Assembly: GCA_010405405.1 (NCBI GenBank)
Contig: MU004231.1
Coordinates: 3,894,884-3,958,883, forward strand
DNA: 64,000 bases
DNA from: Microthyrium microscopicum
Lineage: Eukaryota
Reading direction: 5' to 3'
This document shows positions 1-64,000 of the stretch, one piece after another; position 1 is the stretch's first letter; each line of letters begins with the position of its first letter. A program made the position numbers and the translations under genes. Below the pieces are notes generated by a model. It made no database searches. It was given only the letters and a program-made list of their open reading frames with translations, and was not told the origin of the DNA.

Positions 1-1209
1 GTGGCAGGAAGCCAACATCCGCGCTTTTTTCACATTTTTAGTGTCTATCTAGCCGCGGAAATGTACTATCATCTATAGCTCACATTGTACTTCACCCTAA
101 TCATCAAAATCCATCACCCGGGTCCAGGAAGGTTCACCTCAAGACGAAACCGAAATGATCGATACCATTGGACTGCTTGAACATAAATACCTACGGCTTC
201 GGTAAAACAAACTCTTATATGAGCCTGACATACCTCGAACCAGAAGCTTGGCCATCTCCAAGAGCCATTATCAGCTACAGTTCTTTGTCTTGGTATGGCA
301 AATGGAACAGGTTAGGCTCAGGTCCAGGACCAAATGTCCTTACACAGGGACCAAATAGGCCGTATTCTGCCACCAGATTCGCCACCAATCTATTCACAAC
401 CCAATTTCTTAGTTTAGCATCAAGTATTTCAAAGATGGTGTACTTGAATCCTGGCTTCTTAGTGTTGAGAGGGGCAAAAGGGTAAAAAGTGGTTTCTGAT
501 GCGTTTCGTGCCTCAGCCTCGCACAGGTCAACAAAAGACATACACCACCGGCTGCTCAGGGTCTCAATCTTCCCCTAGTCACTTTACCACAGGGCATGAG
601 AACTCCAATCCTACTCTTGAATCGATTTCAAACTCTTGTTGAAGGATTGATACAATGAAGGTCACACCAATTGTAACAACGAAAATAATGCATCGATTGG
701 TCTAGTGACAACAGTATCAGAAAAGACCACGACTTTTACTACATAGTGATGATGTTCATATTCTGATGGGTTTTGATTTCAGATTCAATTGGCCCTAACA
801 AGCTCTAGAGCAGTTTTCCAGGTACATCTCGCCAGCCTTATGCCGTGCCCGTATTGCGCCCTCGAATTCCATTTAGCTCACATCAATGGCTGGCCACTCA
901 TTTTCGTCACTTCAGATAAATACCGTGAAAATGCAAATGTGTACAGGGCCTAGCTGCTTTTCAATGACCAGAATGCAAACAAAAGTATCTTCCCCGCCTT
1001 TGTTTTTGTCATCTCCAGGTATCTATATCCAGTCTGAGCTTTTGACCAACACCGAGCCGACAATAATTGATAATGTGCAAGACATCTTCTTTGCATGTTC
1101 TTCTTTTGGTTTTATGAGTTGCTGTTTCTTGTTCCGTTTGTCTTACGGACCCTGGCTGAAAGAACGAAACGGTCAATGGCATTTTTTCTTCTGCGTCCTT
1201 TGAGTAGAA

Positions 1210-2918
1210 ATGTTTCGTTTCGGCGACTTCAGATCTGCTAGAAACCGTTTCTCAGTCAACACGTTTATCGAAGCTCGAGAGAGAAAGACTCTCTCGCTTG
1301 GAATCACTCTTTCCCTTCATCTTCTGCTGTGGCTATCCACTTGCGGTTTGATATTGTCTGGATACACCATTGCTGCGCCGGTGGATGGAACCTTAGTACC
1401 ATCTGCTATTCTAGTAATACTAGCGGTAAGGTGCACTAGAACGGTCTTCAAGCTTGGGCTAACTGTACCAGTCTATATGTTCTATCGTTTACGTTGTCTT
1501 GCATCACATTTTCGCTCGACGACGGTACATTACCATCGAATATGGCGAGCAGCCGGACAGTCCACTTAGACAGCCTCGATATATTGTAGCTCGACTTGGG
1601 GGATTAATAACTCTACTTTGGCTTTGTTCGACAGGCTGGGGTATAATTGTTGCCGCGAGACGACCAGTCTGTTTAAACAACCATGTAGGCACGCCGCCAT
1701 CATGGCAAGCCGGTCTACCGTGCAGATGTCATAGGGGAGCAACTGCAATTTCCATGCTTCTACTGTTAGTTTGTACCTTTTCAAATGACTTCTTGGGTAC
1801 TAATAGTCGATAGTGTGGTTTCCTGCGTACTATTCGTCTTGATGCAATGGGATGCTAGTCCATTCGACAGCCATCTCCTAGGCCATTTCAGCGTTGCGGA
1901 CATGCAAGCTAATGATACTGCCTCTGTATCATCGGATCCTAAAGATGAGCTGGGAGCTCCCATGATCCGCGATATATCACTTCCTCTACCAAAGGACCTT
2001 CCTCCGCTTCCCAAGGACTACGAAACTCGTGAGAAGCATGTAGATCCCCCAATGAGTCAAAGTCGAAACCCCGTACTTCAGGGTGAAGCACTTTCTCGCT
2101 CAGCTTATGTTCTTCCAGAGCTCTTGTTCGAGCCGGATCAGCCTACAGTTATCGTGAACACGATATCCGTCTCCCAAGTCGAGTTACAACACCCTCGTCC
2201 AATTCGAAGAATTGCTTCAGCATCATCCTTAATGCCTACTCCTAAACCCATCCATCGGGCTCACCGATTGCATCGTCGATCGCTCAGCGCCGGCTCTGTC
2301 TATCCACAACACAAGCCCCTATACAAACCTACTATGATCGACTATCGTGGCTCCTCTTTCATGCATCCAGCAACAAATGCTAGAAGCGCGGCCCCGTCAG
2401 CCTGGACCGCCGTGCACCCACCAAGACACGGCTATGCCAAGCCACAGCGGCGCGGTACAGTTGCCACCATCCGTCATGGCCAGCTTGGAAGTGTTCCTTA
2501 CAACAACCATCCGTATCTTTCAAGGGCTAGGACCGCCTACTCCAGCTCCAGCTCCAGCTCATCGCTAAGCAGTGGGCCATATCCCGCCGCAAGCTGGTCC
2601 AACTTCCCTATGCCGCCAAACTCCCGTGCCATTGTTAGACAAGGTGTACACCGAGCAACGAGCAGTTTTGGCTCAAGCTCAAGTGGATATGGGCGAAGCA
2701 ATATTAGTTCGCAGCTGAGTGATCATTTGGAGGAAGACGAGGACGCCATCACAGAGTTTTCATCATCTTCAAACGGGTCGAATAGATCGGCGGCTACGGC
2801 GCGATATTACAACGAACGCATACCTTCTAGTGTTAGAAGACCGGCAGATCCATATGCGAGGTATAATGTCTTGAAAAAGTCCCGATCTACGACGGCGATA
2901 CGTGGTGGGAACTGGTAA
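1210..2918 (+). CDS. Hypothetical membrane protein (about 4 N-terminal TM helices, disordered S/P/R-rich tail)
   Basis: Exons 1210-1425, 1472-1764, 1814-2918. The GTAAG..CTAAC..CAG and GTTAGT..CTAAT..TAG introns join three track ORFs in phase. Confidence 0.75.
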
Positions 2919-3501
2919 ATGCTAGCCGTGAGATAAGGTGGTCTCCTGTATTGTAAAAGGTAGTACGTAGATGGCAAATGCTCAGAAATAACTTGTGGTA
3001 TACCCTCAAGACGATGCTTTCAAATCAAATATCGTATTTGAGAAATGTTCTACTTTCTTACGCTTTAGCTTTATCGCATGCTTTGCTTCCCATCGAATGT
3101 TTGACTTCCTATGGGAGGCTTAATTTCATTGGCAGCTTTTAGCTCTAGAAATCATTCCATATTTTATTGAAATCACTACTTTCTATCACTTACTTTGATT
3201 TCCAACGAAAGTTTGACTTCTTAACGATTACTCAAGGTGAGAACAGCCGTACTTTCATCTTTTGGTAGTTAACTTCAGCCTTGCCAATAGCCAAGGCTGA
3301 CCAATCAAATGGCTAGAAAAGCGGCAGCGTTCGGATCAGACCCACCCTGGTCACGAACCTGGGCGCCTTCCGTCGCGGATTGAAATTGATGAAACGTTAC
3401 AACTCCTATGCCTCCCAATTTTATCGGACTTTCATACCTCGCCATCGCCAGAGAGAAATATCAACACATGAGTGCAATATGGTCCAAGACTCATTTACGA
3501 C

Positions 3502-5690
3502 ATGGATGTCTTCTGGGCCGATCCTTGGAATCAGGACACTCCGGAGCCAGCGTTAGACCCATCGTCCAGTTTTCCGCCAGAAGGTGTCCATGGTACGCCA
3601 GCCGAGAGAAATCTTTGGACTACTTGGGAAACCGATGAGCCTGTGCGAAAAGACGCGTCGACCTGGGATTCGCCTTGGTCGACGTATCAGCCTGAAGAAC
3701 CTTCTGAACCGGTAACGGAAGAGGAAGTTCGTATTCCGAACAATGATGTACTAGCACCTGAATTATCGAAAAAGGAGCAAGAACCCCAATCCTGGACAGA
3801 AGCGGCTGAAAGTTCAGGAAAGGAATTCAGTCCTGGGCTAAATGGCCATAATCGCCCGATTTCAGACTCGTCTCCGGCCAGCAGTGATGGTGGGAGCCAG
3901 TCGCCCCAGTCGCCTCAAAGTCTCTTTGTCGGCCATCAGTCCCTCGAACATGATGGTGACAGCTTCGGGAAAACTGCTCCAAAGACGTCTATAGGCCTGG
4001 GACTGCTGAAATCTATCATATCGTCCAACAGTTCCCAGCAAGATATTTCATCCCCAAGCAAAGTAGATTTCGATCCTTCTCTACTTGAGCAGCTGTTCGG
4101 TCCAGCACCAAGCACAGATGTGAACTTGGCGACTTCGGATGATCTACTGGATCTGCCGAATGCTATTCAGACATGGACTAGAATTTCCAGACAACAAACC
4201 CTTCGCGACTGGACCTCTTCTAGCCCAAGAGACTCCTTCGTAAGAGTCGCCTGGCGGAATTCTGAGGTTCGAAAGTCGACCATCAAGATAGTGGCCAAGT
4301 GGAGAAATGATGGCTCGAAAGGCAACTCTAGGTCTTACAGTTCAAGTGGTATTTTCGGATGGAACTCCATCCATGAAGGACACAAGCCATCAATGGATGG
4401 TGGTGCCTCTGATCCGAGGTAAGATTCCCTGTGTCAAATGGCAATGCTTGACGATATTTAAATGTCAGAATCGGTGGTGGCAGCCAGCGCATTCGATGGC
4501 TCCCATATATTACGTCTCTAATCGAGTGCTATGGTTCTCACCAGATGTGATGGCTTTCTCACCGCGTCTCGTGGTTTCACCACGAAAGGCTCGATGGTCA
4601 TCCCAAAGCGCGCTCTGATCGTAACCTTGTACTAAAAATTTGCAGAAGTCCTCAAGATACAGGCTCCGCCTCTCACAAGAAATCGCCCGTGGATAGGATC
4701 ATGCCTATCGCCAAACTCTCATTGAGTTCTGTGGAAGTCCAAGATGGACAAACATCTCAACGAGATGATATATTATCGGAAGTAGTCGCTGAATGCACTG
4801 TCGACACCGAAGATCCTGCCGAATCTCAGGGTGGTCACCACATCGGAGACATAGCCACTACCATTGTCAAAGATTCTGCGTCAGAAATCAATATGGTTCC
4901 TGGGATAACACTCAATGATGCAGAGTTTTCAGATGGCTCTAATGAGCAGGACGACGACTGGGGTGATATTGTTGAAGCAGAACTAGAAAACTTAGAGAGT
5001 TTGGAGACAACGGGAACTCAGTCCGCAGAAAGTGTTGAAGATCTCCAGAGTTTGAAGATGAATGTTATTGACAAAAGCCATTTAACCGGGCCAAGAACGC
5101 CGAAAGAGTCAAATCAATATGCCGCAATAATGAAAGAGCTGCCAAAGGAATCAGCTGTTCTGAGTTATCTGGAGCGGAAAACCAGTGCTTCAATTAAGCC
5201 AGCTACGAACCCCAGCCGAGTCATTATCAGCTCTCCCTCAAATGATTTGGATCGCTCTACCACGCAGGGAGCTAGTACTTCTTTGGACGATGGAGGGGAT
5301 CTCAGACAATCACGGAACGACACCATCTTGGGTGAAGAACAGAATACCGAAGTCAAAGCCCAAGAATCTCCAATCGCTAGAGACTCCCTTCACAGTCTCT
5401 CGACGGAAACTACTTTGAAGAGCCCGTTGACTGAGGACTCTCCGACTATCAATCCTACCACCACAGTAGCACCGGAACTCAAAGAGCGAGCTTGTCCACA
5501 GGTTGTAGCGGCATCACCATCTTTCTCAAACACCATTTCCTCCACACCAGATCCTGCAGATATTTGGGGATCTCATCAAGACGAAGTATCGTCTCCAAGA
5601 AATCAGCAACAACTTTCAGTTATTGAGGAGTCATCAACTGTTTATTCAATCTTAAACGGCCTCTCATCTCTCTCATACATGCTTCCTTGA
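3502..5690 (+). CDS. Acidic, disordered fungal protein; candidate aftiphilin/Laa2-like AP-1 accessory protein
   Basis: Exons 3502-4418 and 4646-5690; the 227-nt GTAAG..TGCAG intron restores frame. Motifs WADPW, W..S.VRK, DDDWGDI and C-terminal LSSLSYML. Confidence 0.7.
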
Positions 5691-6079
5691 GAGCTTACCT
5701 GTACTTTTCCCACATACTTGTTCAACATCGTTTTTAGCTGGGCGTTGGGTAGGATGGTTTAGAATAGCAAATCGTTTGGCTACGATTTCAGGTCTCCACT
5801 GCTTTATGGCATAGGTGAATTCCATAGCTGCCATAATGGGACTGTCAATAAACAGGTTGTTTATACATATCGACTTATCTATAATCATATTCGAAGTAAT
5901 CACTACCGTTTTGTGGCTGGCAGTTAAAAAGTCCTCCGAAAGCTTGCGTTAAGCCTAACTTGTTGTTGTTCTGCTACCTCTCAATGATTTAATCAGGTTG
6001 GTTCATCGATAGTTCTTGATCTTGGTCTTATCTGTCTTTGTTGCGTATTATCTATCACACAATCTTTTGGCCAACTCTT

Positions 6080-7006
6080 TCAGTCTGCATAGGTACTTTT
6101 CCATTCTGCCGCCGCCACGCCATATTGTACGAACTCTACATCGTCCTTCTTCTCTAGAAGCCACTTCAGAAACCTTTCTATCATGGGAAGGACATGAGCC
6201 ATGCCGGCTGTGTCAGGGTGCATGATCAACGGGAAAACCGTCTGTTGGTTTCCCTGCTTTTCTGACGCCTCCATATGGATGAACTCGAACCTGTCTTTCC
6301 ACATTTGCTCAACAAGTCTAGTGTCTACATAACCCTGAGAATTGCTATTGTGGGGCCAGAACTGTAATGGTGTCATGTCTTCGGTATACCAGCCGCATGG
6401 TATTTCTATCAGGCCATTCGTAAATACATCCTTTGGCAAAGGATGCATCCAATCTTCAGCCTTGACGTGCGGCTCGAATCGAGGTCTCTGGATCGGCATT
6501 CCTCCGCCTTCTGGTAAGAAGTAAAGCTCGCTGTCGTGTCCCGACAGTGATGAGTCGTACACAATGCCGTTCTGCTCGAGTATTTTGATCGTGTTCCCTC
6601 TTAGGGAATAAAGTGGCGCACGAAAGCCTTTGGGAGTACGTCCGGTCAACCCCTTCACCAGTGATATACACTTTTCTATAACATCACGCTCTTGAAGTTC
6701 CGTGAGCTGGTTTGAGTTCTCATGACAATACCCGTGTAATCCAATCTCGGCACCAGATGATACGATTGCTGCTGTCTGGTCTGGGAATGATTCGATCGAG
6801 TGACCAGGGAGAAACCACGTTACATTGTTGGCAATGTGCAGTCTATCAAAAAGCTTTAGAAGCCGTGGTACACCAACTCGTGCTGCAAAGACACCGGTGC
6901 TGTAATCAGCCATGTTATTTTCTGGCGATGAGCCGGTACCCAGCCATCCAGATACCGCATCAAAGTCAACAGAGATTAAGATTTTGATAGGAGTCTTGAG
7001 CGGCAT
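6080..7006 (-). CDS. Polysaccharide deacetylase, carbohydrate esterase family 4 (PuuE/HpPgdA-like)
   Basis: Intronless 308 aa ORF with VDFDAVSGWLG, HGYCHE, GFRAP and MHPD motifs. Confidence 0.9.
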   Translation of the reverse strand: MPLKTPIKILISVDFDAVSGWLGTGSSPENNMADYSTGVFAARVGVPRLLKLFDRLHIANNVTWFLPGHSIESFPDQTAAIVSSGAEIGLHGYCHENSNQLTELQERDVIEKCISLVKGLTGRTPKGFRAPLYSLRGNTIKILEQNGIVYDSSLSGHDSELYFLPEGGGMPIQRPRFEPHVKAEDWMHPLPKDVFTNGLIEIPCGWYTEDMTPLQFWPHNSNSQGYVDTRLVEQMWKDRFEFIHMEASEKQGNQQTVFPLIMHPDTAGMAHVLPMIERFLKWLLEKKDDVEFVQYGVAAAEWKSTYAD

Positions 7007-8027
7007 GGTCTTAAAGGAAAACCGAGACTGCGCGAAAGGGCGTTTTCGTGGGGAGTTAGGCGATATAATTTAGGCTGGCAAAATGAAAAAAGGGAATTAG
7101 AAGACGCTTTCCCCGTTGGCTGGCACATAATCAGTTTCCTCTCACTACTAAACACTGGGAGGAGTCTGATAGCTCACAGTTTGTTGGAAAAGGGGCAGCA
7201 AGTATGAGCTAATACCGTTAAGGCCTAGGGCCGTTGGACTCCATCTCAAAGGTTTGCCTCGGGTCAAGATTCATTCAAGATTATTGAGAACGTATCTTGT
7301 AGCAAATGGCAGCCAAGAGAGCAAAAGAGAGCGTGTCATGTACTTCTTCATCAAGGGGTTGACTGCCAACGAGATGGTCTCATGTAGGGCGCGGCCCCAT
7401 ACGCTTCGCTGGCTCCCATACGCTACATTTTACTGCGGAGCACTTTATATGCCACTCAAGGCATACGATATTAGACTTTTTATCGAATCCAAGGGGAAAT
7501 ACGACAACTTCTATTTTGAGGCGTTGGTGGGAGCCATTACCGTTAATGGGAGTGTACCTCTCGCTTGCCATCTAGTTGGCAGGTAATGGCAACTATGAAG
7601 TAGCATTGCTGTCACGCTCAACTGGCGAAATGAGTTCTCTTAGATCTCATAAGTAAACGATGTTTGCCGCTGTACTGCTATGTATTGCACCCTATAGAGC
7701 AGGTAATCCTGTTGTTTCCCGCATTCGGTGGGAGACCGAAGCATAGTCCATGCCCATTAGTAGAATTGATAGAAGCTCTTTACTTCCTTGATCCACTGGT
7801 TGGTTCTCAGATAATACTATAACACCCAATGTCTTTGAAATCCTTTGAATGTCAGACTGTGAAGGTGATTCGAAATAAGTTAACGAAGGTTCAGCAGACC
7901 GATATCAGGGAAAACCAAACGCAGATCCCATTTGAGCTTGACACTTAAGGGTGAGTTTATGAAAGAGAGAGGAAGCAGGTAATGCATGTGAGGCTTGAAT
8001 GGCATTAGAACATGAGTTACTCCGGGT

Positions 8028-8846
8028 TTAGAATTTCTCTTCAGCCTTCCCCTTCCCAAGCTCGGCGACCCATTCCCAGACATTACGCTCGCTCGATTTT
8101 GTCCCAGCCACAATCTTCTTTGCCCACTCTGTATTCAAGAGCATCTTCATCTCCGCTGGGATTGAAGTCGTGTCAAATTCATGCATGGCCAAAAATCGCG
8201 GCGATGAATTATCGAGTTTCTGATAACGTGTGCTTCGATGATATCCCTTGAGCATACTACTCCGCGTTAGTCTGATTTGGGCAATATACCATTTTGGTGC
8301 CATGGTGGAACAATACCTGAACATATCCAAATGTTGTAATCTATACCAGTCGTCCACTTCTTTCTCCGTGCCAGCTGTAGGCTCCATCGCCAGCGTAATC
8401 AGGCCTTTTCCACGGCTCTTCTCAGGTGTTTGTCCTTCGAATGTCTGGATGCGCGAATACATGCGCATGTCCATCTTCATTACGTCGAGGAAGCTACCGC
8501 CCTTTGTACCATTTGTCTTACCTGGTAGCAGCTGGGACGTAAAGGTTAAACCGGTAAGGAGAAGTGGATTCTTGAGCTTTTCAACGTCGATGCGGTATAC
8601 GGCCAAGTATGGATACTCAGCACTGGTGTTGGTGTTCTTGTAGCGTACTGCAAGGTCTGAGATATTCTTATTTATGAAGTTGGGTAGATGCTCTTTATTG
8701 TACCATTGATTGAAAACATCCTCGGTCAATTCTGGATGGGTCGGACGGCTCGCTACGAACAAGAGGCCAGTGGTTTTGGGTTCTGCTAAGCCATAGGCTA
8801 CGGCGATATAGAAGCTTAACAGCCCAGCAAGGGTTGTAAGGCGCAT
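8028..8846 (-). CDS. Secreted EthD-like tandem dimeric alpha/beta-barrel protein
   Basis: ATG 8846 begins a signal-like segment MRLTTLAGLLSFYIAVAYG. Two repeats, FNQWYNKEHLP and VDDWYRLQHLDM. In-frame 60-nt intron 8316-8257. Confidence 0.75.
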   Translation of the reverse strand: MRLTTLAGLLSFYIAVAYGLAEPKTTGLLFVASRPTHPELTEDVFNQWYNKEHLPNFINKNISDLAVRYKNTNTSAEYPYLAVYRIDVEKLKNPLLLTGLTFTSQLLPGKTNGTKGGSFLDVMKMDMRMYSRIQTFEGQTPEKSRGKGLITLAMEPTAGTEKEVDDWYRLQHLDMFRYCSTMAPKWYIAQIRLTRSSMLKGYHRSTRYQKLDNSSPRFLAMHEFDTTSIPAEMKMLLNTEWAKKIVAGTKSSERNVWEWVAELGKGKAEEKF

Positions 8847-9882
8847 CGTAGTTTTTCTTAGTGTCGAAGTAAATTTGTGATCCAAGTAACAGTCATGCTA
8901 TGGATGTGAGGTGTATTTATCAGGACAACTGGAGTTATCAGGAGAAGAAATTGTCTAAAATGCTTCCTACAGATAGAAAATGTGGTTGGTTCTGCACTAT
9001 AGCGAAATGATTAATTGGTGTGCCTATAGATTGTAACTGGTAGACTTACTTTAATTTCAATTTAAGATTTATGCTTTTCCGAACAATTATACGCACGAAA
9101 TTCAGGTTCACTGTGCAATATAAGATAGCATATATCTTACTGGTTAGATCACACTAACACCAGGTCGTCAAAGAAGATGGCGCACTCCCACATTCCCATC
9201 AACTAAGATGTATCCCATCCAGTGCGATTGGGAAATACACTACTCACTCTGCTTCAAACCTTCGTCCAAAACATAGCCTTCCGCTCGTAAAGGTCAATCA
9301 TTTTGCTCAGAACAATGGCTCTATTCGCTGGCCGTTTGTCTTCCTTACATTCTTCGATGTTTCCTGACTTACGCCCATTTCTACCCCAGATATTGATGTG
9401 CCATTTCCCACCGATTGCGATAGGAACAATGTATCCCCTGGTTAACGCACTTGATGGTGACCATCGCACTTGTTAACAAGAATACTTTGGTTCTCAGCGC
9501 ATTATGGAGGTTTGAAGTTCTTACGCAGTCAGCTGGGAAACAAAGAACCTATTCATGAAACGTAGCAGCTGGTGGGACATGAGACTTGATGGGAGCATGC
9601 GAATTATTCTGTGGAGTGGTTGACATACGAGCTTGACAACGGTTGGACAGAATATAGCTTGATTCAAATACTCCAGGGATATCTCTGGAGAGAGCCATCC
9701 CATGAAGGGCATGTTTGCCATTATTTCTGCCTGCTCGCTGCCAGGATGAGAGTGAAATAAGTGGTCGAACAGCCTATACTTGGTTGACATCTGTGGTTCC
9801 GTGTATTCTACTATATTCATTATGATTTTGGACTGACAAGTTATTGCCTAAGAAGATTATAGGACCGAGCGCGGACTGGTGC

Positions 9883-12474
9883 TTAAACATGTTTTTCCTT
9901 AATCCCCGGTCCAGCACTCAATGCTCCGCTTATTATATTTGTGAAGCGTCCCACTGATGAACGACTTCGTGCCCTGCCGCGTCGTTCGTCATCATCAGGC
10001 TTACGTGCAGCTTCGCGAGCTGCAGCTTGAACTCTCTCCTGGGCCGCCGCTTCACTAGCGCGGCGAGCCTTGTCAGATTGAAGACCTTCACCAGGTAGAA
10101 GAATTGCGCGATCAAGCGCATACGGAAGACCACGATGGCGACCACGGATCATCATAGCGATGATAATGAGTTTGCTCAGTGGCTTGAACTGAGCAGAGAA
10201 GGATGCGTTTGTGTTGGGGTAGCCGAGACTTAGCCCAACGGTTCCGTACGCGGAGACGATTTCGAATAGGACAGAAAAGATGCTGAAGCTGGGCTCGGAG
10301 TTGTTTTCTATTCGGTCTCCTTCGATGACACAGATAAAGAACAAGCCAAGAAAGACATACCACAAATCGAAAGACAGTTGGCGTCGCAAATGGTTGCCAA
10401 TGTAACTTCGTGTGATAGGCTCGTCGTCTCGTTCATCCTCGTCATGTTGAGTTGGTTTAGCCCAGATGCCCAGGGACTTTTCTTCGTATACGTTTGTTTG
10501 GCGTACGGAAATGGCGATAGGAAAGACAGATATGTACATCATAATAAGATATGATACCTGAATTCCGGGATGCAAGTCTGCAAGGTTGACACAAGCAAAG
10601 CCGGCTGTTCGTGTCGAGGCAGCCTGAAATAGACCATCAAGGAATTTATAGCCGTCCGGCAAAGATGTGACGGCATCATCGTGAAGATCTAGGATGACAA
10701 AAAAGACCAAATCAATGACGTTGAGTAGAATGAGTACAGAAAATAACCACCATGTGGCCTTTCTTGGGAATAGAAGAGTGAAGCAACGTCGTGGATGATC
10801 CATTAGAAACCGTAACTCTTCCCATACGCCGCTCCCAAATGGTACGCACTTTGAAGCGACCCAGATGACGAATCTAAGCATGATTGGAAAGCCGGTATTG
10901 CCAATAATAATGAGAAACGATCCAAGTAACATCGGAAGCCAGGCTGTTTGGAAGCTTATCATGCTGTCTGGAGTGAGAGTGAAGCCAAGATCTGTGAACA
11001 TGCTTGTAGGTGTAAAAATTCCCCACCAGACTGGTGATTGACCAATTCCGCGAACAATTTCTGAGTATTTTGTTGATCGTACCATCCAGGGAAGTAGAAT
11101 GATGATACCTAGAATGGACAAGCCGATGTTGTAGAATAAGAGGACTGCTGCTAGAGTCTTGAGGGACCGGTATTCAATCCCACCAAGCTCCTCGCGTTGT
11201 TCTTCTGACAAATCAACAAACTGACTGTTGCGAGCAATTGTTGTCGAAAACGATAGGTATGGTAAAGGGTCTGTATCTTCTTTGCTCTGACTTAACGTTC
11301 GACCTAGAAATGTAGAGACACGTTGAACCCGAGAGCGAATGCTAACAGGAGAAGATGAATCTCGACGAAATCGATTGGGCAAAGAAAAATGGGGCCGGAG
11401 TCTGTGTTTCAATGGATGAGCCTCATCGTCTTCATCATTTTTCACTCCAGTGGTTCGAGGTTTCTTTTGCGCATCAAAGTCGTCGGTATGGGACGACCCA
11501 ACGCGGGTCAAAGGATCTGGCTCATCTGAATCACTATTGTTTATGCGCTCAGGCACAATTCCTCGTTCCGCGTCTCTTGGTCCTGGGATTCGCAATGCAG
11601 TATTATCCCTGGGGTTGCGTTGGTTTTCGACAAAGGCGATATGATGATCTTGTGATCGTTGTGCCGGCACTCGCTCCTCATTTGGTATTGGAGGCGGCTT
11701 ATTGACCTCATCAGCAAACGTGATGTCTCTTTTGAGGATTGGGGATTCCGAGGCGGCATGATCTGCTGTAGATGGTCGTCTCGGGGCTGGAAAATGCGTC
11801 CCTACAGGATCAGTCATGCCCCTTCGTAAGCCGAGTGGACGATCTTTATCATTTTCATGGAGAACTGTAATGGACCGGCCCTGAATACCGCGTTCTATCC
11901 GGTCCAAGTCGGTGCTGTGTTTTTCCATGCTCTTTGTCATTGACCGAGTTCTGCCACGTCCAAGTCTTGCTTCCCTTACGAGCCGTTGAAAGCGCTTCTC
12001 AAACCAATACAAGCGAACAAACACTACGAAAGTGTTTATGGTGATTGGATTACATAAACATGCAACAAACATGACTGTGATCTAACGGCGCAATGAGCAA
12101 CAACCAGAATTTAAAGCAATTTCTACTAACCTGCTGGTAGAGAAGCATTTTATTGACATCAACACTATTCAGCATTAGCAAATGGATTGCATTGGTGAGG
12201 AAACTTACGTGTTCAATCCGCTTTGAGTAGCAGCTCCGGTAGCAAAGAAAAGTGCATCGATATAAGGCAGTCCACCGCCAGGGTAAAGTATTATGGAACC
12301 GATAATTGAAAGCAAGATCAGATAAACATAATGAAAGAGAATGAAGTTGAATGATTTGAGCAATCGCCATTGCAGCCATAGTGGAAGTCTGGACTCAACG
12401 TTGTCTTCGAGGTTATTGCCTCTCCGCTTGGTGCGCTTCCACATGGACACAACAAGCCTATTGAAAGAGGCCAT
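9883..12474 (-). CDS. TRK1: Trk-type potassium transporter
   Basis: Exons 12474-12209, 12164-12131, 12081-9883. Pore motifs ATQSGLNT, FTDLGFT, STRTAGF, SAYGTVGLSLG; also ELGGIEYR and RGRHRGLP. Confidence 0.95.
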
Positions 12475-14292
12475 GATAAAGAGCTGGCGAAAGCCACAGG
12501 AATTGATAGAGGAAGATGGATGGAAATCGGCCCGGGGGTGGTGCTGAGTAAAATAAAACCGGGGCTGTCAGATTTGTTCTAGGGAGACCGATTCATGGTT
12601 CTTGGTGTCAATGTCTCATCAACCAAGGAGGGAGTAGCGCAGGAGTGTTCCTTCAGTGAATATCCCCATATCCTGGATGGTAATTGGTGGAGAGTACTAG
12701 TGCTCAAGGTGAGGTGATTTAGACTGTAATCTGGCGTGGGTAATATCAAGATAGCGCGAGGGACAAGAAGTAGGTGTTGTAGGCTTGTAGCGGAGAATAG
12801 AGTAGGCTAAAATATTAAGATGGCAAGATCAGGATAGCGGAAAGGTAGAGCACGAGTAGTAGGATGCGCCAAATCGGCAATTGAGTCGTCAGAGCAAAAA
12901 AGTCAAGAACATCCGGGGGCGTGGGTAAGATCAAGGAAAGAGCACGAGACTGCCAATTGTGACTGGAGATGGCCTCAGGCTTAGGATTAACCGTTGGCGA
13001 CCGGAGCGATCGGATACCACGAGAAGAGGCGCCGATAGGGTGGCAATTGACAAAACGACGCGTCAAAGTCTAGAACATTTAACACAGCCTAGATACCAAG
13101 CAAGCTGAGTTTCTCTCCTAAAGACTAAAGCTTGTTAAGGTACAACTCATAAGTCACAACCATTCAAATGTTAAATACCTCTGCTGCGCGTTCTGTGGTT
13201 ATACAGGCAAGATCTGGCCTGTAAATTCAGCTGCAGAAGCAGGAATTCCTATTGGATCGCGCGGCGGGATCGAGGAGTATGATACAGTGCAAGTTTGTAT
13301 GTGATTGGACTGTTGGCGGCCTGAACTGCAACAATAAGCTACAATACAAATTTGCACTGTAGCATACTCCTCTAGTCCAGGGTCTCCCCAATCAGAATCC
13401 TAGATCCGTAGCTAAAACTACGCTCGAGATTCTTGCCTGTATAACCACAGAACGCGCAGCAGAGGTAATGTGCGCAGCGCGTTGGTTAAGGTTTCGACCC
13501 TTGCAACTTGCCAGCGCGCTTGACTCAAAATAGCCTTTCTTGGCTGCTCTGTAAGCTTGACCGCCAATTGTGACTGCATATTGCAAGCGCGCTAGTTGTT
13601 ACCAATATCGTTTGCTGCATTGTCACTGTAACATTCCGCTCAGAATGGATATAGTGGCTTGGCCATGTATTTGACCGCTTTTAACCAAAGCATCTTGACC
13701 AAATTCAATGGCTGCCATCGCATCTGCTGATAAAGATCTTGCTTCACTTCCCATTGTACTTGGTCGCTTCAATGGCGTCGGTAGCAGTTAATCATTGCGT
13801 TTGACTGTGTATCCGTGTACTCTACTAGTACTAACAAGTAATCCTTTCACAGATTTGTCTTTGGCAAGACCGCCAACGAGTCGACATAATAGAAGCATCA
13901 CATCAGCTACGCCGGTTTCCATCGCATTCAATCCAACAACACCCCTAACTCTTAGCTATTTGATGGGAAACAAAACACTCGATTGAAAACATAAGATAAT
14001 GTTCAGTGAAAATCTATATCTTGGTCATTTATAAAGCGTAGTAGGATGGCGAACTGTGTAGGTACCGATCGCAGCAACGACAGTTGGTTGGTTCTTTCCG
14101 CCTCTAACGGGTTAAACCGGAATCGTGAAGGTATCGAATTGCAATTGTGGATACTGTACATGAGGTATTATTTACTGAGCTGTAAGTTTACGCTGGCGCA
14201 ATAAAAAAAATACAAAAAAACAATAGTCATCATAAACAATGCATTCATATTGACATCAAGCTGTAACACGCACCCAGTTTGCAAATGCACAC

Positions 14293-17200
14293 CTAGGAAA
14301 TAGTATCATCCGAATCATCCAACAAACTCTCTACCAGCGAATCTTCTACGTGACGCTTAGCAAGCCCAGTCATGACATCCACTTCCTCGCTATCATCGTC
14401 TTCATCATAATCATTGAACACCGTGCCTTCATGATCAGGCTTCGTGAGCATAGTGAGATCCGCTGTGTCAATGACATCCATCTCGTTCGCGTCTGGAATG
14501 TCCTCTGAAGCTTCTACTATTTCTTCCAAGGCCTCGGGAGTTTGCTCCGTAGACGATCTCACACCACTGTATTCCTTCTCATCTTCAGCCGGTGCATCTT
14601 CCTCCACGGTAGCCAGCAGCTTCGTGACCGAGGTTTGAAGCTTGGCAAGCGCATTGCGAGCAGAGGCTTCGTTGGCAACTCGACTCTCCAAAGCTTCAGT
14701 CAACAGCGCGGAAATAGTTTGAAACTCAGCAACAGGTGCCGTTGGACTGAGGTAGATTTTGCTGAAGATGGAGACGTAGTGTTTTCGCTCCTCTTTGTTG
14801 CAACCAGGCGAGAGAATCTTTTCCAGCGCCTCAACGACCAAGACGAGATGGCCGTCCAGTTCACCCTCAGTGATATCGTGACTGAGTTTGTCCATCATCG
14901 GTACGCATTTCCGTGGATCGGTCCAGTCGCACAGCTGCGCTACGACAAGATTTATGCCAACCATTTCTTCTTCTTCATCTAAATCTTCTGCTCGCTCAGC
15001 TAGAGTGTGTATTACACTGATGGCGACGCGAGCCATCGCTTCAGCGTTTTGGCGTTTGCTGTGACAGTAGACTGGGAGGAAGTATGTGAGAGCTTGTCTT
15101 AGACCTGGATTGCTTTGGGTTTCTGGGTCAAAGTAAGCTAGGATGAGCTGCTTGAGCAAGTCATTGTCCTGAATAGTTCCGGCCAACATCAATTTCGACA
15201 GCGAGATGCATCCATTGCTCTGGACGCCATTATCTGGAGCGCGAAGACTCTTGGAATACATCTTGTAGATTGGCTTGACCAGTGGATTTGCTCCAGCCTC
15301 CTGCTCAGGATCTGAAGCAACGGGCTGGGCCAGGAGAGATGGATGCCTTGTCAAGATATCAGAGATGATCTGGACTGCAATAATTTGCAGCGCTTCGTGA
15401 CCCTTTGCAAAGCAATGGAGGAACAAAGTGAGGTTCTCTTCGGCAAGATTCTGCTTCTGTTAGTGCATTGCTTCAGTATTATAGGAATCACATACCTTGC
15501 TTAACAGGCAGCAAAGACCAAGACATAGCAAACCACGTTCTCGAATTGGAGCTTCTTGACTTCGTACTGCTGGGACAACCAAGTTATTCAGCATAGTAAC
15601 AAGATGACTATTCTGCTCGAGATCGCATTGGACATTTTGCAACATGCACTGAGCAATGTGCAGGCATTTCAAGTTGACCATGATTTCTTGGTAGGCCTTT
15701 TTCTCATCAAAGTCCCCAGCTTGAGGAGTCTTTTCTCGGGATGGAGCCACGTCGGATTGTGCTGAGTGGAAACTGTCGTCTACATCCTCATTGTTCTGTT
15801 GCTGTTCCTCGCCAATGATAGTATCATGGACTTCAGCTACAGCTTCAAGAACAATGCTGCAGAATTCCTGCTCCCCAGCAATATCTTTACCACAAACGAG
15901 ACGTAGAGTTTCAACAACAAGCTTCGTACACTCTTCGGGTAAATCTGCCAGCGCAAGAGCTTCTCGCATTATTGAAAACATCTTACGACGACCCATCTCG
16001 TCTGAATAGTCGAGGGTTAACGCGATATGTAGAAGTTGCTCAACGCAGAATTCTTGCTGAACAGCATCCTCTTCCGCCTGTGCCTGCTGATCCGTAATAG
16101 CCTTTGCTTCATCGCAGTCTGGATCTTCGGCGTAGCTGTCCAGATTATCTGTCAGCTGTGACACCTTGGAAACCAGCGCCATTAGTTTAGCGATGTGTCG
16201 CTGGAGTAAGAATGCAAACTTGGTGACTTCGGGCATCTTGTCCTCGCGCATGCTTTCAAGAGCAGAATCACCCGAGTCTCGACAGAACTGGTTGAATGTA
16301 CGAGCAATAAACATGCTTTCGGCGGTAACATCCTCGAAGAAAGGGTCTTCGAATGTGACGTGGGCGCGATAATCAGGTCTACCGTCCCAAAATTGCTTCA
16401 TTGCATCGTGAGCAATTCCGCTCTCCCCTCCTGCATTCATCACGTCGATGCGCTCTAGTAGCTCAAGCAGGGCGTCCATGTTTGGATCGGACACCTTTTC
16501 TGGCTGTTTTGATTTTGGCTGCTCTGGTGCTTCCTCGACCTCGGCCTCAGCTGTCTGAGTCGACGCACAATCTTCGATCCAGCGTTCTCGGAACAATCGA
16601 GCTGTGGCTTTGCGGACGTTTTCATCACGATCACGTAATCCCCACCGTAGCAGCTTCTCTCGATGTTGCAGTGATAAATGACGGAAATCTCCAAGAGCTG
16701 GTAAAAGTCTTGAGTAAAGCACCCGACGAGTCGAAGCATCCAAATCTCGAGCCCGCTCTAGAAGATATGGTAATGTCGTCGGTGTGAAGGGCAGATTTAG
16801 CAGTAAGGCACGGCGGACTTCAGCGCTTGGATCGTGCTGAAGAGCCAGGAGCAGCTTGTTAAGAACTCCTCCTGCATCTTCGTCCTCGCTGTCTTCGTCT
16901 TCATCTTGCTCGTCTGTTTCCTCGGCAAGTCGTCCTAAACCGAGAACTGCTTGAACTCTGATATTGCTCTCTTTGTCCTTGAGTCTTCGTAATAGAGCGA
17001 GGCGGATGATAGCAAAGAGATCATCATCTATTGAATCCAATGTGTTGACAACGTGAGATATGATTTGAGTAGAACGGTATCGAACGACCTTGTCTTTGGC
17101 TTGACTGATCTGTAGAGTAAGGTTGAGAATATGTGAGGTAAGGCGACTCGTTGGTGTTTCAGGAAAACCGTCTGTTGCGTCGGCGTCTGGGTTGCGAAAA

Positions 17201-17697
17201 ATGGCGTTGTCTACACCTTGTCAGTTTACCGCTATTCTTGTCACTGAATGCAATTTACCTTTGTCCGAAGCATACTTGAGAAAGAAGCCTAAAAATCGAA
17301 CAAGCCGATCGCCGACAGATTCGCTCTTCTTGATAGAGAAGACGCGAAGAACACATCGCGATACCTCCTCATTGAAGTCGCTTTCATCGTAGTCGCGAGC
17401 ATCGTCAGCGAAAGCATGCTTTCTTGGGTTTGGGGTTTCGTAGCAGCAGAGTTCTTGGATTTTGCGCAGATTTACAGCAGACTTTCTTTGCGTAGTCACG
17501 CCCTTCTGCGCGTCAGAAAATGTTGTGCAAACACGCTCACGGAGCGATGTAGCGGGTCCTTCTTCCGGAATCTCAATCGCGTATGTCGAGGAGCGCGTCG
17601 AAGAAGCACGAGTCTTTGCGGCGGTCGATGTTTTTCGAGAGGTGGCGCCTTCTGCCTTGGCGGCACGATTTGCGCGTACAGACGGTCTTCCTGGCAT
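14293..17697 (-). CDS. YCG1: Condensin HEAT subunit Ycg1/Cnd3 (CAP-G)
   Basis: Exons 17697-17259, 17210-15496, 15450-14293. Motifs HDPSAEVRR, LLERARD, DYSDEMGRRKM, LRQALTYFLPVY. Confidence 0.93.
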
Positions 17698-17987
17698 ATT
17701 CGGCAACGGTTAGTATGGAGTAGTCTTGTCGGTGATAACAGTTAAGGGTTGGTTCAGATCAGTAAATAAACTTGGCGTGCGGTTGCTAGTAAACAATGAT
17801 CGGCTGCGAGTGCCTGATTTGGATGGCCCCACTCTAACCAATTACGTGCTAGTGGCATATTGCGACATGTTGATGAGCATCGTCACTTCAACGAGCATAA
17901 CTTTTTGATACAACTTGAAAGCTTTACTAGGCAGAAACCTGCACTTGAATATCTACAGACTACATATGTCAATCACCTAGCTTGATA

Positions 17988-19195
17988 ATGCTTCGAACAG
18001 CAGTGCGCCAATTTGCGCATTCCTCAAGTCGAATGGCAGGTACTGTTCAGCAACTCACCATCGCCGAGATTGAAGCTGGATCTCGGAAGGCAATTAATAT
18101 TTCTAAGGCTCAGACAATTGCAAATAGAGGATTCATCGATGGTGAGGACCTCCTTGTCCCTGTTTAACAGTTTTCTCAAGCTTACTTTGTCCCTTAGCAA
18201 TTGGTAACACACCTTTAATACGACTCAACAAACTCTCCGAGGAGACTGGTTGCGAGGTTCTCGGCAAGGCTGAATTCCAAAATCCTGGAGGTTCGGTCAA
18301 GGATCGCGCCGCGTTATACGTAGTGGAAAATGCAGAAAAGCTGGGCTTACTCAAAGCGGGCGGCACAGTCGTAGAAGGAACGGCTGGCAATACTGGCATA
18401 GGACTCGCACATGTGTGTAGATCCAAGGGTTACAAATGCGTAATTTACATGCCAAATACACAATCACAAGGCAAAATCGATCTTTTACGGCTACTCGGGG
18501 CGGAAGTCTACCCTGTGCCTGCTGTTGCGTTTGACAATCCTCAAAATTACAACCATCAGGCTAAACGACACGCAGAAGAAATCGATAATGCAGTCTGGAC
18601 CAATCAGTTCGACAATATTGCAAACAGACAGGCACACATAGAAACGACAGGCCCTGAGATATGGGCTCAAACAGAAGGAAAGATCGACGCTTTCACTTGC
18701 TCAACTGGTACCGGAGGCACTCTTGCTGGGGTGACTCGATATCTCAAGGAGAAGTCCAACGGACGAGTCAAAACATTCCTCGCTGATCCTCCGGGATCGG
18801 TTCTACATTCCTACATAAGTAGTGGCGGTAAACTCGTAGAACGAAGCGGATCGTCAATCACAGAGGGAATTGGTCAGGGTCGAGTCACAGATAACCTTCA
18901 ACCGGATATCGATCTGCTTGATGGCTCCTTGAAGATAGACGACACCAAAACTATTGAAATGGTCTATCGTTGCCTTGACGAAGAAGGATTATATCTTGGG
19001 GCTAGTTCCTGTCTGAATGTCGTGGCAGCTAAAGAAGTCGCTGAAAAACTGGGCAAAGGACACACAGTTGTCACCGTTTTGTGTGATGGTGCATATCGAT
19101 ACGCAGACAGACTATTCTCAAAGAAGTGGCTAATTGAGAAGAATCTTCTCGAGTCGATACCCAAGCATCTAGAGAAGTACATAGTGCTACCCTAA
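17988..19195 (+). CDS. cysB: Cysteine synthase (O-acetylserine sulfhydrylase) with mitochondrial-type presequence
   Basis: Exons 17988-18141 and 18198-19195. [16 protein letters not shown] (PLP lysine), TAGNTG, GTGGT, TEGIG. Confidence 0.95.
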
Positions 19196-19596
19196 ATAAC
19201 AAATCGTCCCATCAAGCGCGCTTTTTACCACCTGGTACGCTTTGATATCGAATGTTCTACTTCCCGCCGAACGCGTAAAGCTGCATAACCTAACCGAATG
19301 AGCTGCATAATAAAAGAACGTTCTTATGTTTAGGCCTTATTAGTCGACACCATGTTCGACGGGATCTTGCTTCCTGGTACGTTTATCGGCTGCCTTGATT
19401 ATAAGAATTCTTGAGCGAGGATGCTTTTTCTCAAGGGAAGTTGTGATCGAATGTAGTCTGATTCTTCTAGCTTAAGATAAACAAAACCCGCAAGTAATTC
19501 TTTCCAAACCACGAGCAAATAACCTTTTCAACTCTTGTCGCTGATTAAAACCCTAGAAATCATAACTCCAAAGTTAGGCCGTCTATTACTTTCACG

Positions 19597-20904
19597 TTAC
19601 ATAGACGATGAGGCCTGTTCTGGAGACTTTGGTGTGTTACCAACAGAAGTCATGCCATGGCCGGAGTGAGCGTCTCCACTTGCTGCACCAGCACTTGGAG
19701 TCTCCGAACCAGATGACTTGGGAGCTGCCATCGAGCCGGCTGACCCGGATCCTTTGGGGGCGCTCCCAGATGCCATCCCATGGCCAGCGTGTGCGTCATC
19801 AGAGTCACTGGCACTTGGTGAACTGGAGCTGGATGAGCCTGCAGAGGATGATCCAGACGATGAACTGCTGGGAGAGCTTGATCCAGCGTCGGGGGCTTTT
19901 GGAGAACTGCTGGAGCTTCCGGAGCTGGAAGATCCAGAGTCTTTGGGAGTAGAGCTTGAAGATGGCGAGGAGCCGCCGGAAGGACTCAAGGGGCTGGCAC
20001 CACCGAATGGTGAGCCTGCGTCTTTGGGTGATGATGAAGCGGATGGCGATGAACTTGAGCTTTCAGATTCTGGTGACTTCGGAGCAGCTGGCGATGAAGA
20101 CGAGCCTCCTGCTTTAGGCGACTTTGGAGCCGAACCGCTACTGCTTGATGACGACCCAAGAGGCGATGCGCTGGATGGAGATGAGGAGGAGCTTCCTTCT
20201 GGCGAGCTGGGAGAGCTGCTGCTTTCTGGGCTAAATGTTCCTCCTCCAACGCCAGGTGTGCTTGGGTCTGCTCCTTTGGCTCCCTTTCCAAGGCCGCCGG
20301 CACCTTTACCTTTTCCGCCTGTAAAAGTGGTTAATATGGACCATGATGTCCGAAGTAAGACAGTAGAACCTACCGAAACCTTTGCCGCCCATACCACCAA
20401 GTCCTGTTGGAGCGCCTTCACCTCCAGTCAAACCACCAAGACCGCCAGAGCCTTTTCCGAGTCCTCCCATACCTTTTCCAAGTCCTCCCATACCTTTTCC
20501 GAGTCCTCCCATACCTTTTCCGAGTCCTCCCATACCTTTTCCGAAGCCTGTGGTGATGTTAGACTAGTAATCTGTGGATAGGAGTTGCCAGACTAACCTT
20601 TTCCACCTCCTTTGCCGGACTTTCCATGTCGATGGCGGCGCCGACCTTTGCCTTTGCCCCCTTTGCCCCCTTTTACTCCACCAAACCCACCAGCACCACC
20701 ACCGAAGCCACCATCACCGGCACCAAGGCCGCCCCCGAGGCCCTTAGGTTCATGTTCTGTTGAAAGACCGAGGAAGGCTGGGCCTGGATTATCTGAAGCT
20801 GCATCTGCGCGGCCCAAGAAGTCGACGTCAGTCTCTCCTCCAGGAATAGGTGAAGCCCATGCCAAAAGGCTGAAGAGAGTGAGTGTAAGGAAAGCTTTGC
20901 CCAT
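19597..20904 (-). CDS. Secreted Gly/Lys-repeat and Ser-rich protein (400 aa)
   Basis: Exons 20904-20598, 20547-20374, 20318-19597, total 1203 nt in phase. Signal peptide, KGRRRHRH, tandem GGLGKG(M/S), Ser-rich stalk, two DAHxGHGM motifs. Confidence 0.8.
20451..20544. repeat. Coding 21-bp tandem repeat, about 4.5 copies
   Basis: Unit ccttttccgagtcctcccata starts at 20451, 20472, 20493, 20514 and partially at 20535. Encodes GGLGKGM on the minus strand. Confidence 0.95.
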
Positions 20905-23022
20905 GTTGAACGATTGTCTGATATCAGTTGTATAAATGAGTGAAAGTCTTGGTGAAGATTGAAGAGAAGGAATCTGTTGTTGGTAGTTGAGTTGGAGTGA
21001 GTGATTAAACTTGAGAGCTTCTCCTTCTTATATCCCCATGATCCAAGAGAACTAAGAATAGATAGCAGATGCAACTCGGGAGATACAGAGCCATAGCGTC
21101 CAGTATGACAGCTCTGGTCGGCCTGCACTGCCGGGGCGATGACCAAAGGGCAATTTTGCCATGCCTGCTGTAACTGCGATATTCAGATCAAGTAAGTGAA
21201 GCATGAGAGAAATTTCAGCGCTTCATGAAGATGTTGGGGATGCGAGATTTAGGGAAGAGAGCATTCGGCCAATGACAGTATCGCCATTTTGGCTTTCTGT
21301 AGCATGATTCAATCAACATGGAAAAGATTGAAACACTTGGTCTCCCAGATTGAATGAACGGGTAGGGTTTGGTAATTGGCCCGTGAGGTAATTGGTGATG
21401 GGAGATACCTGGTACATGCTCAAGCGCAGGTCAGTTGTGAGCCCTTCAACACAACCTTATTTGCTGATTTGCAAGACCCGAATGTTGACAAATGATTCCA
21501 TTGTCGAAGAGCTGGAATTAGACATGTACCTGTCAGTGATATATGATCTCTCTTGTAAGCGTTGAACTTAATTACAGAACGAATGACAGACAATGAAAGC
21601 CAGTGCAAGGGGATACACAGCCGATGATAACTCAGTAATACAGGAGTTGGATATCAGTGTGGTCTCACATCTAGTCCATAGTGAAGACGAAAATAGGACA
21701 GGCGTTTGAAGCTAGTACTGAGAGTCTATATCACAACTTACTCTTGTAAACTGGTTAGAACCCATCGCCTTCGTATTGAGCTTCCTGGTCTAGACCCAGA
21801 GGCGCCTAGATCTGAGAGGCAAGGGTAGCGTCATGCCGAGTTGACGAGTTTCCAGGCTTTTGTCAAGTCTATTCGGATGAAACGATGAGGACACCCTGAT
21901 CACATAATTATTAGTTCCTGGCTTGAAAAGACTAGGATACGAACCATCTCAGGGCTGCAAATTCGACTACTAAACTCGTCGTGTAGATCTCCAGGAAAAT
22001 TGGAGGAGTCTTGCCCCGAAGTCATCAACAAGTTATGCTGGAACATGTCATATCAATAATGCATATGCTCTTGCTGCCTATACAACAACATATCTCTCGT
22101 CGTTTTTCATGACCAAAAGATGTTTTGATTTCCAGCGCATTCGATGCAGAGTCGATAATTTCATGCCTTCATACGGTTGGAAGGAAGGATTCAAACCACT
22201 CTGAATATAGCGTAGCAGCTGGTTGACCTCACATTAGCTAGGGGCATATTGATTCACCTCAGTCTGAACATGAAGAACGGAAGATAGCGAATATAACGAG
22301 CTTCGGTAAAGTCAGCCAGAATTCCTGGTTCAAAATAAGTGTGGCAAGCTAACCTCCTGACGAGTTTCGCATAGACACGATAGCTTTGATGTCTGCAAAA
22401 ATATATCACCATTGCAAGAGTATGAAGACAATGGGATGCAATACTGCTCCAAGTCTGAGCGGACGGTTTAATTACGACCTAGCTACAACTTCCTCTTCGC
22501 TTCTGCGTACATTGTGATCATGACCTTGTGGACTAGGCCAGCTTGCTGCTTGCGCCTGTCATTGTCACTCGTTCGCTTGCCTTGACGCGATTTTTAAAAA
22601 AAGGCTGACCATGTCCATCCCCCCCTTTCTGCACCCATAACAACAATGAACATGTTATGCGCCTTAAATCAACACTATCCCTCGATTGAAAGCTCTGCAT
22701 CACCTACTATCTTGCTAGAGACATTCCGTCTCCTTTTCCTTACTAATGGCTTCTATAGACGCCAACGATGAGAAAACTGCCTTAAGTATAGCTCGCATAG
22801 TTTGCGAGCGGGAAACTTATAGGTTTCCTGCCTAAACTATTCTACCAAAAGTGAGAGCGTTTGCTAATAACAAAGTTTTAGATATCTTAATATTGCTAAC
22901 ATCTATGCCTATGTTGACACTCTCTAACAAATATTCCTAGCCGCACGCCCGTGTAATGACACCTCATTAGCTGCTTTCGCTCAGCTGGCGCTCATGCGAT
23001 TAAGTGCTCAGCGAGCATTTAT

Positions 23023-23085
23023 TTCTTGAATCATGGCAACATCGTTGGCACCATCTCCAATGGCAAGCGTCAAACAATCAAGACT
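23023..23085 (-). pseudogene. P4-ATPase (Dnf1/Dnf2-type flippase) gene fragment
   Basis: Reads SLDCLTLAIGDGANDVAMIQE, the P-type ATPase GDGxND hinge, bounded by stops. Confidence 0.85.
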
Positions 23086-23349
23086 TCACTTGACCTTTGT
23101 GGAGTCCAAACTTCGGTCCATCTTTTGCAGGAATTGAAACGGGCCGTACTGTTAAGTTGTAACTTAGTGCCTCAATATTAGGGAGTTGATCATAGCGATG
23201 GCTCACTTACAGTCAACTCCGAGCGCAATCCATGCTTTATCAACATCGTACCCACTGCCGGCCAGTTGTCGATATATCGTCGGTTTTGAAAAACTGCCAT
23301 TGAAAGGTACGGTAATGTAGGTAACACCAATGTCCTGAAAGATTGGTGA
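23078..23349 (-). pseudogene. Truncated DUF3328/UstYa-family oxidase fragment
   Basis: 23349-23211, intron 23210-23149, then 23148-23078 give SPIFQDIGVTYITVPFNGSFSKPTIYRQLAGSGYDVDKAWIALGVDLRPVSIPAKDGPKFGLHKGQVKS*. It stops before any HxxHC motif and has no evident 5' exon. Confidence 0.75.
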
Positions 23350-23871
23350 TCAGGTATTAGATACACGTTTAATTGTGCTATTTGCGTTATGATGTCTGCA
23401 TGGGTCCCCGAGATAAGCCGTGCTTGAGATAATCATGGTGTTGCGAGACTTGGTTTCACTGTGCTGGAAGTACTGTCAACAGTGGCGTTTTGTCTCAAGA
23501 AATCGTAGTACGGCGATTTCCTTGGGATGTTTCCAACCAGTGGCTGCTTGCTTGAACGATAGCAGATGTCCAATTGATGGTTCATGCCAATCTTTTTGCT
23601 TGCCGGTTGTCGTGATAGCGTCGTTGCATTGATTCAGGTAATTCCAGTTGGTGTTGTATGGCATGTAATGAATGAGGAGCTTCGAAGGTCTCAAGTATGC
23701 AACAAGAGATCTGAATTGTACTGCTGTTCCACGATACTTCAGCAGAGTTGGTGTGCCAAGGCTGTTGTCTAGCTTCAGTTCATCCTCAATTCTTCTATTT
23801 AATGTCATCATGAGTAGGGTATTGATATCTTACAACACTTTCTCCTTAAGTGACACCTAGTATACATAGTC

Positions 23872-24502
23872 TTAGCTCTTCTCAAAATCACTCTTTTGAA
23901 GATTCCGAGTGGCTGCTGGCAATTTTACGACCAGACCGTCCAATTCCTTTGTCATTTCGACTTGGCAGCCCAATCGTGATGTTTCTGTGAGACCAAAAGC
24001 CAGATCTAGCATATCGTTCTCATCATCTGATGGCTCGGACAATTTGTCGTACATGTCGGAGTCATTTATAATGATATGGCATGTCGAACAAGCGCAGCTT
24101 CCTCCGCAAGCTCCTTCAACATCAAGATCGTATGCTTGTGCTATGTCGAGCAGATTCGCTCCATCGGCGACTTCGAATGTATGAGAATTGCCGGTTTTAT
24201 CAATGAAAGTGACCTTGCGTCTAAAGCAATTGTATTAGCCATGCAAATAGTTGCATCATGCCAGAGAAAGCTCACTCTTCTCCCGGCTTTGGCTTTTCGA
24301 CATGGCCATGCCTTGAACGACTAGATACCGAGAAAGCTCGGTTCGAAGGTAACGAGTGCTGCCATAGTGAGGATGTTTGAGGCGGCGTTATCCGCGATAT
24401 GGAAGTTGATGATGGAGAAGAGTGGCGGAAAAGCTGGGCGGATCTACCAGCGAGCGGTGCGCGACATAGTAGTTGCCGAAATGATTGAGCGCAAGAGGTC
24501 AT
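23872..24502 (-). CDS. YAH1: Mitochondrial [2Fe-2S] ferredoxin (adrenodoxin-like)
   Basis: Exons 24502-24276 and 24220-23872. GACGGSCACSTCH...DMLDLA...SRLGCQ; R/S-rich presequence. Confidence 0.95.
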
Positions 24503-24745
24503 TGGTGCAAGGCTCTACAGATTTGAGGCATATACAGTGGAATTGTCTAAAGAAAAGCCGTAGATTGTTGATGGTTGACATAGAAAAGGCAAAAAAGCTC
24601 GGGCCTCTGATTTTTTTGATGGGCCAGAGGCTGCAGCATTGATTTGATGATTGATCCATGGACGTCACACCAAACATCAACGCCATCACTACCTATTTGT
24701 CCTCCATTTGGCGCGTCTACCATTTTATTTGGTTTAGATGCTATC

Positions 24746-26405
24746 ATGGAATCCCTCTCTAGCGATGGATCGTACTCACCCTACGCGAAAACGTCCCGAG
24801 ACCAACCTAATCCCTTGCGCCCATACTACAACCCACCTTCCATAGGCATCGCGCCTACTCAATCGCCATCCGGAGCCGCATCTTCTCCTTCGGGGCACTC
24901 GGTTCCTCCTTTACCTCCTCGGGATGCACCATCAAACAGCACCAATCGTGATTTTAGAGAGCTTTTCTCCGATTTGGACTATGGCGACTATCTACCGGAT
25001 GCGTCACCTTCGGTCGCAGAGCTCGCCAAACGTCTGATGGATCAGGCGATATGGAATTATACTTCAGTTCTGCTAGCCCAACCCTTTGAAGTTGCCAAAG
25101 TAGTCTTGCAGTGCTACGATGCCGGATCAGCTGTTCAAGAGAATGGGCCACAAGTGGAAAGGAGCTCATACATGTCTGCCCACGACTTCAACCATTCAGA
25201 CTCGGATTCAGATTCGGATACCCCCTCTTACTTTATGCCAACTTCGCCAGAAGAAACACCTTCTCACAGAGCATCCAAGCGCATGAACCTTTCAAGACTA
25301 CAATCTACCGCATCGCAAGCTGCATCATCGCCTCCTCAATCCCTCACTACAATGCGTCTCAAAAAAGCAGACTCAGTACTGGAAGTGATTGCTCTATTAT
25401 GGGGCAAGGAGGGAGCAACTGGTGTTTGGAAAGGAACAAATTCCACGTTCATTTATGGTGTTCTTCTAAAGACAATTGAGACATGGACGAGAAGTTGTCT
25501 TTCGGCAATTCTGGACATTCCAGATCCTTCACTCGTCAACGCATCTATCGTAAATGTCATTGGGCCTACTATTCTGGATTCACCCAGTCCAATAGCAAGC
25601 TTAAGCGTTATTGTCGCTTCGGCTGCAATTGCAGGATGCCTTTTGGCTCCTGTTGATATGGTTCGCACTCGGTATGTCTCCTACTTTTCACAGCTTACTA
25701 CTCGTGCTAATAATAATAAGCTTAATACTAACCCCTACATCATCCACACCACGAGCTCTACTGCCCTCTCTTCGAGCTCTTCCAAGTCTATCTTGTCCAC
25801 CTACCATCCTCTCAATAACCGTTCTGCATTCAACAATCCCCACTCTGCTCAGCACTTCACTTCCTCTGTTCATACGCAACTGGTTACGAATCGATCCAAT
25901 TCATACCCCAAGCACCTACTCCGTCACCGCATTTCTCATCTCGTTATGCGAACTCTTTGTAAAACTACCGCTCGAAACTGTCCTACGGCGCGGCCACATC
26001 GCCGTCCTCAACGCACCACCACCATCTCTCTCTAACAGCAAACGACCATCCCTCCTACCCATTCACACAACCGGTCTCCATACGCAAAAGTTCAAACCCA
26101 TTGTCGCAACTGGTCCATATCGCGGTGTGCTCGGAAGCATCCTGTACATTATCTACGAAGAGGGTCATGTCAACCCCACATCACCTAGCATACCAACAAC
26201 ACCTTCGCGCGCATCATCCTCGCTTTCCAATCGCAGTCGGCACGCAGAGGCTCGTCATGCAGAGGCACGAAGGCAGCCAGCGCGTAAACGTGGCCAAGGA
26301 CTTCCAGGCCTTTGGCGCGGCTGGCGTGTAGGCTTCTGGGGGATTGTTGGGATGTATGCAGCTGCAGGACTGGGCGGAGGCGGACAGTCGGGAGGCGAAT
26401 TTTGA
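24746..26405 (+). CDS. UGO1: Mitochondrial fusion and transport protein Ugo1
   Basis: Exons 24746-25671 and 25721-26405. NPLRPYY, LAQPFEVAK, GVWKGTNSTF, LPLETVLRR, GLWRGWRVG. Confidence 0.9.
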
Positions 26406-27137
26406 TGAGTGTTTTGTTTTTATACCTATGATATACCTTGGGGCTTTGTTGATAGTTTAGATACCTATACCTCGGTCGCGATGGTGATGCAATGTTCATG
26501 ATCTCTTCTCTCGTAGAACCAGTGTTGATACGGACAAAGTCGGGCATTGATAGAAAGTTTGTGAACATTTTAAAAACCCTTGATCTTTAACATACATTAT
26601 CCAAGGCTGTAACAATTGAACTTGGAGTTCTACTGTAGGAAGATCAGTCTGGTCGGTTGAGCTATTTGATAGCCGGCCAATCGGAACTCGGCATCAGATT
26701 GCCAGCAAGCTCGACGCCAAGAGAAAGGTCACTTCGATAGCTACATAACATATTACTCGCAATTGAGCCTGCTGCGCGCAACTAGACGACTCAAAATTGA
26801 AGTCACGAGCTTTCCATAATCACATTGAGATCATTGAGGACTTGGACGCATGTATAACGCAGGACTTCAAAGTAAAAGAGCTCCGAAGAGTGTATAAACA
26901 TAGGAGATAAGATGTACTAGAAAGCCTTGTAGAGGTGATGAAAGCCATCGAATTTTTACTAGCTACGCCATCCTATACAAGTACACACCACCCAGTGCCC
27001 TACCGGCACTTTTCCCCAGTCAATTGTAGAGATGTCTAAACCCAAAGAAAATTTGACCTGATTGACGTTGAGTAACTTTAAACGTCTGGTTTCCGGTTTC
27101 CGAGAATAGTTTTTTGGAGGGATCGAGCGCCCAGCCT

Positions 27138-27797
<660 letters not shown>

Positions 27798-28192
27798 TTA
27801 TTAACCCGAGCTATTCCGGTTCGGATATTGGCCTCCTGTTTTCACGATTGACTTGCAATTCAATGTTCTATGTTTTTTTATATCTCTAGAATCTTGATGT
27901 TTAGGTATCCATAATATACATTTATGTATGGAAAGCGATAATAAATTATTCTCCCAGGCTAGCTGAGTAGGTGACGCGCTCCCATCAACGGTGATGGCCA
28001 CCATCATGTGCTCTAAACAGCAGTTGCTATAATTCCTATCGTATTCGATAAAATGCACTTTTGATGGGGATTGCAATCCTTGACAACTAAGCGTAGATGT
28101 TGACATACATACCTAGTGGTCGAATGGAGTACGCCACACATCCTGACCGCACGTCGGTAGAGTTTCTGAGGGGAGTCTACGTATCTATTGAT

Positions 28193-29212
28193 TCATGACA
28201 TGTTTCGACGCCATGCCTTTATTGCGAGTTCTTGTATCTCACTGACACCAATCGCCCCTTTTCTGCCCTCATCTTCAACTGCCTCTACAACCGCATCGGC
28301 CACATCATCCGCTTTCAGAGGCTTAGTACCACCAGCTCCCATGAGTGGAGTCAATCGACCTCCAACTGCACTGTTTATTGCCGCAGCTACTGATGTTGCT
28401 GCTGCGAGAGGCATTGTAAATGTCCGTGACGAATCATACATGAACGGCGCTCGGATGAATACGCTCCTTAGCTTTGGGAAGGCCGAGGATATTGTGGACT
28501 CAGCCGCGCGCTTCGTAGTTATGTATCGAGCTGGTAGTACTGGGGCACCCTCGGCAGCGGAGATATAGACATAGGCTGGGACTGATTTTGAGACGGCTTC
28601 TCGAGCTAGAAGGATTGCTGCTTCTGGTCAGCGAAACACCCAACTACATACTGGAGCTTGCCTACCTGAGTCGCGGTTCATCAACTCATAAGTCAGTTGG
28701 CCATCATGTTCTTTGGGTTCGGCCGGAGTGCCCTCTTCTTGCTCCAGCGGATTTGTGTCCGCTCCTTGCTTGGCGCCGAAAGCTCTTGATAGACCACTCC
28801 ATATCGACTCTTTGCCTTGTAACACACCTTTGTAGTCTGCTTCGAGCAGAATTCCCATCGAGTGGACTACTGCATCTGCTCCGTCGAGATCGGAGATGTA
28901 TGTCGCTGGTTGAAGTATGTTTGCCTTTTGCCATTTGACTTGCTGGCTCCAGCTAGGCTTCTCGGGGGAGGAGGTTACGGTTGACCATTTCGGCTCGCCA
29001 GAGCGACTGTTCCCAGCTGTCAATATCGATTTGCTAGCTGGGTAAATATGAACTTGCCTAATTGATGTGACGTCCCATCCACGACCTACAGCTGCTTTGC
29101 AGATGCGACTTCCTACTTGGATGAGCAATTGAGCTTAGATCAGATGCATTAACGTACCGAGAAACCCGTTACCACCACAAACAACGAGCTTCTTCTTGAC
29201 AACTTGGGCCAT
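28193..29212 (-). CDS. COQ11: Mitochondrial atypical SDR, NAD(P)-binding (YLR290C/Coq11 homologue)
   Basis: Exons 29212-29158, 29112-29058, 29006-28666, 28617-28193; intron 2 is GC-AG. GGNGFLG, SISRSGEP, VVHSMGILLEADYK, RYITTKREAE. Confidence 0.88.
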
Positions 29213-29423
29213 TGATGAATGCTACATGGTAGAGAGCGTAAAAGCCGAGTCGGCCTGAACCAAACTCTCATCGTCATGAAAGTGGAGCTTGGACCATCTC
29301 GAGTTGAGCCGCATTTAACCTTGAAGATCTCCCGTGGACCCTCCCACTCCTCCCAACACCATCAACATTTCATGGACATTCTTCCCCACTATCAAAGTCT
29401 ACTCAAACCTCAAATTGCACAAT

Positions 29424-30274
29424 ATGCCTACTCCTCAGCAAAACAAGAGAGTCAAAGGCAAGCGGATAACTCGTGCATTTGGTAAGCATACCCCGCATGT
29501 CTTGCGACAACGACTCTCAGCTAACAAGTCCTAGTGATCGGTACTGAAGCCTGGAAACTCACTGACGCGAATCGACCCCCAAAAATCAAAACCGGCGATA
29601 CTACAGGCTGGCGTGTCTACGTTCGACCTGTTCCCGGCGGGCCAGATTTGACTGCATGGCTCAAGAAAGTCGTCTTCGTTCTGCATGAAACTTTTCCAAA
29701 TCCCGTGCGAAACGTTGAGAACTTTCCCTTCGAGCTAGAGGAGTCTGGATATGGTGGATTCTGGATCGTAGTCAAACTCTACTTCCAACCAATCTCTGGG
29801 GAGAAGCAACAGCAACGACAACACTTTCTACAACTCGATGCTTACGGCGACGAGGGATTACAAGCGGAGCAAGCTAAAACGGGAATTGTGCGCAGCGAAA
29901 TTGTGGAGCACATCGAGTTCACAGAACCAACTGAAGCACTATGGGAGGCTCTGACTAGCGAGACTCAATGGGACTATCTCAATCCAAGATCTAAAGGGAA
30001 AAACCGAGGAGGCATCCCCATGAGCCTGCCTGGACCTGGTGAACGCACAGTTGAGCTTCCAGCGTCAGCGCCCGCGGGCAGTGTCTACAGCAGAGAAACC
30101 GAAGAAAATCTCCTCAAGATGATAAATACGGCAGGGAGGAAGACAGAAGTTGAGACGGCAGAAACACTTCGAAAGACTAAAGAAATCAATGAGCAGCAGC
30201 TCAGAGCAAAGGAAGGTATCGATGTGGACTCCAAGCTGCTTAGTTTGCACGACAAACTTCCAGCAAAGAAATAG
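29424..30274 (+). CDS. YAF9: YEATS-domain protein Yaf9 (NuA4/SWR1), divergent
   Basis: Exons 29424-29481 and 29535-30274. KRVKG N-terminus, WRVYV, LKKV.F.LHETF, GYGGF, F.EPTE, C-terminal coiled coil. Confidence 0.85.
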
Positions 30275-30749
30275 AACGGCAGGCGGAAGAAAGATAGCCC
30301 TCCCTGGAATTTAGACTAAGATACCCAATTCATTGACTATTACATATTCACTCAGATGAAAGCTAAAACTCCGGACGTGGTACTAAAGTGATCAAGATAG
30401 CGATGGCAGGTACTACACTGGTACAGGTTATCAATGTTTGGAGGAAAGTCACCTGGCTGTACTCTACCTCTCTCTTGTGCTTGTGATTGTGTCAGTCAGC
30501 AGCCTACGTACCTTATAGGAGCTTTAAAACCTTTGGGTTGCTCAACTTGTTCCCTTTATTTACACACGCGCAAAACTTCCTAAATTCCGGTATTATTTAT
30601 TATTTGCACCTTCCGCACCCCCATCAATCAACATCATCAACCTCATCAACCTCGGCTGCCCTAGCGTCTCCAAGCTTCAACTTTCCAAGCATATTGACCA
30701 AAACCCAGCAACTACAGCATACTATTTGTTGGGTGAAAAGAAAGGCGAG

Positions 30750-32162
30750 ATGGGTAGGCCTATTGAAGAATTCAAGCGTCGCCTAGACCAGGCTACGGCA
30801 AGCAGTGGTCCTGATAACCTTGCTGGGACTGTTGTCATCGCAGCTACCGCCTCTGGTAAGATACTGCTCCGTTGCTTGACTCTTCACCCTTTTAATATTC
30901 GTATCAGGCGAAATTCTTCAAAAGGTGGAGTCTGGCACTTTTCTTCCACATCTCAAGAACCCAAAGCGCACAATAGACAAGTCCCGCCAAAACTTCTCTG
31001 CCGACACCGTTTGCTGGATTGCATCATGCACGAAACTCATGACCACCATTGCAGTCATGCAACAAGTAGATCGCGGCGTGCTGAAGCTGGATGACGATGT
31101 CACTCAGACCTGGCTTCCCGAGTTCAAAGACTACGACGTCTTGGTTAGAGGCCAAAACGACGGAGGCGAGAACCCAAAACCCACTACCAAAAAAATGAAG
31201 AACAGAATGACTCTACGGTATGTCACTATGCCAATCGCTTCCAATGTAGTTTATGTACTAATTGGTAAAGAAACCTTCTCAGCCATACCTCCGGGATCGC
31301 CTACGAATTCACTCAAATGGCCATCCAAAATTGGCGACAGTGGTCAGTCTCTACCCCAGAGGGCAAAGCAAATGCTCGCTCGCCAGACATCGCCCGTGCC
31401 ATGAAAGTACCCTTATACTTTGAACCATCAGAAGGTTGGGTCTACGGCTACGGAATCGACTGGGCAGGTCTAGCGCTCATGCGCGCCACCGGTAAAAACC
31501 TCGAAGAGCTGTTTTCAGAAAACATCTGGAAGCCACTCGGCATGACATCAACCACCTTCAGCGTGAAAGACCATCGTCCAGACTTGCTTGACCGCTTGAC
31601 GGCCATGAACATCCGCAATGGCGAAGGCGGACTCGACAATGCAGACAACGATCCAGTGTCACGCAGCATTGAGCGGGTTAAATATGGTGGTGGTGGGGGC
31701 TGCTATAGCACTGCAAACGACTATATCAAGCTCGTGGTGTCGCTGCTAAACACTGCTACTGGCCATTCTAGTGATGTGCCACAGCTGTTGAAGACGGCAA
31801 CAGTAAACGAGATGCTGACGGGTCAGCTTAGTGAGAAAGGTCTGGTTAATATCCACCGAATCACTGCCAACCCCATCGCATATGGTCTTGCTGGCAACCT
31901 GCCACCGTCGGTCAAGAAGGACTATGGTTTGGGTGGTATCCTGAACTTGACGGAAGTTCCGGCTACAGGACGCAAAGCAGGTGCTATTCAGTGGAGCGGC
32001 TTGCCAAATCTATTTTGGTGGGTTAGTCCTGCAGACGGAGTCGCGGGCTGCTACTTCACTCAAGTCTTGCCCCCTGGTGATAAGCCTAATGTCAAGATGT
32101 ACGAAGAGTTTGAGAAAGCTGTACTGGAAGAGCAGAAGCTTAGTCGGAAGGGTAAGCTTTGA
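30750..32162 (+). CDS. Beta-lactamase-fold serine hydrolase / LovD-like acyltransferase
   Basis: Exons 30750-30855, 30908-31217, 31271-32162. ASCTK (SxxK), LLSHTSG, WVYGYGIDW, WSGLPN. Confidence 0.9.
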
Positions 32163-32445
32163 GTGGTCTTGAGGCATGAACTTGGGGTGGATATAAAGTC
32201 TGGTGATTTTTTTTCATGAAAATGTATGATTACGTTGCGTGGGCAATAATTGTTCAGTTATATAGTAGATATTTATGGTACTGCGACTATACCATTGTTC
32301 CAATAGTAAACTTGAATTTGCCGCATTAGCTCTCCTTTGGTTCTGTCTCTACAGAACGGACAAACTCACCCGTCTACGAGCTTTCGAAATCGAATCTAGA
32401 TATGGTCTGAAAGAAAAACCCGTCGAACCCGGACAACATCATATC

Positions 32446-32934
32446 TCAATTCGAGTAGTCCATGTGCGTACGACAAGGCACAGCTGTGTGTCGACTTCCA
32501 CGTTCAAGCTCTAGAATGAAGCGATTATGGGATCTCATGAAACTCTGATCCATTGACGTATATTTTGGGTTTGGTTTGCCGCCCGATCTAGGATTCTCAG
32601 ATCGCTTCATTGTCTTTTCTTTGAAGTAATTGAGAGCCTCCATAAACGCTTCTGGATTCTTCCGATAATCTTCCTCAGTGATAGCAGAGCCCTTGACCAT
32701 TTGCGTCCATTTTGGTGGGAAGCCAACGAAAGCATCACTAAAATGCTGAGAAACGTCCCTAGTGTCCTCTTCAAATCCTCCTAGGCTTGAGATGTCGTGC
32801 CTTGCACTTTCTGGTTTTGAAATAGCTGGCTTTGGGTGAAGTTCTGCTTTTCGACGCGCGACTTCTTGCTCGTCGGAGCTCCTTGGTGCGGAACATGATC
32901 TTGGGCTTGACTTTAAGAATCGGCCGAGAAACAT
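32446..32934 (-). CDS. Stand-alone PAK (Cla4-like) PBD/autoinhibitory-domain protein with no kinase domain
   Basis: 162 aa ORF containing ISKPESARH...AFVGFPPKWTQMVKGSAITEEDYRKNPEAFMEALNYF...KRSENP. Confidence 0.7.
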   Translation of the reverse strand: MFLGRFLKSSPRSCSAPRSSDEQEVARRKAELHPKPAISKPESARHDISSLGGFEEDTRDVSQHFSDAFVGFPPKWTQMVKGSAITEEDYRKNPEAFMEALNYFKEKTMKRSENPRSGGKPNPKYTSMDQSFMRSHNRFILELERGSRHTAVPCRTHMDYSN

Positions 32935-33649
32935 CGTCGGTATAGCAGCAGCGTGATGGTGATAGCGTGCTCAGAATCTAACCAGTGGGCAAGAAATGTG
33001 GAAGTGGTTCAGGACTATTCTGGAGTGCCAGCGACAAGAGAAGTCTGCATTGGCCTACAAGTCAAAAGTGGAAGTAATGGGTTGACAGGAGGTTGGCCAA
33101 GACCTCCTTTCAGACAGAGGCTGTGCCTTTTGCAACCATGTTGACAGGCTGGCTCATCTCCATGGACTGATCTGGCTTGAGAGCTCCGAAAGATTGGACA
33201 CCACTGAATGCTTTTGCCATTCAAAGTCAATGATTTGCCTTGTACAAGTCTATCATAGATTCATGCAGTGCAACTCTCGCCTACCTAGGTATATATAATA
33301 ACACCAAAAACTGTATATGTTATCAGGCTGAGAATCCAGCCTAATCCTTGCTCTATCACCAACCCCTTGTCTTAAGCTCACGGTTCTGGATATCCTAGTC
33401 AATTCCAATCAACAAGCCAATCAACAAGGAAAGCAAAACAAGGTTGTATGCAACTTGACGTAGTTGAGCAACCTTTCGAAAAGTTACAGAAATCAAGAAA
33501 CTCTCGTGAAGGGTTCACGATTCTAATAAAAGCCTGGATCCTTCAAGAATTTGCAGGTACATACATCTATCAAAAAGCCCAAAATTACACACAACATCTT
33601 GTTCACAACAAACATACCACATATCAGACCGATCTACAACAAAGCCGAT

Positions 33650-34018
33650 ATGTCTGACGCCGTTCCCGTTCTTTTCACCATCAACGGCTCCTCCCGCCAC
33701 GAAGTCATTCTTCTTTCACCTACCCACGCCACTCTCGATGGCGTCGCCGCTGAAATTGCCCAACTTGCGAGCTCCTCGCCCAACTGCGCAGAGTTCATGG
33801 GCAAGTACAAGAAGAAGGGCGAAGACGGAGCAGAAGAGGAGGTCGAGGAGATCAGTGTGAAATGGAATGGACAAAGCCATGATCCCAAGATCTTTCCAGC
33901 AAGCACGTTGGTGACGAAAGACAACTTTGCGGCGATCATCAAGATGATTGGCGTGTCTGGTGTGGGGAGGGATACGTTACAGGTTAAGATGGGTCATGGG
34001 AATGCTGAGAAGAAGTAG
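33650..34018 (+). CDS. Small hypothetical protein (122 aa)
   Basis: ATG 33650, coding-like codon usage, globular-looking sequence; no family recognised. Confidence 0.65.
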   Translation: MSDAVPVLFTINGSSRHEVILLSPTHATLDGVAAEIAQLASSSPNCAEFMGKYKKKGEDGAEEEVEEISVKWNGQSHDPKIFPASTLVTKDNFAAIIKMIGVSGVGRDTLQVKMGHGNAEKK

Positions 34019-34365
34019 GGACAGATAGGAGGAAGGGATGGTATGAGCGGACTAAGGAGTTGGAATAAGTGTGTTATTAGTCTGTATTGATTGAATCACG
34101 ATTTCACTACTGCTTACTCATACTTGCAACAGGCTTGGGAGATAGTGATGTGGTAACAATATTTTGACTGACATTATACTGATGCCCAATACGAATACCA
34201 GAAGAAGGCTGTTGCCAACTATCTCCAACTAAACCCACTTCTCAGCAGGCCGATTACCGAAGATCAGAATCTATAGAAACTCTAGCGAACCATGCAAAAC
34301 AAATCATTCCTCCTCCAACGCCAAAGCTTTCCCAGTTGAACTATTGACATGCGTCGTCGTTTCAC

Positions 34366-35874
34366 CTACTGCAGCTCAAAAACATGCTGTCCATTCGCCT
34401 GTCTGGGCGCAGCATATGTAGTTCCTAGCTCGACTGGTGCAGGCGCGCCATTTGGTGGCCCGTTTGGTGCGCCGGCCTGGTGTTGAACTGGAACTGCAGC
34501 GTTCATGCCCGGGCTGGGCGGGAAGTTTTGATGTTGAACTGCGTTACCACCAGCTTCATACACGCCCGGAGGTGGGCTTTGCGCGGGTGATGGATGCGAC
34601 ATGGCAGGTGATGGGACAACACCGGCATTCGGCATTGGCGGTGATTGCGCTGGATTATATGCTGGAGCAGGCGAGTTAGGGATGCTGCTAACCACCGACA
34701 TGCGTGGGTCGAATTTGGCGTCCTTGGTCATCATTCCACCCTGCGGTGCGAAGTAGCCATTGTTCTGGCCATAACCTTGTTGTTGCTGGTTAGGATCGTA
34801 GCCCGGTTGACCCATCATGGGTGGTTGAACCATCTGAGGCACGCCATGTTGTGCCATGTTTGCATTAGGCGCATTGTTTTTGGCATTCCGCTTCTTGATG
34901 CAGAGGAAGATGACGGCGAAGACAGCAGCGCCAATGATCACAAGGCCGCCAATAATGCCTCCGACGATGGCGCCAACGCTGACCCCGTTCTTCTTTACTA
35001 TTGTGCCGTTGTTGGACGAGTTGGAGTTGGAGCTGGAGCCGGCGTTTGATGCAGTACCCGTGGCGCTGGCCACTGCTGATGAAGCAAAGCCTGCCGCGTT
35101 GTTCAAGCCATTGGTGCTCAGAATTAATGCGGCACTGGAACTTTTGGCCCCGGATGCTGTTGCAGCGCCAGCTCCGCTATCATACAGCGGACTCCAAGAA
35201 CGACCATCAACTTCTCCCGCGAAGGTTGTTTGGAACGTTGCGAAGGAGGCCGAGTATGTTGCGGCGCAGGAGTAGAATCCCATAGTCATGCCAGGAACGA
35301 GGAAGGAGTAGCAGTAGGGTTTTGTAGCGGCCGTGCTGTTTCAGTCAGAAAAGTTCCGATTTCGACCAATTCGCGGTACATACCACTTGATGGTGTTTAC
35401 GTCTGCTTGACAAGCAGCACCGCATAGCGAAGAAGAATAATAGCCAACACTACCGACACAATTTCCTTGGAATTGGCATGTTCCTGCAGCAGGATCGCAA
35501 CATCCTACGCTTGCGACACCTATTGTTATTGTTAGCGTTCAGCTCGTGCTATCATAACTATCTCGTAGATCGGCAAGCGTGGACTACGTACCGGCGACCA
35601 CCACCGCAGCACACAATTCGGTTGAATCGCAAGTCTTTGAAGATGCTTTGATGCCACTCACGTAACCGCAAGTATTATCAGGAGCATAATAGCCTAGTAA
35701 TGACCCAGACCCCGCTGCGCGCTTTAGGATATCAGGAACCATGGGCGCCGCCGTTGGAACCGGACTGAATCCCATAGCATTGGCGATATTATCTGTTGGT
35801 AGAGGAAGGGGAGCATTGAGAGCTTCCACCACCACTCCTCCGAAGGCAACGAGCCCAAAGAAAAGTTTGGTCAT
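34366..35874 (-). CDS. Type I membrane protein: signal peptide, Cys-rich ectodomain, S/A stalk, TM helix, Pro/Gln-rich tail
   Basis: Exons 35874-35592, 35519-35384, 35335-34366. DNTCGYVSG..GCCD..CGAAC..KCT..PYC; TM GAIVGGIIGG...CIKKR. Confidence 0.85.
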
Positions 35875-37511
35875 GTTCAGAACCTCACTTTTCCAAAACT
35901 ACTAACGAATGTGTATTTGAGCGACAGAATGTTGAAGAACGAGCGTGTATTGAACGAGAGACTAGAAGGAGAAAACACCAAAAGCAGAACCGAAAGAGTC
36001 AAAGACAGCCTGACCAGCACCACGAAGGATAAATACAACGGCCACACAATTGACTCCCCGTACCTGAATGAGGCTGAGTTCGCGCCTGGGCGCGCCATCG
36101 CTGGGCTCTCGTGTACAGCAAAAGTTGAGGGTAGGAGGTGCTCGAAAAGGGAAGGCAAATGGCTTTGTCTGGTCGAGGCGTTGGACGGAAAAACAAAGCA
36201 AGCAACTCTAGACGTGCAGCTGCAGGAACAGAAAAGCCCAAGTCTTTGGAAAGTGCACAATGGGGGAAAGGAGGCTGATTTCAGGGTGTATGATAGGTGC
36301 AGAGGTCGTCTAAGGGTCAAGCCAAAAGCTGTAGCGTGGTTGAATGGATGCCACTAAACCCCATATAGAATCAATATCAGGAGCTGGAAATTAGAAATTG
36401 GCGAGTTTGTGTCCGCACCGAACCTTCAACCGTCTGCGCCAAGTCGAGGGATTTGACCGACTCCGTGGAGGCTCGGTGAAGACAATCTAGCAGTTTGCTT
36501 TTTCCAGAATCCAGACTCAGCTGAGAATCAGTGTTGTGTGAAACCATTACACCAATCCGAGTTCACCTACCAATGCATAACCTTTGTACCATTGTGACAC
36601 GAAAATAAAAGTACTTCGGGATTTTCCTTGCACAGGTTTCTTTCTGTGTCGATCGGTCGGATCAAGTCTTAGGTACCGCACTCATATCTTGTCTGTATTC
36701 TCTAGCTCCTATCCATGAGACAAGATGAATGACATTCTCCGTCCTACCTGTTATTAACGCGCTGATTTGAAGATGTCGAATATTACAATGCAATCGATGG
36801 TTCTAAAAGATTTAGACTTCTCTCAAGGAAACGAAACCGTCGATGGAAAGCGTGTTGTATACTGGACATGAACTCAGTCGAATCTTACTGTGTTCACTGC
36901 TGCTGCAACTATCTCGTCTATCTATACTCTTCATTGCTACAGTACCTAGCCTTCCTGAACAAGAATTGCCCCTTTGGCTCGGTCTGTCATAGCCATCGAA
37001 AACTATGCCAACGGCGTCAGCAACAGTACCGACAGGAAAGAGGCTTCGAAGCTTGTGGTCAATTGCCAATTCGACGGAGACGACCTTACCTCTAAATCTT
37101 ACAGAGCTCCGGTTGAACTGTTAGTTCGCAATGGAGAGGGACAACCCAAAACAAATATAATTGACAAGATGATAACTCATTGACTCGATATGCCAACCAC
37201 GAGCAGTTATAGGGTACACAATTCGAACAGCGAAACTGCAGCAGAGTCTTGGTCCAAAGCTTGACTCTAACCGAGTTGCTTTTCAACCCTATTCTTCCTA
37301 TACCATATGATTTATTGTCTATGCAAGCTTGTTTCGCACAGTTTAAACAAGAACTGACCATAGATGACCAATTGTACACTATTAAGACTTGAGTTAACAA
37401 TCGTCCTAAGCAGTCCGAGCAACCAAACTCGAATTCTTGCGACATGGAGGAGAATAAGATGACCATATTCTTCAAAGTTCTGCTACAACAAAGTTTTCAA
37501 AATTACTAGCA

Positions 37512-39775
37512 ATGCCGATTCTCGATTCTGAACACAATTTCAGCAAGATATTATCTTCTACCCGCACAGTGCGATATTCATTTACAATTGCTGAACACGA
37601 TGGCACCACAAATACCTCAATGGTGAAGAGGTCTACCAATAATCCACCATGGCTTCAGTCTTATGCCTCTCTCAGCACAATCCTGGCCGTGTCACTGGCA
37701 GCTGCCAGCCTCTTTCGACTATGTCTTTGGTCTGCATGGCAAATACGCAAGACCTATTGTCTCAACAACGAGGTTCAAGGATGGTTTCGAAGACCAAATA
37801 CTACCTTCGCGCGGTGGAAGAAGCACATATCAATTGCGCCCATTTTTCGCTCCAGACATGTCTCGGGCATTGGGCTTTCATCTGAGACTGTATCCTATAG
37901 ACTCCTTCCTACTCGGCTACAGGCTTTATTCATGTTGCCTTACATTGGACTGAATCTGACTCTCATGGCATTGAGCGTCAGTTGGTCCGCAAATCGAGTC
38001 GCTATTTTGGAGCAGCTACGAATTCAGACAGGAGAGTTGGCAGTACAGAACATAGTGTTCACTTTCTTATTCATTTCGAGATCTAACCCGGTGATGTGGC
38101 TGATCAATTGTGATAGAGAAGACCTCTTATTCTTGCATATTTGGTTCGGCACTGTGGCAGTGGCTCAGTCTCTTGCTCATGGCGCTTTTTGGATTGCTGT
38201 CAAGCTTCTCACAGGTGAGAATGAAGAACTTCATATTGCAGTCTGGCTAATGCGACTCAAGGAGGGCCTCATGGACTTCAAGCTTCCAGGATAGTTTGCG
38301 AATACCTCGTAAGTTGGGCGCCCTTTAGGATCAAAAGTTCAAATCCGTGCTATCACTGATTGACCGTTTCTGTAGGCTCTTGGTGCGCTAGTTTTGTTGT
38401 TGATATCATCATGGTATCCAATACGGCGGACTTTCGTCAAAGTGTTCAAATTCTTGCACTTGGTCATGACAGTCGTCTTTCTTGTTGGTCTATATTTTCA
38501 TTTAAAGTCGACTACCTATCGTGCGTTTGTGATATCAACCATTGGTATTTGGTCTTTTGAAGTACATCAAGTCATATTGTGCATTCATTTCAAAAAGTGC
38601 TAATCCATCATCTAGAGAGCACTACGCCTATTTCGAATTCTATGGCGCAATGCTGGGAATGGAGGAACTACTGCGGTGGTGGAAAGACTTCCCGGAGAAC
38701 TCGAATTGCGTATCACGATCAGAGTTGCGCGGCCTTGTCGAGCAGTAGCTGGAACTTATGTTCGGCTCTATATTCCTTCTATCAGTTTATGGACGAGTCA
38801 CCCATTCGCAGTAGCCTGGGACAACGTTCCCTTAAAGCAAGACCTAAACTCTGGGCAGATGAGACTGAAAGAGAAGAAGAAACTACAGTATGACATCAAA
38901 AGAAAAAGGATAGCGGAAGAAGACCTTTACGGCCCACAGACAATTACTGTGCTTGTCCGACCGAGGAATGGGTTTACAGCCGAGCTTGCTCGCAAAATAA
39001 AACGCTCAAATGGGACATTGGAACTTAGTGCTTGGGTGGAAGGACCGTATACCAGTAAGTATGAGCGAAGTCTTTAATAACCACCTCATAACAACTTCCT
39101 CAGATACCAATACTTCATTCTCATCTCATGGTCACGTCATACTTGTTGCAGGTGGAATTGGCATCGCGGCACAGCTGGCCAGAATCACTGAGCTGCTCAT
39201 AGCTCGCGCCCAAGGCTTAGCAGCGGTGAGGAGAATCATACTTGTCTGGTGCGTTCGACATGAAGGTACCACACTCCTTGGACTAGATTTAAACTATGCT
39301 AATGAAATCAGGGGACGTTGAAGTGATAGACCCGTTCTTAGAAAAGCTGGCGATGAGTACAATCTGGCGCGGTATATTGGAGATGCACATTTATCTCACT
39401 GACGACGATTCAACCACACCGACGTTTTCAGGTACTTATGGAAATTATGGTACATATAACACCGCACCAAACTTTCTTAGTGGTTTCAACTTCGAAACAG
39501 AGCCTCACTATGAAGGTGAATCAACTCTGATTGACGATGGGGCCAGGAATACATTTCGCCAAAGTTTCTGCGAGGCCAGCTTAGATCTTCTCACAATTCA
39601 TCATGGACGACCAGATCTTGATCAGATGCTCGATCGAGAAATTGGACAGCAAATCGGCGCGATGATGATTAGTGTTTGCGGACCGCCGAGTATGAGTAAC
39701 GAGATGCGGACTCTGGCAAAAGACAATCAAGGCTGTGGTAATATAGACTTTGTTGAGGAACACTTTGGAATTTGA
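37512..39775 (+). CDS. Ferric-chelate reductase (FRE/NOX family), divergent
   Basis: Introns 38215-38261, 38309-38375, 38562-38615, 39055-39103, 39266-39311. Two heme His pairs, SHPF (FAD), VEGPY, AGGIGI, CGPPSM, EEHF. Start could be 37620. Confidence 0.85.
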
Positions 39776-40635
39776 TAATGGCTTCGGCTCCTTAAAGAAC
39801 ATGCTAGTGAACTCCATAGCATGATTGAACTCTATAGTATGATTGTCTGCAGGGCTGTCGAGACTTATGTCTTTGTTATCCAAGACTGAGGCTTTCTTCG
39901 CAAGCTCAAATTTCTTCTTTGTGTTATAAGTCTTCATTATGGATGATTACAATGGCTTAGTCGTGCACCCAAACATGACTCTACTGCTAACTTGATAAAG
40001 AAGTCGCCTGTTAGTATCTCTTTGCAACATACTCGCAAAACTCGGTTTTTGTGACTTTACTATACTGATAATGCCATAGATAAACCCAAAGAGATAGACG
40101 GATTCGAACATCAAATACATATAACCTTTACCATGTGCCTGTTTTATCATCATCACCTCACAAGAGGCAGAGCCTTATTCGAAAAGTACACAACCCGCTG
40201 GATCGGGTGCTTCGAACAACATTTAGGCATCTCGCATAAACTATGGGCAGAAAAAGGGTTATGAAGCGAAATAGGCCTACCAACATACGTCCAAAGAAGT
40301 GCGTTAGATTTCTTCCGGACATGATCCAGTACAACACAGTTGCTAATACTGATCAGATGGACTGGTATTATGATTCCGACCCAATGATCGGGGTCATCTA
40401 TCAGTTTGATCAAGTTGACGAAATGCAAGGCGTTGTCTTCGAGAGCGATGCCTGGGACCAGAGCGATCAGATGGTGGGAGTAGATATGTCTTCCCCAGAG
40501 TAAATCATGCTCCTGTTCTTGCGTCCACAACCAAAGACAACAATGCCTCCCTCTCGACGGACTTCACCTCATCGCGGTGAGAGGGTCTAGTAGTCTACGG
40601 ACAAAGCTAAGATTAGTCCACCCTCATCTGGCACA

Positions 40636-40884
40636 GAGAATAGGTTTATGCTTTCCTTGATAAAAGCGAAGTTCACTACAGAACGACTCTTATTTTAGGA
40701 GAATAGGTTTATGCTTTCCTTGATAAAAGCAAAGTTCACTACAGAACGACTCTTATTTTAGGAGAATAGGTTTATGCTTTCCTTGCTAAAAGCAAAGTTC
40801 GCTATAGAACGACTCTCTGCCAGAGAGGGGAAATAGGTTTATGATTTTCTTGATAAGAGCACCATTCAATATATAACGACTCTT
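40636..40884. repeat. 63-bp tandem minisatellite, 4 copies with increasing divergence
   Basis: Units at 40636, 40699, 40762 and about 40829; consensus gagaataggtttatgctttccttgataaaagcaaagttcactacagaacgactcttattttag. Confidence 0.92.
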
Positions 40885-41594
40885 TTCTAAAATAGAGAGT
40901 ATTCTTCAAGTTGCAATGACAAAGGCAACTTAAATTCGAATTTGATAACTATCATTTCCAGATCTAAAACAATATTGTGAGTATAACCAGTGAATTCCCT
41001 CTATATTCTTCAGGAGTCAGAGAGAGAGTTTGATTACCTGTTGTAACATTCAACGTTGAGCTGTTTAACGTACTAGTGATCTGTTCCTTTCTGCTCTTAT
41101 GGCAAACCCAAATGAAGGTTACACAAGACTTTCGGCTTTAAAGTACAGGACTGAAGTTGACACGCGCTTCGAAAATCATATGGTCTTCTCATGACGATGT
41201 TTATCCTTACGCTCTAGGATGCCATTGAGAGGAAATCGCCGCGGTATTGATCGTAGGAGGAGCACAGTGGCCATTTCAACCCCGTTCCCTTTGTATCGGT
41301 TTTCTTTAAGACTTTGTTGACTTTGATCAAAGAAACACTCACATTCTTTTATGGCACGCTTCGAAAGAACCATATTGTAACTATTTCAGGGCTTTGTTAT
41401 TGCTGTAGCGATGTAGACAATGCTTTGATTAAGCGAAAGCATTGAAACTATGCCTTACTTATTGAGTTCTCTATCTCTACGTGATAACCGGCTTTTCAGA
41501 TCAAACGCTTGCTAGGAATCAAAGTTCACGCAAAGTATCAACCCAACAATTTGGACAATTTACGTGACTTCCATTTTCTACTACCATATACACC

Positions 41595-43475
41595 ATGTCC
41601 AACCCTTACAACACATCGGCAGCCCGAGGAGGTTTTGGGATTACTGAAGAACAGACTGCTGATGCAGAAAGAACAGGTACCGCACGAATTGCAGGAAGAA
41701 TTCCAAATCAGCCTGGTACTTTCAGCTTGGTTGACGTCCCCGTCGCAGCCGACGAGCCTCCTGATTATGTGCCCCTAGGCTCCGAAACATCAGAAATCAA
41801 TGGCTTCCGTATTGATAACGAGTTCTTGGCAGGTCAAGAAGCCATGAATCTTGTAAGTACTGCCATAGCTAGACGTGAAGCTGGCCAAGTTCCACACGAT
41901 GCCACAGGGCATGCCTATTCATCCTCAGAACCAAGTGATGGCTCCTCATCTAGCTCCGTTGCGTCTTCCGGGTCGCGAGATCTTGACGGCCGACCACGTC
42001 AACAATATGGAGAGGGCATCTTCTCAAGAGAGCTGATGAACTACGGAAATGAAGCTCAAGAACCACGTCCAGTGACTCCCCCTGCTAATCCAATGCATGT
42101 TGACAACCATCGAATGTTGCAAGATCAGATTCTAGGCGCTGTGCGCGCGGCCGGCCACTTGTTCCGACGCCTTGAAGGAACCAATCTACGCTATGACGTT
42201 GGTCGACTCAACGGGGCGATTATAGCTCTCGGCCATGAAGAAATGAACAGAAGATGTGCAAGAGGCCTTACAGACGAGATCGCTGTGCCTTTACTAACAG
42301 CTGCAATCCGTCTCTCCATTGAAGTAATGATGAGAGTTCAGACTGAGCTGGCAAAAGGCGATAGGGAGCTCTTCAATCTCGCCAGCTCAGTCTGGGCTTG
42401 GCTAGAACAGATACAGGTTACCCACACCATCATGCAGACCAAAGGAAACTACATTCACTCTATATATGAACGCCACTTAGCGACTGGGATGGACGCGCCA
42501 AATATTACGCGCTATACTCATCGTCAAATTGCGTATGAGCACTCATCATCATCCTGGTCTGATAGTCAGAAAACTCCATCTCTTACTCGCTCTAGCTCTC
42601 TGATATCATCTAGCTCTCGGACATCATCATCTGATGCTCTCCCAGGCGATGATGACGAGGAGCCTCTCTTTGTGCCGTTGGCCAACGGATTCAACGGCAT
42701 TGGCGAAGCCGAGATTTCCGATGCCCAGGAAGCAGCCGTTACGGCAGGCGTTGCGTTTATTCAAGAAAGATTAGCAGAACATGCAGCTGGTAATCGCGCC
42801 AGTCGAGAGGAAGTTGAGCGCTGGGAGCTTGAACAGGCAGCAAATCGCAGTCTAACACGGGCTGAAAACGCGAATTCAGACTATGGTCTCCCAGAGGACG
42901 AATATGTCATTTTGCACAGCGCATCATCTAGACGTATTGACGAAGATATGGACATGACACCAGCGCCACCACTTGTTAACTTTGGACGCCTTTCATCGCC
43001 TGATGATATTGAGATGCCGGACGCACCTGGCCAGGACGATATACCTGACATGTCTGACTATAGATCTTCTAGTCCTCTGCAATGTGTCCCTTGTGGCTCT
43101 AGTCCTCCTTCTAACTCGGACGACATACCTGACATGACTGACTATGCAAGCTCTAGTCCCCTTCCCTCTAGTCCCCCCTCTAGTCCTCCACTCCACGTCG
43201 TCGCCCATGGCGTAGTCCTCCCGCCCGGTATGACTGCTGAGCACTTTGAGCAGCTTAGGCAGGGAGCTCTCCGTCGTGCTCGTGAGGCGATCCGCCGTAG
43301 GTACGAAGCTCGCCCGGCTACACCGTTTGATGTTGAGGGATTTATGGACCAACATACCATCTTGAACAGTGTGATTTTGGACCGGCGTTTGGCTAGATTG
43401 GCTCGTGAAGTGGTGGGTCGTCGCAAATTTGAGCGAGACCGTTATGCGGATGCCTTGGAGGATTACGTGGATTGA
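41595..43475 (+). CDS. Hypothetical orphan protein (626 aa, intronless)
   Basis: Long ORF with a helical core, acidic/Ser-rich linkers and a duplicated DDIPDM(S/T)DYxSSSPL. Confidence 0.75.
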   Translation: MSNPYNTSAARGGFGITEEQTADAERTGTARIAGRIPNQPGTFSLVDVPVAADEPPDYVPLGSETSEINGFRIDNEFLAGQEAMNLVSTAIARREAGQVPHDATGHAYSSSEPSDGSSSSSVASSGSRDLDGRPRQQYGEGIFSRELMNYGNEAQEPRPVTPPANPMHVDNHRMLQDQILGAVRAAGHLFRRLEGTNLRYDVGRLNGAIIALGHEEMNRRCARGLTDEIAVPLLTAAIRLSIEVMMRVQTELAKGDRELFNLASSVWAWLEQIQVTHTIMQTKGNYIHSIYERHLATGMDAPNITRYTHRQIAYEHSSSSWSDSQKTPSLTRSSSLISSSSRTSSSDALPGDDDEEPLFVPLANGFNGIGEAEISDAQEAAVTAGVAFIQERLAEHAAGNRASREEVERWELEQAANRSLTRAENANSDYGLPEDEYVILHSASSRRIDEDMDMTPAPPLVNFGRLSSPDDIEMPDAPGQDDIPDMSDYRSSSPLQCVPCGSSPPSNSDDIPDMTDYASSSPLPSSPPSSPPLHVVAHGVVLPPGMTAEHFEQLRQGALRRAREAIRRRYEARPATPFDVEGFMDQHTILNSVILDRRLARLAREVVGRRKFERDRYADALEDYVD

Positions 43476-44170
43476 GGAGGAGGGCTGATCATGAAATGCC
43501 TGACATACTTCTTGGTGTAAAGATCGAAGCGCTGAATACTGTCTCTGAACAATATAAAAGGTAAGTATCAAGTTTGTTAACAGCTTGCAAGAATGAATTA
43601 AGATAGGAGAGTTGACTCACCTTCAGTACAATAATATCATGCTCTTCATACAAATTGTGCCATGATAGTGACATTGACATCCTAGGAATAACAGAATAAG
43701 TGGCGCGCTCCATTAAGAGCGATGGCGACTATCTGCTACGCTTTAGTATCAAGTGCTTTATTTGCCATAGAGGACGTTCAGAATTTGACTTTTTATCGTT
43801 TGCAATGGCAAGTATAGCACCTCAGAATGAAAGCTGCCGTTGGGAGTCGTTACCATTGATGTGAGGACGCGATTCAATTTGTCGAGCGATTGAAATCAAC
43901 CATCCCTTGATATCCCACAACCCCGAGACAATCTGCCTAACAAAAACCCCTCTTGGGAGCCAACCTTCAGCTCCCAGACCAAACCCCCTTTGTAGCCCGT
44001 TTGTCTGTACAACCATCCAATAAGTTTTGATATACCCACTGGTCTCGTCCCCACCAGCCAAGCTCTCACAGCATCAGTCGTTTCCTGAACCCCATCCTCC
44101 CAATAGCTCAGTCATTGTACAGGCCACTCAATATTAAACACACTCATTTAGCAACACAGACACCAAAGCA

Positions 44171-44849
44171 ATGCCATACTCACTCGCCTCCTCAACCGCA
44201 ACTCTCGTCCGCGGCACGTTCCATCTCTCCGTGCCTCGCGCACGCGGCCAAGCTCGATTCTGGACCAAGATATTTGCCTTTTGGACTATCGCGCTGGTCA
44301 TCACGAACGTGCTTTTCTTTCTCACCTACGCGACAGTCTCCTTCTTCCACGCAGCCAACGTGAATGCGCTACGAGCGTTTCTGGGCGCTGTGGTGATTTG
44401 GTGCTGGCTGGGCATGGCGCTGGGGATGTGTGCATGTGCAGGCATGTGTGTAGGAGCTGGGGGACTAGGCTGTGGATGTTGTCGGCGGGTACGTTGGCAC
44501 TATAGACCACGAGTATGAAGCTAATGAGGAGTGCCAGCGAAAAGAGCAAATGGTAGATACTTTACCGCCACCAGTGCCGCAACATATGGCGAGCGTACAA
44601 GCATCTCAAGGCCATAGACGCTGGACTGCGTACGTATATTTTCCTACGCTCAGCCACGGGGACTAACAGCTCACCAGGCCATCACTGAACCGTCAGAACA
44701 TACCGCCGCCGTTGCAGACACCAATCTACGATAGTTTCGCGCAGGCAACAAGAGCACAAGGACCGCCGATGCAGAATGCTAGATGGTCTGGACCTGGGCC
44801 AATGGTCGATGAGGTGTTGTCGCCTCTCTGGGATCATGTGAGGAATTGA
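44171..44849 (+). CDS. Small 2-TM protein with Cys-rich juxtamembrane segment
   Basis: Exons 44171-44488, 44538-44629, 44678-44849; GTACGT donors, CTAAT/CTAAC branch sites, all in phase. Confidence 0.7.
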
Positions 44850-45659
44850 CGGGGCAGTGAAGCTCGGAGTGGTGAATTGAACATTATTCTGGGTGTTATT
44901 GAGGTGGAAAAATGAATATAGGTTCTCAGGACTGCATTTGGCGTCCAAGATTATACAAATCCCATGCTTTTTCTAGTCCCAGCGTCTACTGCAAATACAG
45001 TTATTGTGAGTCAAGTTACGCGTCTTCATACGGCCATCGTGATCACAATCTCGATCAAATGCAGGGTAAACCACGCATCTCTTCAAACGGATTCATCATG
45101 AGCCGCCCTCACGATGCCTGGCGACGAGAACGGTTTACAGGTCCAATGGCCTTGAGACGATAGAGATGTTTCGTCATAAGAGCAGGGGAGAAGCAGCTAT
45201 AAGGCTAATTCAAAACCACAAGACGCGAACCGGTCATACAGAGAAAAGCCAATGGGAGTACAGCGTCAAAGTTTCGCGATTGGGAAGAAACGAAATAGGA
45301 AATGGGAAGTCCAGAGTTCAGACTGAGGAGACGAGAATGCATGTGCATTTTATCCAGAAGGTGACCCGTTGAATGCGCCTCTTACGTCGCACTTAGCGCT
45401 TACTTCGATCGTTTGTGCAGGTGGCAGGAATTACTCGATAGCAGTAGATGACGTTTTAGAAGACATATTCACTCTAATCAGACTTCGAAACGGGCCTTTT
45501 TATCCGTCAAGATCGACCTGGGATCAAATAGTAGCATTGGACGGACATGGCAAGTCTAATTTCCAACTTTCGGCTCAGCACTAAGAGGTCGAGAGAGAAT
45601 AGGTAGGCGGTCTCATTTACTGTACATTCATGACGAAGATGTACTTACTGGTGCAATAG

Positions 45660-46510
45660 GTTATCATGTCTCCCAGCAGAGATACTAATCGGAATATTCA
45701 CCCAACTACCAAGCATCTCAGATGTGATATCCCTCGCTGGTACTAGTCGACGCCTACGGCATTTATATAGCGACAATGCAAAGCCAATATACGCAGCAGT
45801 TGGTCCGCGGTCCTTTGTCTTTGAGCAAAGAGCTAGACAGTTGGTCGTTGATGGAGGCGGCCCTGGGCTTAACGAGGGCATCTCTTTGTTCTATCTCGCA
45901 TCCATGGGTCGCAATTGGCAGATAATCAAGAGAGCCATGGATGAATTCGAGGTTCAGATGAAAGAAAACATTAAGAGTAAGCTGTTTCCCTCGAAGTATC
46001 GTTAGATCTCCGAGTCTAACTAAACTCCAAGGCTGGAAATTTGGACCCATTGGTCCAGTAGGACACACTCCACGGCCAACTCCCCATCTTACTCGGAGAG
46101 AAAAGCGCCGCTTTGTACGGTCCTACTACACTCTCTGGTCATTGATGCGGATTGTACCTGAATCCTGGGATGCTCGTTTGAAGTTATTGTCCTTTAGAGA
46201 TCTATACTATGTACATGAGCTGTGCCGGTTACCGCAGTCGATAGGTAGGGAGGAGTATCGACCATCTTCCCAGAAGCGTGAGCAGTTACGCAATGTGTTT
46301 TGGGAGCATATCAGAGAACGACACCTGACTATACACGGGAAAGAGGTCGTTGGGAGGGGACCATTGTATAGATTCCCGTATGGACGGTTTTGGGACCATT
46401 GGCAGTTTTTATTGCGGATGCACGTTTGTGGGTATACAAATGGCAGTCCTTGTACTTTAGTCAAACCGGAATTATGGGATATGAGTGATGACGAGGTAGA
46501 GATAGAATGA
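45660..46510 (+). CDS. F-box protein (5' end unresolved)
   Basis: LSCLPAEILIGIFTQLPSISDVISLAGTSRRLRHL. Intron 45977-46031 joins to LTRREKRRFVRSYYTLW and ORF 46142-46510. Confidence 0.65.
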
Positions 46511-47073
46511 GAATGGTACAAATGAAGCGCTGGATGGCGTCAATATAATCCCATGGTTCCAAATGGATAAACTGCATGGTGTATCTCCCTTCTGATCAAT
46601 GATATGGTAGACTAAGCCTCAATTGAGCCGCATGAAGTGCAGACGGTCAATGGAAGAGAATTGAATGACGATGCAAGATCGAATGGCCTAGAGGCTCAAC
46701 AAGGTGAAGCCGCAATGAAACAGGACCGGGAACAGGCTCAAGTAGAGGTGATTAAGCAGGCGGTTCGGGATTGATGAAGAACCAGTGAACACGAGCAAGG
46801 CACGGTGAACTTGACGCTGCAGGTCTTGGACGTGTTTTTGGGCAAAAGGCCAGGCTTGAGCCTCTTGAGCGTGTTCTGGCAGGGAATGAGATGGCTTTTG
46901 AAATGCACGACGCGGTAGATCTGGGGGCACAAGACGCGAGGGAGTCTGTCACCATGCAGCGACCTTGCAGCATCTCGCGATGGTGTAAGTAGAATAGAGG
47001 CACTGAGAGCCAATGGACCCGCCAATTGCCAGGGAAAGACTGGTGGGGGAGATGACTAGCGCAGTAGAGAGAC

Positions 47074-47116
47074 CGCGTTCGTGCCATTTTCGTTCTTCGC
47101 GGTCGCGTTCTTGCCA
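47074..47116. promoter_or_regulatory. Paired MCB-like (ACGCG) elements upstream of the Acm1-like gene
   Basis: cgcgttcgtgcca at 47074 and cgcgttcttgcca at 47104; further ACGCG cores near 46910 and 46934. Confidence 0.3.
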
Positions 47117-47571
47117 AGACGCTAAACCTAGCAGAACCTGGCAGGCTCGACTCTCAAATACCCAGATCGTGCCTGCTTCTTTGCCTCATTTCCTCCTTCT
47201 TCAAGCTTCACATCTTCAATCGTTCTTTTTCTATCTTGCCCTGTGTCTGACTTCTTCTGGAAAGAGCGAGACGGTATTTCTAAGGCTTCATCCATTGCTC
47301 CTGCCTACCTTCATCCGCAATTCGAGCTGACCTCCCGGCTGCTGCTGCCCTCACTACCTAAACTCCTCGCTCCTGATTGGTCGAGGCTCTCTGTTTACCT
47401 CAACACCACGTTTAGCAACTTCTTCACGTCCATAACGCCTCACCTCGAGATCCCTATACAAACAAACTCTCCCCATTCAAACTCACTCCCAGACAGTCAC
47501 TGTGACTAGCTCCAAGCTCCAAGCTCCAGATTTCCCTACATTAGCCTTTTCAATATTTACCATCTGCTAAA

Positions 47572-48796
47572 ATGGCTCTCCTTACTCCCCGTCAGCCCTT
47601 CGCTGTTCTTGATGAATCTCGCCTGCAATCTCTAAGCTCCACCAAAAATCGTCAAAACAACAGTAAGATACAGGAGCCCCTTTCTGTGAGGAGCTGTATA
47701 TATTAACCCTGTGGCAGTTTCCAACCAGCTTCAATCATTTAAAGCTCCTGCTAGCGCTCCGGCTAAACGCCGTCTGGCTTCGGATTTACTTTCTGACGAA
47801 TTTGATCTTGAAAACATGGATCCCAATATTCTCTCACCAAAGCGTTCAAAAAATCTTGACGGCGGCCACATCAAAGTGTCAAAATTCATCCTAAAAGACG
47901 CAACTCCAAAAACTGCTCCTGCGCTCAACCCGTCATCAAAGCGCAAAGCAGAATCTTATTCAGTTCCTACTTCTACTGCATCATCGCCACTTTTTGCAAC
48001 TCGCGGATCCACTCAGAACAAGCGAATTAGCCTCTTGTCCGGCAAACGACGCTCATTAACTCCATACCGCCGTCTTGATCCTCCAAACAAAGGATCTGCG
48101 CTGCCATTTTCAATCGACGCAGCCCTTAGTGGAACAATTTCTTCGTATACACCACCTGCCGCCACTACGCTGGCTTCACCACCATCACCTGAGGTTCCAA
48201 TCACCTCCCTGTTCACCAAAAAGCAAAAGACCGCACCTTCCACTTGGTTCTTTGAGATTCACGAAGATACTCCTGAACAAGAAGCTACCAATCTCATGGA
48301 GCACTCTGCCTCTGTTCTGGACATTAGCTCCGACGACGACTCTGGCTCTGCTCGTGCCAAAGATCTACTTGAGCGTGGAAAGGAGAACGTGCCGCCGCCA
48401 GAGTGGACTGGCCCAACTACACGTGTCCGTGCAAGTGAACGTGTTGCGCACAAGGGTATCTCGTGTCCCGTCAAGGCCGCCAAGTATGCTGCTATGCATG
48501 GTCCAGATGCTATGGTCGAAGACCGACTAGCCCTTCGCGAGATGGATGTTGCCGCCTTCTTTGCCGAAGATGTTGATGAGAATGAAGCGACCGAGCCTGT
48601 TGAAGAGGAGGGTTCCCAACAACGTCCTCGTGCAGACTCACTTGAGGTGGCCAAAGATGTAGTGCAGCTACTTGCCAATCCATCAGTTGCGCCAAGTACC
48701 GACGGTCCACAGGCAGCTCCCTTTGTCATTCGGGAGGATACTCCAGAAGCCGCCGCCGCCGCTTCTACATCTGCTACAGAACCTGCCACCATATAG
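47572..48796 (+). CDS. Fungal protein with ABBA, KEN and D-box motifs; candidate Acm1-like APC/C inhibitor
   Basis: Exons 47572-47662 and 47718-48796. RQPFAVLD, FEIHEDT, KENVPP, RLALREM and many S/T-P sites. Confidence 0.8.
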
Positions 48797-49713
48797 ACGC
48801 ACACCATCCACCCATCCACCCATCACGCCCACTTACCTCTATCATCACCCCCCCTCCTTACCAAAAACGTTTCCAACTCTCGAGGTTTACTGCTTTCACG
48901 GCGTTGCAAGATATCCATTGGACAGGCGTTTACTCTTATCGTACTTTTGTACAGTTCTGTTGCGAACAACCAACACTACCCGTCATTATTACATGTGTAC
49001 CAACACTGTACAGCAACAACTTTTCCAGTCTAATACATCCTCATCCCCTAATGGAAGACGTTCACACAATAGATAAGGGGAAGGATGTTAGCTTTGCTTC
49101 TTGTTTGCCTCAATCACGGACGTTGAGTCATCTTGTATGTTGGACCCTAGGAGGGTTCAGATCTGTAATAATACCCATGATAGTTACGGCGTATGTCTGA
49201 TGTTTGCTGAATGAATGTTCCTATATTCAATGCTTGTTGCCTTGCCTGTAATGTGATACGGTATTCTAGTGGTGATTAAACGCAATCTAGCTCAAGGTTT
49301 GTACCGTACTTCCTCCTTTCTCTTGTTCAATACGATTAATCTTCAGCTGCCTTTGTGTCCTACCTACATCTCGCAGTTAATATTAACCACCTGTACATGT
49401 CCACACCCCTATCGAGGATTCGTACTGTTAGAAGCAGCAAAAGTTGCGCTTGTAGTGCCAGTAGCAGCAAGCGATGGTGGCACTAGAGATAAGTTTAGTA
49501 GTAGTTACAACTCCGGTACTCGCTAACCTCAACTATGGTTCACACAGCATGACCATCGCCATTTCATGGTCCAGGACATCACTTCTGTACTTTCATGGTA
49601 TATAGTCTTTCGCTCCCCCCGTTCGTGTACTTGATTTGCAATCATCTCAACAGAACAAACGCATTACCCATTATAGAACCAACGACTTACCGTTGAAGCA
49701 GTCACATACCACC

Positions 49714-50745
49714 ATGGCCAATCAACCACCCTATAAACGGGAACCTTGGATGACTGATGACTATCTCCGCTTCGGTACACCAGAGGACGATCGAGTAAAC
49801 CTCCTGCAGGAATGGGAACCGACGAATCACCTAGTCTCTAGTGGTGTCTCCGGCTCGCGGGCCTGTACTCCAGAAGAAGATCGAGTGTCGCTCTTGGAGG
49901 AATCGGAAATGCCAACAGCTGGCTCGCGGGCCTGCACTCCCAAAGAAGATGGAGTATCGCTCATGGATTCGGAATCCACGACCCACGCAGAGTACGACTC
50001 ACCACCCTGTACTCCCCCAGGCCAGGTTATTGAACCGTACTCACCATCTCAAGAAACGGACCCATCTCCATCGCCAACTGTCTCCACCAACTCCACTCCA
50101 GCAGCATCACCAAAATACTACATACACATCCGTCAACCAGGCAGGCCCGCCCCAAGCACATATCCACCCCCAAACACCACCTCCTCACCCGGGCCACCAT
50201 CGCCATCGCCAACTCAGGCAGAACCCACCCAAACCCTCACACCTTCCCACAAAGACCCTCGCGACAAATGCCCCGATCCACGCCACCACAACACCGCCTT
50301 CCGCCGCTGGGTGAAAAACCGCCGCGGCTTCAGCGAAGCAGACGTAAAAGAAGCATTCGCACTCTACGACTTCAACCTTCCACGCTTCGAGCAGACCAGC
50401 CAAGTAATCAACCGCCTCGAAGTTCTATTCCGCCTCACCGCCGTGCCCTGGCAATCTAGCGCGCAGCGGAAGATGGGGGTAGGTGCGAAGCTTTACCATA
50501 CGCTCAATCAGCTGATGGAGAAGGGTGGATGGTTTCAGTATGCGAGGTTGGAGGATGAGGAGACGGGGCAGGGGAGGAAATTGGTTTATGGACCTTGGAT
50601 AGTAAGGGGTAGCCCGAGGTGGAAGGGAGGAGAACTTGTGAAGGATTTGCCGGAGTGGTTTCCGCTGAAGCATATGGTGCTTGATGGAGAGGCGAAGTTT
50701 GCGAAAAGGGTTTGTGAGATGGTTGGGGATGAGAGGAGGGAATGA
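49714..50745 (+). CDS. Hypothetical orphan protein with N-terminal repeats
   Basis: ATG 49714. Three TP(E/K)(D/E)DxVxL repeats, P/S/T linker, aromatic C-terminal domain. Confidence 0.7.
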   Translation: MANQPPYKREPWMTDDYLRFGTPEDDRVNLLQEWEPTNHLVSSGVSGSRACTPEEDRVSLLEESEMPTAGSRACTPKEDGVSLMDSESTTHAEYDSPPCTPPGQVIEPYSPSQETDPSPSPTVSTNSTPAASPKYYIHIRQPGRPAPSTYPPPNTTSSPGPPSPSPTQAEPTQTLTPSHKDPRDKCPDPRHHNTAFRRWVKNRRGFSEADVKEAFALYDFNLPRFEQTSQVINRLEVLFRLTAVPWQSSAQRKMGVGAKLYHTLNQLMEKGGWFQYARLEDEETGQGRKLVYGPWIVRGSPRWKGGELVKDLPEWFPLKHMVLDGEAKFAKRVCEMVGDERRE

Positions 50746-51485
50746 GGTTTTGGAGCCACAAACGTATATATTGAGGGCTTTGGGATGGACATGATAATTA
50801 GTTATACTATATTGTACTTTTATTTGATGAGTATTACCCGCATCCTTCAACTCCTGTTTTTCAGTGGTTTTCCAGTAACTGATTTGCTCCCATAGACTGC
50901 AATGTCTATTAGCAAGTGCGCTAACAGATTGAGTGCTCTCTGGTCCGTGAGATCTGACAGCTTGATGACTTATGATGTGCTATGAGGTTGTTGATAGTTA
51001 TTGTCCTTAGCCTAGAAGAGTTGATGGCAGCAATCGTCCCCAATGGCACAGCGCAACTGCTTGGCCATGTGAAAATGTACTAACATCATGCCCTCGTTTC
51101 GATCTTCTCGGGTATCTTTGGTAGGTGTTCTTGTCGAAATCGTCACGCTCTTTCAAGAGGTAGCAGTAAATGAGAGTGTGCTTGGTGCAAGTTTTGGTGT
51201 TGTTCCAAGGCTGATGCGGCAAAATCGTATATTGCCTGCTGGCTATCAGGTTCTAATCAGGCCTGATTCTAATTCTCTCCGGAAAATACATCCGATGCAT
51301 TGCAGTAATGAATCGGCTGTCAGATAGATCAAGATGCAGAACTCAGCCTTGCAGCCAGCCTTGTTCTAGTCACACTAGGCTATTCCTGCATTAGCGCGAC
51401 AGGGGATGTTCAACGTCGTTCGAAAAATTTCGAGATTCAGGACAACAACTCACAGTCCAAATACCCATACCAACCGCCAAATACA

Positions 51486-52162
51486 ATGAATTTCCCATCA
51501 TCGTTTCCCGGCGGAGGCGCTGCGATGGCAGGCCCCATGGGTGGTGCGCAAGCCGGTCAAAATGGCATGTCTCCGCAAGAAATGCAGCAAGTCATGCTGG
51601 TCAGCTCCCCGTCCTCCAGACAGCCAATTCATACTAACGCGCCTCCAGATGAAAAGCGTCATGGAGTCCTGTCCTGCCAAATCTGTGATGGCGACAGTAA
51701 TGGGTGGTGCCCTCGGTGGCATGTTCGGTCTCTTCATGTCCTCCGTCCGTGTCCCTCCACAAAGCTCCTACGACCATCGCTAACAGTATTCAGATGCGCT
51801 ACGATACTCCCCTAGCGGCAAACCCCAATCTCCCAGGCGGCAAAGCCCTCGTCGACCTCCCTATGCGCGAACAACTCAGACACGGCCTCAGAGATATGGG
51901 CAAAGCGTCCCTGTCGTCAGCAAAGAACTTTGCGTACCTTGGCGGTGTTTTCTCCGGCGTCGAATGCTGTATCGAGTCATTACGAGGGAAGAACGATATA
52001 TGGAACGGTGTGATGGGCGGAGGACTGACAGGTGGCATACTGGCGAGGAAACAGGGTCCTGGTGCCATGCTTTTCGGCGCGGCGGGCTTTGCGGCGTTCA
52101 GTTACGGCATTGAATGGTATATGCGGAGTCCGGACAACGAGAGACGGTATCCGGTGGAATGA
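51486..52162 (+). CDS. TIM22: Mitochondrial inner-membrane carrier translocase Tim22
   Basis: Exons 51486-51599, 51649-51744, 51794-52162. MESCP.K, GGMFGLFMSSMRYDTP, SSAKNF, ECCIESLRGKND. Confidence 0.95.
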
Positions 52163-53685
52163 AAGAGCTTGGAATGGATGTTGGTGCGGATTGAATTTAT
52201 GATACCCTACTCTGGATCGCAGCATTTTATGGAGCGTTGGGGGCGCAAGGTTTGTATAATATCTGAACTTTGAATGTCTTTACTTTAGACTGCTTCATTT
52301 CTCTCTTGTGTCCTCTCTCCTTTTTTATGTTTTGAACGTGTTCGTTGGCTTTGTTTGAGCCGTTCAAGCTGCGATTTGGCATGATTCAAGGAGCACAGCA
52401 CAGAAAGCTCGAAGTCCTGTTCTCATTGCTCTAGCTTCGAGTGATTCATATTCAGTTCTTATTTTTTTGTTTTGGTCTTTCTATCTCTTATCTTGTTTTG
52501 CTTGTGGTGTCGAGAGCTTGGTAAGTTGTCGAATCCGATGAGAGTCAAATTAGTCATTGTTGGGAACATATTGGTTATGTTGACATTTAAGTTGACGTAC
52601 TCCATTTATGTTCTGTAAGTTACAAACCTAATATTATTTGGAGCCAATTCATGCTGACCAAAGGCTTTACAGAAACTAGAAATCTTTGATTTATTTTCGA
52701 GAGGTCTGGAAGAAAGCTCGTAGGGTATTTATTTCACCTCATGGTAATTTCATTCACAATTCCCGGTGGTGTGGCATAGCAGTCAGATGCCACACTTAAC
52801 GACGGTTTTAATACCGTACCAGCGCGCTAGTCCTAAAACACCACAAACGCCAGTGTGTAAGTTCAATTCCCGAGTGGTTCGCCACATCGTGTCTGACAGC
52901 AATGCAAATGCTGGATGCTTTAGAGTAGCGCGACAGTGGAATCAAAAAAGGGTATAATCGACTTGAAAGAATATGAACCCTACTCCTCTGCTTGCACGAG
53001 TTTTATAGACAGTTAGTAGATAGTTTAGTTAATAGTAGTTTATTTTTTTGCCTTGCTTGTCCTCTTTTTTTGCTTATGTAGATGCCATTTGTTCTGGCTT
53101 TCAACGCCTTACAATTCTTTCTTCATCATCTTGAATTTTGCATTCTATAATATCGTCTGCTTCTGTCTGCTTGGTTTTGATGCTGCTGAATTGTGACGAT
53201 TTCGAATGAAGCCAATGTTATCCAGCTGAAAAAAATGGCTCGTCCTCATCCATCAGCTTCCGCTGGCCCTCATTCGATAGAGCACGCTCAGTTACTGACT
53301 GCGCTTCTTTCCATCTAGTGCTCAGAAAATGGCCTGAAGCATCATCTGCGATGGGAAGCAGATCCAATGTTCTAAATCTAATGCCATAATAGACGCTGTA
53401 ATTGCTGGAAGCGCGCCAATTGTTCTCCTTTCCATCGAATGTTGAGTGCTGGAGTATTCTAGACGCGGTAGGGGCCTTCTCGAAGTCTCAGTGTGTAAGG
53501 AATCTTGTTTAAGTAAGGAAGCGTCTTTGCTTCTTCCCTACACAGCTTCGAGGACTCCGCAGACACGTTGGCAACCACAAGTTCGAAACTCAAGGTCCGT
53601 TCCATATCCTTCGCAAAACTTTAATGCTCAGTCGATCAGCTCACATCCGCTTGCTATAGCTTTCAGGTCTTTTCCAGCTGTCAAT

Positions 53686-54806
53686 ATGTCACTCTTCGAA
53701 GATACCGCGGCTGCAAGCGGTAAAGCAAAATTAGAGAGTACAGCCCCTACCAAGAAACGCTCGAACTCTACATCGCTTGAAGCTGAGAGTCGCAATACAA
53801 AGCAGCCGCGAATCGGAACCAACAAAGCGTTAGAGAAGCAAATCAGCTCAGATGTAGATCATGTCGGTCGTCGCGAGTCCATCGAAGAAAAGGAGCGCCG
53901 AGCTTTCTTCGAAGGCACAACTGCAATGTGGCCGCCATCCTTCAAGTAAGCCCGTCCACGCTTGTGCCTAGAAGTGACCTTGCTAACATCCGGAAGAGTG
54001 GCTGGTCACACTTTCTCAAGCGCCAAGGCATCGGAGTCTTGCGATTTCGTGAGTCGTTGCGACAAACGGGTGTTCAATGTACACAAAATGATTCTCCAAC
54101 TCCGTTCAGAATTCTTTACGGAAATGTTTCGCACGAAATGGAAGGTAAGTAACCATGGTGATGACCTAAAGCTAATAGATACTAATTTGGCATTCTAGGA
54201 GTCAATCACCAGAAGAGTCTGGCTTCAGGAAGATCCTGCTACGGTAGCGCGAGTTCTTGGCTGGATGTACACCAGCAGAATGCCTATCGAAGGCAGAGAC
54301 ACCACAGCCTTGAGTTGTGCTAAGGTGTGCCGCTGTCCGGTGGGAATCACATAAACCAGATCGCTAACTCAGCTTAGATTTACAAATTAGCAGATCAATG
54401 GCTCATCAACGACCTGAAGGAGCTCGTGAAGAAACTGTTTTTGACTGCAAAATTCGAAACCATCGAAAGAGGCTTGGCTCCTTGCGTCTCACTGATATAC
54501 AATGAGATCATTGATGTTGAGGATCTGAAAATCCATCTCATGAAGGCAGCTTTGCTGTATTGTCGTGGGGATAAGGAGATAAGAACAGCGATTCGTGGCT
54601 TGATGGACGAGGTCTCAGAGTTTGGCGAGGATCTCATCAACTTCATGTTGGATCAGAGTGCTCCAGCGATTCCAGCGGCTCGAGCACAATTGCCACCGTT
54701 GTTCACAGCTTTGCAACACGCGGGTACTATGGAAGATAACTTACTGAATCTAATAAGACCGGCGGCGGGAAAGGGTGGCAGAGGCGGACGAGGCGGAAGG
54801 CGTTAG
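53686..54806 (+). CDS. BTB/POZ-domain protein with C-terminal RGG tail
   Basis: Exons 53686-53945, 53997-54144, 54199-54324, 54378-54806. FNVHKMILQLRSEFF..WKES..EDPATVARVLGWMYT..IYKLADQW. Confidence 0.85.
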
Positions 54807-55334
54807 TCGAAGCATAGAGTGCTTTCACCGATTGGATTGTAGTTCTCGTTGAATGAATTAGACAACCACGAAGCAGGCGTCTATTTGTGGATCGGGGGAT
54901 GAGTACCTAAATAGCCAGTAATAACAATACCACTTACATGTTGAGGCTAAACATGATTGTGAAAATATCGCCAATACTTATCTCGTCCAATGTCCAATGC
55001 CCATGGTCATACCTTAGGGAAGTGTTGACAAGCAGTAATTACGACTCGATTATGATGTAGTGGCGAACATGAAAAATGGGACAACGACATAAGAGTACGA
55101 ACAGAGTAAGACAGACCGCAGAGGTTACTACTTTAGGCACTGGCTACCCCCGTCAGTCCCTTCCCAAGCTAGAAACGAGGAAGGTGCTGTGCTATCAACG
55201 TATACCACCCGCCCACCACGTCGTCTCTAGCAAATGTTTAACTCGTTTGACATCTCATTTGACATCTGACCATATCGACTGTAAGCAGCAAGAACATCAA
55301 AATCGTTATTATAAAGCCATATCAAATTGATATC

Positions 55335-55915
55335 ATGGATGACCCTGAAAACAACACACACTCCGAACAGCCAATAGAGCAGCACAACAACCTCGAAGCT
55401 CATGTCGAGACCAGCCAGTCGTTCAACGATAGTCCAACCGATCCACCCAGCAGCACAGAGCTAACACCAGAAGCGAGTTCAAGCCCGCCTCGAGCAGCAG
55501 TCTCTGAGCTATTGGACTTGTTTGCCCAACTCGTATGAACCATTTTCTTAATTTTAGTCCATCTGCTAAAGAACCTTAGGCAATCATGGACGAACAAGCA
55601 GAGTTCCTTCAGCAATCGACCGAATTGCTTCGAGAGATCCAAGAGCAGTTGCGAGAAATTCCGGACGACATAGCCCGCCTGGAATTTATGTGTGCAAATT
55701 ACGGAATCATTCAAAGCGTTTCGGCTATGGTCAATGCCATCGCCGACGCAAATGCAGTCGACGGTTCTTCCGATGACCACTCCGACAACAGCTCCGATGA
55801 CAGCTCGTCAAATGAGCATTCGCACCTATACTTTGAAGACACTTCATCAGAGGAACATTTTGACTTCAGCCGGTTGAATCGTGACCATTATTATGACTCG
55901 ACAGACAGCGAGTAG
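55335..55915 (+). CDS. Small acidic hypothetical protein with coiled coil
   Basis: Exons 55335-55532 and 55580-55915, joined in phase by a GTATGA..CTAAA..TAG intron. Confidence 0.6.
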
Positions 55916-56749
55916 TGGAATTCGGTGGTTGCTAAAACGATCTGATGAGCAAGTGATGAGACGATTGGGCCTCGAAGCCTCCAACAACATAGCCGACGAG
56001 GCCGTTACTTGTTGCATACCACCGGGGAGATAAAAGTTGCGTCAGAACCCAAGATGGTATATTCGTGTCATCAAGCTAATCGCGCAAGTGGGAACTGTTG
56101 GTCAGGCTTCCATTCGAGCAGTATTCAGCGAGCGAACTGGCTTTGTGGGATTCTTGTCTCTGCGACTAGTTATAAAAGCGAAGAATCACAGTAGAGATGA
56201 TTCTGATATCGTACGTTGGTAGTGTGGAATAAGAATTAAAGTTTATGGGACCGATCACATATATGATTTAACATACTCGTATCAACAATTAGCTTCTATG
56301 ATTCACTCGAACAGTAGACAATCGCATGAATTCATGCTGTGAGAGAAGATATCTGAACTGCGTTATCACATTGCTGGTGTGCTGTCAGGTTGCTTCAGAG
56401 AGAGACAACAGGTCGACGAAAAAAATGAATAACACTCTCCGATCGATCTATCGCCGCACCTCGTCAAGAGCACACTGGTAGCTGATCAATTGGGGAATGT
56501 AAGGGAGGCTCCAAATCATCATTAGTACACCTGCTGTATCCGGCGACAAAAAACTGATTCATGTTGATGCTCTAAGGAACTCACGTGTGAACAGCAATGA
56601 CGAAGAAGGAAACGATCAATCTAGATTTCGATATCAACTATCCTCATCTGAATGCTCTTATCTCTCATCGCCAAAAAACTCGCTGATGTTTGTGTATATT
56701 GCCATATGTAGAATCGCCCAGGGTATTTCGCAACTGTCAAAGCATCTCT

Positions 56750-57933
56750 CTACCAATTCCGTTGTTGACTCCCGTAAAATCTTCTTTTCATGTCTCTTTC
56801 ACCGGTGAAATAGGACGAATAGATCGATGATTTGGTCAGAGCCAACCACTGCTTGCTAGAAGGCAAGCCAGATCCAAAATCGACATATCGGTCGAAATGG
56901 AGAACATGACTGCCAACACTAATGACTTCGTCTTCGAAGCTTCTGCTAAAAGAAGCTATATTTTCCATGTAGTTGACGTGGACAACGGAGCATCTTGACT
57001 CGGAAGGACAGATCCTGCAGCTCTTGGCTACTACCCAGTCTTTGGCGAGGTAAGGCTTTCGGGAGTTGTCGGTAGGTCCTTCCATCTCCTCTTGCGTGGT
57101 GCAGTGCATGTGGCTACACTGATAAGTGCTAGAAGCGAGAATTTCGGGAGGTGTGACAGAATCCCACTGGCAAGAACTTCCTAAGACTGGTCCATTTGAA
57201 ATGCCCAGCCAGGACGAAGGAACTGGAAAGATCAGTTCAACCTTGACCAGAAGGTGCTCTTGGACGACCTTTGTCTCACGAATGAAGTGGACAGGACGAC
57301 CTTTCTGTCAAGCTTACTTCGGTTGGTGCACTTCCTTAACTGCTTCGAGGTGATGAAATATTCTCCAACAAGATCGAAGTACAAGCTGGAATCAAAGTCG
57401 AGCGTTTCAAGGGGCATGCCAAAGCCCTTGCCAAATTCGTGGTGCAGCATGACTGCTTGAGGGAATTCTGTTGTCCATGCTCCATCTGGCATGCGGACTG
57501 AATCCCGATCTCCAGTACAAGCATGTGTTTCCCACTTGATAGTCTCTTTCAAGAAACATGTGTCCTCATCAAGAGCAGGGAGAGCAGCATGATATCGAAT
57601 GCAGTTGCCGTGGTCGCATAGAAAAGACTTGGGAAACATCCGGCGGATGCCTTCTAAAAGTCGAAGTTGCTGAAGGGTGTTGCATTGTGTGGTAGCTGGA
57701 TTTAGAATATGCCTGATAGCGTCAAAGCCTATCATCTCCATTGGAAAGCTCGCGGTCATTGCGAAGTTGGCGGCAGTTTCCTTGTCCATATAAGAGATTA
57801 TCATGAGCCAGACTTCAATAGGGAACATGCTCCGGAGACCATTGGAGGATGGCTTTGGAGTATCGTCGTGCGTATTGGTTGTTCGTTCATGACCTTGAAC
57901 CCATTCATCATAATCAAAAGAACGCGAAGACAT
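56750..57933 (-). pseudogene. F-box protein paralogue with a frameshift near 57300
   Basis: FPIEVWLMIISYMD F-box; CDHGNCIRYH and MPDGAW. The homologous sequence RPVHFIRETKVV..CRICPSE..DFGSGLPSSKQWLALT continues in another frame. Confidence 0.7.
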
Positions 57934-59311
57934 AGCGATGGTGGTATATGAAGTGAGTATAGCCGTTTAGTCAGGTCAGTGAGTGTCCTCAGAGTTCGGG
58001 CGGTTGTAAACCCCAGTCTCCAGACCAAGAACTTACAGTGCGTCTAAATGCAGACTTTTCAATGAGTGTTGCTTATATTGAGTAGGATGCTCTGTTGGCA
58101 TCCGGATCAGGACGAGAGAAGTGATCTGGAGAAGACAACAAAACGAAGGCGCAGCAAAAGATTTTATACAACTGAAACCGGTCTCGTTTGTTCTCTATTC
58201 GGTGATGCCGACCCAACGAGTTACTGTTTGCTCTGTTCATTTGAAAGAGAACTCAAATGCAGTGTTGATATTCGAAAATTGGGGTCAAACTTCAGCGCGG
58301 ATGAATCATTTTGGCTGAACATCGCGCAGTCGCACATATGCCTTCGAACAACCTCAAGGATTTTCATTCTCGCTGACTTATTCTCACCAAGTACAAGTGA
58401 AGATACTTCCTTCCCTCAAAGGTAAGCAATGCGGTATGGAGGTGCACTAGAGTGTCAGCATGATTCGTGAGAGGTGGAAGACGTGGCGATTTGGTCAACG
58501 AGATTGTACTTCACTTGAATTCGGCGCGAAGATACAATATATGGCCCGCTTTACTCATGAACACTGAGACTGCGAGACTTGATGACCTGGTCTCGTTCAA
58601 TTCTCTCAGCAGTGCCCCACATCAGGAATTGTGAATATCTTCTCATAATCCTTAGTTCTAGTAGATACAATTGAGCTCTTATTCAGGGGTGTTTGTAAGA
58701 GTCCGATACTGACCTCAAAATGCAAGCGAAACAGAGCTACGACCTCAGATTGTTTGACCTCACGGTTGGTAGGCGGCACAAGGTCATCTATTTGGCGCCT
58801 GACCCATCAAGTCTCTAACAGCCGGGCCATACGCTCCTTTGTTGTCCAAGATCAAGTCGCGTCTTGCCAGTAAAGCTGATCAAATCTCCATGTTATTATC
58901 GAATGAAACGAATGCCAACCGAAGGACAGAATAACTGGCGTGCCCCCATCGACTTCTATGGCTCCCATCTGCCACGCTTTGTTATCGAGTGCTTTATTTC
59001 CCAAGGACTACGTTTAGTCTACCACTATCGATCGATTGTGATGGGAATTATAGTACTTGCTGTTTGGAGGCGTTGGTGGGAGCCGTTGGAGTTGATTGGG
59101 GCACGCCAGTTATTTTGCCCACCGGTTGGAATGCCAGGGCAAGTATTACACCAGAGTCTCAAATCAGATACATGTGACCCCAGCAGTGCAATGCGCGATC
59201 GAATTTCTATGTATCTGACCCCACGAGATTCTCAACGAAATTGAGTAGGCTCTTCACAGCATGGCGAAAGCGATTCCACATACGCTTGAAAGCATAAAAC
59301 AGAAAACATAG

Positions 59312-60619
59312 TCACAATCGACGGCCGCCTTCAAATCGCGCACCAACTTGTGCCTCCCCCGTGTAGCCTTCATCAAAACCATCGTCCCAGGTTGTAGCAT
59401 TCGTCGTCAAAGCCTTCCATTCCTTCGAAGTGGGCATGCCGTTGCCAAAGTCACGATAGCAAGTTGAGACCATGACATATCCAGCTGTGCTTCTTACATA
59501 ATTGGTGAAAGCCAAGTTCCACTTACTCCTGTCAAGTTCGCTTGAGTGTACAATGGCTTCTGACATTTCTGTAGGACAATAGGGGCAACCTCTGCTCTGC
59601 CATACGTCTTGGATGCTGCCCGAAAGCTTCCACCCAGTTATTAAGTGGCACAAAAGCGCTTTGCGCTCAGCTTGGGTCGGATCATCCCAATGGAGGCAGC
59701 GATTCTTGATCAATATGGAATAGCGACCAGTAACCGGATATCTTTCATCCCATTCGTTTTCAAGGGTTCTTGTATCAACCCGGCGTAACCAGTAGGGAAT
59801 GACAAGGAATAGCTGGCTCTTTACTAACAGCTTACCGTCCACAATCCTCGCTTCCCGGCTATAGTGAGCTGGTTGACACTCACCCTCTCTCGCAAGATTG
59901 TACTGTACTGCTCCAATCGACTTTGGACTTCTCAGATGAGTTTCGTTGTACTTCACCACGGCCTCGTTCTCCACATTGACACCCAGAATATTACCATATG
60001 CAGGGCCAAACTCGATTCTTTTCATGATCATCTGCGCAACATCGCAGCCCCACGGACCATCTGGCATTTCAATGGTGCGCGCATGTCCATGGCACGTACA
60101 TGGACGTGGCCAGTGAGAAAAGACAGCTGATATCAGCCAGCCTGTTGATCGCTGAACACGCGGTATCGTTCCTGTATGGTAGACGCGACAGAAAGGATGA
60201 TCACAAAACCAGCCCCTGCGATACAGTCGTCGAAACCCTTCGAGAACGACAAGAGGCCCATCAATCCATCTGACTGCGTGGATAGGAGTATAACGAAAGG
60301 CCCGAAGCGTAGCTGCGGTGGAGATGGTCAGAGAGGCCTTGTCGGTCTCGTCCAGATGGTCTGCTACAAGTTCCCAGATTTCAGCTGGGAGCCTAATGAA
60401 TAGATTACTACAAATCTGTTAGTACCACATGATAATCTTGAGCAGGCGGTATGTGAGCTTTCGAGCAGGATCGTATTCGAGATGATCCGCAAAGCAAGAG
60501 CCCATGGGATCTGTTGGGAAATCTAGGTTTTCGAAGCAAGAAACTCACCCGCGGTTAAGAGTTTTCAAGTGCTCGTTAGGTGTGTTCCACCGAAAAGGAA
60601 GCACCTGCAATCCAGACAT
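59312..60619 (-). CDS. F-box protein (intact tandem paralogue)
   Basis: Exons 60619-60549 and 60407-59312. RLPAEIWELVADHLD, CDHPFCRVYH, MPDGPW, EARIVDGKLLVK, CPYCPTE, DFGNG..EWKALT. Confidence 0.85.
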
Positions 60620-61094
60620 ATTTCCCAGATCGCAGTGACGTTGATACTATGTCCTTGATCCAGCGATTACAATATTGCATGCTCCAGGCGAATCGCAGGA
60701 CTCACGGCATTATAAGTCAACTAACAACACCACGACACCATCAACAGACAAAAGATGAAGATACAATCACATCTCATTGTATAATACAACTACAGATCAA
60801 AAGTTATACACTCAACACTACGACTAAACATCCAGTGACGGGTGGCAATTATCCAACAATAAAATAGTAAAACAAAACAAAAGCCACCACCGACACATGT
60901 ACAAAGGATTCCAAAAATCCCGCTAATGCAAATCAAAAACAATTATGCTTTATGCTTTCTTTCTTCCCAACAGTGTGGTCGAGGCGTGGTTGGATATCGT
61001 AAAATCATTAAGGGGTGAGCTGGTTCGTCAGAACAACGGAAAAGGCGTGAGGCTGCTCTAGTGATACAAGTTCTTGTTATCAGTACAAGTGAGA

Positions 61095-63923
61095 TTATGG
61101 AGAAGTCGTGGCATGATGATTCTTTTCCTCGGCGGCGACAGCACGTTCCCAGTCGGCCATGATTTGTGATGCGGTGCGCTTGAATTGCTCAACGGGCATT
61201 TTGGCTAGGTTGGTGGCCCAGACACCGCTGCTTCGCTTGCTAGCTGTGCCAGAGGCTAGTATGCCGTCGAGACCGTTGAGTGGCTCAATGGCACTGACTC
61301 GCTGGCTAGCTGAGGCGCTTTGAGGAGTGAGTGTCTGAGGAGTTAGGGTGTTGAGCGGACTATTTGGGCGAGAGCCATCGTGGGAAGGTGGTTCGGACGA
61401 AGAGGATGATGGGCTCTTGATGTGTGACTTTGGAGTGGGAGTGTTGTCTGCAGGTTTGATAGGTGTTCCCCATGAGTCCCAGGAGTCTTCAATATCCTTA
61501 GGCTTTTGGGGAGTCGGGATGGCGGATTTGCGGACTGGCTTGATAGAATTGGCAGAGTCTTGTCTTGCTTGAGAAGGTCGAGTGCTTGGTTGGTTTTCGG
61601 TATCAGAGGATATTCCTAGACCATAATCGCGCCAGAAGGCTCCTTGTATGGAAGCATCAAGGAGTGGATCATAAGTCATGCTCGAATTAGCTCTAGGCTG
61701 TGATGTTATGAGAGCAGTGCTATGGCGAGCAAGTTTCTTATTGTGTGTAGACGTTTGAGTATTGCTTCGAGCTAAGCCATGTGTCGGGGTATTGTTGTTG
61801 TTAAGCATACGTGCATTAATAGCTTCATCTCCAACTGTGGCCTGTCGGATGTCCTCGAAGAATGTCCAGAGTCCTTCCTTGATATCAGTTGCCATTTGCT
61901 TCCCTGTACGAAGAATGGCTTCTTTTGGTAAACCATCAACGTTGCTGAAGATATCGTCTTTGGTGGGAGAAAAGATGCCGCTACTCATGTCGGGTTGTGT
62001 TGAAGATCGCTCAAGAGCAGATTTGGGAGCAGGAGGTATTCGTGCTGGCGGCTTCTTGCGTGGACTTGTCATTCGAAAAGGTTCTGATGCTGTGCCCTTG
62101 TCTGGTGATAGTAAAGACAATGTCCGAGTATGCTTTGAACCACTGAAAACTTTTCGACCGGAGGATCGTACACCTGACATTAAAGATTTCCGTCGTTCCA
62201 TTTCTCGCTGCAACCATTGTTGTGAGCCGTCGACATCATCATCAGACACGTCAACGAGAGGAAAGCTGGTGTCTAAAGGCTTGAGTTGAAGTCCTCTCCG
62301 TGATTCCTGTCGCTTTTTGTACATTTCTTGGCTCGCCCAGCGCTTCTTGAGTTTGTTTAGCTCTTGTTCAGCGCGACGAAGTTCTTCTGTGAGCTCCAGA
62401 ACGCGTCGTTCTTGATGAGCCAGTACCGTCAAGAAGTTGCCCTCCGTCGGAGCAGCAAGAACTTCTGGTGAAAGTATTGGACTCGCGTGCCATGAAGGAG
62501 GTCGAGAAGGACGGTTCGTGGCAGGCTGAATAGGAAAGTTGAGGGACAATCGTTTTGAAAGACGATCGGTGGAAAAATTGGCTGGCTCTCGAGTTGGAGA
62601 TGTGATAAAGTCGTCGTTTGTAAGAGTAGCTGATGAAGGAGCATTGAAGGTAAGGGGAGAATCGCCTATCCGTTCCAATGGTATTGGGTGAATAGGACTA
62701 TTGGGGCCTCCAGCATTCAGTATGTCGTCAACGCTGACGGGATGAGTGAGAGTTAGCCGTCGGGGAGAGGTCCGCCGGGACCAGATGCTTTCGTCGGTCA
62801 TGACGTCTCTGAGTTCCTCGTCTTGTAGCTCGTCGCGTTCGTCGTCCGCAAGCTCAGCGGCAGTAGGTGTGCGCACCAGCTCCCGTCTCTGGCGTCGACG
62901 ACCTCCTCTGAAGAAATCGGGACTTGATAAAGACTGAATTTGCGTATCGGTCAAAAAGTCATGATTATTTTGGGTAAGGGAATGGACAGGAGTGGTGAAA
63001 TTGTTTTGCGTGGTGTTGTTTGGGCCAGCCGTCAATAGTAATCTCTCGTTATGAGGCTCGCAGCCATCCCCTGTCGTTGCTTCTATTGAGCGCGGCTCAC
63101 GGACGAATAGAACCACTGCGCGCAGGGATGCCCCTAGTTGCGAAAGAGCAGCTAGTGGCGGCAAACGAGAGCAGGTAGCAACCAGTTGAGCCAATGAGGT
63201 GCGCAAACACACGAGGTAAACTCGTGTCTGTGGGAGAATTAGACGCGCCACGCAATAGCAGCCGAGGCAGCTAAATGTCGCGACTCCCAATCCAATGCCC
63301 AGTCCAAGACTCGAGACAAAAAGTCTGTTGCGTGCAAGAGCTTGCGAATCGACATTGTTGAGCATGAGCGATGAAGCTGCGGAAGCCAGTTTGGAAGGTT
63401 GAGAGAGACTGGCCCAAGGCATGCGAAGCATCAAGGCTAGCCGTTGGCGCACATTTGTTGATGCGAATGTGGCAGCGAAGGTTTCGCTGGTGATTTTCCG
63501 GAATGAAAGAGACAGTGATGGTGTTTTACTTTGCTGAGCACCTGCTCCAGCTTGAGTGAGATAGGAAGTTGTTGTAAGGCTGAAGGAGGGTAGGAATGCA
63601 GATTCTGAGCTGGTGGAGGCAATTGACAATATTGACAATCGATTATCTAGCCTTGTTTGTTGGTCTGCAGGTAAAGGGGGATCAGTGAGAGTGAGGGGCG
63701 TTGCCTGGGCGAGCAAACGTAAATTGTCCGCGAATTCTTGTGTTGATCTTTTGCTGAAATTCTCGTCGCCTGGATCTTGATGTTGAGAGGTAGATGGTTG
63801 AAATGATGATGCATGCTGCGGGGGTTGTCTTTCCTTTGTCTCTTCATTTTGTCTGAGATCTCGACTTCTCGAGGTCACTTCATCCTCTTTTTCAGCCTCT
63901 TCTGACATGGGATCGCGCCCCAT
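61095..63923 (-). CDS. DUF4048-domain protein
   Basis: 942 aa ORF with FLTVLAHQERRVLEL.EEL coiled coil and RTGKQMATDIKEGLWTFFEDIRQATVGDE. True start uncertain. Confidence 0.8.
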   Translation of the reverse strand: MGRDPMSEEAEKEDEVTSRSRDLRQNEETKERQPPQHASSFQPSTSQHQDPGDENFSKRSTQEFADNLRLLAQATPLTLTDPPLPADQQTRLDNRLSILSIASTSSESAFLPSFSLTTTSYLTQAGAGAQQSKTPSLSLSFRKITSETFAATFASTNVRQRLALMLRMPWASLSQPSKLASAASSLMLNNVDSQALARNRLFVSSLGLGIGLGVATFSCLGCYCVARLILPQTRVYLVCLRTSLAQLVATCSRLPPLAALSQLGASLRAVVLFVREPRSIEATTGDGCEPHNERLLLTAGPNNTTQNNFTTPVHSLTQNNHDFLTDTQIQSLSSPDFFRGGRRRQRRELVRTPTAAELADDERDELQDEELRDVMTDESIWSRRTSPRRLTLTHPVSVDDILNAGGPNSPIHPIPLERIGDSPLTFNAPSSATLTNDDFITSPTREPANFSTDRLSKRLSLNFPIQPATNRPSRPPSWHASPILSPEVLAAPTEGNFLTVLAHQERRVLELTEELRRAEQELNKLKKRWASQEMYKKRQESRRGLQLKPLDTSFPLVDVSDDDVDGSQQWLQREMERRKSLMSGVRSSGRKVFSGSKHTRTLSLLSPDKGTASEPFRMTSPRKKPPARIPPAPKSALERSSTQPDMSSGIFSPTKDDIFSNVDGLPKEAILRTGKQMATDIKEGLWTFFEDIRQATVGDEAINARMLNNNNTPTHGLARSNTQTSTHNKKLARHSTALITSQPRANSSMTYDPLLDASIQGAFWRDYGLGISSDTENQPSTRPSQARQDSANSIKPVRKSAIPTPQKPKDIEDSWDSWGTPIKPADNTPTPKSHIKSPSSSSSEPPSHDGSRPNSPLNTLTPQTLTPQSASASQRVSAIEPLNGLDGILASGTASKRSSGVWATNLAKMPVEQFKRTASQIMADWERAVAAEEKNHHATTSP

Positions 63924-64000
63924 TTTTTTATTTTCCCCTCAACACCACCTCTCAGTCGTCCGCTTCTCGATGTGTCGTACAATGGAGGCTGTATTGCCTG

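Follow-up and report, generated by a model that had tools for sequence, protein, structure and literature searches.

Autoinhibition of PAK1 uses a lysine that blocks the catalytic cleft, and the isolated autoinhibitory fragment of PAKs has long been used by cell biologists as an artificial inhibitor acting in trans. A class of small CRIB proteins that lack a kinase domain includes Gic1 and Gic2 from yeast and the RICs from plants, which have an intact GTPase-binding CRIB and no inhibitory switch. MicroProteins, such as the Id proteins and LITTLE ZIPPER, are small proteins with a single domain that titrate the larger, multi-domain proteins to which they are paralogous, and those known mostly target the dimerization of transcription factors. 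According to PMC3490964, group I PAKs are inhibited in trans, with the autoinhibitory domain (AID) contacting the catalytic domain, and the yeast kinases Ste20, Cla4 and Skm1 possess a typical CRIB/AID. The limits given for PAK1 are aa 75–90 for the CRIB and aa 83–149 for the AID, and the same source names CRIPAK, Merlin, Nischarin, PAK1IP1 and SKIP as protein inhibitors of this kinase, of which Nischarin binds the kinase domain (PMC11852631). In Ustilago, Cla4 becomes constitutively active when the inhibitory CRIB domain is missing (PMC3164470). A natural gene for a kinase-less PAK autoinhibitory domain, or a microProtein made from a kinase autoinhibitory module, was not found among the papers listed by our full-text literature search, and wording of the 'CRIB-only' type is absent from PMC8847673.

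The gene considered here lies within the window, a stretch of DNA of 64 kb that was analysed as a whole, and encodes a protein of 162 residues, P0001. Like the AID of group I PAKs (PAK1 aa 83–149; 1F3M), for which trans inhibition is established (PMC3490964), P0001 contains the homologous switch and is predicted to sit on the kinase C-lobe; unlike the AID of PAK1, it is encoded by a separate natural gene, has lost the CRIB histidines, shows no evident cleft-blocking segment and carries novel tails. With the fungal Cla4-type PAKs (PH-PBD-kinase) it shares the switch of the PBD and the K-R-x-E-x-P stretch that follows, whereas it has neither a PH nor a kinase domain and its CRIB is degenerate. 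It resembles Gic1, Gic2 and the plant RICs in being a small piece of a p21-binding region devoid of catalytic domains, and differs from them in keeping the switch and having lost the CRIB. The PAK1 inhibitors CRIPAK, Merlin, Nischarin, PAK1IP1 and SKIP lower PAK activity by direct binding, as is proposed for P0001, but are described as larger and built from other domains (PMC11852631). The loss of the CRIB by intron retention that has been proposed for STE20 of Trichophyton (PMC6274995) would be the opposite trick, a kinase freed of its CRIB, and a mechanism different from that considered for P0001.

Being without kinase and PH domains, P0001 is not a PAK, nor does it belong, with an incomplete CRIB, to the CRIB effectors of the Gic/RIC type; it fits the microProtein concept. 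As in microProteins, a short chain contains one interaction domain, here derived from a PBD, that comes from a larger regulator and is predicted to bind it; unlike the known examples, with their transcription-factor targets, P0001 is derived from a kinase autoinhibitory module. The reading that we favour is that P0001 is a trans-acting, GTPase-insensitive damper of PAK activity. We place its probability at roughly 0.4; translation, binding, inhibition and GTPase insensitivity are all steps that we infer.

The gene and its transcript

The open reading frame occupies positions 32446..32934 on the minus strand and runs from ATG to TGA over 162 codons plus the stop, its sequence being exactly that given in the preliminary description, which had called it intact. 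The N-terminal 37 residues (32824..32934), for which relatives are undetectable, have a codon score of 0.203 and include a predicted helix at residues 22–32. They are followed by a degenerate CRIB remnant (residues 38–66; 32737..32823), by the inhibitory-switch, or autoinhibitory, core (residues 67–113; 32596..32736) and by a post-switch segment (residues 114–130; 32545..32595) that can be aligned, with an insertion, to the Cla4 stretch after the switch. The C-terminal tail (residues 131–162; 32449..32544) has no relatives and forms part of a further predicted helix, 124–149. All of these segments are encoded on the minus strand.

The Pfam PBD profile PF00786 matches P0001 with 30.7 bits (E 3.9e-07), which exceeds the curated gathering cut-off, set at 21.3. 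As the check proposed at the outset, this search recovered the switch half only: the alignment is confined to residues 66–103, corresponding to profile positions 20–57 of 59, and the CRIB core (profile positions 1–19) is unaligned. Searching the window by tblastn with a full-length Cla4-type PAK (P0004) gave a match at 32730..32566 with 49% identity over 57 aa (E 1.9e-13), and this was the sole match when three full-length PAKs were used at E ≤ 1, so that no relic of a PH or kinase domain was found in the 64 kb. Kinase and PH families are also absent, according to Pfam, from the open reading frames flanking the gene, and P0001 itself has no PH match in Pfam or tblastn, with at most a trace of the last PH helix in a MAFFT alignment. 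The neighbouring genes encode a beta-lactamase-like protein (plus strand, ending at 32162), a YEATS protein, a ferric reductase, TrkH, condensin Cnd3 and a PALP enzyme. With PH and kinase domains missing from the window and ordinary fungal genes as neighbours, the observation that this PBD stands without a kinase is confirmed.

Between 29000 and 37000, six short introns bounded by GT..AG or CT..AC are missing from the contigs of run X5, whereas the DNA contig X1, gapless in this region, retains them all; X5 therefore represents cDNA. One X5 contig, spanning 30578–33025, contains two plus-oriented introns belonging to the beta-lactamase-like gene and a minus-oriented joint at 32310/32370, and is colinear with the genome over the whole P0001 reading frame, to 33025. 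The preliminary description had made its proposal depend on transcription, and the locus does indeed fall within a spliced cDNA contig whose junction is minus-oriented. The strand of the P0001 RNA is read from the orientation of the splice sites alone, as cDNA contigs give neither the ends, the strand nor the level of an RNA, and the end of a contig is not proof of a transcription start; the stretch without X5 cover (33026–33617) and the contig depths were left out of the evidence.

The transcribed leader reaches 91 nt to the end of the cDNA contig (32935..33025, minus strand) and is free of upstream ATG codons in the spliced minus-strand RNA; the start codon has an A at −3. It is the first ATG of this RNA and opens its longest reading frame, 162 aa, the next longest being of 41–42 aa. 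Downstream of the stop codon, the 3′ untranslated region runs for 76 nt (32370..32445, minus strand) up to an intron of 59 nt (32311..32369, minus strand) with a GTGAGT start, a CTAAT branch-like site and an AAG end, which is spliced out in the cDNA contig and kept in X1. Introns that follow the stop codon are known to trigger nonsense-mediated decay. Lying 76 nt past the stop, this one could make the mRNA a target of that pathway, which counts somewhat against a robust level of protein.

Descent from a Cla4-type kinase and signs of selection

A HMMER search of 1.84 billion representative proteins returned 76 matches at E ≤ 1e-3, P0001 included, the next best after P0001 itself having an E value of 4.4e-08, and the alignments of the 75 non-self matches lie essentially within residues 63–136. 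A PBD is present in all 76, a kinase domain in 35 and a PH domain in 30; the relatives are PAKs of 500–870 aa. The closest are the PBDs of fungal Cla4-type PAKs, with 45–50% identity over about 55 residues, and the PAK1 autoregulatory fragment 1f3m_A aligns without gaps to residues 47–113 (HMMER; E 5e-06). Metagenome contigs were scanned with the alignment by a single pattern that favours canonical Cla4 and cannot match the variant of the stretch found in P0001 itself, so that its outcome has no bearing on orthologues. Relatives were encoded by 318 of 571 stretches, of which the best 80 were kept, all of them Cla4-type and at most 50% identical to P0001. Within these best 80 of 318, a PH domain lies upstream in each of the 66 loci that have at least 900 nt of upstream flank, and a kinase domain lies downstream in 70 of the 80, the other ten having a downstream flank of 820 nt or less. 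The presence of the PH domain at every informative locus identifies the source of the P0001 domain as a Cla4-type (PH-PBD-kinase) gene. Among the loci examined, with a scan pattern that favoured canonical Cla4, the kinase-less state occurs in this window only.

Similarity to Cla4 continues past the Pfam model, through the K-R-x-E-x-P stretch, and ends, after an insertion, at about residue 130; phmmer and BLAST matches extend to residues 123–131. At the other end, MAFFT aligns the predicted helix of residues 22–32 with the final helix of the PH domain in Cla4. By these limits, the copied piece probably comprised about 110 codons; roughly 20 residues at the N terminus of P0001 and 32 at its C terminus are without relatives. 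When the exon limits of Cla4 were considered as the borders of the fragment, the seven metagenomic loci checked gave single or near-single HSPs. Both length differences between P0001 and Cla4 are in frame, and the divergence of P0001 from every Cla4 is about 50%.

In the course of events that we propose, duplication would have carried part of a gene for a Cla4-type PAK, beginning with the end of the PH domain and taking in the p21-binding/autoinhibitory region, to a location flanked by the beta-lactamase-like gene on one side and a small conserved gene on the other, where the copy would have become a separate transcribed gene of 162 aa. The copy would have kept a foldable inhibitory-switch domain, lost the residues that bind Cdc42/Rac in the CRIB and gained novel N- and C-terminal tails. 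That the P0001 gene is real, transcribed, restricted to its lineage and born from a partial duplication of cla4 is highly probable.

No orthologue was detected among the 1.84 billion representative proteins, where P0001 alone falls below 1e-10 (HMMER). It was also the only match among seven candidates of similar length in a length-matched protein search, and a metagenome scan with P0001 yielded 117 matching pattern stretches, none of which was confirmed. As a control, the adjacent gene of 122 aa (33650–34015), which has no Pfam family, found 26 relatives in the same kind of search, the closest being 73–74% identical and the named ones belonging to Dothideomycetes at 42–46% identity. Moderately close sequenced fungi thus annotate the neighbour and not P0001. 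The gene is known from one genome, which makes the 'new layer of polarity control' claimed in the preliminary description too wide, and with no orthologue found, it lacks the conservation across species by which function is usually proved.

The strongest alternative, itself rather unlikely, is that P0001 is a young transcribed relic without a selected function, a cla4 fragment that came to lie beside a bidirectional promoter and whose reading frame is still open through luck and recency, its protein being either absent or, if made in traces, inert. Its occurrence in a single genome, the decay of its CRIB and a 3′ UTR intron that makes its mRNA prone to nonsense-mediated decay would all suit a relic, as would the last 32 codons, which score −0.03 and carry no coding signal. 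The reading frame as a whole, in contrast, scores 0.189 bits per codon, the top of the six frames, at the level of real genes (0.168, sd 0.076, for 70 long-ORF coding pieces of the window) and well above the mean of 22 shadow ORFs (0.017; 95th percentile 0.162, maximum 0.196). Length differences that are both in frame also speak against a relic, and a divergence of about 50% from all Cla4 proteins makes very recent copying less likely. Nor is the composition RIP-like, with TpA/ApT at 0.5 and (CpA+TpG)/(ApC+GpT) at 1.43, similar to the window and judged by the customary thresholds.

The substitutions within the switch bear on the same alternative. The 47-residue switch block is gap-free in 12 of the 75 relatives, and the six closest of these were tested. 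Mismatches to them have a mean BLOSUM score of +0.21 to +0.46, against about −0.65 (sd 0.3) in neutral divergence simulated down to equal identity, and the observed conservativeness was matched in 0–5 of 1000 simulations for each relative, although part of it could stem from the divergence of the Cla4 proteins among themselves. A second test was restricted to the 18 switch columns conserved in at least 90% of the relatives, where the ancestral residue is beyond doubt. Of these, 12 are kept in P0001 and six are changed (L>F, L>M, L>V, V>F, F>Y and Y>F), always from one hydrophobic residue to another, with a mean BLOSUM score of 1.33 against −0.55 under neutrality, a value reached in 42 of 5000 simulations. 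Two further results leave room for a relic: the proportion of residues kept does not differ significantly between conserved and variable columns (12/18 versus 11/29; Fisher p 0.075), and a core without stops is not particularly unlikely to persist by chance, as the frame stays open under comparable neutral divergence in a fraction of 0.19 (57 codons) to 0.07 (84 codons) of the simulations.

Taken together, the tests favour past purifying selection on the switch fold and leave present function unproven. The neutral evolution that the preliminary description had wished to see examined appears at odds with the switch domain, where substitutions are more conservative than expected from drift. Its statement that the switch is well kept while the CRIB has decayed also holds, with Pfam positions 20–57 aligned, two thirds of the conserved columns unchanged and the remainder conservatively substituted.

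The inhibitory switch and its predicted partner

In the first helix of the switch, two near-invariant leucines are replaced by Met79 and Val80 in P0001, the latter corresponding to PAK1 Leu107, a residue whose mutation activates PAK1; these changes speak against the proposed damper. AlphaFold2, run with a 76-row alignment, predicted P0001 with a mean pLDDT of 66, the switch forming helices at residues 74–81, 87–92 and 94–113 with pLDDT values of 81–87 and the CRIB remnant being disordered (about 45). Extra helices at residues 22–32 and 124–149, which have no relatives, were predicted at 66–80 (66–78 for the second). A structure search of the PDB placed PAK1 (1f3m_A) and PAK2 at the top, weakly (Foldseek E 0.97), and the alignment to 1f3m_A by VIA-align was likewise weak, with a Z score of 2.2 and an r.m.s.d. 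of 7.8 over 55 residues. The sequence of P0001 is present in the ESM Atlas, where the nearest clusters are PBD-only with a score of 0.88, below the level of trust; the structure matches returned from this source, at TM 0.17–0.35, are meaningless and were discarded.

The structure-model check against a Cla4 kinase domain that the preliminary description had suggested gave a positive outcome. A complex of P0001 residues 36–135 with the kinase domain (518–829) of Cla4 from another fungus (P0033) was modelled without alignments, and scored 0.67 (0.67, 0.61 and 0.67 in the individual runs), the best of three controls scoring 0.00. The score mark that this model passes is reached by 51 of 78 solved complexes and by two of 108 mismatched pairs, and among eukaryotes by 39 of 65 solved pairs that have no like older complex and by two of 126 unrelated pairs. 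At least 63% of the contacts are shared between runs, and the partner has a pLDDT of at least 51. On the side of P0001, the predicted interface comprises residues 80, 83–85, 89 and 92–107, most of them at family-conserved columns. On the side of the kinase, it comprises residues 714–715, 725–727 and 757–767, that is, the MVG of the P+1 loop and the EPLKALYLIAT helix (the alpha-G face), which is the face used by the switch domain of PAK1. Like complexes have been solved (1f3m for PAK1; 9m41 and 9lbf for PAK2), so that the docking on the C-lobe may simply echo these structures. A pass denotes likeness, from which neither binding of this particular copy nor an affinity follows.

The confident contacts end at residue 107 and nothing is placed confidently in the catalytic cleft; the predicted binding could therefore inhibit the kinase or merely tether P0001 to it. 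A counterpart of the cleft-blocking lysine of PAK1 is not evident in P0001.

With these qualifications, we propose that the free inhibitory-switch domain would dock in trans on the alpha-G/P+1-loop face of the C-lobe of Cla4, and possibly of Ste20, giving a dose-dependent, GTPase-insensitive PAK damper, a regulator of the microProtein type. The more specific form of this proposal, in which P0001 would clamp the C-lobe of Cla4/Ste20 in trans, could not be released by Cdc42/Rac, and would make kinase output depend also on the level of P0001, is put forward tentatively, with a probability somewhat below that of the damper in general.

It is improbable that P0001 binds something other than the kinase C-lobe and activates or relocates PAK instead of inhibiting it. 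Candidates for such a partner would be the regulatory region of a PAK, whose resident switch would be displaced, or a protein bound through the flanking helices 22–32 and 124–149. That these helices are predicted at all, at pLDDT 66–80 and without relatives, is in keeping with the second candidate; no evidence points to any particular partner, and the only one tested, the Cla4 kinase, scored well.

A comparably small chance attaches to the idea that the functional product is the RNA: transcribed from the minus strand towards the beta-lactamase-like gene and overlapping its 3′ end, it would act through antisense effects or transcriptional interference. The two RNAs are indeed convergent, and because a single cDNA contig joins the plus-strand gene with the minus-strand junction, they must overlap or abut between 32162 and 32310; an intron situated after the reading frame would also suit a non-coding role. 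Convergent 3′ overlap is, however, common in compact fungal genomes, and the coding-like codon usage and conservative substitutions would be left unexplained.

The CRIB remnant and the proposed damper

The preliminary description had called the CRIB degenerate on the basis of the ISKPESARH motif. Degeneracy is borne out, as the motif is incomplete in both alignments obtained, but ISKPESARH represents one of two possible registers. The comparison was made with the consensus I-S-x-P-x2-4-F-x-H-x-x-H-V-G, the consensus of the relatives being VSNPTNFxHxVHVGFD. In the MAFFT register, ISKPESARH (residues 38–46) falls on the CRIB with 2+8 inserted residues, which keeps I, S, P, the first H and G and loses F, the second H and V. 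In the register obtained by HMMER against the PAK1 fragment of 1F3M, ISSLGGFEEDTRDV (the ISSLGGFEE register) falls on the CRIB without gaps; I, S and F alone are kept, and both histidines, the proline and V-G are lost. A complete CRIB consensus is found in neither of the two. The two registers may reflect a diverged tandem duplication of 30 nt, which is suggestive only: the ten-residue I-S...D units agree at 15 of their 30 nt, and 179 of the 18270 adjacent 30-mers in the window are at least as similar.

Both CRIB histidines are needed for GTPase binding, and a PAK1 mutant in the two does not bind GTPases. From the decay of this motif we infer that P0001 has probably lost the binding of Cdc42/Rac; with no working CRIB, GTP-bound Cdc42/Rac would, in our proposal, not dislodge P0001 from the kinase. 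Very improbable, by the same token, is a decoy or adaptor in which the CRIB remnant and the first part of the switch would bind a GTP-loaded Cdc42/Rac GTPase and compete with its effectors, since this has in its favour the survival across the two registers of I-S with either P..H or F, along with the precedent of the Gic and RIC proteins, and has against it the residues lost in each register, among them one or both of the histidines, the ten inserted residues of the gapped one and a Pfam profile left unaligned at positions 1–19.

The damper remains the reading that we prefer, within a limited scope: it concerns one genome only and rests on models, and the idea is directly testable. If true, P0001 would be the first regulator of the microProtein type to have arisen from the autoinhibitory switch of a kinase, and would clearly illustrate how a gene can be born through partial duplication. 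It would also provide research on fungal polarity with a ready, genetically encoded PAK inhibitor that acts independently of GTPases. PAKs are released from autoinhibition by Cdc42/Rac, and a naturally expressed fragment of the brake would mean that regulators of a kinase may evolve by copying the brake of the kinase itself.

Possible repeat units in the CRIB remnant, and the kinase domain of P0004

The degenerate CRIB remnant of P0001, the 162-residue kinase-less protein, contains two adjoining ten-residue units at residues 38–57 (window positions 32765–32823, minus strand), the first running I-S...H-D and the second I-S...E-D, with 15 of 30 nucleotides identical between them. Judged from this sequence likeness, the units may represent an old 30-nucleotide tandem duplication, which, if real, would explain the existence of two CRIB alignment registers in P0001.

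The kinase domain of P0004, the Cla4 found by protein searches outside the window, carries approximately 17 additional residues immediately before the catalytic-loop region. In the deposited gene model they appear to come from an intron that was left unspliced, and for this reason P0004 was left out of the complex model.

Neighbouring genes

A divergent plus-strand gene (33650–34018), located approximately 700 nucleotides from the start codon of the 162-residue ORF and covered by a cDNA contig, encodes a 122-residue protein belonging to no Pfam family. Its 26 relatives include closest sequences from metagenome data (73–74% identity) and named proteins from Dothideomycetes (42–46% identity). 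On the minus strand, a three-exon gene (34366–35874), with introns at 35336–35383 and 35518–35589 according to cDNA joints, encodes a product that begins like a signal peptide and also has a Ser/Ala-rich stretch, a single hydrophobic segment and a tail rich in Pro, Gln and Asn; by this composition it resembles a mucin-like membrane protein, and its sole match, Podoplanin, is sub-threshold. Further away, a condensin Cnd3 domain extends over two same-frame minus-strand ORFs (14296–17220) split at 15460–15462, most simply by a putative short in-frame intron with a stop inside.

The 3′ end of the 162-residue ORF

A canonical 59-nucleotide intron (32311–32369, minus strand) starts 76 nucleotides past the stop codon of the 162-residue ORF and is spliced out in a cDNA contig. 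The same contig extends into a convergent plus-strand gene of the beta-lactamase (serine hydrolase-like) family (30578–32162), whose two introns (30855–30906 and 31217–31269) are confirmed by cDNA joints; the 3′ ends of the two transcripts therefore overlap or abut. With an intron spliced out downstream of the stop codon, the mRNA of the 162-residue ORF would be a candidate target of nonsense-mediated decay.
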